Virus record (IMG/VR): IMGVR_UViG_3300044652_000032
Coordinates: 1 to 64,000 of that record
DNA from: a virus
Taxonomy: Duplodnaviria > Caudoviricetes
Direction: 5' to 3' (one strand)
Length of the DNA stretch: 64,000 nt
In this document: positions 1-64,000 of the stretch, piece after piece
How positions within the stretch are numbered: the first letter of the stretch is position 1
Layout: each line of letters opens with the position of its first letter
Notes under the pieces: model-generated
The model's database searches: none
What the model was told of the DNA's origin: nothing
What the model saw: the letters and a program-made list of their open reading frames with translations, nothing else
Translations under genes and position numbers: made by a program

Positions 1-783
1 GACGACCGCACGCTCGCGCGTTGGGCGCGTATGACGGACGAGCGTTGGGCGGAGTGTCGTGCGCGGGTGTTGGCTCCATTCACACCGGGCGCAGGCTCTA
101 GGTTGTACCAGAAGCGGATGCGTCACGAATACGAGCGCTTGAAGGCGTTACGAAAAAGTCGGCAGGAAGTTGCAAAAAATGCCGCCGATAAACGCTGGCA
201 CAGCAATAAGTTAGGTGCTTCAAGCATACCTGAAGCATCCGTCGAGCATAACTCCAGCAATGCGTCGGCATTGCTGGATGATGCCTTTCATGCTTCTATT
301 TCACCTTCAGAAGTAGAACTACACTCCTCGACTACGTCTCGGAGTGTAGTGGCGGGTGCGTCGGATGCCGCACCGCCCGGCCCTCCGCATCTTTGGCAGC
401 TAACTGCCGAGGTCGAGAGGAAGAAGGCACAACCCTCGACGGAGAAGAAGTCTTACCTCGACGAGCCGCGCGGGCACCCTAATTGGGACGAGGTGTTGGG
501 ATATTTGAAGAAGTTGGCCGCCACGGTGGCCTACAACCACATTGACCCCGCCGTGGAGTTGGCGAAGATTCAGGCATGGCACGACGACCGTCGTAACAGC
601 CAGCGCAACATCACGCGGAAGTTTCTACGAAGTTGGGCTGACCGAATCGAGCGTCCGCTAATAGCAGGCAACAACGGCAACGGGAACGGTAAGTCGGCGT
701 CGCAGTACAACTACGAGTGCAAGGTGATGACGCCGGACGGAAAGGAGAGTAGTTATGCAGAACACGAGAGAACGCAAACCTGA
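1..783 (+). CDS. Phage replication initiator, YdaU/DUF1376-like (5' truncated by window edge)
   Basis: Frame is open from base 1 (DDRTLARWARMTDERW...LYQKRM...NAADKRW), contains internal iterons and overlaps a DnaC-like gene, as in lambda O/P-type modules. Confidence 0.65.
   Translation, partial: DDRTLARWARMTDERWAECRARVLAPFTPGAGSRLYQKRMRHEYERLKALRKSRQEVAKNAADKRWHSNKLGASSIPEASVEHNSSNASALLDDAFHASISPSEVELHSSTTSRSVVAGASDAAPPGPPHLWQLTAEVERKKAQPSTEKKSYLDEPRGHPNWDEVLGYLKKLAATVAYNHIDPAVELAKIQAWHDDRRNSQRNITRKFLRSWADRIERPLIAGNNGNGNGKSASQYNYECKVMTPDGKESSYAEHERTQT
216..295. repeat. Putative replication origin iterons
   Basis: AGCA at 223, 234, 245, 256 (exact 11-bp period) plus perfect inverted repeat TCCAGCAATGC 253-263 / GCATTGCTGGA 268-278 inside the initiator gene. 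Confidence 0.6.
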
Positions 784-1435
784 GTGCCCGGAGTGTGAGG
801 ACAGGCTCTACGTCCCCATAGAGCGCGACGGACGTCGCGGCCACGTGCACTGTGCGTGCTGGGCGGGACGGGCGGTACGTTCGCGGCTGGCCGTAGTGCC
901 CGCACGCTTCGCCGGGGTGACGCTGGAGACGGTGCGGCCGCGCCCCTCGCAGCGCACCTACCTCGAGGAGATGCGTCGCGTGCCGACCGCCAACTACGCG
1001 CTGACGGGGCCGCCGGCCACAGGAAAGTCGCACCTGATGTGGGCGCTGTACGCCACGGTGGCGCAGGACGTCGGTCGGCGCGTTGTGGCCTGCTCGCTGC
1101 TGTCGCTGGTTGACCAGTACCGCTCGGCCTACGGCGCGCGCACGGAGGGCGAGGTAGTGACGGCAGCCGTGCACCCGTCGGACTTGGAGCAGAACGCGCA
1201 GCCCTACAGCCTGTTCTTGGACGACGTGGACAAACCGCGGATGACCGACTACGTCATCGAGCGTGTGCACGCCCTCTTCGACGCCGCCTACAACTACGGC
1301 CATCAGGTGGTGGTGACGAGCAACCTGCACCCCGCGGCGCTGACCGACCTGTACACCCGCCACCACGGTCACTACGGGGCGGCGACCATGCGGCGTGTGC
1401 TGCACGAGGGATGCACGGTCTTCAAGTTCGAGTGA
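755..1435 (+). CDS. DnaC/IstB-like ATPase (helicase loader)
   Basis: N-terminal CPEC...HCAC zinc motif, Walker A GPPATGKS, Walker B LFLDDVD, VTSN motif. Confidence 0.85.
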   Translation: MQNTRERKPECPECEDRLYVPIERDGRRGHVHCACWAGRAVRSRLAVVPARFAGVTLETVRPRPSQRTYLEEMRRVPTANYALTGPPATGKSHLMWALYATVAQDVGRRVVACSLLSLVDQYRSAYGARTEGEVVTAAVHPSDLEQNAQPYSLFLDDVDKPRMTDYVIERVHALFDAAYNYGHQVVVTSNLHPAALTDLYTRHHGHYGAATMRRVLHEGCTVFKFE

Positions 1436-1442
1436 GGGAAGC

Positions 1443-1637
1443 ATGAGCCGGAAGAAGAAGGAGACCAAGGTGCCCAAGGGCGACCGCGACGCCATAATCA
1501 AGCGTCTGCGGGAGTGCAGCGGGTGGGAGCGCGACCCCGAATCCGCACACGCCGACGCCGACCAAGCCCTGCTCGACTACATCGGCGACGAGGAGGTCAG
1601 CGCGGAGTACGGCAAGGTCGAGAAGTGGTACTCGTGA
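1443..1637 (+). CDS. Hypothetical protein
   Basis: GAGGG SD, MSRKKKETK...AHADADQALL..KWYS. Confidence 0.6.
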   Translation: MSRKKKETKVPKGDRDAIIKRLRECSGWERDPESAHADADQALLDYIGDEEVSAEYGKVEKWYS

Positions 1638-1648
1638 GGAGGAAGACG

Positions 1649-2080
1649 ATGCAACCCAAGACGCCCGTTATACACGGGAGCACGGTGAAGGAAGTGATTT
1701 ACGCTAAAGACCAGCAGGATATCTACCAGCCATTGCCCGCCATCCGCACCCCGGACGGGGCTATCCTGACGCGATGGGAGCCGACGCTCGAGGAGCGCCG
1801 CGCCATAGCCGAGGGCGGGAGCATCTACCTCGCCGTCTGGACGTTCAACAACCCACTCCAGCCCGTGCTGCTCTCCACCGCCGTGCCCGAACAGTTCGCC
1901 TTCGCCGTGCCGCCCAAGCAGCAGGCAGTGGAACGTCCGAAGCCGAAGCGACCGCACATCAACGGCATCGCGAGCCAGACGGAGAACAGTCTGACGATAG
2001 GCTGCGTGGTCTGCCATCAGCCGATGTCCGGGCCGGACTTTCCGTACGAGGAGTGCCCCGGCGAGCAGGAGAGCGTATGA
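1649..2080 (+). CDS. Hypothetical protein
   Basis: GAGGAGG SD, ATG at 1649, ATGA overlap with next gene. Confidence 0.6.
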   Translation: MQPKTPVIHGSTVKEVIYAKDQQDIYQPLPAIRTPDGAILTRWEPTLEERRAIAEGGSIYLAVWTFNNPLQPVLLSTAVPEQFAFAVPPKQQAVERPKPKRPHINGIASQTENSLTIGCVVCHQPMSGPDFPYEECPGEQESV

Positions 2081-2607
2081 GTGACGGATGGATAGGCGTA
2101 GACTTGGACGGCTGTCTGGCCGAGTACCACGGCTGGAACAACGGGCTGATAGGCGCGCCCGTGCCCGCCATGCTGGAGCGAGTGCGCCACTGGCTGGCCG
2201 AGGGCAGGGACGTCCGCATTTTCACCGCCCGCGTGGGCTGTCAGCGCGACTATAGCACCGACAGCGAGCGTGACGCCAACGAACTAGCTGACTCACTCTT
2301 CGCCGCCGAGCAGCGCGCGCAGATAGAAGCATGGTGCCTGCGCTACGTAGGCCGGAAGTTGCCCGTCACGTGCCAGAAGGACTTCCGGATGGTCGAATTG
2401 TGGGACGACCGCTGCGTGCGCGTGCGCCCCAACGTGGGGCTGCCGTGCTGCGACCTCGGCGACGGCAACTTCTACGCCCTGCTCGGAGACAAGGCGCTGG
2501 CCGTCGTCAACCACTACTTTTACAACGGCACGCACAACGAGGAGTCGGCGCGGCTGATGGCCGAGTTGGCGCACGTGCTGTGGACGGGGAAGGAGCGAGC
2601 CAAGTGA
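2077..2607 (+). CDS. HAD-superfamily phosphatase (PNKP-phosphatase-like)
   Basis: WIGVDLDGCLA (DxDG), IFTAR, LWDDR motifs. Confidence 0.8.
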   Translation: MSDGWIGVDLDGCLAEYHGWNNGLIGAPVPAMLERVRHWLAEGRDVRIFTARVGCQRDYSTDSERDANELADSLFAAEQRAQIEAWCLRYVGRKLPVTCQKDFRMVELWDDRCVRVRPNVGLPCCDLGDGNFYALLGDKALAVVNHYFYNGTHNEESARLMAELAHVLWTGKERAK

Positions 2608-2969
2608 GCAGCGACACGGTTTGGGAGACGTTCGACGGCCTTTTCAAGGCGCTGCACCGTCAGGGCCGCGCCGTGGATGCGTTGACCGAGCGCGTGGCCG
2701 CGCTGGAGGAAAAGAATCGCACGCTGGAGGGGCAGCTGGATGCGCTGCGCACCTACGTGGCCGGGCCGTCCGACGCCGTGGTGCGCGCCGACCCGCCGGA
2801 GCGCGGCTACGAGGTCGTGAAGCAGGGCGAGCGCGTGAGCTTCCTTTATTGCGAACAGCCTTACAATGCCGAGGAGCTGGACGCCATAACAGCCAGCGTG
2901 CGCCAGCAGATGGACGACGAGACCGTGGAGTTGCAGTGGCGGGAGCCGGAGGAGGAGGTGATGGTATGA
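2604..2969 (+). CDS. Hypothetical coiled-coil protein
   Basis: GTGA overlap, heptad pattern. Confidence 0.55.
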   Translation: MSSDTVWETFDGLFKALHRQGRAVDALTERVAALEEKNRTLEGQLDALRTYVAGPSDAVVRADPPERGYEVVKQGERVSFLYCEQPYNAEELDAITASVRQQMDDETVELQWREPEEEVMV

Positions 2970-3346
2970 AGGGAATCGTAAAGGAGAGGAAGCGCGTCCT
3001 CCGCGCTTTTATGCGCACGAATTATAGTGACGAACGACTGGCGTGGCTGCTAGCGCACGCCCGATCCGGACGCCTCGCCTTTGTGTCATGCTGTTGCTTT
3101 ATCGGCATTGCTACAGCCGATCACGCGTTGAAGGGCGAGACCGGTCACCTCTACTACTTGGAGAGGCACTATCGCGACGCCAAATGGCTGCCCGGAGCTA
3201 CTGTTGCCGAGAGCGCCTATGCCCTTTTAGCCGAGGATGACGCACAGCGCATCCGCAGACTTATACCGATGATTAAAGCCGAGATGCGTCGGCGCGATCG
3301 GCTTGCCGCCACCGCTCGTGTGCAAGAGGAGGTGTGCGTTGGCTAA
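2966..3346 (+). CDS. Hypothetical protein
   Basis: ATGA overlap, GGAGG SD. Confidence 0.55.
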   Translation: MKGIVKERKRVLRAFMRTNYSDERLAWLLAHARSGRLAFVSCCCFIGIATADHALKGETGHLYYLERHYRDAKWLPGATVAESAYALLAEDDAQRIRRLIPMIKAEMRRRDRLAATARVQEEVCVG

Positions 3347-3617
3347 GCAGACGTGGTTTATCACGGTACAGTGGATCGAGCTGCCGTCGGCGATCATCAC
3401 GTCCAACGGGCAGGGGCAGCAGATTCAAGTCAAGCGCCGCTGTAGCATCATAGACGAGCACCCTGCCTTGCACTTCGCGCGCCAGTACCCGTTGAACCAG
3501 TCGTACCTGATACTGTTCGCCTGCCGTATTGACGACGCCACGGTAGGCGAGTTGCACGCGCTTGGCGTCACGTGGGACAAGCCCGACGAGATGGGGCTAC
3601 GAGCGGAAGGAGACTGA
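3339..3617 (+). CDS. Hypothetical protein
   Basis: GGAGG SD before TTG start. Confidence 0.45.
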   Translation: MAKQTWFITVQWIELPSAIITSNGQGQQIQVKRRCSIIDEHPALHFARQYPLNQSYLILFACRIDDATVGELHALGVTWDKPDEMGLRAEGD

Positions 3618-3620
3618 GAG

Positions 3621-4043
3621 ATGAGCGAATCAGCATTGAACCTCGAGTTCGGCACGGCGAAGTCGTCCGACCTCGTAAAGACCGTGGAAATCCAGAAGAA
3701 CGCGCCGGGCTACGCGCACAGCCATCGGGCGGGGAAGTTCCACTTTACGCCCTTGAAGGCCGGAGATACCCTCGTGGATAACTTCAAGCTATCCGCCGAG
3801 CGGATACAAAGTGCGGCTGAGCACCCCGTCTTCAGCCTCAACGGGCTGCGCGAGGGCGCGGACTTGGACGCCGTTTGCCCCGCCGGGGTCATGTTCAACG
3901 CCGAGGAGGGCGGGCACGAGCGCGCGGCCTCCGTGGCGCTGGTGGTGGTGCTGCGCGAGGGCTACGCCGTCGAGGAGCTGCCACGCCAGAGCGCCATGGG
4001 CCGCACCTTCCGGATCGTCCCCGCGCCGCAGCCGGAGAAGTAG
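3621..4043 (+). CDS. Hypothetical protein
   Basis: AAGGA SD, operon spacing. Confidence 0.55.
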   Translation: MSESALNLEFGTAKSSDLVKTVEIQKNAPGYAHSHRAGKFHFTPLKAGDTLVDNFKLSAERIQSAAEHPVFSLNGLREGADLDAVCPAGVMFNAEEGGHERAASVALVVVLREGYAVEELPRQSAMGRTFRIVPAPQPEK

Positions 4044-4045
4044 CC

Positions 4046-4273
4046 ATGAGTACCGGCATAGAATTACTGCGCGGAACGGTCAAGTGGTGGAGGGACGACA
4101 AAGGCTACGGCTTCATCACGCAGGAGGACGGCACCGAGATATTCGTGCACTACACGGGCATAGTCGGCCAGCCGGGCTACCGCACGCTCAGCACGGGCGA
4201 CCGTGTAGAGTACTTCGTGGGCGAGAACGAGAAAGGCCCGTGCGCCGAGGGCGTCATGGTGGTGAGGAGGTAG
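4046..4273 (+). CDS. cspA: Cold-shock domain protein
   Basis: GTVKWW..DKGYGFI (RNP1), IFVHY (RNP2), KGPCAEGV. Confidence 0.92.
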   Translation: MSTGIELLRGTVKWWRDDKGYGFITQEDGTEIFVHYTGIVGQPGYRTLSTGDRVEYFVGENEKGPCAEGVMVVRR

Positions 4274-4456
4274 ATGCATGAGGCGCGGGGTACTGTGGGT
4301 GGGTGCGGTTTTTCTGGGAAGCATCGGTGCGTGTGCCGTGCTATCACACGAAGAGAGTATGCCGCCACTGACGCCTGAGCGTGCAGTCGGCACGGTCTTC
4401 CTCGGGTTGGCGCTCGTCCTGATGACGTTGTGCTTGGCGCAGAAGGGGCCGAAGTG

Positions 4457-4633
4457 ATGCGCGTAGTCCCGCTGTGGATAGTCGCCATCGGGTTGGGCGT
4501 AATGGCCGTGCTGGTGGTCGCATCCCCGCGACATTATCCCGCCTTAGACGCCGCCGACGTGTGCAGCGCCGTGTTCGCTACAGGCGCTTTCGTTCTAATA
4601 GCAATAGCAGTAAGCCAGAAGGAGAACAAGTGA
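4457..4633 (+). CDS. Small membrane protein
   Basis: Two hydrophobic stretches, TGATG coupling on both sides. Confidence 0.5.
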   Translation: MRVVPLWIVAIGLGVMAVLVVASPRHYPALDAADVCSAVFATGAFVLIAIAVSQKENK

Positions 4634-4941
4634 TGACGAAAAAGATTTACGCACCCTTGAAGGACACGGTTTACCTCAAGGAGATCAAGCGCACGGAGCA
4701 GCAGACGGACGCCGGACTGGTGCTGGATGAGCGCAGCAGGACGCTGGACGACCCCCAGTACGAGGTCGTGGCCGTGGGGCCGGGCCGCCGGACGGAGGAC
4801 GGACGCGGCAACGTCCCCGTGGACTTGGAGAGGGGCCAGCGCGTGGTGCTGCTGCGGATGGCCATCCCCAACCGGATGGATGTGGACGGCGAGGCGATCA
4901 CAATCGTCAAGGAGACGGATATAGCGTGCGTCGTCGGCTGA
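4633..4941 (+). CDS. GroES/Cpn10-like co-chaperonin
   Basis: PLKDTVYL, mobile loop QTDAGLVL, EVVAVGPGR, IVKETDIACVV. Confidence 0.85.
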   Translation: MTKKIYAPLKDTVYLKEIKRTEQQTDAGLVLDERSRTLDDPQYEVVAVGPGRRTEDGRGNVPVDLERGQRVVLLRMAIPNRMDVDGEAITIVKETDIACVVG

Positions 4942-4955
4942 GGCGAAAAAAGGAC

Positions 4956-4984
4956 TTTACAAAAAAGAAAATTTTTGTTATCGT
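4956..4984 (+). promoter_or_regulatory. Sigma70-type promoter of the Y-RNA/HNH/Ro60 operon
   Basis: TTTACA (4956-61), 17 nt, TATCGT (4979-84) with extended TG; AT-rich island. Confidence 0.7.
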
Positions 4985-5001
4985 GTTTTTCGCCTTCAAA
5001 C

Positions 5002-5012
5002 AGTTCTTTGAC
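5002..5012 (+). promoter_or_regulatory. boxA-like antitermination site
   Basis: AGTTCTTTGAC immediately before the RNA cluster resembles rrn boxA. Confidence 0.4.
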
Positions 5013-5138
5013 TTTCGAGGCCATGGACGGAGCGTACATGCGATAGCTCATTTGGCAGAGCATCAGCCTATCAAGCTGAGGGTAATCGGTTCAAATCCGA
5101 TTCGCGACCAAAATGGCTCGGTCAACTCGCCTCGGAAA
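5013..5138 (+). ncRNA. Y-RNA-like RNA 1 with non-permuted tRNA D/anticodon/T arms
   Basis: Terminal stem CGAGGC 5016-21/GCCTCG 5129-34; D arm GCTC-ATTTGGCA-GAGC; anticodon arm TCAGC-CTATCAA-GCTGA; T arm ATCGG-TTCAAAT-CCGAT; acceptor stem only 4-5 bp. Confidence 0.7.
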
Positions 5139-5144
5139 CCTTGT

Positions 5145-5248
5145 GACGGTGTTGCCAAGCAACGGGCATACATGCGCTGACCTTCTAAGTCAAGAAGCAA
5201 CCCGGACTCAGTTCCGGGAGCTACGCCCGTCGGACTCGCGACCCCGTC
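5145..5248 (+). ncRNA. Y-RNA-like RNA 2 with an Arg(UCU)-like anticodon stem-loop
   Basis: Stem GACGGtGTTGC/GCGACcCCGTC; ACGGGC/GCCCGT; TGAC-CTTCTAA-GTCA; CCCGGA/TCCGGG hairpin; shares scaffold motifs with RNAs 1 and 3. Confidence 0.6.
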
Positions 5249-5262
5249 CCTACGTTCAAGAT

Positions 5263-5402
5263 AGGGACGCCAGCAGACAGCATACACGCTCGAAACCTTC
5301 GGGTTTCATTCTTGGTTCGACTCCAAGGTCCCGCTCCATACTTATGCGGGACTAGCCAAACGGTAAAGGCAAGCAACAGTAGCCGACTGCGCTCGCGTCC
5401 CT
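5263..5402 (+). ncRNA. YrlA-type Y RNA (circularly permuted tRNA mimic)
   Basis: Terminal stem AGGGACGC/GCGTCCCT; order variable arm, T arm CTTGG-TTCGACT-CCAAG, closed acceptor stem GTCCCGC-TCCATACTTAT-GCGGGAC, D arm TAGCC-AAACGGTAAA-GGC; close to a Ro60-like gene. Confidence 0.85.
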
Positions 5403-5426
5403 TTTACGTTTCCACTGCTCCCCGCA

Positions 5427-5981
5427 ATGGCACAGAAAACTAAACAGCGATTCTACCTAGCGCGGTACCGCCGCGCGCCGGACGTTGTCCCGGCGCTGAG
5501 CGACGTCGGCGACAGGCTGACAATAGCCGGATTGGTCTTCCAAGGCATGGGCGAGACCCTCGTGCTCCTGTTGCCGGGCTGCGACCCCGCCGTGGCTCCG
5601 ACCTACGCGCAGCCCGACGCGGAAGAGTGGTCGGAGATCATAAGGCAGACGGACAACGCCGAGTGCTGGGTGCTCGACCCCGACCACGGCAAGGTGCTAC
5701 ACCGCAAGGCACGGTACGCCCTCAGCGGTGAGGTGCAGCAGCGGGTTTGGGCGCGCGACGGCTTCTACTGTCGGTACTGCCACGCCGCCATGGGTCAGGT
5801 GCTGATGACGGTTGACCACTTCGTTCCCTTGGAGAAAGGCGGTGCGAACGATGACAGCAACTACATCACGGCTTGCCGCCGTTGCAATAAGCTGAAGGGT
5901 AGCCGCGACCCCGAGGAGTTCTGCCGCACCGAGGGCTACAACTACGATAATCTTGTAGCTTACCTCGCTCTCTTCAAGTAA
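5427..5981 (+). CDS. HNH endonuclease with ~100-aa N-terminal extension
   Basis: RDGFYCRYC...TVDHFVP..KGG....NYITACRRCNKLKG. Confidence 0.9.
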   Translation: MAQKTKQRFYLARYRRAPDVVPALSDVGDRLTIAGLVFQGMGETLVLLLPGCDPAVAPTYAQPDAEEWSEIIRQTDNAECWVLDPDHGKVLHRKARYALSGEVQQRVWARDGFYCRYCHAAMGQVLMTVDHFVPLEKGGANDDSNYITACRRCNKLKGSRDPEEFCRTEGYNYDNLVAYLALFK

Positions 5982-5993
5982 GGAGGCCGACTG

Positions 5994-7502
5994 ATGGCGG
6001 AAGTTACCGCATACACACGTAACAAGTTGGTGGCGTCGCTGCTGCAGATAAAGCACGGCGACCTCTCCTTGTACGAGCCGGAGGGGCTGGCTGCGGCCAA
6101 GGCGGACGCCGACCTCTTGGGTCACTTCATAGCGTGGAACGCCCTGCGGGGTAAGGTGCGCGACGCGCGCGTCGCCTTGCCCGTCATAGCTCTCCGGGGC
6201 ACGCAGCGCGAAGACCGCGATCTGGCCGAGAACGCCGTGGCGCATCTGCTGAAGCTGGATCCGCGCGAGCTGCTCCGCGCCTACACGTACTCCACGCAGT
6301 TATCGAAGCGCGGGCTGACCATCACGGGAGGCCACCGCCGCCTGCTCGAAGTGGGGCTGCGCCGCTACCTCGAGGTGAGGGAGGACAACGCGCGGTGGTG
6401 GGACAGAACGGTCTTGCAGCACCGCCGACCGATGAAGTTCCTTTACCGCGCGGCGCACAAGCGTCCGAGCGCGCGGGCGCAGCGCATCCTCTTCGACGAG
6501 GACTACCCGCGCACCTCCGTGTTCGCCACGGTCAAGGCGCTCCGCACCATGACGCCGCGCGAGGCTGCCGGGGCAATACTGCAGTACCAGATACCGTGGG
6601 AGGTGGCGGTCGGCTCGGTCGCCAAGGCGAAGGATCGTGAGGTGCTCCTCGCCCTGATCGAGGGGATGACCGGCAACCAGCTCATCACCAACTCGGCCAT
6701 GCTGCAGCGGCTGGGCGTGATGCAGGACGAGGTCTTGAAGGCTGCGTACGAGTCGGCGCTCGCGCGTGCTACGTCCTCTAGCAAGGTCGAAACCCTCAAG
6801 GCCGGACACGCGGCTGAAAAGTTGAAGGGGACGGCTGCAGGGGAAAAGCTGGCGGCCCTGCAGGAGCGCAAGAGCGCGCAGATGGGCACGATAGACGGCG
6901 ACTGGCTGGTGTTGGGCGACTGCTCGGCCTCCATGAGCACGAGCATCGAGGTGGCGCGGCAGGTTGCGGCGTTTATCGCCCAGCGCGTGGCCGGGGCGGT
7001 GTACCTCGTCTTCTTCAACACGCAGCCCACCTTCGTGGACGTGACGGGGCTGACGTACCAGCAGATTCTGGAGAAGACCCGACGCATAACGCCGCAGGGC
7101 GGCACCGCCATCGGCGTCGGGCTGGACTACATACTCAGCCGACGGCTGGTGGTGCAGGGCATAGCCGTCTGCTCGGACGGCGGCGAGAACCAGCACCCGG
7201 CCTTCGCGCCGACGTACCGGCGCTACTGCGAGCAGATGCAGGTGGAGCCGACCGTTTACCACTTCCACGTCCCCGGCGATCAGGACGTTTTGAGCCTGAA
7301 CTGTCGCAACATGGGCGTCCCTCTGGAGCAGTTCCCGATGGGCCGCAACGTGGACTACTACGCGCTGCCCAACCTCGTAGAGACGATGCGCGTCAACCGC
7401 TACGCGCTCTTTGACGAAATTATGAGCGTCGAACTCTTGACAATAGAGAAGGCGCTGGAAAGGAGGCCGAGCCATGAGCGAGTTCAGGCAGTACCGGCGT
7501 AA
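5994..7502 (+). CDS. Ro60/Rsr-like TROVE + vWA protein
   Basis: Helical basic N-terminal two thirds, vWA MIDAS (LVLGDCSASM, GGT, VCSDGGEN), ~500 aa, adjacent Y-RNA-like genes. Confidence 0.8.
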   Translation: MAEVTAYTRNKLVASLLQIKHGDLSLYEPEGLAAAKADADLLGHFIAWNALRGKVRDARVALPVIALRGTQREDRDLAENAVAHLLKLDPRELLRAYTYSTQLSKRGLTITGGHRRLLEVGLRRYLEVREDNARWWDRTVLQHRRPMKFLYRAAHKRPSARAQRILFDEDYPRTSVFATVKALRTMTPREAAGAILQYQIPWEVAVGSVAKAKDREVLLALIEGMTGNQLITNSAMLQRLGVMQDEVLKAAYESALARATSSSKVETLKAGHAAEKLKGTAAGEKLAALQERKSAQMGTIDGDWLVLGDCSASMSTSIEVARQVAAFIAQRVAGAVYLVFFNTQPTFVDVTGLTYQQILEKTRRITPQGGTAIGVGLDYILSRRLVVQGIAVCSDGGENQHPAFAPTYRRYCEQMQVEPTVYHFHVPGDQDVLSLNCRNMGVPLEQFPMGRNVDYYALPNLVETMRVNRYALFDEIMSVELLTIEKALERRPSHERVQAVPA

Positions 7503-7689
7503 GCAGATAGCCGAGTTGCGCCCCTACGTTGCGGGCGAGGACATAAGCAGCGTCAGCGTGTCGTCAACTGACCGCGCGAACGGGTCGCCCAAAGAGGGCG
7601 ACATGATAGCGCGCAACCCCAAGAACCACGCCGACCAGTGGCTGGTGGCGGAGCAGTACTTTCGCGACAACTTCGAACCCGCCGATTGA
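7474..7689 (+). CDS. Small conserved-type phage protein
   Basis: QYRRKQIAELRPY...GDMIARNP...WLVAEQYFRDNFE; AGGAGG SD. Confidence 0.65.
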   Translation: MSEFRQYRRKQIAELRPYVAGEDISSVSVSSTDRANGSPKEGDMIARNPKNHADQWLVAEQYFRDNFEPAD

Positions 7690-7716
7690 GCGCGTTCGAG
7701 AAAGGAGACAAGCAGC

Positions 7717-8034
7717 ATGATCACCATCAACATCCGCAGCGGGCCTGTGAGCGCCCTCTCGACCGAGGAGCTGGTCACGAGCGTCGCCTTTTTCGGACTG
7801 ATGGCCGACCGCATCCACGAGAACGGGCACGAGGTTCCCTCGGACATCCAGAGCCAGTTGCGGGCGTGCGAGGCCGAGCTGACGCAGCGGCTCCGCGCCG
7901 ACAAGGAGAAGCAGCTGGCCGTCGCCAAGGCACGGCTGGAGAGCCTGCTCACGCAGACCGAGAAGCGCAAGAAGACCGAGGCGGAGATCGCCGCGCTCGA
8001 GCAGGAGCTGGGCTACAAGAAGAACACCAAGTAG
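7717..8034 (+). CDS. Hypothetical coiled-coil protein
   Basis: AAGGAG SD; last gene before terminator. Confidence 0.65.
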   Translation: MITINIRSGPVSALSTEELVTSVAFFGLMADRIHENGHEVPSDIQSQLRACEAELTQRLRADKEKQLAVAKARLESLLTQTEKRKKTEAEIAALEQELGYKKNTK

Positions 8035-8060
8035 CCCCGCGCCGTGAGCCGCGACTTTTC

Positions 8061-8104
8061 AAGGGGGTGGGTCGTCCGTCGGTGACGAGCACCCCTTTTT
8101 GTTT
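8061..8104 (+). terminator. Intrinsic terminator
   Basis: AAGGGGGTG.../CACCCCTTTTT stem followed by T tract. Confidence 0.65.
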
Positions 8105-8128
8105 GTGACGTGACAAGGAGATAACCTT

Positions 8129-8569
8129 ATGTACGATAGAAAGCAGTACCGTTCCGATTTCGAGCAGAGTTACGGCGACGCCCGCTGGACGTTCTGGCGC
8201 GTGCTGCCGTTCGTCCTCGGCGTCGTCATTCTGCTAGGCGCGTTGGGCTGGGTGTTCGGCATGTTCTCGACCGCAGGCGACCTCGCGCAGAAGCAGCTGG
8301 AAAACTCCGTCACCAACTACGAGGAGTTTCAATCAATCTTCAACACCTGCCAGAAGATCAACACCGACATGGGCGCGATAAAGCAGGTGCCCGACTCCGA
8401 CCCGATGTTCTCTCAGTTCAGCAAGAACGCGCAGCTACAGGCCAAGCGCCAGCAGCTAACACGTTGGGTCGAGGAGTACAACGCCAAGTCACGGATGGTC
8501 AACCGCGCCATGTGGAAGTCTTCGTCGTTGCCGTACCAGCTGAGCGTTAACGACTTCAGCAACTATTGA
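8129..8569 (+). CDS. Membrane-anchored protein
   Basis: One N-terminal TM helix; EEYNAKS motif. Confidence 0.7.
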   Translation: MYDRKQYRSDFEQSYGDARWTFWRVLPFVLGVVILLGALGWVFGMFSTAGDLAQKQLENSVTNYEEFQSIFNTCQKINTDMGAIKQVPDSDPMFSQFSKNAQLQAKRQQLTRWVEEYNAKSRMVNRAMWKSSSLPYQLSVNDFSNY

Positions 8570-8580
8570 GGGAGGTAGCT

Positions 8581-9162
8581 ATGCGGAAAAGAAAAATCCT
8601 GCTCGCGCTCTTGGCACTGGCCTGCTTCGCGCTCGGATTTGACGACCGTGGCTGCAACGGTGACTACGACCAAAAGACCGCGGGCAAGGAGCAGCAGCAC
8701 ACCGAGGTTAATCAGGACAGGCTGCTCAAGGCGCAGCCGCCGCCCGACATCACGTGGTCGTTGGAGCGCGACAACCTCATCAAGCGATTCAAACTCCAGA
8801 ACGACCGCAGCGTGGTCTTCTACATGTACGTCTTCGTGCCCGGCGTGGCCGACCCCATCGGCTACTATCAGGTCAACAAGGTTTCCAGCGTGGACTCACA
8901 ACTGACGAACACGCAGCAGTTGGTGTGGAACAGCCACGATTACTCCGTGCTGCCGTCGCCCGCCGAGGACGGCTCCTACGGCACGAACGGCGTGGGCGTC
9001 TTCGGCTTCACGCCCGAGGACATTTACATCGAGCACAACATGCTGTACATCGTCTCGACCGTGCCGCTGACGTTCAATAAGGCGGTTCAGCGCCTAGCGG
9101 TCGTCAACACAGAAGAGGCGCGGCAGATGTTGGAGAAGTCCAAGCAGGCAATGAGTCGGTAG
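8581..9162 (+). CDS. Secreted/lipoprotein-like phage protein
   Basis: Signal peptide MRKRKILLALLALAC; WSLERDNL, KVSS..SQLT, EDGSYG motifs. Confidence 0.7.
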   Translation: MRKRKILLALLALACFALGFDDRGCNGDYDQKTAGKEQQHTEVNQDRLLKAQPPPDITWSLERDNLIKRFKLQNDRSVVFYMYVFVPGVADPIGYYQVNKVSSVDSQLTNTQQLVWNSHDYSVLPSPAEDGSYGTNGVGVFGFTPEDIYIEHNMLYIVSTVPLTFNKAVQRLAVVNTEEARQMLEKSKQAMSR

Positions 9163-9175
9163 GCAAAAATAAGGT

Positions 9176-9204
9176 TTTACAAAATTCCGGCGGTGCGGTA
9201 TACT
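9176..9204 (+). promoter_or_regulatory. Sigma70-type promoter upstream of lysis genes
   Basis: TTTACA, 17 nt, TATACT. Confidence 0.7.
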
Positions 9205-9273
9205 TACGTCCGCCGGAATCGTCCTACCCGACCCACCTATAAGTCTTCAAGCGGGAACCAGAGAGGAGTGCGT

Positions 9274-9945
9274 GTGCTGGACTGGATCGACCAGATAGGG
9301 CAGTTCCGCGTTGAGCGGTGCGAAATCCCGCGTCCGGGCGGTGCGGCGTACTACCCGGTGGCGCACTCGCAGCTGGGCGTGCTGCACACCACGGAGGGCG
9401 ACACCATAGAAGGCGCGTTCGCCGTGCTGTCGCAGAACCGCGACGCCCCACACTTCATAGTCGGCGAGGGGCGCATCCTGCAGTGCCGTCCGCTTTCGGC
9501 GCAGGCCGCCGCGCTGCACGGCAACCCTCCGGTTTACGCCAACAAGTTCGCCGCCTGCCAGATAGAAATGGTCGGGCGCAGCTCGACGAGCCTGTGGACG
9601 CCCGTACCCGGCACGCGTGGCCCTGCAGTCGCCATACTGGCTTGGGCGGCACGGGCGGACACGCTCAACATCCCGCTGCGCGTTCCCGTTGACGCTTGGC
9701 AGGACGACGGCAGCGACTGCCCGCTGCCGTGGGCCGCCAACAACCGCCGACGGCAGGCCGGAGTCTTCCCCGACCAGAAGGGCTGGTACATGCACATGGA
9801 GATACCGGGCCAAGCGCCCACGTGGCACTGGGACTGCGGCGCGCTGAGCCGCCGACAGATGCTCGCGGACGCGCAGGCCGTGCTGGAGGGGCAGGCGGCG
9901 TGGCCGGACGTGACGGGAGGTGCCACGGGTGCTGAAAATTTATAA
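9274..9945 (+). CDS. Endolysin, N-acetylmuramoyl-L-alanine amidase (Amidase_2-like)
   Basis: VLHTTEG, PHFIV, QIEMVG, H...HWDCG zinc ligands. Confidence 0.8.
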   Translation: MLDWIDQIGQFRVERCEIPRPGGAAYYPVAHSQLGVLHTTEGDTIEGAFAVLSQNRDAPHFIVGEGRILQCRPLSAQAAALHGNPPVYANKFAACQIEMVGRSSTSLWTPVPGTRGPAVAILAWAARADTLNIPLRVPVDAWQDDGSDCPLPWAANNRRRQAGVFPDQKGWYMHMEIPGQAPTWHWDCGALSRRQMLADAQAVLEGQAAWPDVTGGATGAENL

Positions 9946-10279
9946 CTTGACGCGGAGCCAAGTCAAGGCGTGGGTGGCCGGTGCGCTGGGCATCGTCGCC
10001 ACGCTCGGTGCCGTTATCACGGCCCTGCTCCCCTACGCCAGCGAGAGCCTCAAGGTCAAGCTGCTGGCAGCGGCGGGCGTCGTGGCCGCGATAACGCTGG
10101 TGCTTACCACTATCAACCAGAGCATAGACGCCGGGCACGTCTCGCTGCCGAAGGACGTTGCCGTCGCGCTGACGGCCATCCTCGCCAGCTTCAAGATGCC
10201 CGTTCCCACGTCGCTGTACAAGCAGGTGGATAAGCCTCCGGGCGTCACGGTAGTGCCGGACGAGGATGTAGCGGCATGA
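9920..10279 (+). CDS. Putative holin
   Basis: 2-3 TM helices directly after endolysin. Confidence 0.6.
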   Translation: MPRVLKIYNLTRSQVKAWVAGALGIVATLGAVITALLPYASESLKVKLLAAAGVVAAITLVLTTINQSIDAGHVSLPKDVAVALTAILASFKMPVPTSLYKQVDKPPGVTVVPDEDVAA

Positions 10280-11013
10280 TACAAATCGCCGTTGTCAACG
10301 CCTGTACCTGTTTGACCGACGCTCAAATAGAGCAAGCGGTCGCGGCACTGCAGATCCAAGTCTCGCGCGACTTCGCCCCGGCGTGGGGCGTGGACGCACA
10401 GTTGACCTTCTTTCCCAAAGGACAGACGCCGCCGCTCGGCCAATCGCAGCTCATAGTGATGGACACGAGCGATGACGCGCAAGCCCTTGGGCACCACGAC
10501 CTTACGGCGGACGGTTTCCCAATCGGTAAGTCATTCGCTAAGTCCGATCTTGACGGCGGATACTCGTGGACGGTCACGTTAAGCCACGAACTTTTGGAAA
10601 TGATCGCCGACCCCTCAATTAACCTCATCGCCGAGATAGACAACGCGGACGGCACGTCGTTGTTCATAGCTTACGAGATTGCCGATCCCGTCGAGTCGGA
10701 CGCCGCCGGGTACGACATTGACGGCATACGGGTGAGCAACTTCGTACTGCCCTCGTACTTCGAGTCCTTCCACAAGCCCGGCACAAAGTACGACTTCTGC
10801 GGCCTTCTACGCGGCCCCGCACCCGCCATGCTCCCGGACGGTTACCTGAGCATACTGGATCCGCAAAAAGGATGGCAGCAGCGTAACGCCGAGCACGTCG
10901 CCGGACGCAGCGTGGCGGTGCAGCGTCCGCGCGTGGGCAGCCGACGGGAGCGCCGCCGCACACCTCGCTCGCAGTGGATACGTTCATCGCCCAAGCAGGA
11001 CGGTCAACCGTAG
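10276..11013 (+). CDS. Zincin-like metallopeptidase-family protein
   Basis: LGHH, SHELLEMIADP (HExxE variant), YEIADPVE, VSNFVLP. Confidence 0.6.
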   Translation: MIQIAVVNACTCLTDAQIEQAVAALQIQVSRDFAPAWGVDAQLTFFPKGQTPPLGQSQLIVMDTSDDAQALGHHDLTADGFPIGKSFAKSDLDGGYSWTVTLSHELLEMIADPSINLIAEIDNADGTSLFIAYEIADPVESDAAGYDIDGIRVSNFVLPSYFESFHKPGTKYDFCGLLRGPAPAMLPDGYLSILDPQKGWQQRNAEHVAGRSVAVQRPRVGSRRERRRTPRSQWIRSSPKQDGQP

Positions 11014-11024
11014 AAGGAGATTTT

Positions 11025-11522
11025 ATGCGACTTTTGAGACTACACACTCTTCTCGTTCTGGTGCTCGCGCTGGCGCTGGTCGGCGTGGGCGCGGGCTTCA
11101 AGGGGTGCAACCCCCCGCCCGGCAACACGAACGGCAACAGCAACTCCGCGAACAACACGACGCAAATCAACATCGTCATCGCCAGCATGGCCGCCGCCGA
11201 GGGGCTGGTGCCCACGTGGAACCTGCCCGCGCAGCAGCAGCAGTGCGCCGAGGCCGGACTCCGCGCCGCGCACGACGGTTTTGTGTCCTTCCGCAACGGC
11301 GCGGTGGGCTGGGACGCCGTCGTGGCTGCGTTCGAGAACTTCCGCGCCGGGGACTGCGTAAAGGACGCACGGCTGGCGGCCATACTTAACGCTGCGGAGC
11401 AGATCGTGCAAGACCTGCGAGCGCCTCGCGGTGCGCGGGCCGTGGCGGTCACGCCGCAGGTGTTCGAGCGGCGCGTGCGGCCCGAGCACGTCGCGGAGTT
11501 GCAACGGCTGACGCAGCACTAA
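11025..11522 (+). CDS. Secreted/lipoprotein, possibly spanin-related
   Basis: Signal peptide followed by Cys (FKGCNPPP), in lysis region. Confidence 0.5.
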   Translation: MRLLRLHTLLVLVLALALVGVGAGFKGCNPPPGNTNGNSNSANNTTQINIVIASMAAAEGLVPTWNLPAQQQQCAEAGLRAAHDGFVSFRNGAVGWDAVVAAFENFRAGDCVKDARLAAILNAAEQIVQDLRAPRGARAVAVTPQVFERRVRPEHVAELQRLTQH

Positions 11523-11556
11523 CCCCCCTCTCCCGCAGTTTTAAGGAGGCAGACGG

Positions 11557-11907
11557 ATGAGCTACTTTCAGCAGGGACGGTTGACCGTGTCGGGATTCCC
11601 GTCCGCAGGGCAGAGCATTACGGTGGGCGTCCGGTTCGACTTCGTCCCGTCGAGCCAGCAGACCACCACCAGCACGCAGATACCCGTTGACACCGGGCAA
11701 GGGCTGACCGCGTTCCGCCAGCTGATGGCCGACGTCATCAACGGGGCGGACGGCGTGGGCGCTACCGCCGCGGTGAGTGGCAGCGACCTCGTCGTCACCC
11801 CGCAGTCCGGGCAGGGAGCGGGCAGCGTCGTGGTAACGAGCGCGGCCTCGAACATCACGGCTGCGGGCATCACGCCCGACCCCGACGGTGCCATCGAGAG
11901 CGAGTAA
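11557..11907 (+). CDS. Hypothetical protein
   Basis: AAGGAGG SD. Confidence 0.65.
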   Translation: MSYFQQGRLTVSGFPSAGQSITVGVRFDFVPSSQQTTTSTQIPVDTGQGLTAFRQLMADVINGADGVGATAAVSGSDLVVTPQSGQGAGSVVVTSAASNITAAGITPDPDGAIESE

Positions 11908-11916
11908 GGAGGCGGT

Positions 11917-12591
11917 ATGGTTGCCGAGGCGCTGACCTTCGAGCGAGACGTTGACCCCGCAATAGCCCCGGCGCGCACGCGTCCCTTGGCCGCCGCACGC
12001 GACGAGTGCCTGCCCTACGACCCGGTGCTGGACGCGGGCGCGGTGGGCTTTAAGGTGGCCGAGTGCGTTGACCTGCGCGACTTCCACACCTTCGTCCGCT
12101 GGCTGTACGTCTTCTTCGTCCGACGGCTGCCTCGTCTTTACCGCCGTACCGCGCGGCACGTGCGCCGTGCGCCCGAAGAGCTGCCGTCGGAGTGGAGGGT
12201 GCCGCCCGCGCCCAAGGGCGATTGCGCGTTCTTTACCGAGGACAGGTGGCGCGAGGCCGTGTGCCGCTGCACCACCGCGCGCCACCAGATCGCCGTGATG
12301 CCCGTGAACCGCGAGGGCTGGCCGGACGGCCCCGCCGTGTTCACGGAGCGCGTTTGCCGCCCGCGCGACCCCGCGCCCGAGCAGCAGCGGATGTACAGAC
12401 TGATGGCCGAGCGGTACGACGTCCGCACGGTCGCTGCGCCCGTGCCCCCCGAACCTCTCAACCGCATACAGGCCGACGTACTCTCCCTCGGCAAACGCGT
12501 CGCCAGCACGGAACGAAGGCTGCGCGCGCTGGAGGAGGAACGCCGCTGTGCTCGATCTGCTGCAGGAGGCCTCACGGACGGCGGAGGGTAG
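11917..12591 (+). CDS. Hypothetical protein
   Basis: AAGGAGG SD. Confidence 0.55.
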   Translation: MVAEALTFERDVDPAIAPARTRPLAAARDECLPYDPVLDAGAVGFKVAECVDLRDFHTFVRWLYVFFVRRLPRLYRRTARHVRRAPEELPSEWRVPPAPKGDCAFFTEDRWREAVCRCTTARHQIAVMPVNREGWPDGPAVFTERVCRPRDPAPEQQRMYRLMAERYDVRTVAAPVPPEPLNRIQADVLSLGKRVASTERRLRALEEERRCARSAAGGLTDGGG

Positions 12592-13000
12592 CGCCGCATG
12601 GGACTGGCGAACCATACTGGTGGCGGGCGCGCTGCTGGCGCTCTCGCGCGCGGACACCGTATACCGCCTGCTCCGGGGCGGGCGGGCCGCCGAGCGCAAG
12701 GACGCCGACGATGCCGCCGAGCGACGCATACGCCCCTACCGCGAGGAGGCCGACGCCCTGCGCGGCACGCTGCAGACGCTGCAGGCGCAGCTCTCGCTGC
12801 TGCAGGCGGAGAAGCTCAGGGTGGAGGGCGAGCGCGACCAGTGCGAGACGGAGAACCGGCGGCTGCGCCAGACGGAGCGCGAGAGCGCCGGGCTGCAGTC
12901 GATAGTCAACCAGCTGCGCGGCGAGCTGGACGCCATGGAAGCGCGCCTAACGGACTTGGAGCGCCGTCCCCGGCACGGCGGCGGAGGGCACACGGGGTGA
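12548..13000 (+). CDS. Membrane-anchored coiled-coil protein
   Basis: N-terminal TM helix, long heptad region. Confidence 0.6.
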   Translation: MLDLLQEASRTAEGSAAWDWRTILVAGALLALSRADTVYRLLRGGRAAERKDADDAAERRIRPYREEADALRGTLQTLQAQLSLLQAEKLRVEGERDQCETENRRLRQTERESAGLQSIVNQLRGELDAMEARLTDLERRPRHGGGGHTG

Positions 13001-13431
13001 GGGTGCTGGTGGTGGACGACCAGGAGGACGCCCGCCGGTTGATGCGCACGGCGTTGACCGCCGAGGACGTCGTGGTCGCCGAGGCCGAGGACGGACGCGC
13101 CGCGCTGGCGGCGTACTGGGCCGCCTTGGCGGCGGACGCGCCTTTCGACGTCGTCGTCGTAGACTTGGCAATGCCCCGGATGGACGGCACGGCCCTTGTG
13201 CGGCGCATACGCGACAACGAGCGCCGGGAGCGTGAGCGGGCGCGCACGGCCCTCGTAGCCGGAGCGCCGCTCGTGCCGACGGTGCCGCGTGCCAGAATTG
13301 TGGGCGTAACGGCCTACCCCGCGTTGCAGCTCCGCCGACGCGAGCTGGAGGAGATGGCCGATTGCGTGCTGGAAAAGCCCTTCTCGCCCGACGAGCTGCG
13401 CCGGGCCGTGCGCGGCGAGGCCGATGGATGA
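12997..13431 (+). CDS. Stand-alone response-regulator receiver domain (CheY-like)
   Basis: VLVVDD, DVVVVDLAMPRMDG, GVTAY, EKPF. Confidence 0.9.
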   Translation: MRVLVVDDQEDARRLMRTALTAEDVVVAEAEDGRAALAAYWAALAADAPFDVVVVDLAMPRMDGTALVRRIRDNERRERERARTALVAGAPLVPTVPRARIVGVTAYPALQLRRRELEEMADCVLEKPFSPDELRRAVRGEADG

Positions 13432-14255
13432 GCACGTCTTTGCTTATGGAAGAATCCTCTGTTGACCAGACCGCCGTGGCCGAGAGCACCGTCGCGGCCA
13501 TGACCGGCGCGCTGGAACGGCTGGCGCGGACGGAGCAGGCCGTCATACTGGGCCTCTCCACGCTGACGGACGAGCAGCTGGCCGGGGTGCGGCGTAACGC
13601 ACGCGCACTGGGGCAGACGGCGTGGCGCGTGGAGGCTGCGGTGGACGCCGAGGTGGTGCGGCGGGCCGTGCGGCAGCGAGGCGGGCGCGGGCGACCCGAC
13701 GTGGCGGGCACGGGCGCGCAGCGCCGGATAGCGGAGCGGGCGCGGGAGGCCGGAGTTACGCCAGCCACCGTCCGCACCAACGCGCGGGTGCACGCCCTCT
13801 GGGAGCGCAACGCCACTCGCGTGATTGCGAGACCTTACGTTCTTGGTGATGACCCCGACCGCAAAACTACAAAAAGTGATTTTCACACTTTAGGTGACGT
13901 CTTGCAGGACAAGGCGTACTGGCAGGCGGCGCTGCGCGCCCCGGATCCCGACCGCGCCTTGTTGGAGATGGCGGGGCATAAACTAAGCGACCCCCGATTC
14001 CGCCCCGCCGACGCCGCGCGGATGCTGGACGAGGAGGAGCGCGCACCCATCACCGTTGACGCCGACAGGCTGGCGCGCGTGGCCGACGAGCGTATTAAGG
14101 CAGCCGTGCAACACATCGAGCGCACTATCAACCTGTTGCGCACGCAGGTTATACCGGACTGCCCCGACGCCCGGCTGGCCGACCGCCTGTACTTCGACTT
14201 CCTCGAGGAGTTGAACGAGTCGTTAAATGATTTGATGGCGGGAGGGGCGGAATGA
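13428..14255 (+). CDS. Hypothetical protein, possible HTH
   Basis: ATGA overlap; IAERAREAGVTPATV. Confidence 0.55.
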   Translation: MSTSLLMEESSVDQTAVAESTVAAMTGALERLARTEQAVILGLSTLTDEQLAGVRRNARALGQTAWRVEAAVDAEVVRRAVRQRGGRGRPDVAGTGAQRRIAERAREAGVTPATVRTNARVHALWERNATRVIARPYVLGDDPDRKTTKSDFHTLGDVLQDKAYWQAALRAPDPDRALLEMAGHKLSDPRFRPADAARMLDEEERAPITVDADRLARVADERIKAAVQHIERTINLLRTQVIPDCPDARLADRLYFDFLEELNESLNDLMAGGAE

Positions 14256-14316
14256 TAGGACGACGCAAGTTGCTACGGATGCTGGCGCTCATGCCGCAGC
14301 GGGAAGGGTAACGGCG

Positions 14317-14523
14317 ATGCTGGTACGGTACGATTGTCCGGAATGTGGCGCTGCGATGATGATGCTGGAGACGGAGAAGCCCGCGCCACGCCGCCAGATT
14401 GACTGCCGCAACTGCGAGGCCGGGCGGACGGTGGACGGCGTGGTCGTGGACGAGAGCAGCACGTCCACCTACCCCACGCTCCCGTGTGTAATATACGGCC
14501 CGAACAGCGATCGCATCCACTGA
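14317..14523 (+). CDS. Small zinc-ribbon protein
   Basis: CPEC...CRNC. Confidence 0.5.
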   Translation: MLVRYDCPECGAAMMMLETEKPAPRRQIDCRNCEAGRTVDGVVVDESSTSTYPTLPCVIYGPNSDRIH

Positions 14524-14547
14524 ACACGGACAAGCGGGTTAACCCTA

Positions 14548-15411
14548 ATGCCTAGACTGACTTACAAGCGACTGCCGGACGAGACGGCGCGCGCATACGA
14601 GGCGTTCGTCATCTACTGCGAGCTGGGGCCGCAGCGGACGACCGAAGAGGTATCCAAGCGTTTACAAAAAAGTTCTCCTTATATTCGGCAGTGGTCAAAA
14701 AAGTACCAGTGGGTGGAGCGCGCACCCCTCTACGACGACGCCATGACCGAGGCCAAGCAGCGCGCGCGTCTCAAGGTGGTGGAGCAGGAGACGGCACGAT
14801 GGGAGCGGCGGAGACTGAAGAGCCGCAAGCGCGAGTACCGACTGGCGCTCGACTTGGAGAGCCTCGCGCGTAACATGCTAAAGCGCTACACGATAGAGGA
14901 AAAGGAGGAGGAGCGTATCTATCTGGACTGCCCCGTCCACGGCGACGAGTGCCCCGGCCCCGAGGCTGCGGACAACCGCTGCGACCAGTACAAGACCGTC
15001 AGCATCACGGTCACGCACCTGCCCGTAAAGTACACCGTCCGCGACGTTACCGCCGTAATAGACTGCCTAACAAAGCTGCGTAGGACGGCTCTGGACATGC
15101 CCACGAGCAATATAAACGTGACGGGCAGCGTGGCCCTGACCGTGGAGCAGCAGAAGGAGCAAGACCTCAAGAACGCCCGCGCCGCCTTCGAGCAACTGAT
15201 GGCCGACATGGACTCAGCGATAGACCGTATGCTGCAGCGTAGCCCGGAGTTGCAACGCGAGCAACTGCAAAAGGAATTGCCGGGAGTGTGGGCGGCGTGG
15301 TGCGCAGAAGATTTCAATGTGGAGCCTAAGCAGCTGGTGGCGGGTGTGGACGTGCCCGAAGGCGTGGGCGAGGTTATAGAGGTGGTAGCTGAGAGCGTAG
15401 CGGCTGATTGA
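14548..15411 (+). CDS. Probable terminase small subunit
   Basis: ET..AYEAF..Y..LGPQR...V...L.KS...I.QWS.KY.WVERA..YD HTH pattern typical of TerS. Confidence 0.65.
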   Translation: MPRLTYKRLPDETARAYEAFVIYCELGPQRTTEEVSKRLQKSSPYIRQWSKKYQWVERAPLYDDAMTEAKQRARLKVVEQETARWERRRLKSRKREYRLALDLESLARNMLKRYTIEEKEEERIYLDCPVHGDECPGPEAADNRCDQYKTVSITVTHLPVKYTVRDVTAVIDCLTKLRRTALDMPTSNINVTGSVALTVEQQKEQDLKNARAAFEQLMADMDSAIDRMLQRSPELQREQLQKELPGVWAAWCAEDFNVEPKQLVAGVDVPEGVGEVIEVVAESVAAD

Positions 15412-15477
15412 CCGTTATAGTATTTTCTTTGCGCTAAGTATTTACTTTTCCGGGACGACCCGTTATAGTATTTACTT
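15412..15477 (+). promoter_or_regulatory. Promoter with direct-repeat operators
   Basis: CCGTTATAGTATTT at 15412 and 15460; TTTACT, 17 nt, TATAGT. Confidence 0.6.
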
Positions 15478-15915
15478 ATGACGACGCGATTGAAACCCGT
15501 GGTGGCTTACTTGAACGAAGAGGAGATGGCCGTGTTGGAACAAATCCGAACGACATTGCCCGCAGGAGCGCAGACCTTGAGCAACGCGGCGCGCGTTCGG
15601 ATGCAATGGCCAGCGCTGCCGCCCCGTGGTCGTCGGGCTAAGGAGAAGACTGATGGACACACCGACGCGAGTCCGAGCACTGGAGCACAGATTGTATCGA
15701 CGCGCAAACTCTCGCCCGAACCGAAGGCTACGCCGCGCCGACCACCAGCTGATAAATCGGGTGCTGCGGGTGTATCGATCGTGGATATACAGGATGTTGT
15801 TTCCCCGCCACCTGCCGTAGAGTGTTATCCGTGCGGCGGAACGGGCATCACGGTTCGTAGCCACTCCGGCGAGAAGGCGAAGTGCTGGAAGTGTGGAGGC
15901 AAGGGAACGCTATGA
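15478..15915 (+). CDS. Possible ribbon-helix-helix regulator with C-terminal zinc finger
   Basis: KPVVAYLNEEEMAVLE; CYPCGGTG...CWKCGGKG. Confidence 0.5.
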   Translation: MTTRLKPVVAYLNEEEMAVLEQIRTTLPAGAQTLSNAARVRMQWPALPPRGRRAKEKTDGHTDASPSTGAQIVSTRKLSPEPKATPRRPPADKSGAAGVSIVDIQDVVSPPPAVECYPCGGTGITVRSHSGEKAKCWKCGGKGTL

Positions 15916-16391
15916 GCCAAGAGGATCCCAAGATTTGCACGACGAGCGGGCGTCCCGTTGACGAGCACACGCGGGACATCGATGCGGCCACCGGCATGCA
16001 GCGTGACTACGTCGTGCTCTGCCCCGACGAGCGCGCCAAAGGCTATGTGCGCCCGCTGCGCAAGACGTACCGTCACGTGGGCCGTCCGCTGAAGGGTACG
16101 CTGCGCGACCTTACCCCGCAGGAGATAGAGCACTACGCCGAGCAGGGCTACGTCAAGTTCGAGGAGTACCCGGCGGACGCCGCGGGTTCGCCCATCACGG
16201 GGTGCTTCTGGAGGCAGGCCGACTTGGACGGGCGCGGGTGCAACGGCGTTACCACCATGGCCGACTCGATAGCGGAGACGTACGCAGTCAACCCGAAGTT
16301 CTACGGCGGTACGTTCTGCTGCAAGTGCCGCGCACACTTTCCGCTGGAGGAGTTCGTTTGGGAAGGAACGACCGAGGTGGTAGGAAGCTAG
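15912..16391 (+). CDS. Hypothetical Cys-rich phage protein
   Basis: YVVL.PDERAKGYVRP.R..Y.H, AETYA.NPKFYGGTFC..C..HFP. Confidence 0.7.
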   Translation: MSQEDPKICTTSGRPVDEHTRDIDAATGMQRDYVVLCPDERAKGYVRPLRKTYRHVGRPLKGTLRDLTPQEIEHYAEQGYVKFEEYPADAAGSPITGCFWRQADLDGRGCNGVTTMADSIAETYAVNPKFYGGTFCCKCRAHFPLEEFVWEGTTEVVGS

Positions 16392-16392
16392 C

Positions 16393-16608
16393 ATGATGAA
16401 CGTCCGACTCGTCTATAAGTGCGGGATGTGCGACGAGCGCATCTACGAGGACAACGGCGGCGAGGGCTACACGCCAACCGAGGCTTACGCATTGTTGGTG
16501 GTTCACGCACAGGCGCGGAGGAACACGCTCGACCCTATACACAAGTGCCACGACCGTCAGCAGGGCATCGCGCCGCTCATAGGCTTCGAGGAGATGCCCG
16601 CGTCGTGA
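16393..16608 (+). CDS. Hypothetical zinc-binding protein
   Basis: YKCGMC...HKC..GIA.LIG. Confidence 0.55.
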   Translation: MMNVRLVYKCGMCDERIYEDNGGEGYTPTEAYALLVVHAQARRNTLDPIHKCHDRQQGIAPLIGFEEMPAS

Positions 16609-16705
16609 AGCAGCACAGCCCCACGCACGACCCGCTCTTCTGGTTCGTCCTCGCGATGGGCGTACTGCTGCTGGCGTGGATGGCCATAGCGATTATAGGA
16701 GCATT

Positions 16706-16960
16706 ATGAGGCGCGATTCGGTTCCCGACATACCGTTGGCCATTGACGTGCACGACCCGCGCGTCATCGCCCTTTTTAACGATCGTGTGCGGCAGACCAT
16801 TTTGACCATCGAGCAGTTGAACGAGGCCATGCTACGCTTCGGTGTTGCGGCGCGCGATGCTCGGAGGATTGTTTACAAGTACCAGCGCACACGGGTCAAG
16901 CGTCGCGCCCGTGCCCGCATGCGCTCGCGCGGCTACGTGGCACACGGGAGGCACAGGTGA
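16706..16960 (+). CDS. Hypothetical protein
   Basis: AGGAG SD, ATGA overlap. Confidence 0.45.
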   Translation: MRRDSVPDIPLAIDVHDPRVIALFNDRVRQTILTIEQLNEAMLRFGVAARDARRIVYKYQRTRVKRRARARMRSRGYVAHGRHR

Positions 16961-17205
16961 AGTGGCGATGCCGACTCCTGAAGCACGACCTGCCGCCGAC
17001 ACCGCCCATCAGCGGGTGGGCACCCTTCGTACCGTGGCGCACGTGCCTGCGGTGCGGGGAGAGCCGACCCTTTTGCTTCGACGATACTCACGGCGCGATA
17101 GCGCGACCCGTCTTAAGACTGTGGCACTGGCTGCGCCGCCGCGCTTGGCACGTGCGCTGTGATTTCAACCGATGGCGGACGCGTAACGAGCCGCCGCCCT
17201 TTTAA
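16957..17205 (+). CDS. Hypothetical protein
   Basis: GTGA overlap, C..H..C..C. Confidence 0.45.
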   Translation: MKWRCRLLKHDLPPTPPISGWAPFVPWRTCLRCGESRPFCFDDTHGAIARPVLRLWHWLRRRAWHVRCDFNRWRTRNEPPPF

Positions 17206-17209
17206 CACG

Positions 17210-17464
17210 ATGATTACGCTCAAGGTCAAGATTCCCGTGTGGCACGTCGTCAACGAGGAGGGCAAGCCCTACCTCACATCGGACGGCATAATAATCCGTG
17301 CGCTGAGTCGCGCGGAGGCCACGGCCTTTGTGGACGTACTGAAGACGCTATCACCCGGACTCTACGAACTCGAGCCGCTGAAGGCAGACGAGGTCGAAAT
17401 AAGCGTGGACGTGGAGTTAACGCCGGAGAACGTCGCCGAACTGCGGAGGGCGCTAGGACTATGA
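17210..17464 (+). CDS. Hypothetical protein
   Basis: Operon position. Confidence 0.5.
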   Translation: MITLKVKIPVWHVVNEEGKPYLTSDGIIIRALSRAEATAFVDVLKTLSPGLYELEPLKADEVEISVDVELTPENVAELRRALGL

Positions 17465-17733
17465 CGGCTGTGCGGGACATGACGCTGGCGGAGTGCACGC
17501 TCTGGTGCGCGCGCAACATGGTCAGCATCCGCTTCGGCTACCAGACGGACGACTTCGTGCGCAACCGTATGCACCTAGCCTTGAGCGGCCAGATCGGTAC
17601 GACTAGCGTTAAGCGTGAGGTGGCCGACCGGCTCGACATCACTACGGAGGAGTTGACCGCCGTGCTCAACGAGTGCATACGCGAGTACCGCGCGACGGTC
17701 GGCGGTACGGAGGAGTTGGATGGCGCAGCGTAA
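17461..17733 (+). CDS. Hypothetical protein
   Basis: ATGA overlap. Confidence 0.5.
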   Translation: MTAVRDMTLAECTLWCARNMVSIRFGYQTDDFVRNRMHLALSGQIGTTSVKREVADRLDITTEELTAVLNECIREYRATVGGTEELDGAA

Positions 17734-18367
17734 ACCACGGCGTGACCCTTACGAGGTGCTCGGCGTCGGGCGGGACGCCACCGAGCAGGAGCTGAAGCGT
17801 GCGCGTCGGCGCAAGAGTCGCGAGCACCACCCCGACCTCGGTGGCAGCGAGGCGGAGCAGGCCGAGGTCAACGCCGCCTACGACCTGCTGACCAACCCCG
17901 CGCGCCGGATGCTCTACGACCAGACGGGTGTGGACAGCACGGACACCGTGGACGACGAGGCCTCCGCGCTGCTGGAGCAGGTCTTCACCGCCGGACTGAA
18001 CGCGAAGGCGCGCGACCTCCTTGAGTACACGCGCCAGCAACTCGACGCCCATGAGAGCAAGATCAAGGGCGAGCGCATGAAGGCCACGGATGCCCGGCGC
18101 GACCTCCTCGCCCGCAAGGATCGCTACGTCGTCAAGGGCGAGGCCGTCAACCTCATCCACCGGATTATAGACCGTCACGTGGCGGAGACGGATCGGGTGC
18201 TGAACATGATGGAGCGGCAGCTCCAGGTTGTCGCGGCGGCACGCGCCCTGCTCGACGAGTACGAATCCTTGGAGCCGAAGGCGCTACCGCCGTCGCTGGA
18301 GACTCTCTACGGCATGCGAGGTCGCTGGGAGCTATACCCTACGGGCACATCGTACGGATTTAAATAA
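17720..18367 (+). CDS. J-domain (DnaJ-like) protein
   Basis: DPYEVLGV...ELKRARRR..HHPD..GG...EVNAAYDLL..P.RR.LYD. Confidence 0.9.
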   Translation: MAQRKPRRDPYEVLGVGRDATEQELKRARRRKSREHHPDLGGSEAEQAEVNAAYDLLTNPARRMLYDQTGVDSTDTVDDEASALLEQVFTAGLNAKARDLLEYTRQQLDAHESKIKGERMKATDARRDLLARKDRYVVKGEAVNLIHRIIDRHVAETDRVLNMMERQLQVVAAARALLDEYESLEPKALPPSLETLYGMRGRWELYPTGTSYGFK

Positions 18368-18372
18368 GGCGT

Positions 18373-18885
18373 ATGTTGACGGCGGAGTATTTGAAGATTC
18401 TACTGGCGCTGGGCGGCGCGCAGGCGCTCGTCACGGCTGCCATCCTTTTACTGACCATTAACCTTCGGAGGAGAGTGAGAGACATGAGCCAGAACCTTGA
18501 CAAAGAGACGCAGCAGGTGGGCGCGCTGGGTGCGGAAGTCCACCAGATCAAGCAGGCCGTGGACACGCGCGTGGCCAACCTGCAGGCAGCGCTGGACGCC
18601 GCCAACGCCGAGATTCAGACGTTGAAGAGCCAGAACCCGTCGGTGGACACCTCGGCGCTGGACGCGGCGCTGAGCGCCGCGCAGCAGGAGGTGGACGCCC
18701 TGCAGACGGACGTGAGCGGCAGCGGGCCTGCGCCGACGTCGCCGACCACGGCAGGAACGTCCTCTGCAAGCGCTAGCACGTCCTCAGAGGCGTCGCAGGG
18801 GTCGGGCGCGGCCAGCGGCACGCCCGGAGCGATCGAGAGCGAGCAGCCCGGCGCAGGCGGCACGAGCGGCGGCGGTCAGCAGTAG
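18373..18885 (+). CDS. Coiled-coil protein with low-complexity tail (possible second start 18484)
   Basis: TM helix, heptads, S/G/A-rich C-terminus. Confidence 0.6.
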   Translation: MLTAEYLKILLALGGAQALVTAAILLLTINLRRRVRDMSQNLDKETQQVGALGAEVHQIKQAVDTRVANLQAALDAANAEIQTLKSQNPSVDTSALDAALSAAQQEVDALQTDVSGSGPAPTSPTTAGTSSASASTSSEASQGSGAASGTPGAIESEQPGAGGTSGGGQQ

Positions 18886-18898
18886 CCCCGTCCGGTCG

Positions 18899-19137
18899 GG
18901 CTGACCGTCAGCCGAGAGACGACGTGGTGTACGGCAGACACGATCAATCGTTGACATCACGACGACCAGAGGGGCGGAGGCGTGGCAGCGCCGTTGATGT
19001 CCCTCTGCGAAGCTAGCACGCCGACGTACCCTTGCGGCTGAAAAGCGCCGAGTATAGACCGTAACGCTCTCGGCGGGTCGGAGGAGCGGGTGGAGACGGC
19101 GGGACTCCCGCCGTCGTCTCTCAACTTTTAACTTTTA
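18899..19137 (+). ncRNA. Candidate structured RNA / attenuator
   Basis: 11-bp long-range stem 18914-24/19112-22, several internal hairpins, competing terminator-like hairpin 19095-19115. Confidence 0.45.
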
Positions 19138-19151
19138 ACCGGAGGAGCGTC

Positions 19152-19403
19152 ATGGCTAAGGAAACGATCCAGCTAACGTGGGACACGGACACATGGTCGA
19201 AGGGCGGAGGCGTTGTCGTTGTCGCCGATAACGGCGCGCTGGCTGTAATTCCATTTAGTCGAATGTACCTCGATCCTTTTATCACCATCACCGAGTCTAC
19301 GGAAGAGCAGGTGCGCGTCCTTGTGCCGAAGACGACGCATCACGTGCGCTTTCTGAACGAGACGGAATCGAGTGTCGAGGTGGTTATCAGCCCGAAGGCG
19401 TAA
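19152..19403 (+). CDS. Hypothetical protein
   Basis: GGAGGAG SD. Confidence 0.55.
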   Translation: MAKETIQLTWDTDTWSKGGGVVVVADNGALAVIPFSRMYLDPFITITESTEEQVRVLVPKTTHHVRFLNETESSVEVVISPKA

Positions 19404-19443
19404 TCGTCTCTCGACTTTTAACGCAATCACTCTCCCGCCATGA

Positions 19444-20874
19444 ATGGCCACACCGTTAACAGAAGCGGATGCGCTCAAACTCGAGCGCCAGCGCGTTGCC
19501 GGCGTAACGCAGCGCTACGGCGCACCCGCGCGCCCCGTCGCCGTCCACGCCCTCACGAAGCCTCGCCGCTCGTACACACCTTATGGCCGTGCCCGCGAAG
19601 TTTGGGAGTCCACGGAGCCGCGAATCGTCTATGCCGGGCCAGCCGACACCGGAAAGACAATGTGTCTGCTGCACCTATTAGACCAGCTGTGCTGGACGCA
19701 CAAGGGGCTGCGCGCGGCCATAGTCCGTAAGGTGCGCGCCGACATGCCCGGCACCGTCTTGCAGACGTGGGAGCGCAAGGTGCTGGGGATGCCGGACGGC
19801 GAGGCCGATGCTCCGGGAGGCGTGCACAAGCACGGCGGCGAATCGGCGGCCTTCTACCAGTACCCCACCAACAGCCGCGTGTGGATCGCCGGACTAGACC
19901 GCCCCGGCAAGGTGCTGTCGGGCGAGCTGGACGTCGTCGTGGTCAATCAGGCCGAGGAGTTGGACGTCGAGGACTGGGGCACGCTCACGACCAGAACGAG
20001 TGGCCGCGCCGGAGTGCTTAGGCCGGGACGTCTGCTCGCGGACGCCAATCCGGGGCCGAGCACGCACTGGATAAAGGAGCAGGAGCGCGAGGGCACGCTC
20101 CGCTTTGTTGAGAGCCGCCACCGCGACAACCCCGACCTCTACGACCAAGCAACAGGCCAGATGACCGAGGAGGGCCGCCGCAGGCTCGACGCGCTGGACA
20201 AGCTGCCCGGCGTGCTGCGCGACCGTCTGTACTTGGGATTGTGGAAGAGCGCGGAGGGCACGGTCTTCCAACCTTTCCACGTCGAGGACGCGCCCTACGC
20301 GCCCATCAACTACTTTATCGGCGGAGTTGATTGGGGATACTCCAACCCCGGATGCCTCGTCGTCTACGGCGTTGACGGCGACGATAGACTATATCGCTTC
20401 TGTCAGTGGTACGAGACGCACGTCGCGGTGGAGAGCCGCAACCCGGACGACGACACGTGGGTGCGGCGCGCGCAGGCGCTGCAGGAGCGGTACAACTGCG
20501 TATCGTGGCAGTGCGACCCCGCCCGTCCGGAGTTCATCGCGGCGTTCCAGAGCGCGGGACTGCCGGCAATAGGCGCGGACAACAATATACTGCAGGGCAT
20601 CCAGTACATCGAGGCGCGGCAGCGCAAGGCGGGCGACGGCCTGCCGCGCATCGTGCTGCTACGCGGCAGCCGTGGCCCCGTGGACGAGACGTTGAAGAAG
20701 GCGCACAAGCCCACCTGCCTTGAGGAAGAGGCGGAAGTTTACGTTTACCCCAAGGATCCGGCGTCCGGCAAGACCGTGAAGGAAAATCCGGTGGATGCCA
20801 ACAATCACGAGGCGGACGCCACGCGCTACATCGTCAATTCAATTGACGGGGCGTCGGGATTCTTCTTCGGCTAA
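19444..20874 (+). CDS. terL: Terminase large subunit
   Basis: Walker A AGPADTGKT, Walker B VNQAEE, ANPG, nuclease GGVDWGYSNP, NNHEADATRY. Confidence 0.92.
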   Translation: MATPLTEADALKLERQRVAGVTQRYGAPARPVAVHALTKPRRSYTPYGRAREVWESTEPRIVYAGPADTGKTMCLLHLLDQLCWTHKGLRAAIVRKVRADMPGTVLQTWERKVLGMPDGEADAPGGVHKHGGESAAFYQYPTNSRVWIAGLDRPGKVLSGELDVVVVNQAEELDVEDWGTLTTRTSGRAGVLRPGRLLADANPGPSTHWIKEQEREGTLRFVESRHRDNPDLYDQATGQMTEEGRRRLDALDKLPGVLRDRLYLGLWKSAEGTVFQPFHVEDAPYAPINYFIGGVDWGYSNPGCLVVYGVDGDDRLYRFCQWYETHVAVESRNPDDDTWVRRAQALQERYNCVSWQCDPARPEFIAAFQSAGLPAIGADNNILQGIQYIEARQRKAGDGLPRIVLLRGSRGPVDETLKKAHKPTCLEEEAEVYVYPKDPASGKTVKENPVDANNHEADATRYIVNSIDGASGFFFG

Positions 20875-20893
20875 GAAGGGAGGGAACGCGCTT

Positions 20894-21052
20894 ATGCCAT
20901 CATTATCGCTTATAATCGCCGTCGTCGCGGGCCTGCTCTACCTCGTGCTGGCGCGCACGCGCCGCGAGTACGCACCTTCGCTGGCCGAGCTGAGTCGCAT
21001 CGTGTTCTTCGCGGCCATGTTTGTTTACCTACTGACGCTGGGGCACAAATGA
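20894..21052 (+). CDS. Small membrane protein
   Basis: Two TM helices. Confidence 0.5.
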   Translation: MPSLSLIIAVVAGLLYLVLARTRREYAPSLAELSRIVFFAAMFVYLLTLGHK

Positions 21053-21195
21053 GGGACGGACTGTACAGAGTCACGACCGCTTACCTCTGCGCCGGATTCG
21101 TCGTTGAAGACGGACGGGTTACGATGTGCGCTCCGATACTACGGAGTCGCCTGTCTTACTGGATGACCCTGGCGGAATGGATTTGTGAGTAGCGT

Positions 21196-21414
21196 ATGAG
21201 AAAGTTCTACGTCGTGTTTTGCGCCAACTTCGAACGGTGTGGATGTCACATCCCGTCGAGCATCGTTATCCACGAAACGGAAGGGCACCCGCCGCTTGAC
21301 ACCGAAGAGGGATTGGCACTTTGTCGCAAGGAGATACTCACCACCATGCAACAGGCCAACCCTAACACCGATGCGGCGGAGATAATCATTCTCAACTGGA
21401 AGGAGCTGCAGTGA
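21196..21414 (+). CDS. Hypothetical protein
   Basis: ends IILNWKEL, GTGA overlap. Confidence 0.5.
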   Translation: MRKFYVVFCANFERCGCHIPSSIVIHETEGHPPLDTEEGLALCRKEILTTMQQANPNTDAAEIIILNWKELQ

Positions 21415-22220
21415 CGCAGCGCATCATCACGCTCGGCACTAGCTACGACCTGCTGAAGAGCAGGATAGAGGGGCGTGTGCGTGAGTTGAAGAGTAAAGAT
21501 GAGGCGGGGCACTGGGTGACCATCGAGGGTGAGCACGTCTTCATCAAGGACGGGGTAATTGAAAAAGGGCCGTCCGCCTTGGTCGGCAAGGATCCCGCTC
21601 ATCTTCCGCCGCGTGAGGAGAAGCATGAGAGTATTGACGGCGTTAAGACGCAGGCGCACCCTCTTACCGGGGAGGAGCACAAGGCGCTGGACAGCTATAT
21701 GTGGGGTAACTGGGCGACGCTTAACGATTCTCTGCGTAGGGGACAGGAACTGAGCGGATCGCTCAAGGAGCAGCACGAAACGCTCAACCGCATGGCTAAC
21801 GACAGACTGGAAAAGGAGACCGTCCTCCACCGCGTGAGCGTCCACCCGCTCTCGGCCATAGAGGGGACATCAGGAAAGGGTATAAGCGGCAGCTATACCG
21901 GCCACGCGACGCTCAAGGGCTATAGCTCCACGTCGTTGGATAAAAGCGTCACCGACGATTTTACCAAGGAATCAGTAGGTGGATCGGGCAGGGACGCCGA
22001 GATACACTGGCAACTGACCGCGCCCGCCGGTACGCGCGGGATTTATGCGGACGGCAGGCTTCAGACTTCGGGGCGTAGCAACGATTTGAACCAGAAGGAG
22101 TTTATACTTCCGCACGGCACAGGCATTTCCATTCGTCAGATAGAACGGACGGGGCCGAAGACTTATACTATTCATGCGCACGTTATGAGTCAGGGCGGAA
22201 AGGCCATTCGCAATGACTAA
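21411..22220 (+). CDS. ADP-ribosyltransferase (VIP2/C3-like) with N-terminal signature peptide
   Basis: ALDSY...LNDSLR, VLHR, GYSSTS, PAGTRGIY, NQKEFILP.GT (R-S-E triad). Confidence 0.85.
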   Translation: MTQRIITLGTSYDLLKSRIEGRVRELKSKDEAGHWVTIEGEHVFIKDGVIEKGPSALVGKDPAHLPPREEKHESIDGVKTQAHPLTGEEHKALDSYMWGNWATLNDSLRRGQELSGSLKEQHETLNRMANDRLEKETVLHRVSVHPLSAIEGTSGKGISGSYTGHATLKGYSSTSLDKSVTDDFTKESVGGSGRDAEIHWQLTAPAGTRGIYADGRLQTSGRSNDLNQKEFILPHGTGISIRQIERTGPKTYTIHAHVMSQGGKAIRND

Positions 22221-23724
22221 CACGCACCATAGCCGCTTTATTTGGACGGAGAATCAGTTGCCAATCGGTGAACTTTTGTCTAAACACGCGAAAGAGAGGA
22301 AGTCCCTAAAGAAGTTCGGAGGCTACGACTACGCCTCGTCGCAGTTGAATATCGCCGATTCGGACGCCAACGTCGCGCGCCAAGTGCTCCAACTCGGACG
22401 ACAGATACCCGAGGATAAACTGGCCGACAAGGGCCGCGAGACCACGCCGCACGTCACGCTGCGCTACGGTCTGACGGACGACGACCCTACGCAGATGCGG
22501 CAACTTCTCGCAGGCCAGACGCCCGTGCGCATGCGGCTGGGCGACGTGGACGCCTTCACCTCCGACGAGACCGGAGCGCCCTACGACGTCGTGTACCTCA
22601 CGGTGCACAGCGACGACCTCGACCGACTGAACCGGACGGTGGCGGACAACCTGCCGAGCGTCGAGACGCACCCGTGGTACGCTCCGCACTGCACCTTGGC
22701 ATACGTGAAGCCGGGCACGGGTAAGGACGTTGCGGCGGGGCTGGACAACCCGCTGGAGGGCACTGAGCTGACGGCCACGCACGTGCTGCACAGCGACCGC
22801 GGGGGCAACCTGACGCGCATACCGCTGACCGACGGCCAGAGCCTGCGTCGTCTTATTGCCGATCGTCTTGCGGAGATAAAGGCTGACGCCGACTGCCACT
22901 GGGTTACGCTCGACAACGACGCGCACGTCTGTATAGGGGGTGATGGGACGGTGCACGCGGGGCCGAAGGAGTTGGAAGGACAGAAGTTTGGCGACAATGA
23001 TCGAGAGGGCGCTTCACGTGTGAGCCTATCGCCCTCCGAAGGGTATATTAAGACGCTGCGCGAAGATGCGCTCCAGCGCATCCGCGACGAGAAGGCAAAA
23101 GGCAAGTCGGATTTTGGCATCCGCGATATATATTTTGCGCTAGGCCACCGGGCCGACGACGCTACTATCTATGCGTTGGCCGAGCACATAGAGAAAGCGT
23201 CCTCTCGCGAGGCGATGTACGACGTTCTCGAGTCCGGTATGCGATGGAACAGAGACTTTAAGGACGCTGGGTTGGAGTGGGCTGCCGCACGTGCCTTGGG
23301 CGGTAACACGGACTTACCTAAGGGGATGAAGCCGCCTTCGCTGACGGACGATCAGAAGGCAGCCTTCCGTGCTCGCATGGAGTTCGTGCAGGAGCACACG
23401 CGGCAGGAGTACAACGGGGCGTCAACCGTGGATGTTTATCGCGGGGTGAAGGGCGCGCAGGGCAAGATCATAAATCAATCCGACGAGAACGAAATTGATC
23501 TCAAGGTGCGATCCCTCTCTAGCTGGACTCCCTACCGATCTTTGGCGCAGGGCTTCGCAGGCACGGGGTCAACGGGCGTGGTTCTCCGCGCCACGGTTCC
23601 GGTGCGGGACATTTTTTGGAATAACGATATTGTTCGCGGGATGCGGATGTTCAATTTTAGCGACGACGCTAAAGAGCTGGTGACGCTGACGTCCTCAGCC
23701 ACGCGTCGATCGAGGGTGATGTAA
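22213..23724 (+). CDS. 2H phosphoesterase (Acb1-like) fused to a C-terminal ART-like domain
   Basis: PHVTLRYG and PHCTLAY HxT motifs; C-terminal VYRG, LSSWT...A..FA, GVVL, KELV. Confidence 0.75.
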   Translation: MTNTHHSRFIWTENQLPIGELLSKHAKERKSLKKFGGYDYASSQLNIADSDANVARQVLQLGRQIPEDKLADKGRETTPHVTLRYGLTDDDPTQMRQLLAGQTPVRMRLGDVDAFTSDETGAPYDVVYLTVHSDDLDRLNRTVADNLPSVETHPWYAPHCTLAYVKPGTGKDVAAGLDNPLEGTELTATHVLHSDRGGNLTRIPLTDGQSLRRLIADRLAEIKADADCHWVTLDNDAHVCIGGDGTVHAGPKELEGQKFGDNDREGASRVSLSPSEGYIKTLREDALQRIRDEKAKGKSDFGIRDIYFALGHRADDATIYALAEHIEKASSREAMYDVLESGMRWNRDFKDAGLEWAAARALGGNTDLPKGMKPPSLTDDQKAAFRARMEFVQEHTRQEYNGASTVDVYRGVKGAQGKIINQSDENEIDLKVRSLSSWTPYRSLAQGFAGTGSTGVVLRATVPVRDIFWNNDIVRGMRMFNFSDDAKELVTLTSSATRRSRVM

Positions 23725-24656
23725 TGGTCAGAACTATAGTAATAGACGAGCAGCAGGATGACGAGTGGCAGAGACTATTTCAAGCCGAGAAAAAGCGCGC
23801 CACAAAGCATTGTGGCCATCCCGAACGTCACGTTGACGGCGACGCCACAAAGCCGTTGAAGCCCCGCTTCATCACCAAGGAGGACTTGCGTCGGGCCGTG
23901 GTGGAGAAGTACGGGCGCGATCTGACCGCGGACGAGGCCGAGGAAGAGTTGCGCCGCATAGCGCGCGAGCAGGAGGACACGATGACCAAGCGAGTTGACT
24001 TCCCTACGCTGAGGGAGAGGATCGTGAACCGGAGGGACGAGCTGAAGGGCAGCCCCGACCAGCCGAGGGATGACCACGGGAGGTGGACGAGCGGTGGCGA
24101 GGGCGACGCGCCACACGAACAGACTGCCAAGGAACTCGTCGGCAAGTTGGAGGGCGCGCGTCGTCAGTACAGCACCCCCGTCGGCGAAGGCTTCCGTGAG
24201 TCTTTCCATAATCAGGAGATTAACAGCAAGACCGCCGAGGCATTGGACAAGCACCTCACAGACGCGGGGTACAAGAAGACCGAGCACACTGGCGCGGAGG
24301 GGGAGAAATATACGACCTATGACAAGGGCGAGAAGGGCGCGACTATCGAGCACTACGGTCATTTTGGGGAAGGCTGGGAGGATACGCATATAGCTTCCTT
24401 GGAACATCTGCCTAAAGAGGAGAAGCCGCTGCCCAAGTTGTCCTCCTATCAGCTAGAGCGCTCGGCGGCAGGCATATCAATGTACGGCGGCATCCGTGAT
24501 TTGAACCCCTTGAGAATCCACACGGATAATGAGCTGTCTGATTTGCACAAACAACTTTCTAGCTGGAAGCCGCAGCGCGGTGATAAGCAGATGGACAAGA
24601 GAACAGCGCTAGGCTATATCGAGGATGAGCAGTATCGTAGGAAGCGGGGATCATAA
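23724..24656 (+). CDS. Cargo-type protein with PDQPRDDHGRW motif and unknown C-terminal domain
   Basis: TAATG coupling; KGSPDQPRDDHGRWTSGG at 24045-24098. Confidence 0.7.
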   Translation: MVRTIVIDEQQDDEWQRLFQAEKKRATKHCGHPERHVDGDATKPLKPRFITKEDLRRAVVEKYGRDLTADEAEEELRRIAREQEDTMTKRVDFPTLRERIVNRRDELKGSPDQPRDDHGRWTSGGEGDAPHEQTAKELVGKLEGARRQYSTPVGEGFRESFHNQEINSKTAEALDKHLTDAGYKKTEHTGAEGEKYTTYDKGEKGATIEHYGHFGEGWEDTHIASLEHLPKEEKPLPKLSSYQLERSAAGISMYGGIRDLNPLRIHTDNELSDLHKQLSSWKPQRGDKQMDKRTALGYIEDEQYRRKRGS

Positions 24657-24907
24657 TGAAACTGCCTAGTTGCAAAATCTATGACCTCGTCGTCCTGTCG
24701 GGCGTCTTCGCCTTGGTCTTTTGCACCGTGGCCGGACTGGTCATGGACTTCGTATTGACGTGGCGCGGGATGCAGATGTCGGAGACGATGTCGCGCGCCT
24801 CCGCCGCCGCGCTGGGCGCGCTCATCGTCATCGTTACCAACGCCAACCAGCGCCGCAACCACGACGTGCACGGGGAGACTGAGAAGAATGGCGACGCACA
24901 GGCCTAA
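24656..24907 (+). CDS. Small membrane protein
   Basis: Two TM helices, TAATG coupling. Confidence 0.55.
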   Translation: MKLPSCKIYDLVVLSGVFALVFCTVAGLVMDFVLTWRGMQMSETMSRASAAALGALIVIVTNANQRRNHDVHGETEKNGDAQA

Positions 24908-25103
24908 TGTCCCGCTCGAGCGTATGCCCTCGGCCACGGAGTACCGGCAGGTGCTGGACGCCGCCACAGAGGACTGCTACTGCACGGCTGCGATGCGCGC
25001 GGGTATAATCCAGACGGGCGACGAGATGTGCAAGCCGTGCGCCGCGCGCACGCTGGTCAACGGGATAGTGACGCTGGCTGCTAAGCTGCCGAGGATACAT
25101 TGA
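24888..25103 (+). CDS. Hypothetical Cys-rich protein
   Basis: CYC...CKPC. Confidence 0.45.
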   Translation: MATHRPNVPLERMPSATEYRQVLDAATEDCYCTAAMRAGIIQTGDEMCKPCAARTLVNGIVTLAAKLPRIH

Positions 25104-25159
25104 TGCGCTTCTTTGTTCAGCGGTTGCCGCGCTATTACCGTCATAGAGGTACATTACCA

Positions 25160-25435
25160 ATGAGTGAAGAAAGACTGCAAATAACCGATGCCATGTTGGA
25201 GGACATTGCCGTGCTACGTCCGGCTATCCACCGTGACCTTTGCCGCATGGCCGCACGCCGATTGGGCTATGACTTTTTAACCGGCGAGAGGCTGGAGCGC
25301 GTGATGGCGTCGAGCATGGCTATTATGGACTTTGGACTACCCTTTCCCTACGCCTTCGCCGAGGCTGTATCCGACGAGATGATATTGTACGGGGATCCGC
25401 GTGGTGGGACAGAACCCGTAGGCATAATGCGATGA
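25160..25435 (+). CDS. Hypothetical protein
   Basis: GAGGT SD, ATGA overlap. Confidence 0.45.
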   Translation: MSEERLQITDAMLEDIAVLRPAIHRDLCRMAARRLGYDFLTGERLERVMASSMAIMDFGLPFPYAFAEAVSDEMILYGDPRGGTEPVGIMR

Positions 25436-25863
25436 AAATCTCTCTAACAGAGACGCAGAACTTCGCGGAGTACACGGCGTCGTACTCGCCGCTGCCGCGC
25501 TGGCTCGGCTGGATTCCTTACCGCCGACGGGTGCGCGGCTTGTATTCCGCCGACGAGGAAACCGGCGAAATTCGCCGACAACGGTATAATCGGCGCGGCC
25601 AGCCCCTGTACGTCAGCGCGGACGGGGACAAAATAGCCCTTAACGATACACTGAAGGTGCTGCTTCTGGACGAGAGACTGGCGCAGCGCTTCGTGCAGGA
25701 GTTCAAGCCGATGCTCGTGACGGAGTACAAGCGCGATGTGAGGGTGGAGCACCGCAAGGCCGAACGCGTCGAGCAGCAAGCGATTCCTGCGGAGTTGCAG
25801 CAGCGGCTGGAGGGCGAGACCTACGTAATAACCAGCGGGATGTACGGCGGAACTAGCTTGTAA
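25432..25863 (+). CDS. Hypothetical protein
   Basis: Coupled to portal (TAATG). Confidence 0.5.
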   Translation: MKISLTETQNFAEYTASYSPLPRWLGWIPYRRRVRGLYSADEETGEIRRQRYNRRGQPLYVSADGDKIALNDTLKVLLLDERLAQRFVQEFKPMLVTEYKRDVRVEHRKAERVEQQAIPAELQQRLEGETYVITSGMYGGTSL

Positions 25864-27458
25864 TGGTTGATATCAACACCAGACTACTGAAGGCGGGTGC
25901 GGGCGGCGGCACGGTGGGCGGCGGTCTGCCCTTCCAGAACTACGGCGCTGGCTGGGGTGCAGCGTCCATATACTCAAGCTGGGCGTCATGGGATGCGGCG
26001 CTCGACCGCATGTACCCCGACGCCGGAACCTCGCGCATCAACTGGGCCGCTCGCGCCGGAGACCCCACCACGTCGCGGTTGATGATGGCGCTGTACCGCT
26101 TTCTGAGCAACGTGCTGCCCGAGGCACCGCTGCAAGTCAGGAAGAAGGAGGGCGGCCAGAGCGGCGTCACCGGGCAGAGCGAACCCGTAGCCGACCACCC
26201 CATGGTCGCGCTGTGGAACCAGCCCAACAAGTTCTACTCCGGCTCGACGTTGATGAAGGGTTTGGCCTTCTCGTGGGCGACGCGCTCGGAGGCCTACATC
26301 CTCAAGGCCGTCAACACGGTGGGCGAGGTGCTGGAGCTGTGGTACGAGCCGCCGTGGTCTATCCGGCCCGTTTGGCCTATAGACGGAAGCGAGTACATCT
26401 CCTACTACGAGGTCAACCGCAACGGCACGTGGTATCCCGTCGAGCGTGAGTACGTCGTCCACCTGCGGGACGGTTTCCACCCCTACAACCAGCGCATAGG
26501 CTTCGAGACCAGCGTGGCCATCCTGCCCGAACTGGCCGGGGACAAGGAGGCCGCCTACTACTACGCCAACCTGATGTCCGGCTCGGGCGTCCCGCCCTTC
26601 ATCGTCGGCATAGACCCGCAGACCAAGATGAACGACGTGCAGGCCCGCCAGCTGCAGCAGCGTCTGGTCCAAGGCACCACCGGCGACAAGAAGGGCGAAC
26701 CCGTGGTCATCGCGGGAGGTAAGGCTTACAGGCTCGGGTTCACGCCGCGCGAACTTAACCTTGAAGAGACGCGGTACATGCCCGAGGACTCCTTCTGCGC
26801 CGTCAAGGGCTGTCCGGCGGTCGTGCTGGAGCTGGGCGCTGGGCGCGCCAACTCAATCTACAACAACGTGCAGGCGGCGGAGGAGAGGGCGTGGCGCTCC
26901 TACGTCAAGCCGCTGCTCCGCCACATCCGCGAGGAGCTGACCAGCCAGTTGCTCGTTGACTTCGAGGACGTGGACGAGCAGGGACGCATCACGACGGGCG
27001 CATACCTCGAACATGACTTTTCGGAAGTACAGGCGCTGCAGGAAGACCGCGACGCTAAGGCCAAGCGCATCGGCCAGCTTTGCAACGACGGCGTCATCAT
27101 GCTCTCCGAGGCGCGCTCCGAGATGGGCTACGGCCCTTCGGACGGCAAGAACTGGGAGCGCGACAAGATATTCCGCGTCAGCCGCGGCGTCACGCTGGTC
27201 AAGCCCGGCGAGCAGCCGCTGCCGCAGGGCGAGCAGATTATAGACATGACCACGGGCAAGGTCACACGCGAAGCCCAAGCGCCCACGCAGCCGCCCTCGC
27301 CCTTCGGCCCGACGCCCGCTCAACCCGGCGTGTCCCCGACCGAAGAGCAGACGGCCAAGAGCATACGAGCGCGCATAGCCGAGGCCCGACGACTACGCGC
27401 TCTGCCGCCCGCGCCACCGGAGAGCAACGGCAACGGACACCACAGGCTAGAGTTATAA
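25863..27458 (+). CDS. Portal protein (HK97-like)
   Basis: DHP...LWNQPN.FYSG, VVHLRDG, YNNVQAA, QALQED, SEARSEMGY. Confidence 0.9.
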   Translation: MVDINTRLLKAGAGGGTVGGGLPFQNYGAGWGAASIYSSWASWDAALDRMYPDAGTSRINWAARAGDPTTSRLMMALYRFLSNVLPEAPLQVRKKEGGQSGVTGQSEPVADHPMVALWNQPNKFYSGSTLMKGLAFSWATRSEAYILKAVNTVGEVLELWYEPPWSIRPVWPIDGSEYISYYEVNRNGTWYPVEREYVVHLRDGFHPYNQRIGFETSVAILPELAGDKEAAYYYANLMSGSGVPPFIVGIDPQTKMNDVQARQLQQRLVQGTTGDKKGEPVVIAGGKAYRLGFTPRELNLEETRYMPEDSFCAVKGCPAVVLELGAGRANSIYNNVQAAEERAWRSYVKPLLRHIREELTSQLLVDFEDVDEQGRITTGAYLEHDFSEVQALQEDRDAKAKRIGQLCNDGVIMLSEARSEMGYGPSDGKNWERDKIFRVSRGVTLVKPGEQPLPQGEQIIDMTTGKVTREAQAPTQPPSPFGPTPAQPGVSPTEEQTAKSIRARIAEARRLRALPPAPPESNGNGHHRLEL

Positions 27459-27465
27459 GGAGAGG

Positions 27466-27849
27466 ATGATGACCGTACCGCAGACCGCCACCGTGACCAC
27501 TCCGACCATCGGCGAGGTCGAGACCGTAGCCCCGGCCATAGCCGACGCCGTGCTGCTCGCCCCGCACGCCGCGACCAAGACCGTGGCTGCCAGCGGAACA
27601 GCCGTCAAGCTGACGGCTTCCGCCCAGCGCTGCCACAGCGTATTAATCGTCCCGCTCTCCACCAACACGGGCAACGTCTATGTCGGTGACTCTACCGTGA
27701 ACAAGACCACGTCGCCGCAGATCGTCATCCCGAAGGGCGCGCCGCCCGTCACGATAGAGGTGCCTGTGGGCTACTGCATCGACCTCACGCAGTGGTATCT
27801 GGACGCGGACGTCAACGGCGAGGGCGTCGCCTTCCTATACATGGTCTGA
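27466..27849 (+). CDS. Probable virion structural protein
   Basis: Beta-rich, NTGNVYVGDS, DADVNGEGV. Confidence 0.55.
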   Translation: MMTVPQTATVTTPTIGEVETVAPAIADAVLLAPHAATKTVAASGTAVKLTASAQRCHSVLIVPLSTNTGNVYVGDSTVNKTTSPQIVIPKGAPPVTIEVPVGYCIDLTQWYLDADVNGEGVAFLYMV

Positions 27850-27869
27850 GTCAACGGAGGAGCAACCCC

Positions 27870-30419
27870 ATGGGCGTCCGCTATCCTATTCAACGCGCGC
27901 TTTACGGCAACGGCAACTCCGTGGTCTGCAACGCGGACGGCTCCGTGGATATGTTCGCCGCCAACGGCCAGCCCGTCACCACGCACGAAGACCGGCTGCG
28001 CGTCACGCAGGGGCCGATAGAGCAGCCCGGACTTTCCGGCGTCGCGCTCAGCGCCGCGGGCGAGGGCCGCTTCTGGTTCGACGCCGGCACAAACCACTGG
28101 ATGTACTCGGAGAACCACGGAGCGGCGACGCAGGCGTTCGGCGCTGCGAGCATCACCGCGAACACGACGGTCAACCGCGTCCCTTACCTCTCCGGCGCGA
28201 ACACCTATGCAGACAGCCCCGTGTCCGTGCAGAGCGGCATGGTCGGCATCAACCTCGGCTCGGTCGCGCCGCCGACGATGTTCACCGTGGGCGACACGCT
28301 CAACTCCACCCCACGCGGGCTGATGTCGTGGCAGGCTTCGACGGACGCTAACAGCGCGCACTTCCACCTCCGCAAGAGCCGCGGGACGTTCGCCGCGCCC
28401 ACGGTCGTCGTTACCGCCGACGTGATGGGGCGCATCGTCTTCAGCGGCTACGACGGCAGCGCGTACAACGAGTCAGCCTATATCCGCTCGACCGTCACGG
28501 GCACGGTCGCCGCTAACCGCGTGCCGTCGAAGATGGAGTTCTTCACTTCGACCGACGCCGCGCCTTCCGTGGCTACGGTCGCCCTCACTTTGAACGCCGA
28601 CCAGAGTGCCAACTTCGTCAACACCGTCAACGCGACTACCTTTGTCGGTGCTTTGACGGGCACAGCGAGCGGCAATCTCAACAAGACGGGCGACACGCTC
28701 ACGGGCACGGCAGGTGCAGGCTTCCTCGGCTTCCCCTCGCAGTCTTCTAACCCTTCAACTCCCGGTTCAGGCTTCGTTCTCTTCGCAGAGAGCGCAGGCA
28801 AACTCGCGTACAAGCGACCGGACGGGTTCGTGCGGAAGTTCGACTTCGGCTCTCCGACCGCCGATAGAACCATCACCTTCACCGATGCTGACATCACAGT
28901 GGCAGGGACGAACGTCGCGCAGACGTTTTCGGCCACGCAAACTTTCTCAAGCAATAGTGTCATTGTCGGACTCCAACCCGCATCGGACTCGACAACTGCA
29001 ATCCGAGTTTATAAGGCGGACGGCTCTACCGTTATCCTGACCGTTGATTCAACGAATCGAACTCTTACCGTTACGGGTACGTCCGGCAGTTCGCAGTTTC
29101 GTATCACGGATAGCACGAACAGCAAGACGCGATTCTTCCTGAACAACAACGATGACCTGTCCTTTCTAAACAACGCGGCAGTTAGACAGTTCACTCTTCT
29201 GAGCGCCAGCGGCTCGGCGCAGGTTCCGAGTGGTGGCGCGTTTAGCTTTTCAAGTACGACGGCATCGGATGGTACGGCAGACACTTTCCTAACTCGCGCC
29301 GCCGCAGCCAACCTCCGCTTCGGAGCAGCCGACGCAGCCGCACCCGTTGCTCAGACAGTCTCGGTTCAAAACGTCGTCGCCGGGACTTCCAACACGGCGG
29401 GCGTTGACTGGACGTTTCAAGGCTCGCAGGGGACGGGCACGGGCGCTGGCGGGAAGTTCGTCTTCAAAGGTGCTCCGGCTGGCTCGACCGGCACGGCTCA
29501 GAACGCGCTCTCGACCCTGTTCACGATTGACCCGGCGACGGGCGTCACACTTGGAAGCGGGCAGATGCTTCTGCCTGACGGGAGCGTATCAAATCCTGTA
29601 ATCGGATTTTCGTCTAAGACGGGCAACGGCATTTATCACGTTCCCGCCACTGACGCCGTAGGCGAACTATCAATAGCGATAGGGGGAGTACAAAAGTACA
29701 GATTCAGAAGCAGCCTCTTCATGCTCACAGGGCCGACGCTGGCTATCAGAAATGATAGCGGCTCGATGACGATGGGTTCTGCTGATGACGTTGCTTTATT
29801 CCGCGACGCGGCGAACGTCCTCGCCCTCAGAAACGGGTCGACCGCGCAGACGTTGCGCGTCAGCGGGTCTTACACAGACTCGTCCAACCGGCGCGGCGTG
29901 GCACTACTCGGCGGCTCGTCAACGCCCTCGATAGTCGCCTACGGCATAGGAACGCAGGCGAGCGCGGACGGCGTTCTCACGATTCAGAACAACGGCGCGA
30001 CGGGACTCGGCACGCTCGCGCTCGGCGCTTCAACGCCTTCGACAATCGGCTCACTTCCGACGCACGGGCAGACGCTCTCCATCCTGCAAGCCGAAGAGTC
30101 GTTGACCATCGCGGCGGCTGCCACGACAACGACCACGATGCAGATTCCGGCGAACGCCGTCGTCATGGCCGTGAGCGTGAGAGTGACGACGGTCATACCC
30201 ACTGCCGCGACCTTCACCGTCAAAGTCGGCACTACCACCGTCAGTACGACGAACATTTCAACCGCCGCTGGTACTACCGACCCCGGCACGTTCGCGGGCA
30301 GCTTCTACAACTCCACAGCGCAAGGCGTGACGATTACGCCGAACTCGACGCCGGGCGCGGCCACGGGCGTTGTGCGAGTGACGGTCATGTACTACTTGGT
30401 CACGCCGCCGACTTCGTAA
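27870..30419 (+). CDS. Long T/S/A/G-rich fibre-like virion protein
   Basis: Composition and fibre-like segments (RKSRGT..APT, LTRAAAANL, RDAANVLALRNG). Confidence 0.7.
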   Translation: MGVRYPIQRALYGNGNSVVCNADGSVDMFAANGQPVTTHEDRLRVTQGPIEQPGLSGVALSAAGEGRFWFDAGTNHWMYSENHGAATQAFGAASITANTTVNRVPYLSGANTYADSPVSVQSGMVGINLGSVAPPTMFTVGDTLNSTPRGLMSWQASTDANSAHFHLRKSRGTFAAPTVVVTADVMGRIVFSGYDGSAYNESAYIRSTVTGTVAANRVPSKMEFFTSTDAAPSVATVALTLNADQSANFVNTVNATTFVGALTGTASGNLNKTGDTLTGTAGAGFLGFPSQSSNPSTPGSGFVLFAESAGKLAYKRPDGFVRKFDFGSPTADRTITFTDADITVAGTNVAQTFSATQTFSSNSVIVGLQPASDSTTAIRVYKADGSTVILTVDSTNRTLTVTGTSGSSQFRITDSTNSKTRFFLNNNDDLSFLNNAAVRQFTLLSASGSAQVPSGGAFSFSSTTASDGTADTFLTRAAAANLRFGAADAAAPVAQTVSVQNVVAGTSNTAGVDWTFQGSQGTGTGAGGKFVFKGAPAGSTGTAQNALSTLFTIDPATGVTLGSGQMLLPDGSVSNPVIGFSSKTGNGIYHVPATDAVGELSIAIGGVQKYRFRSSLFMLTGPTLAIRNDSGSMTMGSADDVALFRDAANVLALRNGSTAQTLRVSGSYTDSSNRRGVALLGGSSTPSIVAYGIGTQASADGVLTIQNNGATGLGTLALGASTPSTIGSLPTHGQTLSILQAEESLTIAAAATTTTTMQIPANAVVMAVSVRVTTVIPTAATFTVKVGTTTVSTTNISTAAGTTDPGTFAGSFYNSTAQGVTITPNSTPGAATGVVRVTVMYYLVTPPTS

Positions 30420-30432
30420 CAAGGAGCAATCA

Positions 30433-30730
30433 ATGTCAGTCACACTTAACTTCGATTCACTGACCCCGCTCGGCCCGCGCGGCGGTCGCGGCCATCATCC
30501 CCGAACCAGCAGAGGGCGAGACGAAGGAGACGGTCGAAGAATACTTGACTCGTCTCGGCGCTGGTCAAGCGGCGGTTGATTCTTACGTCGAAGCCTTCAC
30601 CGCGCAGGGGACGGCTCAATTCGCCGAGTTGGGGCGCGAGTTGTTTCTGGCGATGGCGACCGACCCGGCGAAGAAGGCGCAGTTGGAGCCGCTGATCGAG
30701 CAGGCCAGAGCCATCCTCGGCATCGCTTAA
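30433..30730 (+). pseudogene. Small gene split by an apparent +1 frameshift near 30472
   Basis: SD and ATG at 30433 give MSVTLNFDSLTPL; protein-like sequence continues in the +1 frame (ARAAVAAIIPEP...ILGIA). Confidence 0.45.
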
Positions 30731-30778
30731 AGCGTCCGTCTCGAGCGTCTGCCGGAGCTACAACGGGTTTTTAGCTGC

Positions 30779-32110
30779 ATGACCGTACCCTTCCCTGTTA
30801 AGAGTTATGATCCGGACGAGCCGCGCGACGAGCGTGGACGGTGGAGTGCGGAGGGAGGGAATCCTGCGGACGCAGACCTTGGTAAGCACAACTTCCCTTT
30901 CCCCGAAGAATCTGGCCTTACATATATCAGCCACATCACCGACAAGATGCCCTTCGTAGGCGACACGAAGGTGGACGAGGTGCTGAAGGCCGCCGACGCC
31001 GCTAATCCGGACTGGCGTTTTGGCCTTACAAAAGATGGCAACGACCTGTGGACGGAAGAAAGAGTTCAGTCCGTTCCGGTAGACAAGATTCGTTCTTTGC
31101 AACACGCCGTCAACTTGGAGACCGTCCGCACTTATCAGCGGGAGACGCCTGCGGGACGTGAGCCGCTGGCACTAAAGTACGGCGGTCAGTACTATCTACG
31201 TAATGGTAACCATCGCGCGCTGGCCGAGATACTCAACGGGGCGAAGAAGGTAAAGTTACACGTCTATGATATTGATACTGAATCCAAGAAGTCGCTGAAG
31301 GCGGCGGACACGACGCTGAAGGAGCGGTTCGACGACTTCCTCGCCCGCGCCGAGCAGGAGGGCTTCCTCACCGCAGACCAGATTGACGACCTACGCCAGC
31401 GCTACGAGGACGGCGACGTAACGGACGAGGATCTGCCCCTCCCGCTGGACGAGGCCATTGATGACGACCTCACGGAGCAGGACGTTGAGGACGCCAAGCG
31501 CAGACTGGGCGCAGCTATACTCCTTGCCACCTTCGCGGGTCGAGCGCTGCTCCGCGACCGATTGCAGACCAAGTTCGAAGACAGAGCAGCCGCCCGTGCC
31601 GCGCAGCCCTCGCTCGCCCAGTGGCAGCGGGACTTCAAAGACGATATTGCACGCTACACGACAGACCAAGCCGTGCTGGGCGACCGTGGCACGGTGAGCG
31701 CGGAGCGGCTGCAATCAATCAGCGACATCGTCCAGCAGCAGCAGGCCTACCTCTCGCGCTTCGCCGATCAGCGGGCCGCCCGCGCCCTCACGGGCGACGA
31801 GATGACGGACGCGTACATCGCCGCGCGCAGCCAGCTCTACTCGGGGCAGGGCCGTGCGGAGTGGTTCAAGGGCGCGGAGGACGAGGAGGCCACACCCGAC
31901 ACCGTCGTGTACTACGAGGCCGTAGGCGATGCGTCCACGTGTGATGCCTGTCTCCACGCCGAGGCCGGGAGTCCTTACTTGCCGGGCGAGGGGCCGTATC
32001 CGGGCGAGGTGTGCGACGGCCACGGCTACTGCCGCTGCGAGCGCCGTGCCGTACACGACCCCGAGCTGGCCAAGATATTGCGGGGCGAACCGGACGCTCC
32101 TACCGACTAA
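30779..32110 (+). CDS. MuF-like head morphogenesis protein with N-terminal ParB/Srx-like domain
   Basis: C-terminal D.STCDAC...PGEVCDG..YCRC; N-terminal YYLRNGNHRALA; KSYDPDEPRDERGRW motif. Confidence 0.75.
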   Translation: MTVPFPVKSYDPDEPRDERGRWSAEGGNPADADLGKHNFPFPEESGLTYISHITDKMPFVGDTKVDEVLKAADAANPDWRFGLTKDGNDLWTEERVQSVPVDKIRSLQHAVNLETVRTYQRETPAGREPLALKYGGQYYLRNGNHRALAEILNGAKKVKLHVYDIDTESKKSLKAADTTLKERFDDFLARAEQEGFLTADQIDDLRQRYEDGDVTDEDLPLPLDEAIDDDLTEQDVEDAKRRLGAAILLATFAGRALLRDRLQTKFEDRAAARAAQPSLAQWQRDFKDDIARYTTDQAVLGDRGTVSAERLQSISDIVQQQQAYLSRFADQRAARALTGDEMTDAYIAARSQLYSGQGRAEWFKGAEDEEATPDTVVYYEAVGDASTCDACLHAEAGSPYLPGEGPYPGEVCDGHGYCRCERRAVHDPELAKILRGEPDAPTD

Positions 32111-32249
32111 GACTATATCCGCTGGGCTACTGAAAAGTAACTCGCCTTTTTCGTTCCTCTTCCATAAAAATCCGCTGAATTGACGGGCGAACGTATAATC
32201 GCGGCGTCGCGTTACGTTTGCAACCGTTTTGCGTCTGCTGCATTCCTAG

Positions 32250-35200
32250 ATGACCACGATGACTACCAGTTCGGGCTACCCTCCATACCCGAAGGTGACG
32301 GGCGTGGAGACCGGCGCGGGCGATGTGGCCCGGATACCCACGGAGCAGGACAAGATGAATCGCTGCCAAGTCTGCGGCCAAACCGAGGAAGACAATCCCG
32401 CTCACGAGGACGACTACTCCGGGCCGGGCAAGCACAAGTTCCGTCCTGCGGCGGAGGAGAAGTCCTTGGGTGACGACATGTACGTCACCACTCCCGCCTC
32501 CGGCATGGCCATCAAGTCGCTGGGCGGCGGACGCTTCGCCGGTTACATGATCCGCCACACCTCCGCCGCCGACCCCGACCTGACCAACGACTACTTTACC
32601 AAGAGCACCGAGCGCTACATCGAGGTCGGAGACACCATCCCCGTCCTCTACGACCACGGATTAGACCCCACGCTCAAGCGCACACGAATCGGAAGGGCCA
32701 CCGTCAAGGACATTGACGACGTCGGCGTCTGGATCGAGGGACAGTTGAAGCTGCGCGACGGCTACGAAAAGAGCGAGCGCGTGCAAAAGTACCTCGACGC
32801 TATTGACACTCAACTCATCCGTCCGGGCAAGGCCGGACTCAGTACGGGCGCGGCCAGTCACATGGTGGAGCGCAAGAAGTCGGAGCGGAAGGGCGTAAGT
32901 GAGATAACGGCGTGGGGCGTGGCCGAGGTCTCGATTACTCCAATGCCCACGGAGCCGCGTGCGGCAGCGATGAGCGTGAAGAGCCTGCGCGAGTACGCCG
33001 TCGAGCCGGAGGCCGACGCCCGCGACTTCCTCAAGGCCGTGTGGAGCGGCAAGCACAAGAACGACCTCCCGGACTCGGCCTTCGCCTTCATAGAGAGCGG
33101 TGGGTCAAAAGACTCGGAGGGCAAGACCACGCCCCGCTCGCTCCGCCACTTCCCGATACGCAATAGCGCAGGCGACCTTGACGCTTCACACGTCAGGAAC
33201 GCACTGGGGCGCATCCCGCAGAGCGACCTGAGCGACGACGACAAGCAGAAGGCGCTCGCCAAGGTGAAGGCTGCCGCGAAGGAGCTGGGCATCGGCGACG
33301 AGGAGCAAAAGAGCCTGATGCTCAAGGGCAGCCCCGACCAGCCGAGGGACGATCATGGGCGTTGGAGTTCTGGCGGCGGTGACGAAAGTAGCGTGAAGGT
33401 AATTAATCATAGCGACGGGCTTCCTCACATGCGGCCTGAGTATTACCAGAACACAGCGGCTTCGGCAAAGACCGTTGACAGAGAATCTTGGCGAGATAAG
33501 ATTAAGGAGGATCGCACTCTCGAGGTTCATAACCACCCTAATGGGGTAGAAATTCACGACAAAGGGTCAAACACTACTCGCATTTCAACATTTACACACG
33601 AGGGTGCACACGCACTCGGCAACGCATTAAGTCAGGCGGCAAAAAGCGCGTCGGATAATCAGCGCGTCGAATCCAAGCATACGACAAACGGATTTCAACA
33701 TTATATTGAAAACTACAGTAAAGAGGATGCGGCTTCTCTCGGAGCAGCCTTGTCCAATATACGTCCGCCGCGCGAGTCGAAGAGTGTCGGCAAGATGGTG
33801 GAGGAGGGTAACTTCTACCGCTACCGCCTGCGCGACCCCTCCGACTTCGAGCAGGACTCCTTCCGCACCATCACGCTCGGCAACGCCGGAGGCAAGGCCA
33901 AAGGCCCGAAGATACAGGCCGTCGTAGGCAAGCTGAAGGGCGAGGACGCCATGACGCTCCAGACCTACATGTTCCCCACCGACGAGTGGGACGAGGACGA
34001 CGTCCAGCGGTGGGTGGACGACCACAAGGACAAGAAGTCGCTCGCTTTCCTGGGGTGGTCCGACATCAAGGGTTCGCCTGATCAGCCGAGAGATGATCAT
34101 GGCAGGTGGACGAGCGGGGGAGGGGATGATACGGCTGGCGGTGACTCAGTGTCCGTAGGCAAATTTTCTTCACCGACTCCAGACCACTTTGGCACACGTG
34201 AGGATAATCCCGAAAAACCCCCCGCAGGATGGTCGCGTACCGCCTCGGATAAATTGCAGCGGTATGTAATGACACCGTCTGGCGAGTATAAAGTAACCAT
34301 TACCTACCATAACGGTAACTATGCCAAGGTAGACGCACAACAGTCGGGGCGCAGCATCAATGATAGGTATATTTTCAACGGACGGCGACTTGGCGGCAAC
34401 GAGATGGTAGAGTGGGACAAGTTGCCTTCGTATTTGAACAATCTTAGCCATCAATTGTCTAATTTACCTGATTTATCACGGAAGAGTATGCCCGGCTCCA
34501 CGCTCGCTCTGCCGCACAAGCCCCACCAGTACATGGGCGACTCGGACGGGCGGTGCAAGGTGTGCGGCAAGGCGGAGGACGACCCCCTGCACGAGGAGGC
34601 CGCAAAGCGGCTGAGCCGTCCGCTGAAGACTTTGTTCGAGGAAGAGCTGGCGCAGATATCGCCTTCGGTCTGGACGTTGCAGAGCGCGCGGGACAACGTG
34701 CTGTCCGACATTGCGGCGGCCAAGCTGGTGGAGGGCGTGGCGGGTACGCCTGTGGACGTGCAGGGCAAGGTCACCGAGTGCATGACGGAGTACGCCGCGC
34801 GATTTATCCCGCTGGCCGTGGCGCAGATAAACGACTGGGTCGAGGATCAGTCGGAGCCGGGTAGCGATTCCTACAACAACGGCAGGTTCTACCTGCGTAG
34901 CATCAACATTCATTCTTTAGCCGACCTTATAAACGACGATGCGACCAAGAGCGAGGGCGTGCCTGCCCTCCGCTTGGCCGACCACTCCGCACGGACGGTG
35001 TCCGCCGTAGAGGAGTTCGCGACCATTACGACGCGACTGACGGGAGCGGTTAAGGGCTTCCTGCAGCGCGTCTCTGACCGCATGGAGTTCCGCCGCAACC
35101 AGCCCACGACCAAGAGCGGGCGCGTGCTCAGCAAGGAGAACAGCGACCGCCTGCGGGAGTTGCACGCTTCTCTCGGCTCCGCGATAGACGACGCCAAGGA

Positions 35201-35369
35201 GATGCACGGGCATCTGGGCGACCTGATAGAGCGGGCCAACAGCAAGTACGCCTCCGATAACGACGGTGACGAGCAGAGCAAGAAGGCTCTGGCCGACGAG
35301 TGGGAGACGAGGCTGATGGTGCTCAACGCCGAGGTCGACACCGAGCTGGCGCTGGCCGGAACACACTGA
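32250..35369 (+). CDS. HK97-type prohead protease polyprotein with inserted domains
   Basis: VLYDHG (His), GLSTG (Ser), EVSITPMP; ~750 further aa containing repeated motifs. Confidence 0.85.
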   Translation: MTTMTTSSGYPPYPKVTGVETGAGDVARIPTEQDKMNRCQVCGQTEEDNPAHEDDYSGPGKHKFRPAAEEKSLGDDMYVTTPASGMAIKSLGGGRFAGYMIRHTSAADPDLTNDYFTKSTERYIEVGDTIPVLYDHGLDPTLKRTRIGRATVKDIDDVGVWIEGQLKLRDGYEKSERVQKYLDAIDTQLIRPGKAGLSTGAASHMVERKKSERKGVSEITAWGVAEVSITPMPTEPRAAAMSVKSLREYAVEPEADARDFLKAVWSGKHKNDLPDSAFAFIESGGSKDSEGKTTPRSLRHFPIRNSAGDLDASHVRNALGRIPQSDLSDDDKQKALAKVKAAAKELGIGDEEQKSLMLKGSPDQPRDDHGRWSSGGGDESSVKVINHSDGLPHMRPEYYQNTAASAKTVDRESWRDKIKEDRTLEVHNHPNGVEIHDKGSNTTRISTFTHEGAHALGNALSQAAKSASDNQRVESKHTTNGFQHYIENYSKEDAASLGAALSNIRPPRESKSVGKMVEEGNFYRYRLRDPSDFEQDSFRTITLGNAGGKAKGPKIQAVVGKLKGEDAMTLQTYMFPTDEWDEDDVQRWVDDHKDKKSLAFLGWSDIKGSPDQPRDDHGRWTSGGGDDTAGGDSVSVGKFSSPTPDHFGTREDNPEKPPAGWSRTASDKLQRYVMTPSGEYKVTITYHNGNYAKVDAQQSGRSINDRYIFNGRRLGGNEMVEWDKLPSYLNNLSHQLSNLPDLSRKSMPGSTLALPHKPHQYMGDSDGRCKVCGKAEDDPLHEEAAKRLSRPLKTLFEEELAQISPSVWTLQSARDNVLSDIAAAKLVEGVAGTPVDVQGKVTECMTEYAARFIPLAVAQINDWVEDQSEPGSDSYNNGRFYLRSINIHSLADLINDDATKSEGVPALRLADHSARTVSAVEEFATITTRLTGAVKGFLQRVSDRMEFRRNQPTTKSGRVLSKENSDRLRELHASLGSAIDDAKEMHGHLGDLIERANSKYASDNDGDEQSKKALADEWETRLMVLNAEVDTELALAGTH

Positions 35370-35388
35370 CCCACTACGGAGAACTACG

Positions 35389-36729
35389 ATGGCAGAAGAA
35401 CCCAAAGTTTATGAGCGCGAACGGGACGTCGAGGCGATGAATTACGACGCCATCAAGTCCTTTGTCAAGGACAAGCGCGAGGAGATGAGCAAGTTCTACA
35501 AGGAGGAGGTGCAGGGCAAGGCTCCGCACTCCAACGTCCTCAAATCGCTGCAGGTGCGCGAGGCCGAAATCAAGGCCGCCAACGAGCGCATGACGCTGCT
35601 CCGCGAGGCCGACGAGGCCGAAAAGCGCAACCGCGACGAGTACAAGTCCACGTTCGGCACCGCACGGCTGCCCGTCCCGCACGAGGGCGGGCGCGGCAAC
35701 GGTAACGGCGCTGACGACCACGGCGACATGGCCGTTGCCAAGTCGATCGGCCAGATGTTCGTGGACAGCCGCGAGTACGAGAAGGCGGCCAGCAAGGGGC
35801 TTAAGAGCTGGGACGCGCGCTACGACGGCACGCTCATCGCCGAGCTGGACGAGGCCTCGATAAAGTCGTGGGATCCCTACGCCGTCAAGACCACGATGAC
35901 GACCTCGGCGGGCTGGGCACCGTACCCCGCGCTCTCGCCGCGTCCTCCGGTCATGACGGCGCTGCAGCAGCCCGTGGTCAGCGACCTCATCCCGCAGGAC
36001 GACACCACGCAGCCCGCTATCCTCTACTACGAGGAGACGGCCTTCTCCGACGCCGCAGCGCCGACCGCCGAGGGCGGCGTCAAGCCCGAGCAGCAGCTCG
36101 CCCTCACGCTCCGCACGCAGCCCATCTGCAAGATCGCCGCCACGCTCCCCATCACCGACGAGCAGCTGATGGACGTTCCGGCGGTGCGCGGTTACATCGA
36201 CCAGCGGCTGACGTTGATGGTGCGTCGGGCGGAGGACTCGCAGCTGCTGACGGGCAACGGCACGTCGCCCAACTTGCAGGGCTTCCACACCAAGAGCGGC
36301 ATCGGCTCGATCGCCCGCGCCTCCAACGAGGACAACGCGGACACGATTCTGCGCGCCATCACGGACGTGAACTCCATCTACGGGTTCGCGAACGCCTCGG
36401 GCATCATCCTGCACCCGCTCAACTGGCTGGCCATACGGCTCATCCGCACCACGACCGGCGACTACATCTGGGGTCACCCGGCCACGGTCGGCCCCGCCAC
36501 GCTGTGGGGTCTGCCCGTGGTGCAGACGGCCATGGAGACGAGCGGCAAGGGCTTGGTCGGCGACTTCCAGATGTACTCGCACATCTCGCGCCGTCTGGGT
36601 CTGAAGATCGACGTCGGCTACATCAACGACGACTTCCAGCGCGACATCCAGCGCATCCGCTTGGAGGAGCGCCTCTCGCTCGAGATCTACAGGGCGCGGG
36701 CGTTCGAAGAGGTGACCAGCCTCCAGTAA
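35389..36729 (+). CDS. Major capsid protein, HK97 fold with delta domain
   Basis: AEGGVKPE, KIAATLPITDEQL.D, QLLTGNG..PNLQG, LHPLNW, LWGLPVV, LVGDF, EERL. Confidence 0.95.
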   Translation: MAEEPKVYERERDVEAMNYDAIKSFVKDKREEMSKFYKEEVQGKAPHSNVLKSLQVREAEIKAANERMTLLREADEAEKRNRDEYKSTFGTARLPVPHEGGRGNGNGADDHGDMAVAKSIGQMFVDSREYEKAASKGLKSWDARYDGTLIAELDEASIKSWDPYAVKTTMTTSAGWAPYPALSPRPPVMTALQQPVVSDLIPQDDTTQPAILYYEETAFSDAAAPTAEGGVKPEQQLALTLRTQPICKIAATLPITDEQLMDVPAVRGYIDQRLTLMVRRAEDSQLLTGNGTSPNLQGFHTKSGIGSIARASNEDNADTILRAITDVNSIYGFANASGIILHPLNWLAIRLIRTTTGDYIWGHPATVGPATLWGLPVVQTAMETSGKGLVGDFQMYSHISRRLGLKIDVGYINDDFQRDIQRIRLEERLSLEIYRARAFEEVTSLQ

Positions 36730-36740
36730 CTGGACGGCTG

Positions 36741-36900
36741 ATGTTCTTTTCAACGAGTGGGTTGACGTAGGGCGATTCCGGCAGAAACGTCGGGCGTCAA
36801 CGCTCTGTGGGTGCCGGTCTTTTGACCGCGCCACGGCTCCGCGCGAAGGGGAGAGCGCGCGGACTGCTGGCCCTCAACGGGGTCGGCACCCACAGTACAA
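36741..36900 (+). ncRNA. Candidate structured RNA downstream of capsid gene
   Basis: 12-bp stem 36805-16/36884-95 enclosing three hairpins; second stem GTTGACG/CGTCAAC. Confidence 0.45.
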
Positions 36901-36925
36901 CTTCTTTAGGTAGGAGATTACGACG

Positions 36926-37492
36926 ATGCCAGTAACCAACGGCGGATTCGCCACGGCTGTTCAGTCGCAGGATCCCGTGCGTCGGCACAAGACGCTCGCC
37001 AGCCCCGCGCTCGGCGCGGCGGCGTCGGTGCTCCCGGCGCAGACGCTGCCCGCCTCCGGCACCACGACGGTGACGGCGGGCATCACCAACCCGGACGTGC
37101 CGCGCAACCTGACCGTGACGGGCAACCAGGCCACGGCCACGGGCAACGTCGTCGCCACCGGTACCAGCGAGGACAACACGACCATCACCGAGACCATTGT
37201 GGCCAACGGCACGGCCACCGTGGCGGGCAACAAGGCGTTCAAGACCGTGGCGCAGGTCGTGTTTCCCGCGCGCGGCGCTTCCGGCGACACCATCAGCGTC
37301 GGCACGGGCGCAAAGCTCGGTCTGGGCGACAAGCTGGCGCGCGACACCGTGCGTAGCGCCTATCTGAACAACGTGCGCGAGGGCACGGCCCCGACCGTCA
37401 CCACGAGCGCCACGGCTGTGGAGAGCAACACCGTCCAGCTCAACTCGGCGCTCAACGGCAATCAGGTGGACATCTACTACGACCGCGGCTAG
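36926..37492 (+). CDS. Probable head decoration protein
   Basis: Follows MCP; PDVPRNLTVT, TITET, G.KAFKTV, KLGL. Confidence 0.6.
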   Translation: MPVTNGGFATAVQSQDPVRRHKTLASPALGAAASVLPAQTLPASGTTTVTAGITNPDVPRNLTVTGNQATATGNVVATGTSEDNTTITETIVANGTATVAGNKAFKTVAQVVFPARGASGDTISVGTGAKLGLGDKLARDTVRSAYLNNVREGTAPTVTTSATAVESNTVQLNSALNGNQVDIYYDRG

Positions 37493-37531
37493 GCGCACGC
37501 GGCAACTTTTTACGGGGCAGGAGAACGAGCA

Positions 37532-37990
37532 ATGCTAAGAGCCAGTAAGGACATCTACGTTGACGCCGAGGGCAACGTCGTCAGCGAGCCGAGCACCAAG
37601 GGCGGAACCTTCAAGGTGGCCGCCGAGGGCGCTACCGTCAACGAGGCCGACCTCGAGCGCTACGGCATCAAGACCGACACCTTCGACCAGCACGGGCTGA
37701 CCGTACTGACCGCGGAGGACGTCGCGCGCGAGCAGGCCGAGGAGGACGCGCGCCGCGCCGCCGCCGTGCGGCGTTCGGGTTTCAGTCAGACGTCGGTTGC
37801 CGGTGCCGCGCCCGTCACGGCGCAACGCCCGCGTGCGGCGGACGGCGCGATCGAGAGCGAGGCACCAGCGCCTGCACCCGCAGGGGTGCCGCCGGGCGTG
37901 GGCGTGACCGCCGCCGTTACGCCGCAGGGTAAGGCCGCCAAGAGCGACTACGTGCCTCCGGCGGACAACGTGACCGACGCCGCGAAGTAA
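37532..37990 (+). CDS. Hypothetical virion-region protein
   Basis: AGGAG SD. Confidence 0.6.
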   Translation: MLRASKDIYVDAEGNVVSEPSTKGGTFKVAAEGATVNEADLERYGIKTDTFDQHGLTVLTAEDVAREQAEEDARRAAAVRRSGFSQTSVAGAAPVTAQRPRAADGAIESEAPAPAPAGVPPGVGVTAAVTPQGKAAKSDYVPPADNVTDAAK

Positions 37991-38008
37991 CCGGCGCGGA
38001 GGTAGCGC

Positions 38009-38533
38009 GTGAGCGACTTCACGGACGCACTCGCCGTGGTCAAGCGGGCGTGCCAGCCCGACGACGTGCCCACGTTGACCTACTCGGCAACGGGAGGGCC
38101 GACCGCCGGGCTTGACCTCGACGACATCATCGTCGCGTGCCAGCGCGGCGCTGTTTGGACGGCGAGCACGGCGCTCCACTACGGCCAGATCGTCTTCCCG
38201 ACCACGGTCAACGGGCAGGAGTACGAGGTCGTCCGCGCGGGCACGAGCGGCACCGTGGAGCCGACATGGTCGGTGGCCATAGGTAGCTACTATGGCCCGT
38301 ACGACTACGGGCAGGCTCTGGTGATGGACGGCTCGGCAGTGCTGAAGGCGCGGGGCTTCTACGCCGGTATGTACGACGTGCGCGAGGCCTGCCGTCAGGC
38401 CTGCCTCTTGAAGTCGCGCCGGGCGGCCAAGTGCCCGGATTTTTCGGCTGATGGCGCGAGCATAAAGAAGTCGCAGGTGCGCGACTTCTGGCACGCCGAG
38501 GCCGAGCAGTTCGACCCGGTCTTTGTGGCCTGA
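38009..38533 (+). CDS. Putative head-tail adaptor
   Basis: Position; YDVREAC...K...A...DFSADG. Confidence 0.55.
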   Translation: MSDFTDALAVVKRACQPDDVPTLTYSATGGPTAGLDLDDIIVACQRGAVWTASTALHYGQIVFPTTVNGQEYEVVRAGTSGTVEPTWSVAIGSYYGPYDYGQALVMDGSAVLKARGFYAGMYDVREACRQACLLKSRRAAKCPDFSADGASIKKSQVRDFWHAEAEQFDPVFVA

Positions 38534-38537
38534 AACG

Positions 38538-38942
38538 ATGAGCGCTTGCCTCGACCTGCAGACGTTGCGCGCCGAGTACCTGCAGACGCTGACGCGCACC
38601 TGCACGGTGCCGGGGCTGCCGCGCACCGTAGCCGTCAACGACGAGACCACGGGCGTCGGCGGCACGACCCAGACGACGCTCGCCACCCCGACCACGGGCG
38701 TGCCCTGCGCTTTTTCGGTAGTGGGCGGCAGCACCCCGGCAGTGGAGGGAGCGCAGCTGGAGATAGGCACGGTGGTTATGCGCTTCGGGTGGAACGTGGC
38801 TCTGCGGTCGGGGATGACAATAGTGGTTGACGCGGGGCCGAACGGCGAACCCAGCCGCACGTTCCAACTCGTCGCGCAGATGTCCACCTCGCTGCTGATA
38901 GGCCAGCGATGGACGGCCATAGAGTACGGGCAGGAGGTTTAA
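38538..38942 (+). CDS. Putative head closure protein
   Basis: Position, size, beta-rich. Confidence 0.5.
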   Translation: MSACLDLQTLRAEYLQTLTRTCTVPGLPRTVAVNDETTGVGGTTQTTLATPTTGVPCAFSVVGGSTPAVEGAQLEIGTVVMRFGWNVALRSGMTIVVDAGPNGEPSRTFQLVAQMSTSLLIGQRWTAIEYGQEV

Positions 38943-38946
38943 CCGA

Positions 38947-39354
38947 GTGGCAAAGTACAACGTCAAGATTACGCGCGAGCACGGCTCCAACACCAAGGAG
39001 GTGCGCTTCGAACCCCTCGAGGGCGCTCCGCGTCTGCGCTCCATCTACTGCCGTCTGGACGAGATGGAGGACATCAGCGAGGGCGAGCAGGAAGTCTCCG
39101 CCGAGGAGCACGCCGCCTTGTTCGAGGAGGCGCAGTCCCTCCGCGAGACCGAGCAGGCCGCCGCGCAGGCCGAGAGCATGAGCACTCTAGGCGTAGCCGA
39201 GGAGGGTTCGGACGGTGTGGCCACGCCCGGAACGGCTGCACATCCAAAGAAGAGCACGCTGCTCACGCCCTCGGAGACCTCGCGCAAGCCCACGCCGCCG
39301 CCGACGAGCGACGCGGCAAAGCAGGCTACGGAGACTAGCAGCGGTGCCAGTTGA
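38947..39354 (+). CDS. Hypothetical protein
   Basis: GGAGG SD. Confidence 0.5.
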   Translation: MAKYNVKITREHGSNTKEVRFEPLEGAPRLRSIYCRLDEMEDISEGEQEVSAEEHAALFEEAQSLRETEQAAAQAESMSTLGVAEEGSDGVATPGTAAHPKKSTLLTPSETSRKPTPPPTSDAAKQATETSSGAS

Positions 39355-39835
39355 GCACACCAGCAACATGGACGCCGTGCAAGCGGCCATCCGCGCCCGC
39401 CGCGCCGCCGACATCAATCAAGCGGCCACGGCGCAGCTCAACTACGCCGACTTCCGCGTCCCCGTGGATACCGGGGCATTGAAAGGCTCTTTGAAGCAGA
39501 CGGTCGTTGCTACGGAAGACAGTTTACGCGCCGAGGTGCAGGCCGGAGGCACGACCACCGTGGGCGGCGAGCCAGTCACTTACGCCCCGGCAGTCAACTT
39601 CGGCAGTCACCACATCAGCTCTTTGGGCAACGAGTACGATATAGCGCCCGACCCCTTCTGGACGGAAGCGGAGGACGTCGGGCGCGAGAGCTGGCGCAGG
39701 TTGTGCCGCATCCGCACCTTCGAGGGCCGCCAGCAGGCACACATGCAGACAGGCAAGCGCACGTCGGCGCAGGACTTCGAGACCTTCGAGGAGTCCGAGG
39801 AACTCGACCTGTTCGGCACGGGCGGAGGAGAGTAG
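39344..39835 (+). CDS. HK97 gp10-like neck/tail completion protein
   Basis: VPVDTGALKGSL, YAPAVNFG, PDPFW. Confidence 0.7.
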   Translation: MPVEHTSNMDAVQAAIRARRAADINQAATAQLNYADFRVPVDTGALKGSLKQTVVATEDSLRAEVQAGGTTTVGGEPVTYAPAVNFGSHHISSLGNEYDIAPDPFWTEAEDVGRESWRRLCRIRTFEGRQQAHMQTGKRTSAQDFETFEESEELDLFGTGGGE

Positions 39836-39842
39836 GTAGTGA

Positions 39843-40289
39843 ATGGCCGACGAGATCAGCGAGGCTTTCAACTACACGTTCGGCGCGCTCAAGACCGCGC
39901 TCGCCTCGTACGTAGGCGGAACGCCGCCGCGCATCTACCAGATGACGGCCCCGAACAACCCGTGGGAGCTGGGCGACCGTTACCTGCTGGGCGTCCTGAT
40001 GTCGCCGGGACAGGACTTCGTCGGCGCGGGCGGCGTCCGGCTGCAGGTGAATCCGCTGATAGCGTGGTACTTCGTCAAGAAGGGCGACATTGACGTCGCG
40101 CTGCGTAACGCGGACAAGGCTATGGACAACGTGCTGACCAACGTCCGTGCCACCATCAGCAACGGCTACGTCTTCAGCGTGGTGCGCGAGCAGGGCTGGT
40201 ACCGCACGCCGCGCGATCCTCGGCAGACAAAATTTTCAGAGTTGGGCGGTGCGTATCGCTACTACATCAGAAAGCAGGACGGAACCTAG
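39843..40289 (+). CDS. Putative tail terminator
   Basis: Position and size, ends ELGGAYR. Confidence 0.55.
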   Translation: MADEISEAFNYTFGALKTALASYVGGTPPRIYQMTAPNNPWELGDRYLLGVLMSPGQDFVGAGGVRLQVNPLIAWYFVKKGDIDVALRNADKAMDNVLTNVRATISNGYVFSVVREQGWYRTPRDPRQTKFSELGGAYRYYIRKQDGT

Positions 40290-40392
40290 TACTGTTAGTT
40301 TGTCGGTGGTCGGTACAACTTAACAGCGGCAGGCCGCGCAGTAGAACGTCGCGCCGAACGTCCGTCTCCCGCATCGGCGGAGGAGCACGCAG

Positions 40393-41391
40393 ATGACTAT
40401 CCGTTCATCCATTGATCGTGGCGTACAGATCGGGGTGGAGACAACCCCCGGCACACAGGTCGCAGGCAACCGCAAGTTGACCTCGCTGGACGTCCAGTGG
40501 TCGCCCAACGTCATCCATCAGGAGTTCCGCGCCGCCGGACGCAAGTATCCGGGCGCGAGCGTAGTCCACGGCATCGATGCGAAGGGGACGTGGAACTGCA
40601 TCGCGGACTTCAACGCGCTGGTGTACCCCTTCAGCGGCTACGTCGGCGGCGTAATAACCACACCGAGCGGCGGCACGCTCTCGCGCAACTGGGCCTTCAC
40701 GCCCGTGATGGTGGGCCGCGACACGAACCAGAAGACGTTCACCGCCGAGCGCGGGGACGCCGTCGCCGCGCAGGTCGTCACCTTCCTTCAGTTCAACAGC
40801 ATCACCTGCCGCTGGCAGCGCACGCCGACATCCGCCGACCTCTCCTTCAACGGCGACGTCTTCGCCCGCTCGGCCACGGACGGCCAGACCCTTACGGCCT
40901 CGCCCACGACCATCGCGCAGTCCGTCGCCAGCGCACCGCAGATCCGCATCTACATTGACACAACTTACGGTGGCATCGGGACAACGCCCGTCACCGCCGC
41001 GTACGAGGGAGGCTTCTCGCTGGGCGCGAAGTTCTCTCCGTTCTACGCCTTCGACAACACCTCGACGTTTCAGGACACGGCGGAGCTGGCCCCGCCCGTT
41101 ACGTTCAACTTCCACACGGCGCACAACGCGCAGTCGCGCGCCTTCTTCGCCAACATCAACTCCAACGCCACGTACTTCACGCGCTTCGAGGTCATCGGCC
41201 CGATACTGGAAGGCTCGATCCACGCCAAGTTCGTGCTGGACATCGCGGGGCGCTACATTGCCGCCGCCGAGGAGGACGCCTCGGGCGTGTACGGCTACAA
41301 CTACACGCTGCAGGCCTTGGAGGACTCGACCTTCAACACCACGGGCGGCATCTGGCTGGCGAATATCGTTAACTTGTTGACCAGCTTATAG
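40393..41391 (+). CDS. Major tail tube protein
   Basis: VQIGVETTPGT start, position before chaperone and TMP. Confidence 0.8.
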   Translation: MTIRSSIDRGVQIGVETTPGTQVAGNRKLTSLDVQWSPNVIHQEFRAAGRKYPGASVVHGIDAKGTWNCIADFNALVYPFSGYVGGVITTPSGGTLSRNWAFTPVMVGRDTNQKTFTAERGDAVAAQVVTFLQFNSITCRWQRTPTSADLSFNGDVFARSATDGQTLTASPTTIAQSVASAPQIRIYIDTTYGGIGTTPVTAAYEGGFSLGAKFSPFYAFDNTSTFQDTAELAPPVTFNFHTAHNAQSRAFFANINSNATYFTRFEVIGPILEGSIHAKFVLDIAGRYIAAAEEDASGVYGYNYTLQALEDSTFNTTGGIWLANIVNLLTSL

Positions 41392-41403
41392 TTAGGAGCG
41401 TTT

Positions 41404-42000
41404 ATGGAACTGGATCTCCTCGACGAGTACCCCGTCACCTGTGAGATGGAAGTCATCCACCCCGTGACCGAAGAGGTGGTCGGCGTACTGACCCTCACCT
41501 TCGACGCCAACAAGTTCACGGGCGACTACGACCGGCGCAAGGCCCGCAGCTACGAGGATCGCATCCTCGAGCTGGACACGCGTGCGCGCCGCAAGATGTT
41601 GTCCGCCACCACGGACGGTCAGGAGGAGGCGGGCGCGTCCGCCGAAGACGACGACCCTACGGGCTGGCGCGCCATCGCCCGCAATTACACGGAGGAGCGG
41701 GAGACCGACGCCATCATCCACGACATCGGGCGCGAGGTGATGGCCTCGGCGCTGGCGAAGGATCGCGGCGGCCCGATTATGGCGTGGTCGGGCACACGCA
41801 ACGGCCAGCCCGTGGAGCCTAACTACGAGGAGTTGGTGAGCAAGCCCGTGCCCTTCCTTGTGGACTTGGAGTTCACGATGCGCCAGCGCGTGCTCCCAAA
41901 AGGAGTCCGGACGGTGAGGGTGAGGACGACGTCCGACAATACCGACGCTACCTCACCCTCGGAGCCGGACACCCCGACAGCCGACTCCCCGATTATGTGA
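41404..42000 (+). CDS. Tail assembly chaperone; -1 frameshift product extends to 42200
   Basis: Position; slippery C CCA AAA at 41895-41901 with -1 frame open to 42200. Confidence 0.75.
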   Translation: MELDLLDEYPVTCEMEVIHPVTEEVVGVLTLTFDANKFTGDYDRRKARSYEDRILELDTRARRKMLSATTDGQEEAGASAEDDDPTGWRAIARNYTEERETDAIIHDIGREVMASALAKDRGGPIMAWSGTRNGQPVEPNYEELVSKPVPFLVDLEFTMRQRVLPKGVRTVRVRTTSDNTDATSPSEPDTPTADSPIM

Positions 42001-42203
42001 ACGACCACCGCGTCGCTCGCTTCTTGCGTAAGGACGTTGACCGCCTCAGCCACGTGCCCGAGCACCGCATAGCCGAGGCGATGGTCATCCTGACGGCGCG
42101 GCAGCAGGCGGCGGTCGAGAAGTTGAACAAGTTGCTGCGCGACAGCAAGGGCGCTCTGCAGGTCGTGCTGGACATAGACCTGCTGCTAGGAGAGTTTTAA
42201 GAT

Positions 42204-42542
42204 ATGGGAAAGCGCGTTGGGGTAGAGGTTGTGCGACGGATGAGGCCTTCTTTTGTCCACAAAGAATTTTACCAAAGTCTCGCCGATAAAAACATTGACG
42301 AAATACCTATACTCTGCCCTTGGTGTGGGGCGAAGCAATTTGTCATTTCGGATGAGCGACGCATCTGGTATTGCTTTGGGTGCGGCAAAGGCGGTAATTC
42401 GCTGACATATGTCAAAGCCCAGTTGCAATGGTCAGTTCGCCAATGTTTAGCGTGGCTGCGTGCGACTCTTCCCAAGGAGTACAATCACGCCTACTACGAA
42501 CTGAAGAAAAGTACACCTCTGGTTTCTGACGCTGTGAATTGA
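42204..42542 (+). CDS. CHC2 (primase-type) zinc-finger protein
   Basis: CPWC...WYCFGCGKGGN; AT-richer than neighbours. Confidence 0.65.
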   Translation: MGKRVGVEVVRRMRPSFVHKEFYQSLADKNIDEIPILCPWCGAKQFVISDERRIWYCFGCGKGGNSLTYVKAQLQWSVRQCLAWLRATLPKEYNHAYYELKKSTPLVSDAVN

Positions 42543-42551
42543 TGTGTTTTA

Positions 42552-45500
42552 ATGGACGTTGACGTACTCACTACCGTTTACGAGGGTCGGGACACCGCCG
42601 ACCGCGAGACCGCCGAGCGCGTAAAGAGCCGCGCCCGCGAGACCACCACCACCTTAGAGCAGGAGGAGCGCAAGCGCAACGCCGCCGCCGAGAGCCTGCA
42701 ACGCCAGCGCTCCGCCGCCGTCCTCCAGCAACTTCAGAAGGAGGAGCAGGAGCGCGTCCGCGTTATGCAGCAGGGCGCGCAGGCGCAGCAGAACCTCCTG
42801 GGTCGCTTTCTGCCCGCCGGTCTGCAGTCCAGCATTTTCAACCTACAAGGGCTGGCCAACGACATCCGGGCCATCTCCGCCGCAGAGCAGGCGGCGGGCG
42901 AAGCCGGAGGCGACCTTACAAAGGTGAGCGCAGGAGCAGCCGGAGCGCTGGGCGGGCTCGCCGAGGTGGCGGGGCCGCTGGCCGTGGCGCTGGCCGTGGT
43001 CGCGGCGGAGGAGGCCGTGCTCGTCGGAGCCTTTATCGCTGGCGGCGCGGCCATCTACGAGCTGACGAGCACGGCTGGCGAGGCCGGGGAGAAGTTGTAC
43101 GAGCTGCACGTCAAGACCGGACTCTCGGTAGAGACCCTCTCGGCCCTCGACTCCGGCGCACGGTTGACGGGCGGCTCGGTCGAGCGGCTGGGAATGGGTC
43201 TGGTCATCTTCAACCGCAACCTCGAGGCCGCACGGCAGGGCACGGGCCGACAGAAGGACGCCTTCAAAGACCTCAACGTCGATCTCCGCGACCACGAGGC
43301 CGTCCTCGGCGCGCTGTTTGAAAAACTCCGTGCCGCCCAGCTACAAGGCAACGGCACCGCCGTGGCCATGCAGTACTTCGGGCGGTCGGGAGCGGAGATG
43401 CTCAAGATTGTGGAGGCCTCGGGCGGCAGTCTGGAGAAGTTCAAGCAGCAACTGGCCGGGGCGGACGAACTCATCACCGGGGAGCAGGCCACAGCCGCGC
43501 ACGAGTACGAGGAAAGTTGGCGGCGCATCGGCCTGCAGCTCACGGCCATCGAGCGTCAGCTAGGCTTCCGACTATTGCCCGCCGTTGAGGAGGTCGCCAA
43601 AGGCACGAACGACGCGCTGAAGGAGTCGGAGGGCGCGTGGGAGGCGTTCGGCTTCGTTGTGGACGGCGTGGGCCGCTTTATCAAAGGTAACGTCGGCACC
43701 ATCATCGAGCAGATGAACGAACTGCGCGCCGCCATCGTTCTGGTTAACGAGGCGGCCACAGGACTGCCGCACCCCGTCTCCACCGCGCAGAGTTACCTCG
43801 TTGCTCCGGGCGAGGAGGCCGTGCCCGCTCCGAAAATGCCCTCTATGAAGGACATGGCCGCCGGTCTGCCGGAGGTGACGGACGAGGAGACCGCCAAGGG
43901 CGTGGCCGCACAGGCCCAGCACGACTTCGCCGAGGCACAGCGCAAGCTCGAAGCGGCCAAGGCCGAGCTGGCGCGCGTACAGGCCGTAACGCCCTCGATG
44001 ACGTCGGAAGCCTTCCAGAACATGCAGCAGGCCGCCGCCGACGCCACCCGCGCGCAGCTCACCTACCTGCAGGCGCAGATTCAGGCCAAGGAGTTCGAGC
44101 GCAAGGCCGTTGTGGAGACAGACGACCCCAAGAAGGTGCGCGAGCAGCGCGAAAAGGTCAACGACGAGATCACCAAGCTGGAAGACCAGAAGCGCTCCGT
44201 CCGGCAGAAGGCCGACGACGAGGCGCTCCAGCAGCAACAGCAGTTCCAGCAGAAGCAACTGCAACTCCAGCGTGACGCCATCAACTCCACGGCGCAGATG
44301 GCCGCGCGCGAGGCGCAGAGCGTTTACCAGTACCGCCTGCACGCCGCGCAGCAGTCCTACGAGGAGGGGCTGTCCTCGCTCGCCACCTACGTCAAGGCCG
44401 AGCACGACCTTCTCGCGCAGCACCACGAGCAGACGCTCGAAGCGCTGGGACGTGAGCTGACAGCCGCAGGAACGGTCACCGACCCGCAGCAGCGCGCAAA
44501 GCAGCAGGCCGAGGTCAACGCTAAGATAACGGAGGAGAACCGCAAATTCCAGCAGCAGTCGGACGACATAGACTTCAAACGGCGCGAGCAGGAGCGGACG
44601 GCGCTGAAGGCGCACAACGAGGCGCTCATTGCACTGCACGAGCAGGCCGACCAGCGCGAGCTGGAGGAGATGAAGTTGACTGGGGCGACCGCAACGGAGA
44701 TCGAGGAGGAGCGGGCGCGACGCGAACTCCTGATCATGCACAACCGCATGCTCCTCGCTTACCAAGAGCGCGACCGCTTCCAGCGGGACGACCCGCGCTA
44801 CCGTGCCGCGCAGGACGAAGTGGATAAGTTGATGGAGGAGGCCTCCCGCCAGTCGGACGAGCACTTCCAGAAGATGGCGGACGCCCGCATGGAGGACACG
44901 CGTAACGCCCAGCAGTACGCGGAGACGTTGCGCGCCGTCAACAAGCAGATAGAAGAGTCCAACCAGTCGGTGCGCCAGAGCCAGATAGAAGCCCTGCGGG
45001 CCTTCCCCGCCTCGGACGACGCGGCCCGCGCCATGCAAACGGCGCTGGACCTTGCCAAGGAGCAGACGCGCTCCGCCGCCGAGCTGGCCGCCCTCTACAA
45101 CCAGCGCACGCTTGCCGGCGTTACGCGCGACACGGACACCGACCCTATTAAACGCCGCGAGGCCGCCAATCAGTACGACGCGCTCAGTCGCGAGATCGAG
45201 GCTAAGGAGCGTGAGCACCAGCAGCGCATGACCGATATCCGGCACAAAGCGGCGGAAGAGGAGCGACAGGACAGACTGAAGAAGGAGGAAGACATCAGCA
45301 AGATCCTCATCGCCGGGTTGGACGCCTTCGACGGTCACTGGGGCAACATCTGGAAGGCGATGGCGCAGACCGCGATAGGCGAAGTGCGGCAGATAGCCGA
45401 CGAGCTGGCGAAGTCGGGGTTGGAGGCCATCCTCGACCCCAACCACAAGACGCGCGGCTCGGCGGCGGGTGGTCTGGTCGGTAGCATCACCAACATGATC

Positions 45501-46013
45501 CTCAAGCAGTTCGGTCTGCTGGACACGGGTATGCAGGCTGCGGACGTCGCGGCCACCACGGCCAACACCACCGCCACCGTAGCCAACACCGCCGCGCTGC
45601 TGGACGTGGCCGCCGCGATAGGCGTAAGCGGAGGCGGTACGGGCGGCGGGGCCGTGGGGCTGGGCGTTAGCCTTCTCACGGGCCTGTTGGGCGGCATCGG
45701 CGGCGGCTTTATGAAGGGCGGCATCGGCGGCGGAACGATCGGCAAGGTGACGCCGCACGCCACAGGCGGGCGCGGCTATAGCGGGCTGATGGAGGTGGGC
45801 GAGCAGGGGCCGGAGTTAATTGACCTGCTCGGCTCCGGCGACATTTATACCGCAGCACAAACCAACGACATCGTGATGAAGGGCGGCCGCGGCGGCGACA
45901 CCATCAACATCGTGATGCCCCGAATGCAGTCGCGCAGCTACGTCCAGCGTCGCGCGATGCGCGAGGGCGCTGAGATGGTCTCGTCGCTGGTCGGCCAGAG
46001 GAGAAAACATTGA
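42552..46013 (+). CDS. Tape measure protein
   Basis: 1153 aa helical A/Q/E-rich; KTGLSVETLS.L, FGRSGAEM, ATGG...VGEQGPEL. Confidence 0.9.
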   Translation: MDVDVLTTVYEGRDTADRETAERVKSRARETTTTLEQEERKRNAAAESLQRQRSAAVLQQLQKEEQERVRVMQQGAQAQQNLLGRFLPAGLQSSIFNLQGLANDIRAISAAEQAAGEAGGDLTKVSAGAAGALGGLAEVAGPLAVALAVVAAEEAVLVGAFIAGGAAIYELTSTAGEAGEKLYELHVKTGLSVETLSALDSGARLTGGSVERLGMGLVIFNRNLEAARQGTGRQKDAFKDLNVDLRDHEAVLGALFEKLRAAQLQGNGTAVAMQYFGRSGAEMLKIVEASGGSLEKFKQQLAGADELITGEQATAAHEYEESWRRIGLQLTAIERQLGFRLLPAVEEVAKGTNDALKESEGAWEAFGFVVDGVGRFIKGNVGTIIEQMNELRAAIVLVNEAATGLPHPVSTAQSYLVAPGEEAVPAPKMPSMKDMAAGLPEVTDEETAKGVAAQAQHDFAEAQRKLEAAKAELARVQAVTPSMTSEAFQNMQQAAADATRAQLTYLQAQIQAKEFERKAVVETDDPKKVREQREKVNDEITKLEDQKRSVRQKADDEALQQQQQFQQKQLQLQRDAINSTAQMAAREAQSVYQYRLHAAQQSYEEGLSSLATYVKAEHDLLAQHHEQTLEALGRELTAAGTVTDPQQRAKQQAEVNAKITEENRKFQQQSDDIDFKRREQERTALKAHNEALIALHEQADQRELEEMKLTGATATEIEEERARRELLIMHNRMLLAYQERDRFQRDDPRYRAAQDEVDKLMEEASRQSDEHFQKMADARMEDTRNAQQYAETLRAVNKQIEESNQSVRQSQIEALRAFPASDDAARAMQTALDLAKEQTRSAAELAALYNQRTLAGVTRDTDTDPIKRREAANQYDALSREIEAKEREHQQRMTDIRHKAAEEERQDRLKKEEDISKILIAGLDAFDGHWGNIWKAMAQTAIGEVRQIADELAKSGLEAILDPNHKTRGSAAGGLVGSITNMILKQFGLLDTGMQAADVAATTANTTATVANTAALLDVAAAIGVSGGGTGGGAVGLGVSLLTGLLGGIGGGFMKGGIGGGTIGKVTPHATGGRGYSGLMEVGEQGPELIDLLGSGDIYTAAQTNDIVMKGGRGGDTINIVMPRMQSRSYVQRRAMREGAEMVSSLVGQRRKH

Positions 46014-46045
46014 AGCCTCCCGCGCGTTGAAACGCGGAGATTCCT

Positions 46046-46291
46046 ATGGCGCAAGAAGACAGCCGCAAGTGGAAGCGACGCCCCAGATTCGTGGGGACGC
46101 GGCACTACCAGCTTACAGGCACGGGCGCGAGTGCGTGTTACCTCCGCGATGTCGAAGGTAAAACTTTTCAGGCAATCGCGGACATGCTCAGCTTAACCCG
46201 CCAAGCTGCATGGCAGCATTACTGGCGTCACAAGAATCTGCTTCGTCTCCGGCAACCGGAGCAATTTAGCGAGCAGTCGGACGGCGCTTGA
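46046..46291 (+). CDS. Small HTH protein
   Basis: EGKTFQAIADMLSLTRQAAWQ. Confidence 0.55.
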   Translation: MAQEDSRKWKRRPRFVGTRHYQLTGTGASACYLRDVEGKTFQAIADMLSLTRQAAWQHYWRHKNLLRLRQPEQFSEQSDGA

Positions 46292-46357
46292 AAACGCGCC
46301 TCCGGTGGCTACGCATTCCTCCTCAGCTTTTAAGCTGAGGTCTCCTGCGAGGATTTG

Positions 46358-46981
46358 ATGAAGACACTTTTCTTAACCCTTTTGTTCTGCCTCTTAGCGT
46401 GTACGACGGTCGCGGCGCAGAACCAGACGCCCGAAACTCCGAACGCAGCCTTGTTCGGCACGGTGACGCCCGGTAACAACGGCGGCAGCTTCGTCGGGCA
46501 GGTGTGGGGCGGCGGCGCGGGCGTTACTCTAACCGACCGCCACTTCGCCTTTCAGTTGGACGGCGAGCTACAGCACGCCGCGAAGTCTAACACGGGCACG
46601 AACTTCAACGTCGGGTTGCACGGCACGGCACGTCGCTACATTAGTCAACACTTCTTCGGCGCGCTGGGCTTCGACTACTACGACCAGACGGGTTTGAAGT
46701 CCGCGCTGTTGCCGCGCGCCGGGGCGGGTGTGGGCGGCAAGCAGGCACGCTTCGGCGTGGCTTGGCTGTTCCAGAACAGGCTGTCCGTCAACCACGAGCA
46801 CGGAGTCGAGGCCGACTTCTACTACGCGCCCAAGCCCTCGGGCCTGTTTACGGAAATCTTTGTGGACTACATCAAGTTCCAAAGCTTCTGCTCGCGCGGC
46901 GACGCGGGTGTGTGCCGCAAGATGTCGGGCTGGTCGCCCACGTTCCGCGTAGGCTACCGCTGGGGATTGAAGACGAAGTAG
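46358..46981 (+). CDS. Putative outer-membrane beta-barrel protein
   Basis: Signal peptide, alternating amphipathic strands, terminal FRVGYRW. Confidence 0.55.
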   Translation: MKTLFLTLLFCLLACTTVAAQNQTPETPNAALFGTVTPGNNGGSFVGQVWGGGAGVTLTDRHFAFQLDGELQHAAKSNTGTNFNVGLHGTARRYISQHFFGALGFDYYDQTGLKSALLPRAGAGVGGKQARFGVAWLFQNRLSVNHEHGVEADFYYAPKPSGLFTEIFVDYIKFQSFCSRGDAGVCRKMSGWSPTFRVGYRWGLKTK

Positions 46982-46995
46982 CGAGGTAACAAGCC

Positions 46996-47745
46996 GTGGC
47001 CGCACTCTTCGACGAACTGCTGTTCCGCCCCGACCTGTTCCGCAAAAAGGACACGGAGAACTTTCCCGTGACCGCACAGCTGGAGTGGGCCAACAGCCAG
47101 CCCCGCAACGCGCAGACGGGTGTCCGTACCACCAGCGTGGGAAGACTTGACCCCGTCAACACCTTTACGATGAGCGTGGGGCTGCTCAACCCGACGGACA
47201 TGGACTACGTCAACACCTTCCTGCGCGGCGGGTATGGCTCGGCCTACGGCTGCCGGATGTACCTGCCGCATGACCACACTCTGACGCTCAACCCAATAGC
47301 CACCGCCGACGGGGTCAAGACCTCGTTCCCGATAGTCCGCCTCTACGCACGTCCGGGTGATAACTCTCACGTCTATACGCGGCGGATATTCAAGCCCGTG
47401 GTACAGGTGGCCGTGGAGAAGAACGGCTTTCAGCTCACGCAGCCCGGAGACGGCGTGACAGCTCGGGTGGTAGGGGCAGGAACGCCCAACTACTTCGACT
47501 CCGCCTTCCGCGTCTTCTTCAACGACGGCGCGCACGAGCAACTGTCAGGCTGGACGGTGGACGCCAAGACCGGGATAGTTTACTTCTCCGCCGCACCGGC
47601 CAACGGAACCGTCATACTCGTGACCTGCGTCTTCGATACGCCGATGGCCTTCGACGGCAATCAGTTTCAGATGATGTACGACTACCCCTCCGAGGTGCAG
47701 TATCAGGTACGCGAACTGCTCGGCGCAGAACTGGGGCTGACCTAA
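46996..47745 (+). CDS. Distal tail protein (DUF2460/GTA-like)
   Basis: DGVKTSF.I.R.Y, RRIFKPV, VDAKTGIVYF..AP..G, FDTP..FD. Confidence 0.75.
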   Translation: MAALFDELLFRPDLFRKKDTENFPVTAQLEWANSQPRNAQTGVRTTSVGRLDPVNTFTMSVGLLNPTDMDYVNTFLRGGYGSAYGCRMYLPHDHTLTLNPIATADGVKTSFPIVRLYARPGDNSHVYTRRIFKPVVQVAVEKNGFQLTQPGDGVTARVVGAGTPNYFDSAFRVFFNDGAHEQLSGWTVDAKTGIVYFSAAPANGTVILVTCVFDTPMAFDGNQFQMMYDYPSEVQYQVRELLGAELGLT

Positions 47746-47984
47746 TGCAGAAGGAAAGCTTCTTCAAGCGTTATCAGGGCTACATCAGCGCCGTGCTGGT
47801 GAGCGGGAGCGTTCTGTACGCAGCCTTTAACGTCGGGCGGAGCATCGGTGAGGGCGTGCAGAAGGTGTCTGGCCAACACGAACAGATTATCAACGCGCAG
47901 ACCGAACAGCAAAAGGAGATTGACAAGATACTGGAGCAGCAGAACCGGCTGATAGACATCTACCTGAAAGGTTGTGGTAAGTAA
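47745..47984 (+). CDS. Small membrane protein
   Basis: TAATG coupling, one TM helix. Confidence 0.5.
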   Translation: MQKESFFKRYQGYISAVLVSGSVLYAAFNVGRSIGEGVQKVSGQHEQIINAQTEQQKEIDKILEQQNRLIDIYLKGCGK

Positions 47985-47988
47985 CGGT

Positions 47989-48846
47989 ATGGGCGCACCC
48001 GGCGCATCGATGTTGGCGCACTTGCAAGGAAGCCCTCGCTTCCTTTTTGACGTGTGGAAGATCACGGCGCAGGACGGTGCCGTGGCGGCCTACGCCAACT
48101 GCACGCGCGACATTGTGTACGGCGGGGTGACGTACAAGGCGGCGGCCTCCGAACCCACGCGCGCCACGCGCAAGAAGGGTCTGAGTCCGGACTCGGCGGA
48201 ACTCGCGGGCGTGTACGACTCCGTTATCAATCGCGCCGACATCCACGGGCGACGTTGGGCCGATGCCGCCATCCAAATTGATCGCGTCAACTTTTTCAAT
48301 CCCGATGCGTGGGGCAGCGCATTAACACAACGCGGATTCGCCGGCAAGTGGAGTCCGGGCCTCTACAACTTCACAGTCGAGTTCCTCGGCCTCAGCTCGT
48401 GGCTGCACCAGCCTATAGGCAAGTTGACCAGCCCGATAGACCGCACGCGCCGCGCCGACCAGACGGGCGTCTCGATGACCGGATTCATCCACGCGACGAC
48501 CGTTACCGCCGTCGTCACGCAGCGCAGAATCTTCAAGGTGGGCTACGTGCAGCCCTCCGCGGACTACTTCAAGTACGGGATAGTGACGTGGACGTCGGGC
48601 GGTAACAACGGTCTGGCGCAGGGCGAGGGCAAGACCTCCACGACCACGGACTCCGGCACGCGCACGCAGATCGAGTTGCAGCGCCCCACGCTGCGGGACA
48701 TCACCGTGGGCGACTCGGTGACGCTCGTAATAGGCTACGACGGCACTCTCAACGCGGCAAAGGCTTTGGGCGCTAACGCCGTGCTCAACTTCGACGGAGA
48801 TCCATTCATGCCATTACCGGATGACCCGCTGCGTTATCAGCCATGA
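47989..48846 (+). CDS. Tail hub protein (DUF2163/BR0599-like)
   Basis: WKIT.QDG, DI.G.RW.DA, G.VTWTSG.N.G, NF.G.PFMP. Confidence 0.75.
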   Translation: MGAPGASMLAHLQGSPRFLFDVWKITAQDGAVAAYANCTRDIVYGGVTYKAAASEPTRATRKKGLSPDSAELAGVYDSVINRADIHGRRWADAAIQIDRVNFFNPDAWGSALTQRGFAGKWSPGLYNFTVEFLGLSSWLHQPIGKLTSPIDRTRRADQTGVSMTGFIHATTVTAVVTQRRIFKVGYVQPSADYFKYGIVTWTSGGNNGLAQGEGKTSTTTDSGTRTQIELQRPTLRDITVGDSVTLVIGYDGTLNAAKALGANAVLNFDGDPFMPLPDDPLRYQP

Positions 48847-49328
48847 GCCAAGTATTAACAGAACCGACGTTCGTCAAGCCCGAGGGGTGGGGCGCGCTAC
48901 CCTGCGGCGAGCGCATAGTCGTAGCCGCGCGCTCGTTTATAGGTGTTCCGTGGGAGCATCAGGGACGGTCGTGGCAAGGGATAGACTGCTGCGGCTACAT
49001 AGCCGAGGTTGCGCTTTTGAGCGAGGCCGTTCCGGACGTCAACTTCGAGCGCGACTACCGCCGGAGCGAGAACGGCGAGCGGATGCTGGCGCTGCTCCGG
49101 CGGTACCTCGACCCCGTGGAGCCGGGGGACGAGCAGGTGGGCGATATCCTTGCGCTGTGCGACGAGCAGTTGCGCGAGCCACTGAAGCCCGTGCACCTCA
49201 GCATCCTGACGCAGACCGACCCATACTGGATGATGATCCACGCCTCGGCGCACGGCGTGCGAGAGCACCGCATGGATGTAAGGTTCCGCCAGCGCGTAGT
49301 GAGCGCGTGGCGCGCGAGGCGACGCTGA
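48843..49328 (+). CDS. NlpC/P60 tail peptidase
   Basis: ARSFIGVPWEHQGR..GIDCCG, HL.I, MIHAS. Confidence 0.88.
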   Translation: MSQVLTEPTFVKPEGWGALPCGERIVVAARSFIGVPWEHQGRSWQGIDCCGYIAEVALLSEAVPDVNFERDYRRSENGERMLALLRRYLDPVEPGDEQVGDILALCDEQLREPLKPVHLSILTQTDPYWMMIHASAHGVREHRMDVRFRQRVVSAWRARRR

Positions 49329-49396
49329 GAGCGGTTTTTGCGCCGAAAAGGTAGACGCCTCCGCCCCCGAACGGAAAAACCCCGCAGAGGACGATT

Positions 49397-52300
49397 TTGG
49401 ACGTTAAACAGCCAGACCCTTACGCGCTCGCGCTCCGCCCGTACCTCGGCGCGGAGGAACGCCGCCGTATGCTCCGGGAGCAGCTGGAGCGCGGCGAGGT
49501 GGGCGACCCCATCACCACCACGCTGCTGGGCGTCACGTTCTGGCACGCGCTGGCGGGCGTGGCCATCTCGGCTGGTCTTTCCATCGGCGCTGGCTACCTG
49601 ATGGCGGCGCTCAACCGGCGGCACATGGTGTCGGGCTACCGGGGTAACGAGGAGGTGGCCGTCCAGCGCTCGGCGCAAGGCACGCCCATACCCGACATCT
49701 TCGGCGGCGACCCCGGCGACGGCAAGGGCGGAGGCATAAAGTTCGCGCCAATAGTGGCGTGGCTGAGTAAGGACTCGCAGGGCTACGTCGCGCGCAAGCA
49801 CTCGTTCAAGTCGGGCGGGTCGGGCGGCAAGGGCCACCTGTTCAGCCCCGCGCAGCAGAGCGTAACGCAGTACAGTTACGACCTCGACGCTCTGCTGTTG
49901 TGGTGTCGCGGCCCCGCGCAGTTGCGCGAGCTGTGGGCCGGGCCGGATATCCTCTACCGCGCGGACTTCGTCGGCACGGACGCCTACTACGAGGCCGAGG
50001 TCGGTACGAACATACTGGCCGGAGGCGCAGCCGTTATTTCGGACGTGGCGGCCAGTGGGGGGCAAGCGGTCGCCATTCCGCCGGGAGGCTCGCTGACGTT
50101 CACCCTTGTGGCGGGTGACGGCTCGGCCTCCCAGCTGGACTTCTTCTACAAGTCGTCGGCACCGATCCTCGTCCAGTTCACGTGGATAGGCGGGCTGGGC
50201 ACCGCCGTTTTCAACGACACGCTCAACAGTACAGCGGGCACATACACGCGGGGCTACAACTCCGCGCCCTTCGTGCTGGGCAACGGCACGGGCAACTCCG
50301 TCAAGATTAAGAACCTCGACTCCACCAACACGCTGACCTTCGATAGACTCGGCGTACTGCTCGCCGACGGCCCCGTGGGTGTACCCAACCCGTCGGTACC
50401 GACCGACCCGAGTTACGACCCCTACGCCCCGCCGCCGCCGCGTAACGCCAACGGCCAGCCCGTCGTCCGCTTGCAGGGTATGCTTAGTATTGACCCGACG
50501 ACCAACGCGCTGGTCGGTCAACTCGGAGGCGGTAACTACGCCAACGTCGCCATGTACGAGGGCAACGGCACGGAACTGCCCGACCCCGTGGTGCAGGCGC
50601 AGGAGGACGCCAACCGCGGGAGCGGGAGCACGATCGCCTACCGCGGCTTTTGTACAACGCGGCTCTCCAACTTCTTCCTCGACCGCTACCAGATGGCCTT
50701 CCCGCCGATGTGGGGGCTGCTGCAGAGCAAGACGCTCCGCACCCTGAAGGACATCTGCGAGTGGCTCTGCGGGCAGTGCGGGTTGCAGCCGTCGGACTAC
50801 GACTTTACCGACCTCGCAGGGATTTACGTGCGCGGCTGCATCGCCAACCCGCCCTACGCGCCCGCCGACCTCATGGAGACGCTGGCCGAGGTGTACGACT
50901 GCTACTTCTACGAGAGTGACAAGATTTACGGCAAGCGAATAAGTTCCGCACCCGTGGTCGCGCTGACGGACGCCGACCTGGCATGGACGGACGACGACCG
51001 CGAGGACGACCAGCAGTTCGTGCAGGTGTTGGACGCCGGGCTGCCCGCCGCCTCGGACGTGGCGCGGCGCGTGACGGTGCGTTACGTCTCGCCCGCGCGC
51101 AACTTCGACCAGCAGCAGCAGAACGAGTACCGCATGATCTCCACCTCCAACAAGGAGGACGTGTGGGACATACAGGTCTGCCTTGCGGACGACGAGGCTC
51201 GTGCGCTTGCGGCCCGGCGGCTGTACAACGACGAAGTGCGCAACGTGCCGTACAACTTCACGCTGACGGACGCGCGCCTGTACGACGACCCCGGTACAAT
51301 CTACCAGATCACCAACGCGGACGGCAGCACCCACTTTTGCACGTTGGAGACCATCAAGCCGACGCTAGGCGTGTGTGACTGCACGGCCCTCGAGTACGAC
51401 TCTGCGGTCTTTACGCAAGTCGGCCCCGCTCCGGGCATCGTGCTCACCACTCCGCCCGTGCGTGCCTACGGCAGCTCCATACTCGGCATCTACGACGGCA
51501 TCGCGCTGCGCGTGAACGACGAGGGCATGGTGGGTTTCTACGCGTGGGTCACGCAGCAGACCGGAAGTGGCGAGTGGACGAACGCCGCACTTTACAAGGA
51601 GGTGCAGGGCGTCCCCGACCGCATAGCCAGTTTCAACGCGCAGGCTACAGCAGGCGCGACCGTCACGGCCCTCGGCTCGTACCCGATCGCCAGTATCGGC
51701 ACGGAGGACGGCACACAATCCTTCACAGTGAGTGGCAGCACCATCACTCCAACCACGAACTACTACGCCAACGGTGAGACCGTCATGTTCAGCGGCAGCG
51801 GTACGCTCCCCTCACCCTTGAATAGTACGACGCTCTACTACGTCATCTCTAGCGGCGGCAACACGTTGCAGGTCTCGCTGACGGCGGGCGGCTCTGCCGT
51901 TACGCTGACCACCAGCGGCTCGGGTCAACGACTCATCCAGCGTGTTATTGATGTTGACCTCTACGGCACTACGGCCACGCTCGCATCCGTAACGTCGGCG
52001 CAGATAGCCACGGGCGCAAACGCCGCCTTGTTCAACAACGAGGTGGTCTTCGTGCGGACGTGGCAACGCGTTGTGGGCTACGCCAACCGCTGGCGCGGCA
52101 GTAATTTCACGCGCGGCCAGCGTAACACGCAGACTATGATGGCGGCGCACACCGCCGGGGAACGCTTTGTGCAACTCGACAGCGCAGTCCAGTTCGTGGA
52201 GCAGGCCGTCAATCAACTAGGAGTGAACCTGCAACTGCGCGCAGTCTCCGAGGGTCAGGTTTACGCTGACGCCGCCTTGGTGCAGCACACACTGGTGGGC

Positions 52301-53131
52301 GGCTCGCTGCAATATCCGCCGCCCACGATCGACGCCACCCTCGACCCGTCTTTAATATGGAGAATCTTGGTCAGCGGAGTACCCACGACGGATCCGATGG
52401 GAGATCGCTACAAGGTGTGGATAAACGGTAGCCCCCGGCCCGCATGGATACTACGCGGAGGACTGTCGCGTCCGGTGTCGCTCAGCGTCGGCCCGAAGTC
52501 TGGCATCCACACGACGATCACGGGGAACTCCATCGGCGGTGTTAACAGCACGGTGTACGCATACCCGCAAATTACATCTGAGAGATCGGTCGCGTCGTTC
52601 ACCTACCTCGCCGACCCCTTGTTGTCAACGCTCACTCCTCTCTTTATGCCGATGGCGTTTATCTTGGGCGAGTCCGGGGCGTCGGCTCACCGACTCAGTG
52701 TAATTATCCAACCTCAGACCGCCGCGGCATCAGCATATTTTAAGGTAACTGTTGACGCGACCACGCTTCTCTTGGATAACACGCCGGGTGGCGAAGCCTC
52801 CGGGACGAGGTATTCCGTCGAATTTCGGGACGGCAAGGCTAATTTCTACCGCAATCGTCAAAGGGGCGGCTCGCCCTTTTTGGTTTACACCCTGCCTTCG
52901 GACTGGGTCTATCCTGTATCGATCACAATGACCGTCGGTAACTTCGCGGGTAGCACACAGTTTTCAAACATTCAAATCGAAGACGAGAAAGGCTCCGTGC
53001 TTTATTATCCGGCTGACCAGATAGCCGATTTCGGATCGACACAATCGTCGCTGACCATACAGGCGTGTCAGCAAAGAGTAGTTCAAGGTGTAGTAGTGGA
53101 CGGCGTCGTTACGCAGGTTACTCTCCCATAG
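49397..53131 (+). CDS. Central tail tip / host-specificity protein (GTA-like)
   Basis: G.PIP..FG, YEG...LPDP, AYRG, V.V.Y....NFDQ, RG...T....H..GERFV.LD; position after NlpC. Confidence 0.8.
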   Translation: MDVKQPDPYALALRPYLGAEERRRMLREQLERGEVGDPITTTLLGVTFWHALAGVAISAGLSIGAGYLMAALNRRHMVSGYRGNEEVAVQRSAQGTPIPDIFGGDPGDGKGGGIKFAPIVAWLSKDSQGYVARKHSFKSGGSGGKGHLFSPAQQSVTQYSYDLDALLLWCRGPAQLRELWAGPDILYRADFVGTDAYYEAEVGTNILAGGAAVISDVAASGGQAVAIPPGGSLTFTLVAGDGSASQLDFFYKSSAPILVQFTWIGGLGTAVFNDTLNSTAGTYTRGYNSAPFVLGNGTGNSVKIKNLDSTNTLTFDRLGVLLADGPVGVPNPSVPTDPSYDPYAPPPPRNANGQPVVRLQGMLSIDPTTNALVGQLGGGNYANVAMYEGNGTELPDPVVQAQEDANRGSGSTIAYRGFCTTRLSNFFLDRYQMAFPPMWGLLQSKTLRTLKDICEWLCGQCGLQPSDYDFTDLAGIYVRGCIANPPYAPADLMETLAEVYDCYFYESDKIYGKRISSAPVVALTDADLAWTDDDREDDQQFVQVLDAGLPAASDVARRVTVRYVSPARNFDQQQQNEYRMISTSNKEDVWDIQVCLADDEARALAARRLYNDEVRNVPYNFTLTDARLYDDPGTIYQITNADGSTHFCTLETIKPTLGVCDCTALEYDSAVFTQVGPAPGIVLTTPPVRAYGSSILGIYDGIALRVNDEGMVGFYAWVTQQTGSGEWTNAALYKEVQGVPDRIASFNAQATAGATVTALGSYPIASIGTEDGTQSFTVSGSTITPTTNYYANGETVMFSGSGTLPSPLNSTTLYYVISSGGNTLQVSLTAGGSAVTLTTSGSGQRLIQRVIDVDLYGTTATLASVTSAQIATGANAALFNNEVVFVRTWQRVVGYANRWRGSNFTRGQRNTQTMMAAHTAGERFVQLDSAVQFVEQAVNQLGVNLQLRAVSEGQVYADAALVQHTLVGGSLQYPPPTIDATLDPSLIWRILVSGVPTTDPMGDRYKVWINGSPRPAWILRGGLSRPVSLSVGPKSGIHTTITGNSIGGVNSTVYAYPQITSERSVASFTYLADPLLSTLTPLFMPMAFILGESGASAHRLSVIIQPQTAAASAYFKVTVDATTLLLDNTPGGEASGTRYSVEFRDGKANFYRNRQRGGSPFLVYTLPSDWVYPVSITMTVGNFAGSTQFSNIQIEDEKGSVLYYPADQIADFGSTQSSLTIQACQQRVVQGVVVDGVVTQVTLP

Positions 53132-53160
53132 GCGTTTTTTTTTTAACGAAGGAGTTTGTA

Positions 53161-53322
53161 ATGAAATTAATCTTTATCCTAATCTTGGCCATCACGGCTA
53201 CCGTGGCTCAGTGCGATCGCGGGGTGGAACGTCCTCAGGACGGCCCGAGCGCTCCACCTACGTCGGAGACCCATTGCCCTCCGACCGGCATAGCCACGAA
53301 GTGCCAACGCAAGCCATTGTAA
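53161..53322 (+). CDS. Small secreted/lipoprotein
   Basis: AAGGAG SD, signal peptide ending AQC. Confidence 0.45.
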   Translation: MKLIFILILAITATVAQCDRGVERPQDGPSAPPTSETHCPPTGIATKCQRKPL

Positions 53323-53337
53323 ATTGAAGGTACTATC

Positions 53338-55530
53338 ATGAGTACACCTAGCTCGCTTATTCGCGTCGAGGATCCCACAGGCAACTTGTTGGGCACGGCC
53401 AGCACGCTGCGGGCGTCGGGTGCCGCGCCGGTCAACGGCGTACTGACGATCGGGGGCTTAGTCCCTGCGCCTACGGCCTATGCCTCGCTGCCCACGGGCG
53501 TGCTGGTAGGCACGCTGGCGCGCGTCACCGACAAGCTGCGCGGCTTCTACTACTACGACGGCACGCGCTGGGTGAGCCTGACGGGTGTGGCCGCCGCGAA
53601 GGACTTCGGCGCGCTAGGTGACGGCATCTACCTGACGGACGTCACGACCACGGCCAGTTCTGCCACGCTGACTTCGGCCTCGGCGGCCTTCACCTCCGCC
53701 GACGTCGGCAAGGTCGTCAGCGTACAGGGCGCGGGTGCAGCGGGCGCGCAGTTCACCACGACTATCTCCGCGGTCGTCAGCGGTACGCAGGTAACGATGG
53801 CCGCGTCGGCTTCGACGTCGGTCAGCAGCGCCAACGCGGTGTACGGGACGGACGACACTTCGGCCATACAAGCGGCGATGAACGCCTCGCCGCTCGGCTT
53901 AGGGGTCTTCTTCGCGGACGGCGTGTACATCATCAACGGCGCGCTGCAGGACACGTCCAACTCCAACGCGCAGTTGTTGCTTCCGAAGGTCAACAACTTC
54001 GAGAACGCTGTGACCATCCGTCTGTTCGGCACGACCTCACCGATCACGACGTGGACGACCCGGAGCGGAGCCATTCTACAGTCCACACTGGCGAGCGGCA
54101 ACGGGCAGTTGATCGGCGTGAAGAACCCGCACGGCACGCCCAACTCCGACAACCACTACAACGGATCGGTGGTCAACTTCTTTGCCGAGCGGATGACCTT
54201 CCGCTTGCCGCAGAACCCGACCAACTCGTGTCTGGACTTCTCGTGGATATACGACGTCTTTCTGCGCGACTGTCGTATTGATGTGATGGGCGGCGTGGCG
54301 ACCGACACCACGACCATCGCGGGGCTGACGCTCCCGCTTGTGACCGTGGCACAGCCGACCACCTCGACCAGCTACGGCGTCAAGATGGGAATGCCGGGGC
54401 TGGGCGTCTCGTACAAGATGGACAACTGCGCCGTCTTCGGCTACTACACGGACGTTCGCACGTCGGAGTTGATGCAGGGCGACAGGCTCATGCTCTTCGG
54501 GAGCAAGCGCGTGCTGGAGTTGATGGGTTCGTCCATACCCGGTTACACGCCCTACCCGAACACGTTCCGCTATCTGCTGACAACAAACTCTCCGGGCGGC
54601 ATTGTCGCCACGGTCGGGCCGTCCGCGCTGATCATCGAGCAGTGGGACGTCGAGCACGATACGCCCACGCCCGGCAGCGGCCCGTCGTGGGCCACGCCGC
54701 GCACCTACGACGTTGATGACGCCAATAACTACGTGACGGGGTGGTACCAGTACCACATGCACGACGCCGCGCCGTGGTCGGTGAACGGGGCGGCCAACCT
54801 CGTCCCTTACGACGCCGCGCAACCCTACAACGGACGCGCCTTCTACCCTGAGATATTCCCCGGCTTCACGGCACAGAATAATGCCGTCGAGATGGTCAAG
54901 CGCGGCCTGCCCGTGAGCGGCGGGTCGGGTCACGCCGCGTTCCGTCTGCACGTTACGAGCGCGACGGGCACGAGCGACCCCATCGGCGGTATCGTCTTCG
55001 CCAACGACGCCAGCGGCAGTTCTGACATGCGCACCGCAGAAATCTACTCGGCGTTGGACGGCGCGGCGAATAGTGGCAACTTCGGCATCTACACGGCCAA
55101 CGCCGGGGCGCTCTTGCAGGCTCTGGCCATCAACCACCTGCAACAACTCCAACTCAACGCCTACGGCGCGGGTACGCTCACCACGGATGCCAGCGGCCAC
55201 GTCACGGCTACGTCGGACGAGCGATTGAAGACCGAGGTCGGCGTGTTCGAGCGCGGTCTGGCGGCACTGCGGCACCTACGCCCGCGCTTGTACCGCTGGA
55301 ACGAGCGCTCGGGTATGGAGACCGAGGGCGTGTACGCCGGGCTGTTCGCCGGAGAGGTAGGTGCTGTGATACCCGAGGCTGTGGGTGCGGGGCCGGGCGG
55401 CTACCGCACCCTGAGCGACCGCGCCTTGATATCCGTTCTCATCAACGCCGTACAGGAACTCGACCGGGACGTGCGCGGATTGGAACGACGGTGGTGGCGT
55501 CGGCTACTCGGTTGGCTCCGTCGCCGTTGA
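53338..55530 (+). CDS. Tail spike/fibre with beta-helix region and C-terminal intramolecular chaperone (Peptidase_S74-like)
   Basis: KDFGALGDG, TDDTSAIQAA, F.DGVY, TSDERLK, GL.A.EV..V.PEAV. Confidence 0.8.
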   Translation: MSTPSSLIRVEDPTGNLLGTASTLRASGAAPVNGVLTIGGLVPAPTAYASLPTGVLVGTLARVTDKLRGFYYYDGTRWVSLTGVAAAKDFGALGDGIYLTDVTTTASSATLTSASAAFTSADVGKVVSVQGAGAAGAQFTTTISAVVSGTQVTMAASASTSVSSANAVYGTDDTSAIQAAMNASPLGLGVFFADGVYIINGALQDTSNSNAQLLLPKVNNFENAVTIRLFGTTSPITTWTTRSGAILQSTLASGNGQLIGVKNPHGTPNSDNHYNGSVVNFFAERMTFRLPQNPTNSCLDFSWIYDVFLRDCRIDVMGGVATDTTTIAGLTLPLVTVAQPTTSTSYGVKMGMPGLGVSYKMDNCAVFGYYTDVRTSELMQGDRLMLFGSKRVLELMGSSIPGYTPYPNTFRYLLTTNSPGGIVATVGPSALIIEQWDVEHDTPTPGSGPSWATPRTYDVDDANNYVTGWYQYHMHDAAPWSVNGAANLVPYDAAQPYNGRAFYPEIFPGFTAQNNAVEMVKRGLPVSGGSGHAAFRLHVTSATGTSDPIGGIVFANDASGSSDMRTAEIYSALDGAANSGNFGIYTANAGALLQALAINHLQQLQLNAYGAGTLTTDASGHVTATSDERLKTEVGVFERGLAALRHLRPRLYRWNERSGMETEGVYAGLFAGEVGAVIPEAVGAGPGGYRTLSDRALISVLINAVQELDRDVRGLERRWWRRLLGWLRRR

Positions 55531-55884
55531 CGCTTCTTCCTCTTCAGGGTCGGCGTCGCCCAACGTCGGACGCCCCTCGATCAAGTCTTCGATCTGGAGG
55601 AAGACGGTCGTCTCCATCGTCGCACCCGCCACGTCCAGAGTGAACTTGGCGTCGTCAACGGTCAGCGCCAGTTCCTTCTTCTTACGCAGCGAGTGGTTGA
55701 GCAGTTTGAGCAGTCGGCCCTTCTTGCTCTTCTGCTCGCGAGTGTCGCCCTGTACGGTCGAGGCGTAAACGGCCCTCAGCACGTCGCCCACGGTGACGTA
55801 CACCTCCGTGCCGTCCTCCTTCTTCTCCTTGAGCCGAGGCGTCTCCTCAGCCGTGTAGATGGTTCGGTTCAAGTCAAGTTTCAT
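55504..55884 (-). CDS. Hypothetical protein
   Basis: AGGAG SD; convergent with tail spike. Confidence 0.6.
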   Translation of the reverse strand: MKLDLNRTIYTAEETPRLKEKKEDGTEVYVTVGDVLRAVYASTVQGDTREQKSKKGRLLKLLNHSLRKKKELALTVDDAKFTLDVAGATMETTVFLQIEDLIEGRPTLGDADPEEEEASTATEPTE

Positions 55885-55984
55885 CGTTGCGTTCTCCTGT
55901 TTTGTGCGGGAGTGATATACCGCTAAACGGCAGCGGCATCGCGTAGCCTATCTATCTCCTTAACGGTGTACGCTCGTTCCGGCA

Positions 55985-57352
55985 TTACCCCCTCCACATA
56001 TCCTCAAACTTAGTGAACTCTGCGAGCCACGTCAGTCGCACGGTGCCGCACGCCCCGTTGCGGTGCTTGGCCACTATGAAGTCCGCCGTCCCAGCGTTCT
56101 CCTCTGTCCGCTTGTACTGCTCCTCCCGGAAGATGAAGCAGACGACGTCCGCGTCTTGTTCCAATCCACCTGACTCCCTCAGATCGCTCAACTGCGGACG
56201 GTGATCGCTGCGGCCTTCGGACGCGCGGTTCATCTGCGAGAGCGCCAGCACCGGAACGCAGAACTCCTTGGCCACGGCCTTCAGGTCGCGGCTGACGGCG
56301 CTGACCTCCTGCTCGCGCGACGTGCCCCGTTGCGGCTTGACGTTGCCGAACAGCTGGACGTAGTCAACCACTATCAGGTCTAGACCGCCCAGCTCCCGCG
56401 CTATACGCCGCGCCTTGGCGCGCAGCTGCAGCGTGTTGATGCCCGGTTGGTCGTCTATACAGAGCGGCGCGTCCTCCACGCGACGGTACGCCTCCGTCAG
56501 CCGCTCCCACTCGTCCGGCCCCAAGTAGCCGCTGCGCATCTTGTAGGTGTCCACGTGCGCCTCGGCGCAGGCGGCGCGCATCGCCAGCGCCCGACGGCTC
56601 ATCTCCAGCGAGAAGAAGGCCACGCGCCGCCGCTCCACCACAGCCGCGTGCACCGCCGCGCCCAAGGCGAGTGCCGACTTTCCCATCCCCGGCCTCGCGG
56701 CGAGTATTATCAGGTCTTCGGGCTGCAACCCCAGCAGCAGAGTGTCCACGTCGCGCAGACCCGTGGCCACGCCCGTCACGGCTGCGGCACCGCGCTCGGC
56801 CCGCTCGGCGGTCTCGGCCAGCACGCCCTTGACCAAGCGGCCCAGCCGGTCGGACGTGCCCGCGCCCGCGCCGTCCGCCAGCGCAAAGACCATCCGGCTG
56901 TGGTCGTCCAGCACGGCGGCGGAGTCGTCCTCGTCCTCGAGGCAGGCGCTCGTCGTCTTCTGGCACGCCTTTATCAGCTCGCGCTTTTTGGCCTTGTCCA
57001 GTATCAACTTGGCGTAGGCCGCAAGGTTCGTGCGGTGCGGCAGGCCGTAGGTCAGTTCGCTGACGTAGGTGATGCCGCCGGTCTGCTCCAGCGCGCCCTC
57101 GCGCCGTAGCTCTTCGCCGAGGAGGATGGGGTTGATCTCGGAGCCGCGCTCGCAGAGTGCGGTCATCGCGCGAAAGACCGACTGGTGCGCGCGGGTGTAG
57201 AAGTCCTCGGGCGTGAGCAACTCCACGGCGTCGTTGACCAAGGCGTTGTCCAGTATGATGCTACCGAGCACGGCTCGTTCCGCCTCCGCCGCGTGCGGCA
57301 GCGCACGCTCGAGCATGGAGTCGCGTGTGTTGTCTTCGGGGTAGCGAGTCAT
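55985..57352 (-). CDS. dnaB: Replicative DNA helicase
   Basis: EAERAVLG, LIILAARPGMGKS, FFSLEM, VVDYVQL, LSQMNR, SDLRESG.LEQDAD, KHRNG. Confidence 0.97.
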   Translation of the reverse strand: MTRYPEDNTRDSMLERALPHAAEAERAVLGSIILDNALVNDAVELLTPEDFYTRAHQSVFRAMTALCERGSEINPILLGEELRREGALEQTGGITYVSELTYGLPHRTNLAAYAKLILDKAKKRELIKACQKTTSACLEDEDDSAAVLDDHSRMVFALADGAGAGTSDRLGRLVKGVLAETAERAERGAAAVTGVATGLRDVDTLLLGLQPEDLIILAARPGMGKSALALGAAVHAAVVERRRVAFFSLEMSRRALAMRAACAEAHVDTYKMRSGYLGPDEWERLTEAYRRVEDAPLCIDDQPGINTLQLRAKARRIARELGGLDLIVVDYVQLFGNVKPQRGTSREQEVSAVSRDLKAVAKEFCVPVLALSQMNRASEGRSDHRPQLSDLRESGGLEQDADVVCFIFREEQYKRTEENAGTADFIVAKHRNGACGTVRLTWLAEFTKFEDMWRG

Positions 57353-57353
57353 G

Positions 57354-57728
57354 CTAGCTCAGCACCTTGCCCGTCTCGATGATGTGGTTGATGTAGTCAG
57401 CAGCCGCTTGCGCCATGCCCGCGTGCGAGTGTTCCTTCTCGGCGGTTTTGTACGCCGAACTGTAAGGCTCAGGCCAGTCGCCGTTGGCGTCAAAGAGCAC
57501 CATTGCCTCGTCATTAGATAGTCCCAACAGTTCCTGCGCGTCGTACATACAGGAGTTGAACCTCGGATCCCTGCCCGTCCCGAAGAAGTAAGTCCATCCC
57601 GCTATGCAGGCACGGGTGCCGCACGGCACGGACTCCTCATACTCGCCTGTGGTCAACTGGTCGTAGCGGCGCGGCTCCTCCAGAATGTGGTCGCGCACTC
57701 GCGCCAGCAACTCCTTGTTAATCGCCAT
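57354..57728 (-). CDS. Hypothetical protein (paralogue of 59916-60398)
   Basis: ILEEPRR, PCGT.ACIAG, AQELLGL. Confidence 0.65.
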   Translation of the reverse strand: MAINKELLARVRDHILEEPRRYDQLTTGEYEESVPCGTRACIAGWTYFFGTGRDPRFNSCMYDAQELLGLSNDEAMVLFDANGDWPEPYSSAYKTAEKEHSHAGMAQAAADYINHIIETGKVLS

Positions 57729-58218
57729 CGGTTTTCTCCTTTTCGTTGATATTTCGCAGCAGGTCGGCCAACTGCTTGGCGGCATCCTGCAGTTGAAACA
57801 GGCAGCGACGCAGACGCTCGTTCTCCGCCTCCAGCTCGGCGTAGGTCTTCCACGCGCCGCCCTCCACGCAGCGCCGTTCCAGAAAGCGCTCGCAGTTCTT
57901 GAGCATCTCCGCCTTGCTGCCTACGGTCGCGTCGTGCGGGACGGGCAGCCCCGCCGCCACGTACAGCTCGACGTCGTCCATCCAACACCGGTCGTCGGCT
58001 CGCTGCTCGTAGTGCTTGCGGATGGCCGCCACAATGTGGTTGACCTGCCGAGCGGCGAGGTCGCACACAGGCAGCCCCATCTCCCCCACACGCTGATGCG
58101 GACAGTCTAAGTTCAGGTTCGCCTGCCCTACCTCCCAAGCCCTCTTGGCAAAGTGCTTGAGATTTACGTCATTCGGATTCGCGCCCGTCAGTCGCGTCCA
58201 CCATTCTTCGAACGTCAT
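57718..58218 (-). CDS. Hypothetical protein
   Basis: AIRKH..QRADDRCWMDD.ELY. Confidence 0.6.
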   Translation of the reverse strand: MTFEEWWTRLTGANPNDVNLKHFAKRAWEVGQANLNLDCPHQRVGEMGLPVCDLAARQVNHIVAAIRKHYEQRADDRCWMDDVELYVAAGLPVPHDATVGSKAEMLKNCERFLERRCVEGGAWKTYAELEAENERLRRCLFQLQDAAKQLADLLRNINEKEKTDGD

Positions 58219-58691
58219 CAGGCACCTCCGTCCATAAAGCCGAGCACGACGTCGCACGTGGGCTGTGCCGTCACGTCGCCCCGGCGTGCTATAAGTTCGT
58301 CCACGCAGCGGTCGTTAAAACCGAGCGCCGCAGCCAGTGCGTCCTGTAGCGGCTTGATTCCGCCGTCAACGTCGCGCTGCGCGCTCATATGCCAAGTGAC
58401 GTGCAGGTAGAGGCGCTGGCCCTCAGTGTAGTACCACGCCTGCTTGCGCGCCTCCAGCGTGACGGCCATCGTAGCCGACTGTTTCCAGCGCCGCGCCTCC
58501 TCCGTCAGCACGCGCCCCTTGCCCGCCACGTTCGCGTACATCTGGTTGACGCCCACGGGGCACGGCAGCGTCAGCACGAGCCGAGGCGCGGACGGGGCGC
58601 AGCCCGCCAAGGTGCGTCCCTCCGCCTGCGCCGTGCCCACCCCTCGGCGGCGCAGGAACTCTTGGTACTGCTGCTCGGTCCAGCGCGTCAT
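58218..58691 (-). CDS. RusA-like Holliday junction resolvase
   Basis: LP.P..VN..Y, RDVDGGIKPLQDAL, NDRCV. Confidence 0.75.
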   Translation of the reverse strand: MTRWTEQQYQEFLRRRGVGTAQAEGRTLAGCAPSAPRLVLTLPCPVGVNQMYANVAGKGRVLTEEARRWKQSATMAVTLEARKQAWYYTEGQRLYLHVTWHMSAQRDVDGGIKPLQDALAAALGFNDRCVDELIARRGDVTAQPTCDVVLGFMDGGA

Positions 58692-58888
58692 CGGCAAGCG
58701 TACCCCAGCCAGCCGTTGAAGAATCCGCCCCACCACAGCAGCGCTACGCTTATTAGGGACGTTAACAACGCCAGCCAGAAGTTATCCTTGCCCGTCTTGG
58801 GCTTGCCGTGGTCGTGTGCATACAGTAACAGGCTGACGAGGTTCAGCAGCACAACTATCGTCTGCGGCATCCATTCGCTTATTCGCAT
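58688..58888 (-). CDS. Small membrane protein
   Basis: PQ.I...HGKP....NFW...LLWWGGFF. Confidence 0.6.
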   Translation of the reverse strand: MRISEWMPQTIVVLLNLVSLLLYAHDHGKPKTGKDNFWLALLTSLISVALLWWGGFFNGWLGYACR

Positions 58889-59098
58889 CAGTCCCCCTCC
58901 GGCGCGGGGTGCGCCTCACGGTGTGCAGGTGGTGACTGCCGCAGAACCTGCAGTGGTACGGCTCCATCAGCGTGAGGCCGTCGCTCTCCTCCTCTATCTG
59001 CCGTGCGCGGAACAGCGCGGCCTGCCGCGAGCGGAAGCGCGCCTTGCGCCCGCACGACCGCTCCTCCACCCTCGTCTGGGCCTCGCGGCGGTGCGGCC

Positions 59099-59299
59099 TC
59101 ATCGCAGTCCTCCGCAGGCCAAAAAGAGCGTGACGGAAACCACGGCCACGAGCACGAAGAGCGCGGCGACGGCGGCCTCGTGCCGCGAACGGCGCTCGCG
59201 CTCGAGGTAGAAGTGGTACTCCGAGGGCTGAGGGTAGTAGCGGGGCGCGGTGCTCTCGCGGTACTTGTACCCGTACTCGTCGTTGTATCCGGTTTTCAT
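59099..59299 (-). CDS. Small membrane protein
   Basis: GGAGG SD, C-terminal TM helix. Confidence 0.5.
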   Translation of the reverse strand: MKTGYNDEYGYKYRESTAPRYYPQPSEYHFYLERERRSRHEAAVAALFVLVAVVSVTLFLACGGLR

Positions 59300-59311
59300 C
59301 CCTGTTCCTCC

Positions 59312-59911
59312 TTAGAAGACCGTCTCCTCGGTCACGTTCTTGGGCAGCGCCTTCAGGTGGTCTATGAAGCCGGAGGCCGCGCGCTTGCTCAACTCCTCGG
59401 TGCGGATCTGATTGACGAGGATGCACTCCTCGTCGGCGTCCACGCCTGCCTCGCGTGCCAGCGCACGTATCATACCCAGCTGCTTGGGCGTTACGAGGTC
59501 GGCCATAGATTGCGCCTGCACGTTCTGCGGCGACGAGGGCTGCTGGGGCGGAGCGACGTGCCCCGCGTACTCGGCCTTGGCCGCGCTGCGCACCACCTCC
59601 TCCCGCGAGGCTATCCCGCGCGTGGTCTCGAAGCCCAGCAGCGCCAGCGCGCGGCCCACCGCCGACGTCTCGCACACCTCGACGTAGCTGCCCTGCTGAA
59701 CGTGCCCCGCGCTCCGTAGCTCGTAGGCGTGGCCCGTGCTGGCGGGCAGAGCGTCGTCCTTCTGGCGGTAGGCCTCGGCCCTCACGAGCACGAAGCCTGT
59801 CTCCGCGTCGTGCTCCACAATGGCCGTGAGCAGCCGCCCTTCGGGGAACTTCTGGTAGAACTTCTCTACACGCTCCGCCACCGTAACGTACTCGTCCGGA
59901 TTGAACCTCAT
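59312..59911 (-). CDS. Rad52/Sak-like single-strand annealing protein
   Basis: YVTVAERV..F, STGHA.E, ETSAVGRAL..LGF, IASREE; C-terminal T.KQ...I...AS..ID.L. Confidence 0.65.
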   Translation of the reverse strand: MRFNPDEYVTVAERVEKFYQKFPEGRLLTAIVEHDAETGFVLVRAEAYRQKDDALPASTGHAYELRSAGHVQQGSYVEVCETSAVGRALALLGFETTRGIASREEVVRSAAKAEYAGHVAPPQQPSSPQNVQAQSMADLVTPKQLGMIRALAREAGVDADEECILVNQIRTEELSKRAASGFIDHLKALPKNVTEETVF

Positions 59912-59915
59912 GCTT

Positions 59916-60398
59916 CTACTCCTTGCCCTTGGTGCGGATAAAGTGCTCGATGCGCCGGGCCGTGGCCTGCGCGCGCTGGCGGGGCGTCTTGGCGCGGTAG
60001 TAAGCCTCGGCGAACTGGTCGGGCCAGCCCACCTGCGGGCTGAAAATGTCCCACCCCTTGAAGTAAAAGAGGCGGTGCGCCTCGGTCTCCGTCAGGCCGA
60101 GCAGACGCTGCGCCTCGCCGTGTGCCGCGTTGTTGATGCGATGGACGACCGTGCGCGTGAACCGCTTGCGGAAGATGCCGCGCTCGCGCTCGTCGGCGAG
60201 GATGGTGTGCCCGGCCACGCACATCACTGCGCCGCACGGCGGACGCTCCTCCAGCGTGGGCTGGTGGCTCTCGTGACGGCTGACGTACTGCTCGGGACGA
60301 TCTTCCTTGGTGAACATCGCGGCGAAGTGCGCCATGTTCAACCGGCGCGGCTCCTCCAGTATCATGCGCTTTACGGCGCGCAACAGTTTCACGTTCAT
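59916..60398 (-). CDS. Hypothetical protein (paralogue of 57354-57728)
   Basis: ILEEPRR, PCGAVMCVAG, AQRLLGL. Confidence 0.65.
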   Translation of the reverse strand: MNVKLLRAVKRMILEEPRRLNMAHFAAMFTKEDRPEQYVSRHESHQPTLEERPPCGAVMCVAGHTILADERERGIFRKRFTRTVVHRINNAAHGEAQRLLGLTETEAHRLFYFKGWDIFSPQVGWPDQFAEAYYRAKTPRQRAQATARRIEHFIRTKGKE

Positions 60399-60898
60399 CA
60401 GACGGTTCCTCCTTCTAGTATGTAGTACCCATACACAGCCCTATCGCTTACGTGGTCAACAACGGCGCGACCGTCCGGGCCTGCCTTCATGTACGCCGTC
60501 CGGCGCTGCGGGTCGTACGTATCGTGGATCGTGCCGTCAATAACGGCGGTGTAGTGCTTGCTCACCTGCACGACCAGTCGTCCGTCGGGCAACTCGCCGT
60601 CCGCGAGGTGCACGCGCGTGCCCGTGCCTATCGCCATCGTGGGCACCCAGCGGAAGCCCAGCTCGCGCATGTAGTCCTTGAACCACTTGCGCCCGACGCA
60701 GATGCCGCTGCGGGCCGTACGACCGCGCTTGGGCGTGCGCGCGGTGGCGCGCTGCGCGGCGTTGCCCTCGGCCAGACGGACGTAAACCTCGCGGTACGGT
60801 CGGCCCGATGCTATTGCGACGGCCCGCGCCACGCAGTCGCCCGTGTGCCCACGGAAGCCCGCCTCGGCGCGTCCGCCGTCGTCGTATATCCAATTCAT
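60398..60898 (-). CDS. Hypothetical protein, possible papain-like fold
   Basis: DGGR..AG, GDCVARAVAIA, H..AVIDG..HDTYD. Confidence 0.65.
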   Translation of the reverse strand: MNWIYDDGGRAEAGFRGHTGDCVARAVAIASGRPYREVYVRLAEGNAAQRATARTPKRGRTARSGICVGRKWFKDYMRELGFRWVPTMAIGTGTRVHLADGELPDGRLVVQVSKHYTAVIDGTIHDTYDPQRRTAYMKAGPDGRAVVDHVSDRAVYGYYILEGGTV

Positions 60899-60967
60899 TA
60901 GGTAACATCCTCCTTCTTAGTTGATGAGAGGGGCTGGCTCGTCGGCCCCTCTGTCCCGTTGACTGTG

Positions 60968-62140
60968 TTAGACGGTGACGGCCTCGGTCTTGAGCGACGA
61001 CGGCACCAGCTCCCCGGCCAGCCTGTCCAGCGCCATGCGCTCGTCTGCGGGTTTGCGCTGCGCCACCCACGACACGGCGTTGCTCAGCCGGTAGCGGGTG
61101 TTGCCGGGCGGGAGCATCTCGACGTCGGGCGACCGGAACGCGGAGGCCACCTCCTCGGTCAGTTCCTTGCTCAGCTTGCGCCGCAGCAGTTCGACGGCCT
61201 TGTCCGGATCCAGCTTGGCGGCGTGCGCCGCGCGGATGTCCTCCATCATCTGGTTGACGGGCGCGGGGCCGAGTGCCGCCCGCACGACGTCGCCCAAGGC
61301 CGAGGCGTTGGCCGCGTTGTCCAGCCGGACGGTCTCGGTGCTCATCTCGACGTTGTCGGGCAGCCGTGCGCCGAGGTGCACTTGGCGCAGCACCTCGTCG
61401 CGGATGGCCGTGTTCGTGCACCACACGCGCATGAAGAAGACCGAGACGGTGTGCCCGCCGTCGCCGAAGTCCGACGTGCCCCACTGCAGTCCGGGGAGTA
61501 TGACCTCGTTCGGCACGGGTTCGAACACGCGCGGGAGCACGGCGCGGATGCGCACCTTGGTGTCCAGCGCCCAGCCCTCCACCGGCACGAGTCCGACGTC
61601 CTGCGCGGCGGACGCAAAAGCCTCGACCATCAGCCGCGAGTCTATGCGCCGATACTTGTCACTGACTATGCCTCGCGCCTCGTCCGTCACGGCGCGCACG
61701 AGGTAGCGGCGCGCCGTCTGGTGCGCCATCAGTCGGTTCAGGTTGGTGGCCAGCAGGTCGAGGCCGTCCGCGCCGTGCGACTCCATCAGGCGGATGAACT
61801 GTCCGGCGTGCGGGATGCCCGTCCAACTGGCCGCCCCGCGCAGAGCGTGCTCGTGCAGACGGAGGCTGCGCCCGTCCTCCACGTCCAGAACCACGCGGGC
61901 GCGGTTGACGGCCTCGGCGGTGGCCGGGCCTTCCACGACCTCGGGCACCAGCGGCTCGGCGCGGAAGCGCATGGCCGGGGCGCGGACTATGCGGTCGGTG
62001 ATGATGGTGTCCTCGATCTGGCGGATGACTTCGGCGGCGCGCTCCTGCCCACGGTGGATGATCTCCTCCATCTTGACGCGCCCTGCCTGTGCCGCCTCAC
62101 TGGCGGCGGTCTCATAGTCTCTGTCGTCGTGATGAATCAT
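60968..62140 (-). CDS. DUF932-like phage protein
   Basis: RGIVSDKYRRID, SDFG.G, RVWCTN. Confidence 0.65.
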   Translation of the reverse strand: MIHHDDRDYETAASEAAQAGRVKMEEIIHRGQERAAEVIRQIEDTIITDRIVRAPAMRFRAEPLVPEVVEGPATAEAVNRARVVLDVEDGRSLRLHEHALRGAASWTGIPHAGQFIRLMESHGADGLDLLATNLNRLMAHQTARRYLVRAVTDEARGIVSDKYRRIDSRLMVEAFASAAQDVGLVPVEGWALDTKVRIRAVLPRVFEPVPNEVILPGLQWGTSDFGDGGHTVSVFFMRVWCTNTAIRDEVLRQVHLGARLPDNVEMSTETVRLDNAANASALGDVVRAALGPAPVNQMMEDIRAAHAAKLDPDKAVELLRRKLSKELTEEVASAFRSPDVEMLPPGNTRYRLSNAVSWVAQRKPADERMALDRLAGELVPSSLKTEAVTV

Positions 62141-62416
62141 TAGGTGTCTCTCCTTTCAAGAGAAGGGTTCGTAGCCGGTTGAAGGTTTTAGAGAACGCCG
62201 TAAAACTCGGCCAATCTCTGGTTGAGACGTGTTTGCTCCCGTAGATTCAGCAGCGCGGCCCACTCTTCCGCGTGCTGGACATAAACATACGTCCCGTCAA
62301 GAAGTTCCCCGTAGTGTTGTCTATAACCCGGTAACCGCACTTGAACACCACTGTGTAGCGGACGAAATCTTTTTTCTGCTCAGTCATCTTCGTTCTCCTT
62401 TCTAACCAACACGGAT

Positions 62417-62480
62417 ACTATACAACATCTTCTCATAAAAAACAAGTCTTTTTTATAAAATAGTAGAAATTATTTTTAGC
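62417..62480 (-). promoter_or_regulatory. Strong early leftward promoter with UP element
   Basis: On the - strand TTGTTT (62445-40), 17 nt, TATAGT (62422-17), preceded by an AT-rich tract. Confidence 0.65.
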
Positions 62481-62808
62481 AGGGCTAACACGTTCAAAAC
62501 AAAGACGTTACTTTGTTAGCACGGTCAACCCTCCTTCCAGCGCAGTCCTTTTTATCCACCTTGACCACTGGGCCGCGCATCCCACCCGGACAAGCGCAGT
62601 CCCCGGCCTGCTCCAGCACGGCGGCGCTCACCTGCTCGGCCAGTGCCATCTCGGCCTCCGGTGTGCTCTGCCTCCGCTCACGCGGCTCCTGCTGCGCCTT
62701 GCTCTTGCCCATCAGCGTAGTCCTCCGTTCAATAGAATTAGCAGAGCGAAGAAGGCTACGATTGCGAGCAGTCCCGCCGCCCCTCCGGCTACGAACGCTC
62801 CTACGATC

Positions 62809-63078
62809 TTAACTGCGTTCTTCACGGTTAACCTCCCTCAGCCTTCGTATCAGCCTTACAAGGTCGTGACGGTTGACCTCGATGGCTCCGAGTCTCACGG
62901 CCAGCGCCCGCTTGCTCTGGCAGATGTCGTAGTGCGACGTGCCGTGCTGTTGGAAGTGACGGCGATCCACACCGACGGCGAAGGCCATAGCGTGCAACTC
63001 CTCCTCGGTGTCGGCCAGCATGTGCGACATCAGCATCCGCCCCAGCGGGTTGCGCGCTCCGTCCACGTACACGGCCAT
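62809..63078 (-). CDS. DUF4031-like protein
   Basis: VYVD...SHMLADT.EELHAMA..VG...FQ...HYDI....RA.A...GA. Confidence 0.8.
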   Translation of the reverse strand: MAVYVDGARNPLGRMLMSHMLADTEEELHAMAFAVGVDRRHFQQHGTSHYDICQSKRALAVRLGAIEVNRHDLVRLIRRLREVNREERS

Positions 63079-63299
63079 CACTCGTCCTCCGTACCACCCA
63101 CGATGTCCGCCACACCCCACTTGCCCGGAGCGCACTGGTGGACGTCGTGGTCGTCGAGGATGATTCCCCAGTCACGTGGCTGGCTCATGAAGTCGAACAC
63201 AGCACACTGGACAGCCAGCAGCACGTCCGGCGCGTGGGCGCGGACGTAGGTAACGCCGCAAGAGCGACAGCGGTAATAAATGTCTCCACCTTTAGGCAT
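63078..63299 (-). CDS. Hypothetical zinc-binding protein
   Basis: YRCRSC...HQC...GVADIVG. Confidence 0.5.
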   Translation of the reverse strand: MPKGGDIYYRCRSCGVTYVRAHAPDVLLAVQCAVFDFMSQPRDWGIILDDHDVHQCAPGKWGVADIVGGTEDE

Positions 63300-63540
63300 T
63301 GTCTTCTTCCCACTTGTAAACACGGATGGCCGTGTACGTGTTCTGACGCACGGTGCGACCGCACGCGCCGATAATCTGCCGCGTCACCTTCAGGCTCATG
63401 AGGGCGCGGCGCACCTCCTCGCGACTCGTGCCCGCCCACTCCGAGGGCAAACGGTCGCGCACATCTCGCTCCGTCAGGCGTGCGCCGTTAGCCGCGTTGA
63501 CCGCCAGCAGACACGCCTGTTCAAGTTCTAGGTTTCTCAT
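63292..63540 (-). CDS. Hypothetical protein, possible winged helix
   Basis: LTERDV...EVRRALMSL. Confidence 0.45.
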   Translation of the reverse strand: MRNLELEQACLLAVNAANGARLTERDVRDRLPSEWAGTSREEVRRALMSLKVTRQIIGACGRTVRQNTYTAIRVYKWEEDNA

Positions 63541-63886
63541 ACAGCAACGTCTTCGGGTACAGCGACAACAGCCGACGAGCTACGGGCATCAACCTTTGCA
63601 TTGCGTCATAGGGTACAGCGGGGTAAGCGGCCTGCCGCCGCGTCTCTTCCTCGTCGTGAAACATGCCGTACTCGCTGATGAAGAGATAGGTAGCAATTTG
63701 GGAGGCTGTTTTGCCTCCCACTATCATGCGGATGACCTCGCGCTCGTAGGTCTCGTACTCGTCCTCGGGCAGCCCCTCCGTGCCGATGGGATCCCAGTCC
63801 TCCCACAGTATGCGGTGCGCTGCCGCGAGCACGGGATCTTCCGCGTACATTTGCTTGATGTCTTCCGCCGTCCTTCGCTTCGCCAT
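63521..63886 (-). CDS. Hypothetical protein
   Basis: LWEDWDPIG..P.DEYE.Y. Confidence 0.6.
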   Translation of the reverse strand: MAKRRTAEDIKQMYAEDPVLAAAHRILWEDWDPIGTEGLPEDEYETYEREVIRMIVGGKTASQIATYLFISEYGMFHDEEETRRQAAYPAVPYDAMQRLMPVARRLLSLYPKTLLYEKPRT

Positions 63887-64000
63887 TACTACGCCCTCAT
63901 TACTACACCCTCGCCAGCAGGCCGTCCAAATACAGCCACATAGACCAAACGCGACTGTGGAAGTTCGACACGGTTAGGCTAGCCGCGTACAGCGTCTCAC

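Follow-up and report, generated by a model that had tools for sequence, protein, structure and literature searches.

An uncultured 95 kb phage encodes three tandem structured RNAs beside an HNH nuclease gene and a gene for a 502-aa protein, which raises the question of what kind of particle, if any, the RNAs and the protein form together. The phage is known from IMG/VR record IMGVR_UViG_3300044652_000032 (Duplodnaviria; Caudoviricetes), and the window, the whole stretch of DNA that was analysed, comprises positions 1-64,000 of that record. The locus occupies positions 4956-8104 and is composed of a promoter-like site, a boxA-like site, the three RNAs, the HNH gene, the gene for the 502-aa protein, two small genes and a terminator, in this order. 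An earlier note had laid out the locus in the same way, and every element is found on the sequence where it had been placed. It is proposed here, with a probability of roughly 80%, that the locus is a phage operon for a ribonucleoprotein of the Ro60/Y-RNA type, belonging to a very diverged and almost wholly phage-borne Ro60 clade.

The sigma-70-type promoter-like site (4956-4984, + strand) lies in an AT-rich island and consists of TTTACA and TATCGT separated by a 17-nt spacer, with TG ahead of the -10 element. The putative boxA site, GTTCTTTGA (5003-5011, + strand), is located downstream of this promoter and 10 nt 5' of the first structured RNA; it resembles the rrn-type boxA consensus, a UGUUCUUUGA-like word. 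Among 80 loci, 11 have the RWUCUUUGA word 10-21 nt 5' of a unit, where about 1 is expected by chance. In 8 of the 10 related loci this unit opens the array, as does RNA1, the first true unit, in the window. At the distal end, a 71-aa ORF (7474-7689, + strand) with a strong Shine-Dalgarno overlaps the end of the Ro60-like gene and has neither a family match nor a homolog in related loci. A charged 105-aa ORF, probably a coiled coil (7717-8034, + strand), has a homolog 3' of the Ro60-like gene in 20 of 74 viral loci, identical copies counted. An intrinsic-terminator-like hairpin follows (8061-8104, + strand) with a 9-bp G+C stem (hairpin 8061-8098) and the U run UUUUUGUUUG. The genes neighbouring the operon matched no Pfam families. 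With a single promoter followed by an rrn-type boxA, the RNAs and genes are probably transcribed as one unit, a precursor that would carry the three small RNAs and then the genes for the HNH protein, the Ro60-like protein and the two small proteins.

The diverged Ro60-like gene (5994-7502, + strand) encodes the 502-aa protein, whose AlphaFold model (pLDDT 87.9) has the Ro60 (TROVE + vWA) fold, with a helical-repeat ring and a vWA domain carrying an intact MIDAS. The top 12 Foldseek matches of the model are all Ro60 proteins (TM 0.49-0.67 over ~500 columns). Among them are those of phage phiLo (9kop/9l5y), Deinococcus (2nvo), Xenopus (1yvp) and human (9nen), with E 2e-9 to 5e-7 and TM 0.55-0.67, and Ro60 structures are the only ones matched over the full length. 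The MIDAS residues of the DxSxS...T...D motif (D309, S311, S313, T371 and D395) are invariant in 37 homologs, and the family profile reaches human Ro60 with an E-value of 2.8e-5. The fold is thus present in the predicted structure, as the earlier note had anticipated, though Pfam TROVE (PF05731) is silent and Pfam gives only weak sub-cut-off vWA hits; NCBIfam has no hit, and a PHROG 'RNA-binding protein' match (E 1.7e-4) covers only the vWA part.

The Ro60 clade to which the protein belongs comprises 412 clusters at 50% identity (E<=1e-30), and the best 150 matches of a representative search all come from it. The closest protein relatives (P0001-P0010) are 57-66% identical, and no GenBank phage has a close homolog. 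A metagenome scan with a single-protein query found none; a second scan recovered 57 loci, the closest of which (59%) is broken at the gene start, and a genome scan added 6 binned contigs.

The three RNAs lie 0.6-1.0 kb upstream of the Ro60-like gene on the same strand and share a handle. The claim that they are built on one scaffold was made from three motifs, GCCA (5020, 5154 and 5269 in RNA1, RNA2 and RNA3), GCRTACAYGC (5032, 5166 and 5280) and RCTCGC (5125, 5234 and 5391), and it is borne out by 199 non-redundant units from related phage contigs, which yield the same handle consensus across all classes. From 5' to 3' the consensus reads covarying closing stem, YAC, helix UGNNNNGC, N-UACAYG, variable insert, helix GCNNNNCG, ACUY and closing stem; its parts are the closing stem, a 3x4 internal loop (YAC / ACUY), a second helix and the linker N-UACAYG. 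The internal loop in the window, CA(UG) / RCUC, deviates from the family YACUG, and helix 2 of RNA3 contains two mismatches. GCRTACAYGC has 4 exact copies on both strands of the 64 kb, 3 of them on the + strand inside 260 nt, where ~0.5 would be expected by chance. The closing stems of 9, 11 and 8 bp differ in sequence and remain paired, also as previously described. The inserts sort into three classes, a native-order tRNA cloverleaf (N), an anticodon-like hairpin (s) and a permuted YrlA-like tRNA (P), and the three cargo types seen in the window recur as conserved classes in ~80 related loci, often in the order N-s-P.

RNA1 (5013-5137, + strand) is of class N and combines the handle with a native-order tRNA-like cloverleaf made up of a D arm, an anticodon arm with the loop CUAUCAA and a T arm. 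It scores 51 bits with the tRNA model Rfam RF00005 (model positions 4-67) and 98.7 bits with the covariance model R1, and ARAGORN assigns it the anticodon AUC. In most loci R1 scores full-length class N units at more than 60 bits, and these invariably share the strand of Ro60. Whether the scaffold motifs are conserved and covary had been left as a point on which the whole reading could fail; in related loci they do both. Among 80 distinct sequences 96.1% of cells pair and compensatory change is observed in 28 of 29 pairs, with a covariation of 0.83 against 0.18 in shuffles, a value that none of 500 shuffles reaches. Similarity to phages at the DNA level is confined to the tRNA part. The head of class N would present a whole tRNA attached via its acceptor end.

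RNA2 (5145-5248, + strand), of class s, carries an anticodon-like hairpin (UGAC / CUUCUAA / GUCA) with a 4-bp stem and a 7-nt loop, followed by a second hairpin, and would thereby display an anticodon-type hairpin by itself. R1 sees its handle weakly (10.9 bits). A U33-like loop position is found in 34 of 50 class s hairpins against a shuffle mean of 8.8.

RNA3 (5263-5402, + strand), of class P, consists of the handle and a permuted tRNA in which a UUCG-capped hairpin is followed by a T arm, an acceptor hairpin of 7 bp whose loop begins UCCA, and a D arm. This is the permuted domain of YrlA (V, T arm, closed acceptor stem-loop, D arm), which is present in RNA3 and class P and absent from RNA1 and RNA2; the head would correspond to a circularly permuted tRNA attached at the D/anticodon junction. 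R1 detects nothing in RNA3 past the T arm. Compensatory change is seen at 20 of 22 class P pairs, the covariation that bears on RNA2 and RNA3 coming from the wider family rather than from near relatives. The first scaffold scanner missed RNA3 because of the two mismatches in its helix 2. A relaxed scanner recovers it and also proposed a unit at 4128-4296, which is false and lies inside coding sequence.

Handle and protein gene travel together. Of 92 loci, 80 have a unit array on the strand of Ro60, with 2-6 units and a median of 3, counts that are approximate per locus because the scanner gives ~0.1 false positives per kb per strand, and all three classes occur together in 26 loci. Of 19 cases in which the exact handle word coincides with the full scaffold, 14 have a Ro60-like gene nearby, and of 78 chance matches none does (Fisher p 4e-13). 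The earlier note had also looked to existing YrlA models, which return nothing: neither the region nor the complete 95-kb genome contains a hit to Rfam YrlA (RF02553, gathering score 69 bits) at E<=10, and the GNCGAAN0-1G motif occurs neither in RNA1-3 nor in the 5' handle of any of the 199 units. Since the RNAs fail the YrlA model and do not contain this motif, the case for their binding by Ro60 is built on co-location and analogy. We infer on these grounds that the Ro60-like protein would bind the handle, its ring docking there in the way that Ro60 docks on the conserved Y RNA stem.

The HNH gene (5427-5981, + strand) encodes 184 aa, with a conserved unassigned N-terminal half and a C-terminal HNH domain (Pfam E 7.6e-12) containing four Cys, DH and N. 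D130, H131, N141, N154, C115, C118 and C150 are invariant in 23 copies and C153 is present in at least 90%; in the predicted structure the N-terminal half is of low confidence, with pLDDT <50 at residues 1-18, 20-31 and 77-95. The gene is present in 36 of 92 loci and absent from 56 and is therefore no obligatory effector. A doubtful but serious alternative is that it represents a selfish free-standing homing endonuclease lodged between the array and the Ro60 gene, without a role in the particle. Its patchy presence, its location in always the same intergenic slot (22 loci), as is typical of homing genes, and its want of a Shine-Dalgarno beside neighbours that have one all fit such an origin. 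Its divergence, however, tracks that of Ro60, pairwise identities of the two being correlated (r 0.79) with an equal mean of 0.58, and all 23 aligned copies are full length, conserve the N-terminal half and preserve the catalytic and zinc residues. The HNH protein is best described as a co-inherited accessory nuclease of ~40% of the loci.

Judging from Yrn1, YrlA and phiLo Yrl1/2, the heads of the Ro60/Y-RNA-type particle would either bring host proteins that recognise tRNA to the ring, be it RNase P, the CCA enzyme, modification enzymes, PNPase or nucleases, or gate its cavity. It is improbable that they form a panel of decoys or sensors, in which Ro60-bound RNAs would offer tRNA parts to host tRNA-cleaving defence nucleases and soak them up or report them, with the HNH protein as the output nuclease. 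The bare anticodon-type hairpins of class s, with their U33- and R37-like loop positions, agree with this idea, and so do the class N triplets, which vary widely among phages on a constant tRNA body and could mirror host-specific targets. The phage itself moreover carries neither tRNA genes nor RNA-repair enzymes, and RtcB, RNA ligase and CCA enzyme were not found in its genome. Free variation of the triplets, however, equally fits an anticodon of no importance, many of them (A34: AUC, ACU, AAU) are unused by bacteria and thus mimic no host tRNA, and the HNH gene is missing from more than half of the loci. A version in which one ring loads RNAs showing a whole tRNA, an anticodon arm and an elbow/acceptor half as bait or sensor for defence nucleases, and in which the co-evolving HNH is an RNA-recruited effector, is less probable still.

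There is a similarly slim chance that the units are tRNA-precursor cassettes, whose handles would be processing or storage signals, whose class N members at least would mature to working tRNAs, some of them suppressors, and whose Ro60-like protein would act in chaperoning or quality control of phage tRNAs. The module is usually found within phage tRNA gene clusters, several class N units read stop codons (UCA in L010, L019 and L045; UUA in L009 and L055), and YrlA of M. smegmatis is cleaved by RNase P and receives CCA (PMC4201824). NCCA follows the acceptor in ~25 of 80 class N units and all seven acceptor pairs are formed in 7, and relatives with a full 7-bp acceptor and NCCA could be true tRNA precursors; many other class N units, on the other hand, have 0-3 pairs. 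RNA1 itself has 5 acceptor pairs, one of them G-U, followed by ACCA; both ends run into the handle, and neither a 7-bp acceptor stem, free ends nor a usable anticodon is present. Classes s and P have the same handle and cannot decode, and a single tRNA body under all anticodons is unlike tRNAs of differing identities. Two further readings are rejected: a DNA-level inverted repeat or mobile element, because the stems retain G-U pairs on one strand and covary, and an RNA-guided IscB or Cas9 nuclease, which the 184-aa protein matches in the HNH segment alone (45.7 bits against a cut-off of 175) with no RuvC.

As a Ro60/Y-RNA family the module bears on the partners that Y RNAs recruit and on the reason for tRNA mimicry among the bacterial ones. 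Here nature has taken the problem apart: one handle is combined with three ways of presenting a tRNA, across hundreds of sequence variants that clearly covary, so that the partners bound by each head become comparable on a single protein. The handle and protein are distant enough from YrlA/Rsr to reveal general features of Ro60 recognition. A large Ro60 clade has been overlooked by domain databases, and many odd phage 'tRNA genes' (anticodons AUC, ACU, AAU, UCA, UUA) are heads of Y-like RNAs.

YrlA and YrlB RNAs with Rsr are known from S. Typhimurium, M. smegmatis and 22 phages (Chen et al. 2014, PMC4201824), and a structure is available for this system (10.1101/312249). In M. smegmatis a single precursor is cleaved to give YrlA and YrlB, and each of the three studied bacteria has at least 2 Y RNAs (PMC4201824); Thermus phage phiLo encodes Yrl1 and Yrl2 5' of its Ro60, for which capture of the host PNPase has been proposed (PMC12135203). 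The earlier note knew of no described array of this kind, but Y RNA arrays beside Ro60 do have these precedents. The three distinct heads stand, and RNA3 among them has the YrlA architecture; no published account of one handle with three tRNA-type heads was found in the literature.

Like the Rsr/YrlA systems, the locus encodes a Ro60-fold protein and several small RNAs close by on the same strand, RNA1-3 all lying within ~4 kb of the Ro60 gene. RNA3 reproduces the permuted tRNA mimic exactly (V, T, closed acceptor, D), and a UAC word before the V region recalls the conserved YUAY of YrlA. Unlike Rsr, the 502-aa protein goes unrecognised by Pfam TROVE, and unlike YrlA the RNAs do not match RF02553, have YAC/ACUY, UG..CG and UACAYG in place of GNCGAAN0-1G, and include two extra wirings of the same handle, a whole native-order tRNA and a bare anticodon hairpin; many class P relatives also retain a separate anticodon-like hairpin, an element missing from YrlA. 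The best structural match is phiLo (PMC12135203; PDB 9KOP, 9L5Y), a phage Ro60 with two Y-like RNAs directly upstream, to which the 502-aa protein is 17-18% identical in structural alignment. The phiLo RNAs, however, were defined by the motif CGAA within a large bulge, tRNA mimicry is not reported for them, and phiLo has no HNH gene. The closest precedent for the wiring of RNA1 is Yrn1 of Deinococcus radiodurans, from the Rsr/Y RNA/PNPase machine RYPER. Yrn1 has an anticodon-like arm placed between T- and D-like elements, as in the native order (PMC4201824); its tRNA features are partial, whereas class N forms a near-complete cloverleaf. RNA3 further resembles the circularly permuted tRNA genes of red algae and some archaea in its order of T arm, acceptor 3' strand, CCA, linker, acceptor 5' strand and D arm with paired ends. 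Those genes mature to working tRNAs via a splicing endonuclease and a ligase. In the phage, by contrast, neither splicing endonuclease nor ligase was found, and the paired ends are the conserved handle. Overall, we read the locus as a new and widespread phage branch of the known Ro60/Y-RNA system rather than as a new kind of system.

With a probability of about 0.8, the array of three tandem structured RNAs in the window (RNA1, RNA2 and RNA3) represents a phage branch of the Ro60/Y-RNA system that is new and widespread. The observation made in an earlier note from the sequence alone is confirmed and extended; the layout it described matches the sequence, and the RNA motifs are present where it had placed them. 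A promoter-like site (TTTACA, 17 nt, TATCGT, with a TG ahead of the -10) lies inside an AT-rich island, and GTTCTTTGA, which we take to be the core of the bacterial rrn boxA, sits ten bases 5' of RNA1. The word RWUCUUUGA recurs in 11 of 80 loci, where chance predicts about one, at 10-21 nt 5' of a unit that is mostly the first of its array; such a boxA-like site fits a co-transcribed array that would be shielded from termination, as in rrn operons. RNA1 (5013-5137), RNA2 (5145-5248) and RNA3 (5263-5402) precede an HNH gene (5427-5981; Pfam HNH, E 7.6e-12) and the gene of a 502 aa Ro60-like protein (5994-7502), with two ORFs of 71 and 105 aa on its 3' side; the block closes with a G+C hairpin followed by a U run. 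Within 5398-5426 the closing stem of RNA3 gives way to UUUUACGUUU, and the HNH start at 5427 is without a Shine-Dalgarno site, while strong sites precede each of the three genes that follow; partial termination or separate control may take place between RNA3 and HNH. A GroES/Cpn10-like gene (4474-4941, plus strand), whose product matches Pfam over residues 60-154 (E 6e-12) and is extended N-terminally by about 59 residues, is located directly 5' of the operon promoter. The 64-kb window has four exact copies of GCRTACAYGC, of which three fall in the RNA array on one strand. The source genome is a complete virus of 95,182 bp with terminal repeats, in which ARAGORN detects no ordinary tRNA gene, its sole 'tRNA' being RNA1, and in which no RtcB, RNA ligase or CCA-adding enzyme was found. 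In related contigs the module is mostly embedded in large tRNA gene clusters, unlike in this phage.

The 502 aa protein is unrecognised by Pfam, NCBIfam and a single-sequence PDB search, with weak vWA matches only. A profile of 37 homologues matches human Ro60 (E 2.8e-5, residues 83-418), and the AlphaFold model (pLDDT 87.9) comprises a helical N-terminal part and an alpha/beta domain. Its full-length Foldseek matches are all Ro60 proteins, from Thermus phage phiLo, Deinococcus (Rsr), Xenopus and human, with TM-scores of 0.49-0.67 over about 500 columns, and the MIDAS residues D309, S311, S313, T371 and D395 are invariant among the homologues. Judged by its predicted fold the protein is a Ro60, as the earlier note had proposed. 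The clade numbers 412 representative clusters at E≤1e-30 and is nearly confined to viral and metagenomic contigs; members occur in 6 of 185,579 species genomes, every one on a binned contig. Phage contigs probably account for these 'bacterial genome' matches (L133-L138, in bins assigned to WWE3, Clostridia, Terrimicrobiaceae and Acidobacteriaceae), which offer only weak hints on hosts. GenBank phages contain no close relative; distant ones are encoded by a 595-kb uncultured phage (LR756511.1:285750-286853, 31% identity) and by virus Rctr197k (KX853510.1:184318-185160, 23% identity), and may represent intermediate clades.

Related loci were fetched via the Ro60-like protein (74 viral and 57 metagenomic), and in nearly all those having upstream sequence odd 'tRNAs' with strange anticodons adjoin the Ro60-like gene, each with pairing ends on both flanks. 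R1, a covariance model built on 29 such units, matches units over their full length in most loci with scores above 60 bits, always on the Ro60 gene strand, and RNA1 scores 98.7 bits. Across 80 distinct sequences pairs are formed in 96.1% of cells, with compensatory change at 28 of 29 pairs and a covariation score of 0.83, against 0.18 when shuffled and at most 0.16 with partners slid. A purpose-written scaffold scan yielded 199 non-redundant units, unit counts being approximate because the scanner has a false-match rate of about 0.1 per kb per strand; UACAYG is present in 93% of its matches within loci versus 12.5% by chance. The common scaffold of these units, termed the handle, consists on the 5' side of a closing stem, YAC, helix UGNNNNGC and N-UACAYG, and on the 3' side, after the insert, of an A-rich run, helix GCNNNNCG, ACUY and the closing stem, which is 7-12 bp long and not conserved in sequence. 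The window units are still recognisable variants, with CA(UG) for YACUG, RCUC for ACUY and two mismatches in helix 2 of RNA3. The one scaffold attributed to all three RNAs is conserved and covarying across related loci. IMG/VR contains 97 exact matches to a 14-base handle word, 19 of which show the full two-helix scaffold; a Ro60-like gene lies inside the fetched flank at 14 of these 19 and at none of the 78 remaining, chance matches (Fisher p 4e-13). This indirect argument, the strongest available, suggests that the handle belongs to the Ro60-like protein.

The three cargo types seen in the window recur in related loci as classes N, s and P. Class N, to which 59 units including RNA1 belong, is a cloverleaf in native order with highly conserved D and T arms, a covarying anticodon stem and an anticodon triplet that varies from phage to phage. 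Its acceptor stem has 0 to 9 contiguous pairs, followed by NCCA in about 25 of 80 units. Some class N anticodons (UCA or UUA; units labelled tRNA-SeC or tRNA-Stop by ARAGORN) would read stop codons, as in L010:876-1004, L019:1886-2016, L045:2183-2314, L055:1316-1443 and L009:5910-6040, the last with a complete 7-bp acceptor stem and then GCCA. Where the acceptor stem of a class N unit is very short (as in L042:2237-2365 and L043:2368-2493), an additional hairpin with a GNRA cap (CCC-GAAA-GGG type) stands between helix 2 and the 3' strand of the acceptor and forms a three-way junction. Class s (69 units including RNA2) is a short hairpin beginning at the YG of UACAYG. Its loop is 7 nt long in 50 of 75 units, 34 of these 50 with U at position 2 (shuffle mean 8.8, maximum 17) and 22 with the Y32-U33-R37 pattern (shuffle mean 1.9). 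The 71 units of class P, RNA3 among them, are circularly permuted tRNAs in the order hairpin, variable loop, T arm, 7-bp acceptor hairpin, commonly with CCA in its loop, and D arm; compensatory change is seen at 20 of 22 predicted pairs. In many class P units (such as L046:1673-1815, L062:1958-2098 and L049:3069-3199) a 3-bp hairpin whose 7-nt loop resembles an anticodon loop comes first, and a normal variable loop (AGGUC) precedes the T arm; these units are therefore complete permuted tRNAs, with the break point between the D and anticodon arms. The L049 loop, CUUCUAA, has the same sequence as the RNA2 loop. At least one unit is present in 80 of 92 non-redundant loci (median 3, maximum 7 per locus) and all three classes in 26; the N-s-P order of the window is among the commonest, its 4 loci tying for first with three two-unit orders (4 each).

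Full-length HNH homologues, with conserved catalytic and zinc residues and N-terminal half, are encoded in 36 of the 92 loci, 22 of which have the order RNAs, HNH, Ro60. HNH and Ro60 show correlated pairwise identities (r 0.79, related sequences being non-independent points) with an equal mean of 0.58, which speaks for co-inheritance over a long time and against frequent homing. The presence of HNH tracks none of the RNA classes, and a role as accessory partner is more likely for HNH than one as obligatory effector. Among the 74 viral loci, 20 encode a homologue of the 105 aa protein 3' of Ro60, and none encodes one of the 71 aa ORF. In the most likely mechanism the RNA heads would recruit tRNA-recognising host proteins, or gate the ring through them; a role of the RNAs as decoys or sensors is improbable and unsupported.

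Bacterial Rsr binds Y RNAs encoded close by, at least two per species and in M. smegmatis cut from a single precursor; YrlA, carried by 22 phages, mimics a permuted tRNA, its acceptor stem being closed and its anticodon loop absent (PMC4201824; 10.1101/312249). Phage phiLo has two Y-like RNAs 5' of its Ro60 (PMC12135203). Given these precedents a Y-RNA array beside a phage Ro60 is already a known kind, which qualifies the earlier note's remark that it knew of no described array of this sort; on the combination of features that sets this family apart, a literature search, with the two main reviews on bacterial Y RNAs outside it, found no publication. The Rfam YrlA model (RF02553), a check the note had proposed, matches none of the RNAs even at E≤10, in the region or the whole genome, and the published YrlA motif GNCGAAN0-1G is in 0 of 199 handles of this family. 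The clade of the 502 aa protein is missed by domain databases. RNA3 shares the layout of YrlA, which is without an anticodon loop, whereas many class P units keep an anticodon-like hairpin. The family differs from known Y RNAs in that one handle carries three wirings, two of them being a nearly complete tRNA in native order and an anticodon hairpin on its own.

What the first reader, a model, noticed from the sequence alone, without database searches (positions are those of the whole stretch)
5013..5138. Y-like RNA grafted through the acceptor stem, with an AUC anticodon
Seen: canonical D, anticodon and T arms in normal order, but only a 4-5 bp acceptor stem (GCGA 5040-43/TCGC 5102-05), followed by G-ACCA and the Y scaffold. 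The anticodon is ATC (5070-72). Established: bacteria read Asp with GUC and avoid A34 in split codon boxes; YrlA attaches the Ro-binding stem in place of the anticodon arm. Inference: this is the opposite topology, exposing an anticodon loop, and is unlikely to be a translating tRNA. A tRNA scanner would probably label it a pseudo-tRNA-Asp.
Basis: partly seen in the sequence, partly recalled or inferred. Interest (0 to 1): 0.8.

Follow-up and report, generated by a model that had tools for sequence, protein, structure and literature searches.

The report
Phage Y-like RNA carrying a tRNA mimic
This 125-base stretch is a small non-coding RNA of a phage in which a conserved two-part stem "handle" carries an almost complete but non-decoding tRNA look-alike. 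It is most likely the partner RNA of the Ro60-like ring protein encoded just downstream, which makes it a new variant of the known Ro60/Y-RNA particle.

Summary
ARAGORN calls a "tRNA-Asp(atc)" at 5037-5109. Rfam tRNA matches only model positions 4-67 (51 bits). The acceptor stem is GCGA/UCGC plus one U.G pair, followed by ACCA. The flanks close into a bipartite stem, 5013-5033 with 5116-5137.

- **Partner protein:** the 502-aa protein at 5994-7502 is a very diverged Ro60. A family profile hits human RO60, and the AlphaFold model's top 13 PDB matches are all Ro60/TROVE.
- **RNA family:** a covariance model built without the window finds the window element full-length (91 bits). It finds the same RNA beside the Ro60-like gene in 50 other distinct phage loci, always on the gene's strand.
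- **Structure:** 32 of 33 pairs covary.
- **Anticodon:** the loop shape is kept but the triplet is free. There are 23 triplets, A34 in 12 of 51, and it is the fastest-changing part.
- **No other tRNA:** this complete 95-kb phage has none.
- **Shared handle:** two more RNAs downstream carry the same handle.

Phage Ro60 with Y-like RNAs, and tRNA mimicry by Y RNAs, are already published. D. radiodurans Yrn1 already has this orientation in rudimentary form. This scan has also reported similar handle-plus-cargo arrays in other phages. I therefore rate it a new variant of a known kind. Function, binding and processing remain untested.

The parts
4956..4984 (+). Promoter-like site TTTACA-17-TATCGT with a TG extension, in a short AT-rich gap after the GroES-like gene. 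It is the likely start of the RNA1-RNA2-RNA3-HNH-Ro60-like transcript.
   Evidence: 1 site found against 0.2 expected. This is a consensus match only.
5013..5021 (+). Outer handle stem, 5' strand (UUUCGAGGC). Pairs with 5129-5137.
   Evidence: The seven innermost pairs (5015-5021 with 5129-5135) are in the model, and in the family that helix is 99.3% paired with double changes at all 7 pairs.
5022..5025 (+). 5' side of the conserved internal loop. It reads CAUG here; the family consensus is YAC followed by a U.G and a G-C pair.
   Evidence: alignments A2, A5.
5026..5033 (+). Inner handle stem, 5' strand (GAC-G-GAGC). Pairs with 5116-5123.
   Evidence: The family helices covary.
5035..5040 (+). 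Near-invariant single-stranded motif UACAYG (UACAUG here), between the handle and the cargo. Its last two bases enter the acceptor stem.
   Evidence: Three of its bases are invariant and two more nearly so in the 34-sequence alignment, and the motif is conserved in the 59-row alignment. It recurs at 5169 and 5283 in the window.
5039..5043 (+). Shortened acceptor stem, 5' strand (U-GCGA). Pairs with 5102-5106 (UCGC-G).
   Evidence: 5 contiguous pairs including the wobble, then 2 mismatches.
5044..5101 (+). tRNA-like body. U8 and A9 are at 5044-5045, the D arm at 5046-5061 (G18 G19 at 5054-5055) and A26 at 5062. The anticodon arm is at 5063-5079, with loop CUAUCAA and triplet AUC at 5070-5072. 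The variable loop is at 5080-5084 and the T arm at 5085-5101 (loop UUCAAAU).
   Evidence: The arms covary in the family.
5107..5115 (+). Internal ACCA (5107-5110) and an AAAUG spacer leading back to the handle.
   Evidence: An encoded NCCA follows the acceptor in about 16 family members of the same subclass.
5116..5123 (+). Inner handle stem, 3' strand (GCUC-G-GUC).
5124..5128 (+). 3' side of the conserved internal loop. It reads AACUC here; the family consensus is (CG)ACUU.
5129..5137 (+). Outer handle stem, 3' strand (GCCUCGGAA).
5144..5249 (+). Second RNA with the same handle (GCCA-N8-GCAUACAUGC at 5154-5175) but a non-cloverleaf cargo.
   Evidence: same duplex shape; motif found 3 times, 0 expected.
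5259..5406 (+). Third RNA with the same handle (motif at 5269-5289). Its cargo runs hairpin 5292-5307, T arm 5311-5327, 7-bp hairpin 5328-5352, D-like arm. That is the YrlA-type permuted order.
   Evidence: Arm coordinates are read by eye. The Rfam YrlA model does not match it.
5427..5981 (+). HNH nuclease gene (184 aa), a frequent companion of the module.
   Evidence: Pfam HNH E = 8e-12. A homolog lies between the RNA array and the Ro60-like gene in 25 of 60 distinct loci.
5994..7502 (+). Ro60-like (TROVE-fold plus vWA) protein, 502 aa. It is the presumed protein partner of the RNAs.
   Evidence: A family profile hits human RO60 at E = 8e-6. The AF2 model has pLDDT 88. The top 13 Foldseek PDB hits are all Ro60/TROVE, TM 0.58-0.65. 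D309, S311 and S313 are invariant, which I read as the vWA metal-site motif.

Best explanation
Window 5013-5137 encodes a Y-RNA-like non-coding RNA, the first of three tandem RNAs that serve the phage's own diverged Ro60-like ring protein (5994-7502).

Shown:
- The RNA has two modules. The first is a 'handle': a 9-bp outer stem, a conserved asymmetric internal loop, an 8-bp inner stem and a near-invariant single-stranded UACAYG.
- The second is a cargo joined through a shortened acceptor stem: a complete tRNA-shaped cloverleaf with D arm, anticodon arm, variable loop, T arm and an internal ACCA.
- The handle is shared with two neighbouring RNAs and with relatives beside Ro60-like genes in 50 other distinct phage loci.

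Inferred:
- The three RNAs are co-transcribed from the promoter-like site at 4956-4984 with the HNH and Ro60-like genes, then cut apart by host RNases.
- The handle, especially its conserved 5'-strand bases, binds the outer face of the Ro60-like ring, as Y-RNA stems do on Ro60.
- The cloverleaf acts as the effector module. It is a generic tRNA mimic that brings a tRNA-recognising factor to the ring, or occupies one. Candidates are a host exoribonuclease such as PNPase, a tRNA processing or repair enzyme, or the co-encoded HNH nuclease.
- It does not decode. The anticodon triplet is unconstrained while the loop geometry is kept.
For: **Protein**
- The profile of 43 family members hits human RO60 (9nen_A) at E = 7.9e-6, over profile positions 81-418 and chain residues 114-493.
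- The AF2 model has pLDDT 88.2 and pTM 0.73. Its 13 best PDB matches are all Ro60/TROVE, including Thermus phage phiLo Ro60, Xenopus Ro and D. radiodurans Rsr, aligned full-length at TM 0.58-0.65.

**RNA family**
- Model R1 was built from 23 other loci. It finds the window element at 91.1 bits, full length.
- It gives 58 full-length hits of at least 63 bits, in 51 of the 61 distinct sources searched (the window and 50 loci). All lie on the strand of the Ro60-like gene, and nearly all are upstream of it.

**Structure**
- 96.1% of cells are paired. 32 of 33 pairs covary. The score is 0.73 against 0.16 for shuffles.

**Linkage tested from the RNA side**
- I took 80 viral loci (660 kb) chosen only for a shared 14-mer. 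R1 hits of at least 80 bits occur in exactly the 5 loci that also encode a Ro60-like gene. The two hits at 62-67 bits are ordinary tRNAs without the handle.

**Shared handle within the window**
- GCCA-N7/8-GCRTACAYGC occurs at 5020, 5154 and 5269, with 0 expected. The three elements have the same stem-loop-stem shape.

**Not a decoding tRNA**
- It is the only tRNA-like hit in the complete 95-kb genome.
- The acceptor has 4-5 bp.
- Among orthologous elements the loop is 7 nt in 51 of 58, with U33 in 44/51, R37 in 48/51 and A38 in 48/51. Yet there are 23 different triplets, with A34 in 12/51 and G34 in 2/51.
- In 8 independent near pairs the triplet differs at 15 of 24 positions, against 73 of 414 at other unpaired columns (p = 3e-6).

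**Precedent**
- Y RNAs sit next to Ro60 genes in bacteria and phages and mimic tRNA (PMC4201824).
- phiLo Ro60 binds two upstream Y-like RNAs and host PNPase (PMC12135203).
Against: - No binding, expression or processing data exist for this family.
- The handle lacks the published Ro60 contact motifs, GGUCCGA and GNCGAAN0-1G near the 5' end. Its nearest counterpart, CGAC/CGAA, is on the 3' strand and is degenerate in the window (AACUC).
- The Rfam YrlA model gives no hit, and Pfam TROVE does not detect the protein. Homology of the whole system to Ro60/Y RNA therefore rests on remote profile and fold similarity plus architecture.
- Four of 58 relatives have a perfect 7-bp acceptor plus NCCA, so some members could be released as tRNA-sized molecules.
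- The single-sequence fold energy is unremarkable (z = -1.7).
Confidence: 0.72

Rival explanations
1. Decoy reading; it overlaps with the best explanation but proposes a different job. The cloverleaf is bait for host tRNA-targeting defence nucleases, such as anticodon nucleases or toxin RNases. It is displayed on, or protected by, the Ro60-like ring. Its anticodon loop diversifies between phages to track host nucleases.
For: - The anticodon triplet is the fastest-changing part of the RNA: 15/24 against 73/414 differences in near pairs. L020 and L031 are 95% identical elsewhere but differ at 2 of 3 triplet bases.
- The loop geometry is kept while the triplet is free.
- The neighbouring RNAs display other tRNA parts on the same handle.
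- A Ro60-like protein of phage Bas63 counters the Ppl defence system and sits next to tRNA genes that the authors suggest may be Y RNAs (PMC11482910).
Against: - The triplet pattern is equally what unconstrained drift would give. The comparison columns include constrained positions, so the test cannot separate neutral from diversifying change.
- Triplets such as AUC, AAU, ACU and AAA match no normal bacterial tRNA, which makes them odd bait.
- No defence nuclease target has been identified, and the host is unknown.
Confidence: 0.18
2. A real, if unusual, tRNA gene. The handle is only a leader-trailer processing platform. RNase P and 3' trimming release a tRNA that is charged and used by the phage.
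For: - Rfam tRNA scores 51 bits, and the elbow bases are canonical.
- ACCA is encoded after the acceptor.
- Four of 58 relatives have 7-bp acceptors plus NCCA.
- M. smegmatis YrlA is cut by RNase P and receives CCA.
- Many related phages place the module inside tRNA gene clusters.
Against: - The acceptor has 4-5 bp with mismatches at the positions RNase P and synthetases read.
- A34 in a split codon box, and the absence of G73, G34 and C38, argue against Asp identity. These identity rules are from memory.
- The anticodon is not conserved among orthologs, and some have 5-, 6-, 8- or 13-nt loops.
- One lone tRNA for the rare GAU codon in a GC-rich phage has no evident use.
- The same handle carries non-tRNA cargo at 5144-5249.
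Confidence: 0.07
3. A cis-acting leader of the HNH/Ro60-like mRNA rather than a trans-acting RNA. In this reading the element acts in stability, processing or attenuation.
For: - It lies between a promoter-like site and the genes, with no terminator in between.
- It is always on the gene's strand.
Against: - Its distance to the gene varies from about 30 nt to more than 2 kb. Other genes or tRNAs can lie between, and in L009 the copies lie downstream of the gene.
- Tandem self-contained units closed by their own covarying stems look like excised small RNAs.
Confidence: 0.03

Closest known systems
D. radiodurans Yrn1 (Y RNA of Rsr), as modelled by Chen et al. 2014 (PMC4201824)
   Same: The Ro-binding stem is formed by the 5' and 3' ends. 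The tRNA-like part is in natural 5'-to-3' order, with an 'anticodon arm' between D-like and T elements, so the stem enters at the acceptor end. This is the orientation opposite to YrlA.
   Different: Yrn1 has no full D arm, no variable arm and a 6-nt 'anticodon' loop. The phage RNA is a complete canonical cloverleaf that tRNA scanners call. Its handle has an asymmetric internal loop plus UACAYG, which differs in sequence. No sequence-level comparison with Yrn1 was run here.
YrlA (Rfam RF02553; Salmonella, Mycobacterium, mycobacteriophages)
   Same: It is encoded next to a Ro60 gene, often in tandem with a second Y RNA. It has a modular stem plus tRNA mimic with conserved D and T arms. M. smegmatis YrlA has a 7-bp acceptor, is cut by RNase P and receives CCA.
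   Different: YrlA is permuted (T arm, closed acceptor hairpin, D arm), has no anticodon loop, and the Ro stem replaces the anticodon arm. It has GNCGAAN0-1G near the 5' end. The window element has none of these features and does not match RF02553.
Thermus phage phiLo Ro60 with Yrl1/Yrl2 (PMC12135203; PDB 9KOP, 9L5Y)
   Same: A phage-encoded Ro60 with Y-like RNAs encoded upstream of the gene. That protein is the best structural match of the window's protein.
   Different: Yrl1 and Yrl2 are described as stem-bulge-stem RNAs with a CGAA motif, and no cloverleaf is reported. The window protein shares only 17-18% identity with the phiLo protein over the structural alignment.
Handle-plus-cargo RNA arrays beside Ro60-like genes, reported earlier by this scan on other phages (e1-5706455, e1-5369478, e1-5699896, e1-5635155 and others)
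   Same: Tandem RNAs share one handle and carry different tRNA parts, next to a diverged Ro60-like gene. e1-5635155 quotes the loop AUACUG/CGAUUUA, which fits this family's consensus.
   Different: Those are unchecked AI notes on other DNA. Several describe other handles (ACAGCA, CAGCAA). I did not compare sequences with them.

Membership tests
Decoding tRNA (tRNA-Asp) | Cloverleaf with canonical D, anticodon and T arms and elbow bases | tested here: met
   RF00005 at 51 bits, and an ARAGORN call.
Decoding tRNA (tRNA-Asp) | 7-bp acceptor stem with free, processable ends | tested here: not met
   4 Watson-Crick pairs plus 1 wobble, then 2 mismatches. Rfam aligns only model positions 4-67. The ends are buried in a 17-bp handle.
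Decoding tRNA (tRNA-Asp) | Anticodon conserved among orthologous genes and legitimate for bacterial decoding | tested here: not met
   23 different triplets in 51 orthologous elements, with A34 in 12 and G34 in 2. That bacteria use GUC for Asp is established knowledge.
Decoding tRNA (tRNA-Asp) | Aminoacylation and use on the ribosome | not testable with these tools
   Needs acid-gel Northern blots or charging assays.
Y RNA (Ro60-associated ncRNA, functional class) | Encoded next to a Ro60 ortholog | tested here: met
   It lies 857 nt upstream of the Ro60-like gene. The same arrangement occurs in 50 other distinct loci. High-scoring hits are found only in Ro60-like loci.
Y RNA (Ro60-associated ncRNA, functional class) | 5' and 3' ends pair into a long stem that holds a conserved protein-binding feature | tested here: met
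   A covarying bipartite stem with a conserved internal loop and UACAYG.
Y RNA (Ro60-associated ncRNA, functional class) | Published Ro60 contact motif (GGUCCGA in animals, GNCGAAN0-1G near the 5' end in bacteria) | tested here: not met
   There is no such motif on the 5' strand. Only CGAC/CGAA-like bases occur on the 3' strand of relatives, and the window has AACUC.
Y RNA (Ro60-associated ncRNA, functional class) | Physical binding to Ro60 | not testable with these tools
   Needs RIP/CLIP or a gel-shift assay.
YrlA (Rfam RF02553) | Match to the family covariance model | tested here: not met
   No hit at E <= 10 in the window region or in the whole phage genome.
YrlA (Rfam RF02553) | Permuted order T arm, closed acceptor hairpin, D arm; no anticodon loop | tested here: not met
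   The order here is acceptor, D, anticodon, variable, T, acceptor, with a 7-nt anticodon loop.
Ro60/TROVE protein (for the partner, 5994-7502) | HEAT-repeat ring plus C-terminal vWA fold | tested here: met
   The top 13 Foldseek PDB hits are all Ro60/TROVE, full length, TM 0.58-0.65. The profile hits RO60 at E = 8e-6.
Ro60/TROVE protein (for the partner, 5994-7502) | Match to Pfam TROVE (PF05731) | tested here: not met
   No hit in the protein or in the whole genome. There are only weak vWA hits, plus phrog_850 'RNA-binding protein' at E = 2e-4.
Ro60/TROVE protein (for the partner, 5994-7502) | vWA metal-site (MIDAS) motif DxSxS | tested here: met
   D309, S311 and S313 are invariant in 43 family members. 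Reading them as the MIDAS motif is my inference.
Dictyostelid Class I RNA (RF01414; a lead from earlier scan notes) | Match to the family model; short stem plus an 11-nt motif next to the 5' stem strand | tested here: not met
   RF01414 is not among the hits at E <= 10 for 4900-5600. Only a UACA core is shared with the motif, which I recall from memory. PMC7919456 gives the architecture.

The most novel reading that the evidence does not exclude
The Ro60-like ring with its handle RNAs is a display platform for tRNA parts. In this phage these are a whole cloverleaf, a second cargo that is not a cloverleaf, and an acceptor/T/D mimic. The anticodon triplets are under diversifying selection. The particle intercepts or senses host tRNA-targeting defence nucleases, possibly coupling this to the co-inherited HNH nuclease. 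That would make it a phage counter-defence ribonucleoprotein of a kind not yet described.
Probability: 0.18. Interest if true: 0.85.

Novelty: new variant of a known kind. Interest (0 to 1): 0.6.

Why it matters
Ro60 and Y RNAs are conserved from bacteria to humans, yet what the tRNA-like module of bacterial Y RNAs binds is still unknown.

This family could help in four ways:
- **A large natural data set.** The protein family has more than 145 members, and the RNA was found beside the gene in 50 distinct phage loci besides the window. The effector module is an almost perfect tRNA attached the other way round from YrlA.
- **Clear constraints.** The handle, the elbow and the loop geometry are conserved, while the anticodon triplet is free.
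- **A candidate new binding site.** The handle (internal loop plus UACAYG) may be a Ro60-like binding site that differs from the published motifs.
- **A possible nuclease partner.** The frequent HNH companion suggests one.

Practically, it shows that tRNA scanners mislabel such RNAs as odd tRNAs or suppressor tRNAs. In related phages the calls include AUC, ACU, AAU, UCA and UUA. This matters for claims about phage tRNA repertoires and stop-codon recoding.

Tried and rejected
- **Single-sequence folding** gave no significant signal (z = -1.7 for 5005-5145). Duplex energy alone also does not separate the handle from background in this GC-rich genome. Only comparison and the shared motif do.
- **Rfam** at E <= 10 gave nothing but tRNA plus chance miRNA/sRNA hits. 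YrlA RF02553 had no hit in the whole phage.
- **Pfam TROVE** did not detect the protein. Sequence search of the PDB with the single protein gave nothing. The family profile was needed.
- **Cultured-phage relatives:** blastn of the region found only a 58-nt tRNA-like match in one uncultured phage. tblastn of the protein found one uncultured 595-kb phage. No laboratory model phage was found.
It was repeated later.
- **'Simple decayed tRNA'** was rejected because the handle is conserved and covaries, and is shared with non-tRNA cargo.
- **The two 62-67-bit R1 hits outside Ro60-like loci** (L136, L111) were inspected. They are ordinary tRNAs without UACAYG. About 75-80 bits therefore separates family members from tRNAs.
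- **Neighbouring small proteins** (7474-7689, 7638-8108, 7717-8034) and the HNH N-terminal 100 residues gave no family assignment.

Full report
**1. What is in the sequence**

The window is the first 64 kb of a complete 95,182-bp phage genome with direct terminal repeats.

- ARAGORN finds one tRNA-like gene in the window, at 5037-5109 on the + strand. It calls it tRNA-Asp with anticodon atc at 5070-5072.
- The Rfam tRNA model matches 5040-5105 at 51 bits but covers only model positions 4-67. The outer three acceptor pairs are absent.
- Read directly, the acceptor is G5040-C5105, C5041-G5104, G5042-C5103 and A5043-U5102, plus U5039.G5106. Two mismatches follow, and ACCA lies at 5107-5110.
- The other arms are canonical: D arm 5046-5061, anticodon arm 5063-5079 (loop CUAUCAA), variable loop 5080-5084, T arm 5085-5101.
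- The flanks close into a bipartite stem. UUUCGAGGC (5013-5021) pairs with GCCUCGGAA (5129-5137). GAC-G-GAGC (5026-5033) pairs with GCUC-G-GUC (5116-5123). Between the two stems is an internal loop, CAUG on the 5' side and AACUC on the 3' side.

On one sequence the fold is not statistically remarkable (z = -1.7).

**2. The neighbour is a diverged Ro60**

The 502-aa ORF at 5994-7502 has only weak vWA hits in Pfam and no TROVE hit. It also gives a weak hit to PHROG 850, 'RNA-binding protein'.

- It has more than 145 relatives of about 500 aa, nearly all unnamed metagenomic proteins.
- A profile of 43 of them hits human RO60 at E = 7.9e-6 across both domains.
- The AlphaFold2 model has pLDDT 88.2 and pTM 0.73.
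- Its 13 best PDB matches are exclusively Ro60/TROVE structures, aligned over the whole length at TM 0.58-0.65. They include Thermus phage phiLo Ro60, Xenopus Ro with Y RNA, D. radiodurans Rsr and human Ro60.
- D309, S311 and S313 are invariant. I read these as the vWA metal-site motif.

I conclude that it is a Ro60-like ring protein that current domain models miss.

**3. The RNA is a conserved family tied to that gene**

I fetched 71 viral loci that encode relatives of the protein. ARAGORN calls on them showed many odd 'tRNAs' upstream of the gene, with anticodons ACT, AAT, ATC, AAA, TCA and TTA, and some with 2- or 4-base anticodons.

Printing the flanks showed a shared architecture:
- an outer stem;
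- a 5' loop YAC, followed by a conserved U.G and a G-C pair;
- an inner stem;
- a near-invariant UACAYG;
- the tRNA-like body;
- a variable 3' spacer;
- the inner stem's 3' strand, then CG-ACUU, then the outer stem's 3' strand.

I built a covariance model from 23 loci, deliberately leaving the window out.
- It finds the window element at 5015-5135, full length, 91.1 bits, E = 4e-17.
- It gives 58 full-length hits of at least 63 bits, in the window and 50 of the 60 other distinct loci searched. All are on the gene's strand.
- On the 59-row alignment, 96.1% of cells pair against 62.9% after shuffling, and 32 of 33 pairs show double changes.
- The covariation score is 0.73, against 0.16 shuffled and at most 0.11 with slid partners. 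The 7-bp outer helix is 99.3% paired. That alignment was fitted to the model. However, the outer helix already covaried in the plain MAFFT alignment.

I also tested the linkage from the RNA side. A scan of all viral contigs for a 14-mer shared by many members (TTACATGTAGCTCA) returned 80 loci totalling 660 kb. R1 hits of at least 80 bits occurred in exactly the 5 loci that also encode a Ro60-like gene. The two hits at 62-67 bits elsewhere are ordinary tRNAs without the handle.

**4. It is not a decoding tRNA**

- It is the only tRNA-like sequence in the complete phage genome.
- Across the 58 family members, the 7 nt before U8 and the 7 nt after the T stem pair fully in only 4. The window has 5 contiguous pairs.
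- The loop is 7 nt in 51 of 58. U33 is present in 44/51, R37 in 48/51 and A38 in 48/51.
- Even so, there are 23 different triplets. A34 occurs in 12/51 and G34 in only 2/51. UGA occurs six times without a long variable arm, UCA four times and UUA twice.
- In 8 independent pairs that are 72-95% identical elsewhere, the triplet differs at 15 of 24 positions. Other unpaired columns differ at 73 of 414 (Fisher p = 3e-6).

The tRNA shape is therefore selected and the anticodon is not. Whether the triplet drifts freely or is driven to change cannot be decided, because the comparison columns include constrained sites.

**5. Two subclasses**

- In one subclass, which includes the window, 2-11 extra bases after UACAYG form a 4-7 bp acceptor with the strand after the T arm. 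An NCCA is often encoded next.
- In the other, UACAUG abuts U8 directly. The 3' spacer holds a GNRA-type hairpin such as CCCGAAAGGG, which could stack on the T arm like the closed acceptor hairpin of YrlA.

**6. Context in the window**

- The motif GCCA-N7/8-GCRTACAYGC occurs three times, at 5020, 5154 and 5269, with none expected.
- The three units, 5012-5138, 5144-5249 and 5259-5406, have the same stem-loop-stem shape.
- The third carries a T arm, a 7-bp hairpin and a D-like arm in YrlA order, by my reading. It does not match the Rfam YrlA model.
- In other loci, weaker R1 hits lie immediately after the main hit, so tandem arrays are general.
- A promoter-like site precedes the array at 4956-4984.
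- The HNH gene (5427-5981) has homologs at the same position in 25 of 60 distinct loci. A 105-aa ORF (7717-8034) recurs just downstream of the Ro60-like gene in 14 distinct loci.

**7. Mechanism**

*Shown:* the architecture, its conservation and covariation, its exclusive linkage to a Ro60-like gene, the shared handle, and the unconstrained triplet.

*Inferred by analogy:*
- Y RNAs bind Ro60 through the stem formed by their ends, mainly via conserved 5'-strand bases. Their other end binds effectors such as PNPase (PMC4201824; bioRxiv 10.1101/312249).
- phiLo Ro60 binds two upstream Y-like RNAs and host PNPase (PMC12135203).
- By analogy, the handle would bind the Ro60-like ring, and the cloverleaf would be a generic tRNA mimic that recruits or occupies a tRNA-recognising factor.
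- A decoy role against tRNA-targeting defences is a live alternative. A Ro60-like protein of phage Bas63 counters the Ppl defence, and its authors suggest that nearby 'tRNA' genes may be Y RNAs (PMC11482910).

**8. Comparison with what is known**

- It works like a Y RNA.
- It is not a YrlA. There is no model match, the order is different, an anticodon loop is present and there is no GNCGAA motif.
- Its orientation has a partial precedent in D. radiodurans Yrn1. Chen et al. model Yrn1 with an anticodon-arm-like hairpin between D-like and T elements, and note that YrlA and Yrn1 have opposite orientations.
- New here are the complete cloverleaf, the handle sequence, the size of the family and the diverged protein.
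- This scan has already reported similar handle-plus-cargo arrays beside Ro60-like genes in other phages. One note describes the same loop motif in another genome. I treated those notes as leads only.

**9. Verdict**

I rate it a new variant of a known kind, with moderate to high interest. The unresolved points are binding, processing, and the role of UACAYG.

Noticed in passing
window 5144-5249 and 5259-5406: Two further RNAs share the handle of the flagged element (GCCA-N7/8-GCRTACAYGC and the same stem-loop-stem shape) but carry other cargo. The third has T arm, 7-bp hairpin and D-like arm in YrlA order, yet does not match Rfam YrlA.
   Followed up: partly
window 5427-5981: The HNH nuclease gene is not a stray homing element. 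Homologs (35-56% identity) lie at the same position, between the RNA array and the Ro60-like gene, in 25 of 60 distinct loci. Its N-terminal 100 residues match no family.
   Followed up: partly
window 7717-8034: A 105-aa ORF of no known family recurs immediately downstream of the Ro60-like gene in 14 distinct loci.
   Followed up: partly
window 5035-5040 (also 5169-5174 and 5283-5288); alignment A5: A near-invariant single-stranded UACAYG lies between the handle and the cargo in all family members. From memory, UACAU is the cleavage pentad of Bacillus and Staphylococcus MazF toxins, and UACA is shared with the dictyostelid Class I RNA motif and with handles noted elsewhere by this scan. Its role is unexplained.
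   Followed up: partly
alignment A5; e.g. L044:1870-1990, L055:1622-1742, L054:1987-2106: In a subclass of the family the 3' acceptor strand is replaced by a GNRA-type hairpin (such as CCCGAAAGGG or CCUCGCAAGAGG), and UACAUG abuts U8. This suggests a closed acceptor mimic, as in YrlA.
   Followed up: no
loci L021, L029, L034-L036, L042, L046, L054, L060: In many related phages the Ro60-like gene and its handle RNAs sit inside large tRNA gene clusters of up to 20 tRNAs. The window's phage has no true tRNA at all.
   Followed up: no
L010, L021, L046 (UCA); L009, L056 (UUA): ARAGORN labels some handle RNAs tRNA-SeC or 'tRNA-Stop' (suppressor-like). Such calls in phage genomes could be misread as evidence of stop-codon recoding.
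   Followed up: no
window 4474-4941: A GroES-like co-chaperonin (Cpn10 domain at residues 60-154) has an extra N-terminal stretch of about 60 residues. It lies directly upstream of the RNA operon and is not conserved in the related loci.
   Followed up: no

What the first reader, a model, noticed from the sequence alone, without database searches (positions are those of the whole stretch)
5145..5248. Y-like RNA carrying an isolated tRNA-Arg(UCU)-like anticodon stem-loop
Seen: TGAC-CTTCTAA-GTCA (5178-5192) has a canonical 7-nt loop (C32 U33 UCU A37 A38), with no D or T arm, mounted on the shared scaffold next to a CCCGGA/TCCGGG hairpin. From memory, GAC-CTTCTAA-GTC is the anticodon arm core of bacterial tRNA-Arg(UCU). 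Inference: a minimal anticodon decoy or substrate.
Basis: partly seen in the sequence, partly recalled or inferred. Interest (0 to 1): 0.75.

Follow-up and report, generated by a model that had tools for sequence, protein, structure and literature searches.

The report
Phage Y-like RNA displaying anticodon arm
This ~100-base stretch is most likely a small non-coding RNA of a phage that joins a conserved "handle" to a look-alike of a tRNA anticodon arm. It is probably a partner RNA of the highly diverged Ro60-type ring protein encoded just downstream, which would make it an undescribed variant of the Ro60/Y-RNA particle.

Summary
TGAC-CTTCTAA-GTCA lies at 5178-5192 and CCCGGA/TCCGGG at 5201-5218. 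There is no D or T arm. The element sits between two paralogues, 5013-5138 and 5264-5401, that share GCCA-N-GCRTACAYGC.

The 502-aa protein at 5994-7502 has no Pfam TROVE hit but folds as a complete Ro60 (HEAT-repeat ring plus VWA domain). Homologues in about 160 phage and metagenome loci are preceded, on the same strand, by arrays of RNAs with a covarying two-helix handle. These carry whole tRNA mimics, permuted tRNA mimics or small hairpins.

Isolated anticodon-like arms are a recurrent payload: 14 of 64 small modules have one, against 2.2 in shuffles. The arm sits at a fixed place after UACAUGC, and all five of its stem pairs covary.

CUUCUAA recurs in four other lineages, but the nearest relatives carry CUGAUAA, GCGAUCA or a 6-nt loop. 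The Arg(UCU) identity is therefore not conserved.

The window's handle is a divergent variant. It misses both my consensus model and Rfam YrlA. A decoy, tether or substrate function is untested.

This scan has noted the same protein-RNA pairing in other phage genomes. I found no description in the literature searched.

Verdict: new variant of a known kind, moderately interesting.

The parts
4956..4984 (+). Sigma-70-like promoter candidate for the RNA array and operon
   Evidence: TTTACA-17-TATCGT with an extended TG. It is the only site found in 4850-5500 (0.2 expected). This is a consensus match only.
5013..5138 (+). Paralogous element T: a handle enclosing a nearly complete tRNA look-alike (anticodon AUC)
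   Evidence: Rfam tRNA scores 51 bits at 5040-5105, and ARAGORN calls 5037-5109 with anticodon atc. The fold shows the UUUCGAGGC/GCCUCGGAA basal stem. It is the only tRNA call in the 95-kb genome.
5145..5248 (+). Element A (the finding): the whole small RNA as delimited by its terminal pairing
5151..5175 (+). Handle, 5' strand: basal GUUGC, CA, AGCAACGGGC helix strand, and the junction AUACAUGC
   Evidence: The motif is shared with elements T and B. RUACAYGC is the invariant junction of the family.
5173..5199 (+). Arm H1, the anticodon-arm mimic: UGC/GCA closing helix (5173-5175 with 5197-5199), 4-bp stem UGAC/GUCA (5178-5181 with 5189-5192) and loop CUUCUAA (5182-5188)
   Evidence: Homologous arms in L061, L069, L200, L210 and L254 carry compensatory stem changes.
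5201..5218 (+). Hairpin H2: CCCGGA-CUCAGU-UCCGGG. It is inferred to be the closed counterpart of an acceptor-like stem.
   Evidence: In relatives the same position holds a GC-rich hairpin (L061, L199, L200). In L197 element 4 it holds an open 7-bp stem ending in UCCA.
5225..5242 (+). Handle, 3' strand: GCCCG(U), UCGGACUC and basal GCGAC
   Evidence: UCGGACUC resembles the family's 3' motif UCGACUY with one extra G.
5264..5401 (+). Paralogous element B: a handle plus a permuted tRNA body with no anticodon loop. Order: UUCG hairpin, T arm, 7-bp acceptor closed by a loop starting U-CCA, D arm.
5427..5981 (+). HNH endonuclease gene lying between the RNAs and the Ro60-like gene
   Evidence: Pfam HNH 7.6e-12. 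By eye, the same arrangement is present in the closest relative L197.
5994..7502 (+). Highly diverged Ro60 homologue (HEAT-repeat ring plus VWA domain with a MIDAS site), the presumed protein partner
   Evidence: No Pfam TROVE hit; only weak VWA hits. D309/S311/S313 are invariant in 45 homologues. The AlphaFold2 model has pLDDT 89. The top 11 Foldseek PDB hits are all Ro60/Rsr/phage Ro60, with TM 0.59-0.65 over about 500 columns.

Best explanation
Element A (5145-5248) is a small non-coding RNA. It is one of three tandem paralogues, probably transcribed from one promoter ahead of an HNH gene and a highly diverged Ro60 gene. Each paralogue has two parts.

Part 1 is a handle: a terminal stem, a second helix and the junction RUACAYGC. 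By analogy with Y RNAs and from strict genomic linkage, the handle is inferred to dock the RNA on the phage Ro60-like ring.

Part 2 is a payload that copies part of a tRNA. In A the payload is a three-way junction with two arms:
- an anticodon-arm look-alike: UGC/GCA closing helix, 4-bp stem and a 7-nt loop of the form C32-U33-NNN-A37-A38;
- a GC hairpin that stands where relatives have an acceptor-like stem.

The most likely mode of action is that of a Y RNA. The handle holds the ring protein while the payload offers an anticodon-arm shape to a factor that reads anticodon loops. That factor could be a modification enzyme, a synthetase or a host anticodon nuclease. The RNA would then act either as an adaptor that brings the factor to the Ro60 particle or as a decoy.

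What is shown: the sequence features, the fold of the protein model, the family-wide handle with covariation, the recurrence and covariation of the anticodon-like arm, and the same-strand linkage.

What is inferred: transcription and processing, binding to the Ro60-like protein, and any interaction of the loop. The particular triplet UCU is probably not the essential feature.
For: Protein. The model has pLDDT 89. The best PDB matches are all Ro60/Rsr, including Thermus phage phiLo Ro60. The MIDAS residues are invariant.

Linkage. In 161 related loci, handle matches at score 12 or more number 201 upstream on the gene's strand, 21 downstream on the same strand, 7 inside the gene (5 on its strand) and 1 on the opposite strand outside it. 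Reversed-sequence controls give 8. All 122 hits of covariance model R1 (E <= 0.001) are on the gene's strand.

Handle structure. 90% of cells are paired against 52% in shuffles and 32-46% when slid. All 14 pairs show double changes.

Payload class. Anticodon-like arms (stem of 4 bp or more, loop YU-NNN-R-N, not a T loop) occur in 14 of 64 payloads without T or D arms, against 2.2 +/- 1.4 after shuffling. They occur in 9 of 18 'D-only' payloads against 0.6.

Arm H1. It sits at a fixed position after UACAUGC and is closed by UGC/GCA. It covaries in 6-8 elements from different phages, with 5 of 5 pairs changed on both sides.

The CUUCUAA loop. A bona fide family member (L018/L061 2878-2979; R1 41.5 bits, E 2.6e-9) has the same loop on a different stem (UUUAC/GUAAA), followed by a GC hairpin. 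CUUCUAA also sits right after UACAYG in the permuted tRNA mimics of L017, L053 and L073.

Mimicry rather than decoding. tRNA-like payloads inside handles carry non-decoding anticodons: 16 of 39 have A34 or a stop anticodon, against about 10 of 267 free tRNAs. The genome has no genuine tRNA.

Precedent. Y RNAs lie near Ro60 on the same strand, and several per locus mimic tRNA (PMC4201824). Phage Ro60 binds phage-encoded Y-like RNAs (PMC12135203).
Against: - There are no expression, processing or binding data.
- The window's handle is divergent. It lacks the family's ACUG and exact CGACU motifs, and the consensus model R1 finds nothing in the window even with filters off.
- Neither Rfam YrlA nor any other Rfam family matches.
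- The canonical Ro-binding motifs (GGUCCGA; GNCGAAN0-1G on the 5' strand) are absent.
- The stem has only 4 bp before a C-A mismatch.
- In the nearest relatives the equivalent loop is not conserved: CUGAUAA, GCGAUCA and a 6-nt loop.
- An alternative pairing of GUUGC (5151-5155) with GCAAC (5197-5201) is possible.
- Five occurrences of CUUCUAA among roughly 80 loops is not significant after allowing for 64 possible triplets.
Confidence: 0.65

Rival explanations
1. A specific tRNA-Arg(UCU) anticodon decoy. The loop imitates exactly this tRNA in order to soak up, or report on, an Arg-anticodon-directed host nuclease or an enzyme acting on tRNA-Arg(UCU).
For: The loop is identical to that of 7 of 9 phage tRNA-Arg(UCU) genes. 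The same loop recurs in handle context in four other lineages: L018/L061, L017, L053 and L073. From general knowledge, unchecked here, some anticodon nucleases accept bare anticodon stem-loops, and colicin D targets the tRNA-Arg isoacceptors.
Against: The nearest relatives carry other loops. Triplets across the family are diverse, and the count of CUUCUAA is not significant after multiple testing. The stem does not match any tRNA-Arg stem seen. The host is unknown.
Confidence: 0.12
2. A decaying paralogue. A is a duplicate of a fuller tRNA-mimic Y-like RNA that lost its T and D arms and is drifting, so the anticodon-like loop is a relic without a role of its own.
For: There are three tandem paralogues. 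Payload architecture turns over quickly between close relatives, including circular permutation. Loops are not conserved in L199 and L200.
Against: The same reduced architecture (anticodon-like arm plus GC hairpin on a handle) is kept in distant phages with compensatory changes. Anticodon-like arms are strongly enriched in small payloads.
Confidence: 0.1
3. The handle is not a Ro60 docking site. It is instead a processing or stability cassette, for example flanking stems cut by a host RNase, that excises tRNA-like RNAs which act independently of the Ro60-like protein.
For: Each element is bracketed by a 5-10 bp terminal stem, as in rRNA and tRNA precursors. In L197 the handle is a closed arm while the acceptor ends are free and end in NCCA. 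The canonical Ro-binding motifs are absent.
Against: The internal-loop and junction sequences (YACUG, YUACAYG, YCGACUY) are conserved across proteins only about 40% identical, while the helices covary. That pattern is typical of a specific protein site. The elements co-occur with this gene on the same strand in 68 of 125 loci, even with a strict pattern.
Confidence: 0.1
4. A cis-acting leader or attenuator of the HNH/Ro60 mRNA, or a chance hairpin.
For: The element lies in the 5' untranslated region of the operon. The H2 hairpin scores as a terminator-like site, but only on the minus strand.
Against: There is no plus-strand terminator tail. There are three modular paralogues with tRNA-like payloads. 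In L061 the homologue abuts the Ro60 gene with no HNH gene between. Covariation is seen across phages.
Confidence: 0.03

Closest known systems
Bacterial and mycobacteriophage YrlA-type Y RNAs with Rsr/Ro60 (Chen et al. 2014, PMC4201824; Wang et al. 2018, 10.1101/312249; Rfam RF02553)
   Same: They are small RNAs encoded upstream of a Ro60 homologue on the same strand, with several per locus. They are modular: a protein-binding stem plus an effector domain that imitates tRNA. The neighbouring element B has the YrlA order of T arm, closed acceptor and D arm.
   Different: YrlA lacks an anticodon loop, as stated explicitly in 10.1101/312249. Element A has an anticodon-like arm and lacks T and D arms. 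The 5' strand has no GNCGAAN0-1G motif. RF02553 finds nothing in the genome at E <= 10. The protein is not recognised by Pfam TROVE.
Deinococcus radiodurans Yrn1
   Same: Chen et al. 2014 model it with a possible 'anticodon arm' (5-bp stem) in addition to a T arm, on a Ro-binding stem.
   Different: The Yrn1 loop has 6 nt and the RNA keeps a T arm. Here the loop has the canonical 7 nt with U33 and A37, and there is no T arm.
Yrl1/Yrl2 of Thermus phage phiLo with phage Ro60 (PMC12135203; PDB 9KOP, 9L5Y)
   Same: This is a phage-encoded Ro60 with phage-encoded partner RNAs upstream of the gene. It is the best structural match of the protein model.
   Different: Those RNAs were identified by a CGAA motif in a large bulge and are not reported to carry tRNA parts. 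Sequence identity to the protein here is about 17%.
Handle-tagged tRNA-mimic RNA arrays beside Ro60-like genes in other phages
   Same: The architecture is the same: terminal stem, second helix, RUACAYG junction, payload. The payload classes are the same: whole, permuted or partial tRNA. The elements sit on the same strand next to homologues of the same protein.
   Different: The window, with L197, L199 and L200, carries a variant handle: CA plus a longer helix on the 5' side, and UCGGACUC or (A/G)UCGCUC on the 3' side. R1 does not detect it.
tRNA-Arg(UCU)
   Same: The 7-nt loop CUUCUAA is identical.
   Different: There is no cloverleaf, the stem is 4 bp, and the stem sequence is unrelated to the phage tRNA-Arg stems seen.

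Membership tests
Y RNA (partner RNA of Ro60) | Encoded close to a Ro60 homologue and on the same strand | tested here: met
   A ends 746 nt upstream of the 502-aa gene on the same strand. The protein model matches Ro60 structures.
Y RNA (partner RNA of Ro60) | Terminal stem carrying the conserved Ro-binding sequence (GGUCCGA in animals; GNCGAAN0-1G near the 5' end in bacteria, PMC4201824) | tested here: not met
   A terminal stem is present, but no such motif occurs in 5145-5175. A different conserved junction (RUACAYGC) and a different 3' motif are present instead.
Y RNA (partner RNA of Ro60) | Physically bound by Ro60 | not testable with these tools
   This needs immunoprecipitation or gel-shift assays.
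YrlA (Rfam RF02553) | Match to the covariance model at or near the gathering score (69 bits) | tested here: not met
   There is no match at E <= 10 in the region or in the whole 95-kb genome.
YrlA (Rfam RF02553) | T arm, closed acceptor-like stem and D arm, in that order | tested here: not met
   A has neither a T nor a D arm. The neighbouring element B does.
tRNA-Arg(UCU) | Cloverleaf recognised by tRNA finders | tested here: not met
   ARAGORN and Rfam tRNA call only 5037-5109.
tRNA-Arg(UCU) | Anticodon loop C32-U33-UCU-A37-A38 on a 5-bp stem | tested here: inconclusive
   The loop is identical to 7 of 9 phage tRNA-Arg(UCU) genes. The stem has 4 bp and then a C-A mismatch.
   There is no hit in the window with default filters or with filters off. 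The model finds 122 elements in related loci.
Location: same strand, upstream of the Ro60-like gene. | tested here: inconclusive
   The junction AUACAUGC, both helices and the location are present. The 5' YACUG is absent and the 3' motif is UCGGACUC. The homologue L018/L061, with the same loop, is a clear member.
Ro60/TROVE protein (the presumed partner) | Pfam TROVE domain (PF05731) match | tested here: not met
   There is no TROVE hit at E <= 0.01. There are no NCBIfam hits and no PDB sequence hit.
Ro60/TROVE protein (the presumed partner) | HEAT-repeat ring plus C-terminal VWA domain with a MIDAS site | tested here: met
   The Foldseek top hits are all Ro60/Rsr over about 500 columns, TM 0.59-0.65. 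DxSxS is invariant.

The most novel reading that the evidence does not exclude
The phage Ro60-like particle is a display platform. Handles present separate pieces of tRNA on separate RNAs: here a bare anticodon arm on A, an anticodon-less elbow and acceptor body on B, and a non-decoding whole mimic on T. These pieces intercept or recruit distinct tRNA-directed factors. Element A would act specifically as an anticodon-stem-loop decoy or sensor for a host anticodon-directed defence nuclease or modification enzyme.
Probability: 0.15. Interest if true: 0.85.

Novelty: new variant of a known kind. Interest (0 to 1): 0.58.

Why it matters
Y RNAs are thought to work by tethering Ro60 to effector proteins, and the known bacterial ones imitate the tRNA elbow but lack an anticodon loop. 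A Ro60-linked RNA whose payload is essentially an anticodon arm would mean the particle can also address factors that read anticodons.

Three family-level observations add to this:
- whole, permuted and partial tRNA mimics are swapped on one handle;
- circular permutation occurs between close relatives;
- the anticodons are non-decoding.

Together they give a concrete, testable entry into what phage Ro60 systems do. One possibility is interplay with tRNA-targeting host defences. The finding also exposes a large Ro60 clade and an RNA family that Pfam and Rfam do not recognise.

Tried and rejected
1. Rfam at gathering and at E <= 10 finds only tRNA at 5040-5105 and nothing for A. YrlA RF02553 finds nothing in the genome.

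2. A DNA search of the phage collection found no relatives. A single-protein scan of viral contigs also found none.

3. The consensus handle model R1 did not detect the window's elements. Membership in that RNA family therefore rests on architecture and on the L018/L061 homologue, not on a score.

By my estimate most hits were chance matches, and after structural filtering it added only the contig of L061.

The contigs of the closest Logan and ENA homologues (P0002-P0007, 61-65% identity) could not be examined, and only L197 (66%) was reachable.

6. RNAalifold on a MAFFT alignment of eight A-type elements recovered only the terminal stem. The H1 arm was then tested with an explicit structure.

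7. The minus-strand terminator reading of H2 is rejected, because no minus-strand gene lies to its right.

8. RtcB and CCA-adding enzyme genes were searched for in the genome as possible functional partners and are absent.

10. Enrichment of the specific triplet UCU is not significant once 64 possible triplets are allowed for.

Full report
**1. What is in the sequence**

One search shows a 485-nt gene-free stretch (4942-5426) between a GroES-like gene (4633-4941; Pfam Cpn10 1.8e-12) and an HNH endonuclease gene (5427-5981).

The finding's coordinates hold exactly:
- UGAC at 5178-5181, loop CUUCUAA at 5182-5188, GUCA at 5189-5192;
- CCCGGA at 5201-5206, loop CUCAGU at 5207-5212, UCCGGG at 5213-5218.

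The whole element is closed by GACGG/CCGUC (5145-5149 with 5244-5248) and GUUGC/GCGAC (5151-5155 with 5238-5242). The minimum-energy and centroid folds keep both hairpins (-39.5 kcal/mol, z = -2.6).

tRNA finders call nothing in A. The only call in the window is 5037-5109, with anticodon AUC, and it is also the only call in the complete 95,182-bp genome.

The scaffold is shared by three tandem elements: T at 5013-5138, A at 5145-5248 and B at 5264-5401. GCATACAYGCKC is exact only at 5166 and 5280 in the 64 kb, with a near copy at 5032. GCCA precedes it by 11-12 nt each time. A sigma-70-like site lies at 4956-4984.

**2. The neighbouring protein is a hidden Ro60**

The 502-aa product of 5994-7502 has only weak VWA hits in Pfam and no TROVE hit. 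It has a weak hit to PHROG 850, 'RNA-binding protein', nothing in NCBIfam and nothing in PDB by sequence.

It has at least 145 homologues, and none carries a TROVE annotation. In an alignment of 45 of them the MIDAS residues D309, S311 and S313 are invariant.

The AlphaFold2 model is confident (pLDDT 89.2, pTM 0.79). Its 11 best PDB matches are all Ro60/Rsr: Thermus phage phiLo Ro60 (9KOP, 9L5Y), Xenopus and human Ro60, and Deinococcus Rsr. They align over about 500 columns at TM 0.59-0.65 and about 16% identity. VWA-only proteins follow far behind. The 'Y-like' context is therefore real.

**3. The RNA family**

Homologues of the protein were located in 75 viral contigs, 80 metagenome contigs and 6 MAG contigs.

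Upstream of them lie arrays of elements with one architecture:
- terminal stem
- YACUG(A)
- second helix of 5-7 bp
- YUACAYG
- payload
- second-helix partner strand
- (U)CGACUY
- terminal-stem partner strand

With a strict pattern at score 12 or more, the matches are distributed as follows:

| Position relative to the gene | Matches |
|---|---|
| Upstream, gene's strand | 201 |
| Downstream, gene's strand | 21 |
| Inside the gene, gene's strand | 5 |
| Inside the gene, opposite strand | 2 |
| Downstream, opposite strand | 1 |
| Reversed-sequence controls (all) | 8 |

Of 125 loci with at least 1 kb upstream, 68 have at least one match and some have up to seven.

A covariance model of the handle (R1, built from 22 small elements) finds 122 elements at E <= 0.001 in 100 loci, all on the gene's strand. 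Both helices covary. 90% of cells are paired, against 52% in shuffles and 32-46% when slid, and all 14 pairs show double changes. That alignment is fitted to the model, which favours pairing.

Rfam finds only tRNA in eight of these loci.

**4. Payloads**

Among 200 distinct elements the payloads divide as follows:

| Payload class | Count |
|---|---|
| tRNA-ordered look-alikes | 46 |
| Permuted (T arm before D arm) | 38 |
| T-only | 34 |
| D-only | 18 |
| Small, with neither arm | 64 |

tRNA look-alikes inside handles often carry non-decoding anticodons. 11 of 39 have A34 other than ACG, and 5 of 39 have UUA or UCA. Among 267 free tRNAs of the same loci the counts are 6 and 4.

Anticodon-like arms (stem of at least 4 bp, 7-nt loop YU-NNN-R-N, T loops excluded) are strongly enriched in payloads that lack T and D arms. 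They occur in 14 of 64 such payloads against 2.2 +/- 1.4 after shuffling, and in 9 of 18 D-only payloads against 0.6. An isolated anticodon-like arm on a handle is therefore a recurrent payload class, not a peculiarity of this window.

**5. Element A in that light**

A bona fide family member, L018/L061 2878-2979 (R1 41.5 bits, E 2.6e-9), has the same plan as A. After GUACAUGC comes UUUAC-CUUCUAA-GUAAA, then AGUGCAGC, then a GC hairpin (UCCCGG...CCGGGA), then the 3' handle. The loop is identical to A's and the stem differs by compensatory changes.

CUUCUAA also follows UACAYG directly in the permuted tRNA mimics of L017, L053 and L073.

In A and in its counterparts in L061, L069, L200, L210 and L254 the hairpin sits on a short UGC/GCA helix. 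The 3' motif there is AGCAAC or UGCAGC. In an unfitted MAFFT alignment, all five stem pairs change on both sides while keeping pairing.

**6. The closest relatives**

L197 (66% protein identity, and by eye the same HNH gene between the RNAs and the Ro60 gene) has four GUACAUGC junctions. There the tRNA-like acceptor stems are open and end in N-CCA. The handle is a closed arm inserted just before GUACAUGC. This is a circular permutation of the window's arrangement.

L197 element 4 (about 1692-1790) is the counterpart of A. It has a 7-bp acceptor-like stem, the handle arm and an anticodon-like arm CUCGA-CUGAUAA-UCGAG, with no T or D arm. This is why I read A's H2 hairpin as a closed acceptor-like stem, which is an inference.

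In L199 (56% identity) the counterpart has loop GCGAUCA. In L200 (52%) it has a 6-nt UUUGGU loop.

The arm is therefore conserved, a canonical 7-nt U33/R37 loop is only partly conserved, and the triplet UCU is not conserved. Across the family the triplets are diverse. Five occurrences of CUUCUAA among roughly 80 loops is not significant once 64 triplets are allowed for.

The loop does equal that of 7 of 9 real phage tRNA-Arg(UCU) genes. Their stems are unrelated to UGAC/GUCA.

**7. Caveats on membership**

The window's handle is a variant shared with L197, L199 and L200. It has CA plus a longer helix on the 5' side, and UCGGACUC or (A/G)UCGCUC on the 3' side. R1 finds nothing in the window, even with filters off. 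R1 also gave no hit at E <= 0.001 in L197, L199 or L200.

Rfam YrlA (RF02553) has no match in the genome at E <= 10. The canonical Ro-binding motifs of animal and bacterial Y RNAs (PMC4201824) are absent.

A is therefore not a member of YrlA by any tested criterion. I file it as a variant of the Ro60/Y-RNA kind on three grounds: the fold of the protein, the linkage and the modular architecture.

**8. Mechanism**

Best supported: A works like a Y RNA. The handle docks on the Ro60-like ring. This is inferred from linkage and from conserved loop sequences between covarying helices. The payload then offers an anticodon-arm shape to a factor that reads anticodon loops, acting as adaptor or decoy.

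Published precedents:
- Y RNAs tether Ro60 to PNPase and mimic tRNA (PMC4201824).
- YrlA folds like tRNA but lacks the anticodon loop and a free CCA end (10.1101/312249).
- Thermus phage Ro60 binds phage Y-like RNAs and host PNPase (PMC12135203).
- Jumbo-phage TROVE proteins have been linked to RNA repair (PMC7824862).

This genome encodes no RtcB or CCA-adding enzyme and no genuine tRNA. AGA codons are rare.

The rivals are a specific Arg(UCU) decoy, a decaying paralogue, a processing cassette independent of Ro60, and a cis-acting leader. They are weighed in their own sections.

**9. Novelty and prior notes**

Literature searches found the canonical Ro60/Y-RNA and phage Ro60 papers. They found no description of this handle, of Ro60-linked RNAs carrying bare anticodon arms, or of this diverged Ro60 clade.

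The scan's earlier AI notes report the same protein-RNA pairing in several other phage genomes, and they cover element T of this window. They agree with what I found independently but are not independent evidence.

This is a new variant of a known kind, and its function is open.

Noticed in passing
window 5013-5138: Element T is a handle enclosing a nearly complete tRNA look-alike with anticodon AUC. Its top two acceptor pairs are mismatched and ACCA follows a 5-bp acceptor stem. It is the only tRNA-finder call in the whole 95-kb genome.
   Followed up: partly
window 5264-5401: Element B is a permuted tRNA body: UUCG-capped hairpin, T arm, a perfect 7-bp acceptor stem closed by a loop beginning U-CCA, then a D arm. 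It has no anticodon loop, so it is the reciprocal of element A.
   Followed up: partly
L197 1440-1910: In the closest relative the same RNA types are circularly permuted. The acceptor stems are open and end in N-CCA, and the handle is a closed arm (3-5 bp plus a tetraloop) placed before GUACAUGC. Both topologies would give the same shape after processing.
   Followed up: partly
L002-L076 and L197-L282 (RNA arrays upstream of the Ro60-like gene): tRNA look-alikes embedded in handles carry A34 or stop anticodons in 16 of 39 cases (AUC, ACU, AAU, AAA, UUA, UCA and others). About 10 of 267 free tRNAs in the same loci do. This suggests they are kept out of decoding.
   Followed up: yes
L008 2607, L069 2759, L071 1628, L208 97, L234 5179, L200 2392: A second flavour of loop occurs in the arm after UACAUGC: YUU-N-GGA (CUUUGGA, AUUGGGA twice, CUUGGGA, UUUAGGA). 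It carries G36-G37, as in tRNA-Pro and tRNA-Leu loops. This is unexplained.
   Followed up: no
window 5427-5981 and L197 1926-2476: An HNH endonuclease gene with an unassigned N-terminal region of about 100 aa sits between the RNA array and the Ro60-like gene in both the window and its closest relative. It is absent in L061, where the RNAs abut the Ro60 gene.
   Followed up: no
window 4633-4941: A phage GroES-like co-chaperonin gene lies directly upstream of the RNA array promoter.
   Followed up: no
window 5201-5218, minus strand: The simple scan flags the H2 hairpin as a minus-strand terminator. No minus-strand gene lies to its right, so this is an artefact of the GC hairpin followed by T-rich sequence.
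   Followed up: yes
L277 (MEWG01000024.1) and L278-L282: Homologues of the Ro60-like gene sit on contigs binned into MAGs of WWE3, Clostridia, Terrimicrobiaceae and Acidobacteriaceae. These are probably phage or prophage contigs and may hint at hosts.
   Followed up: no
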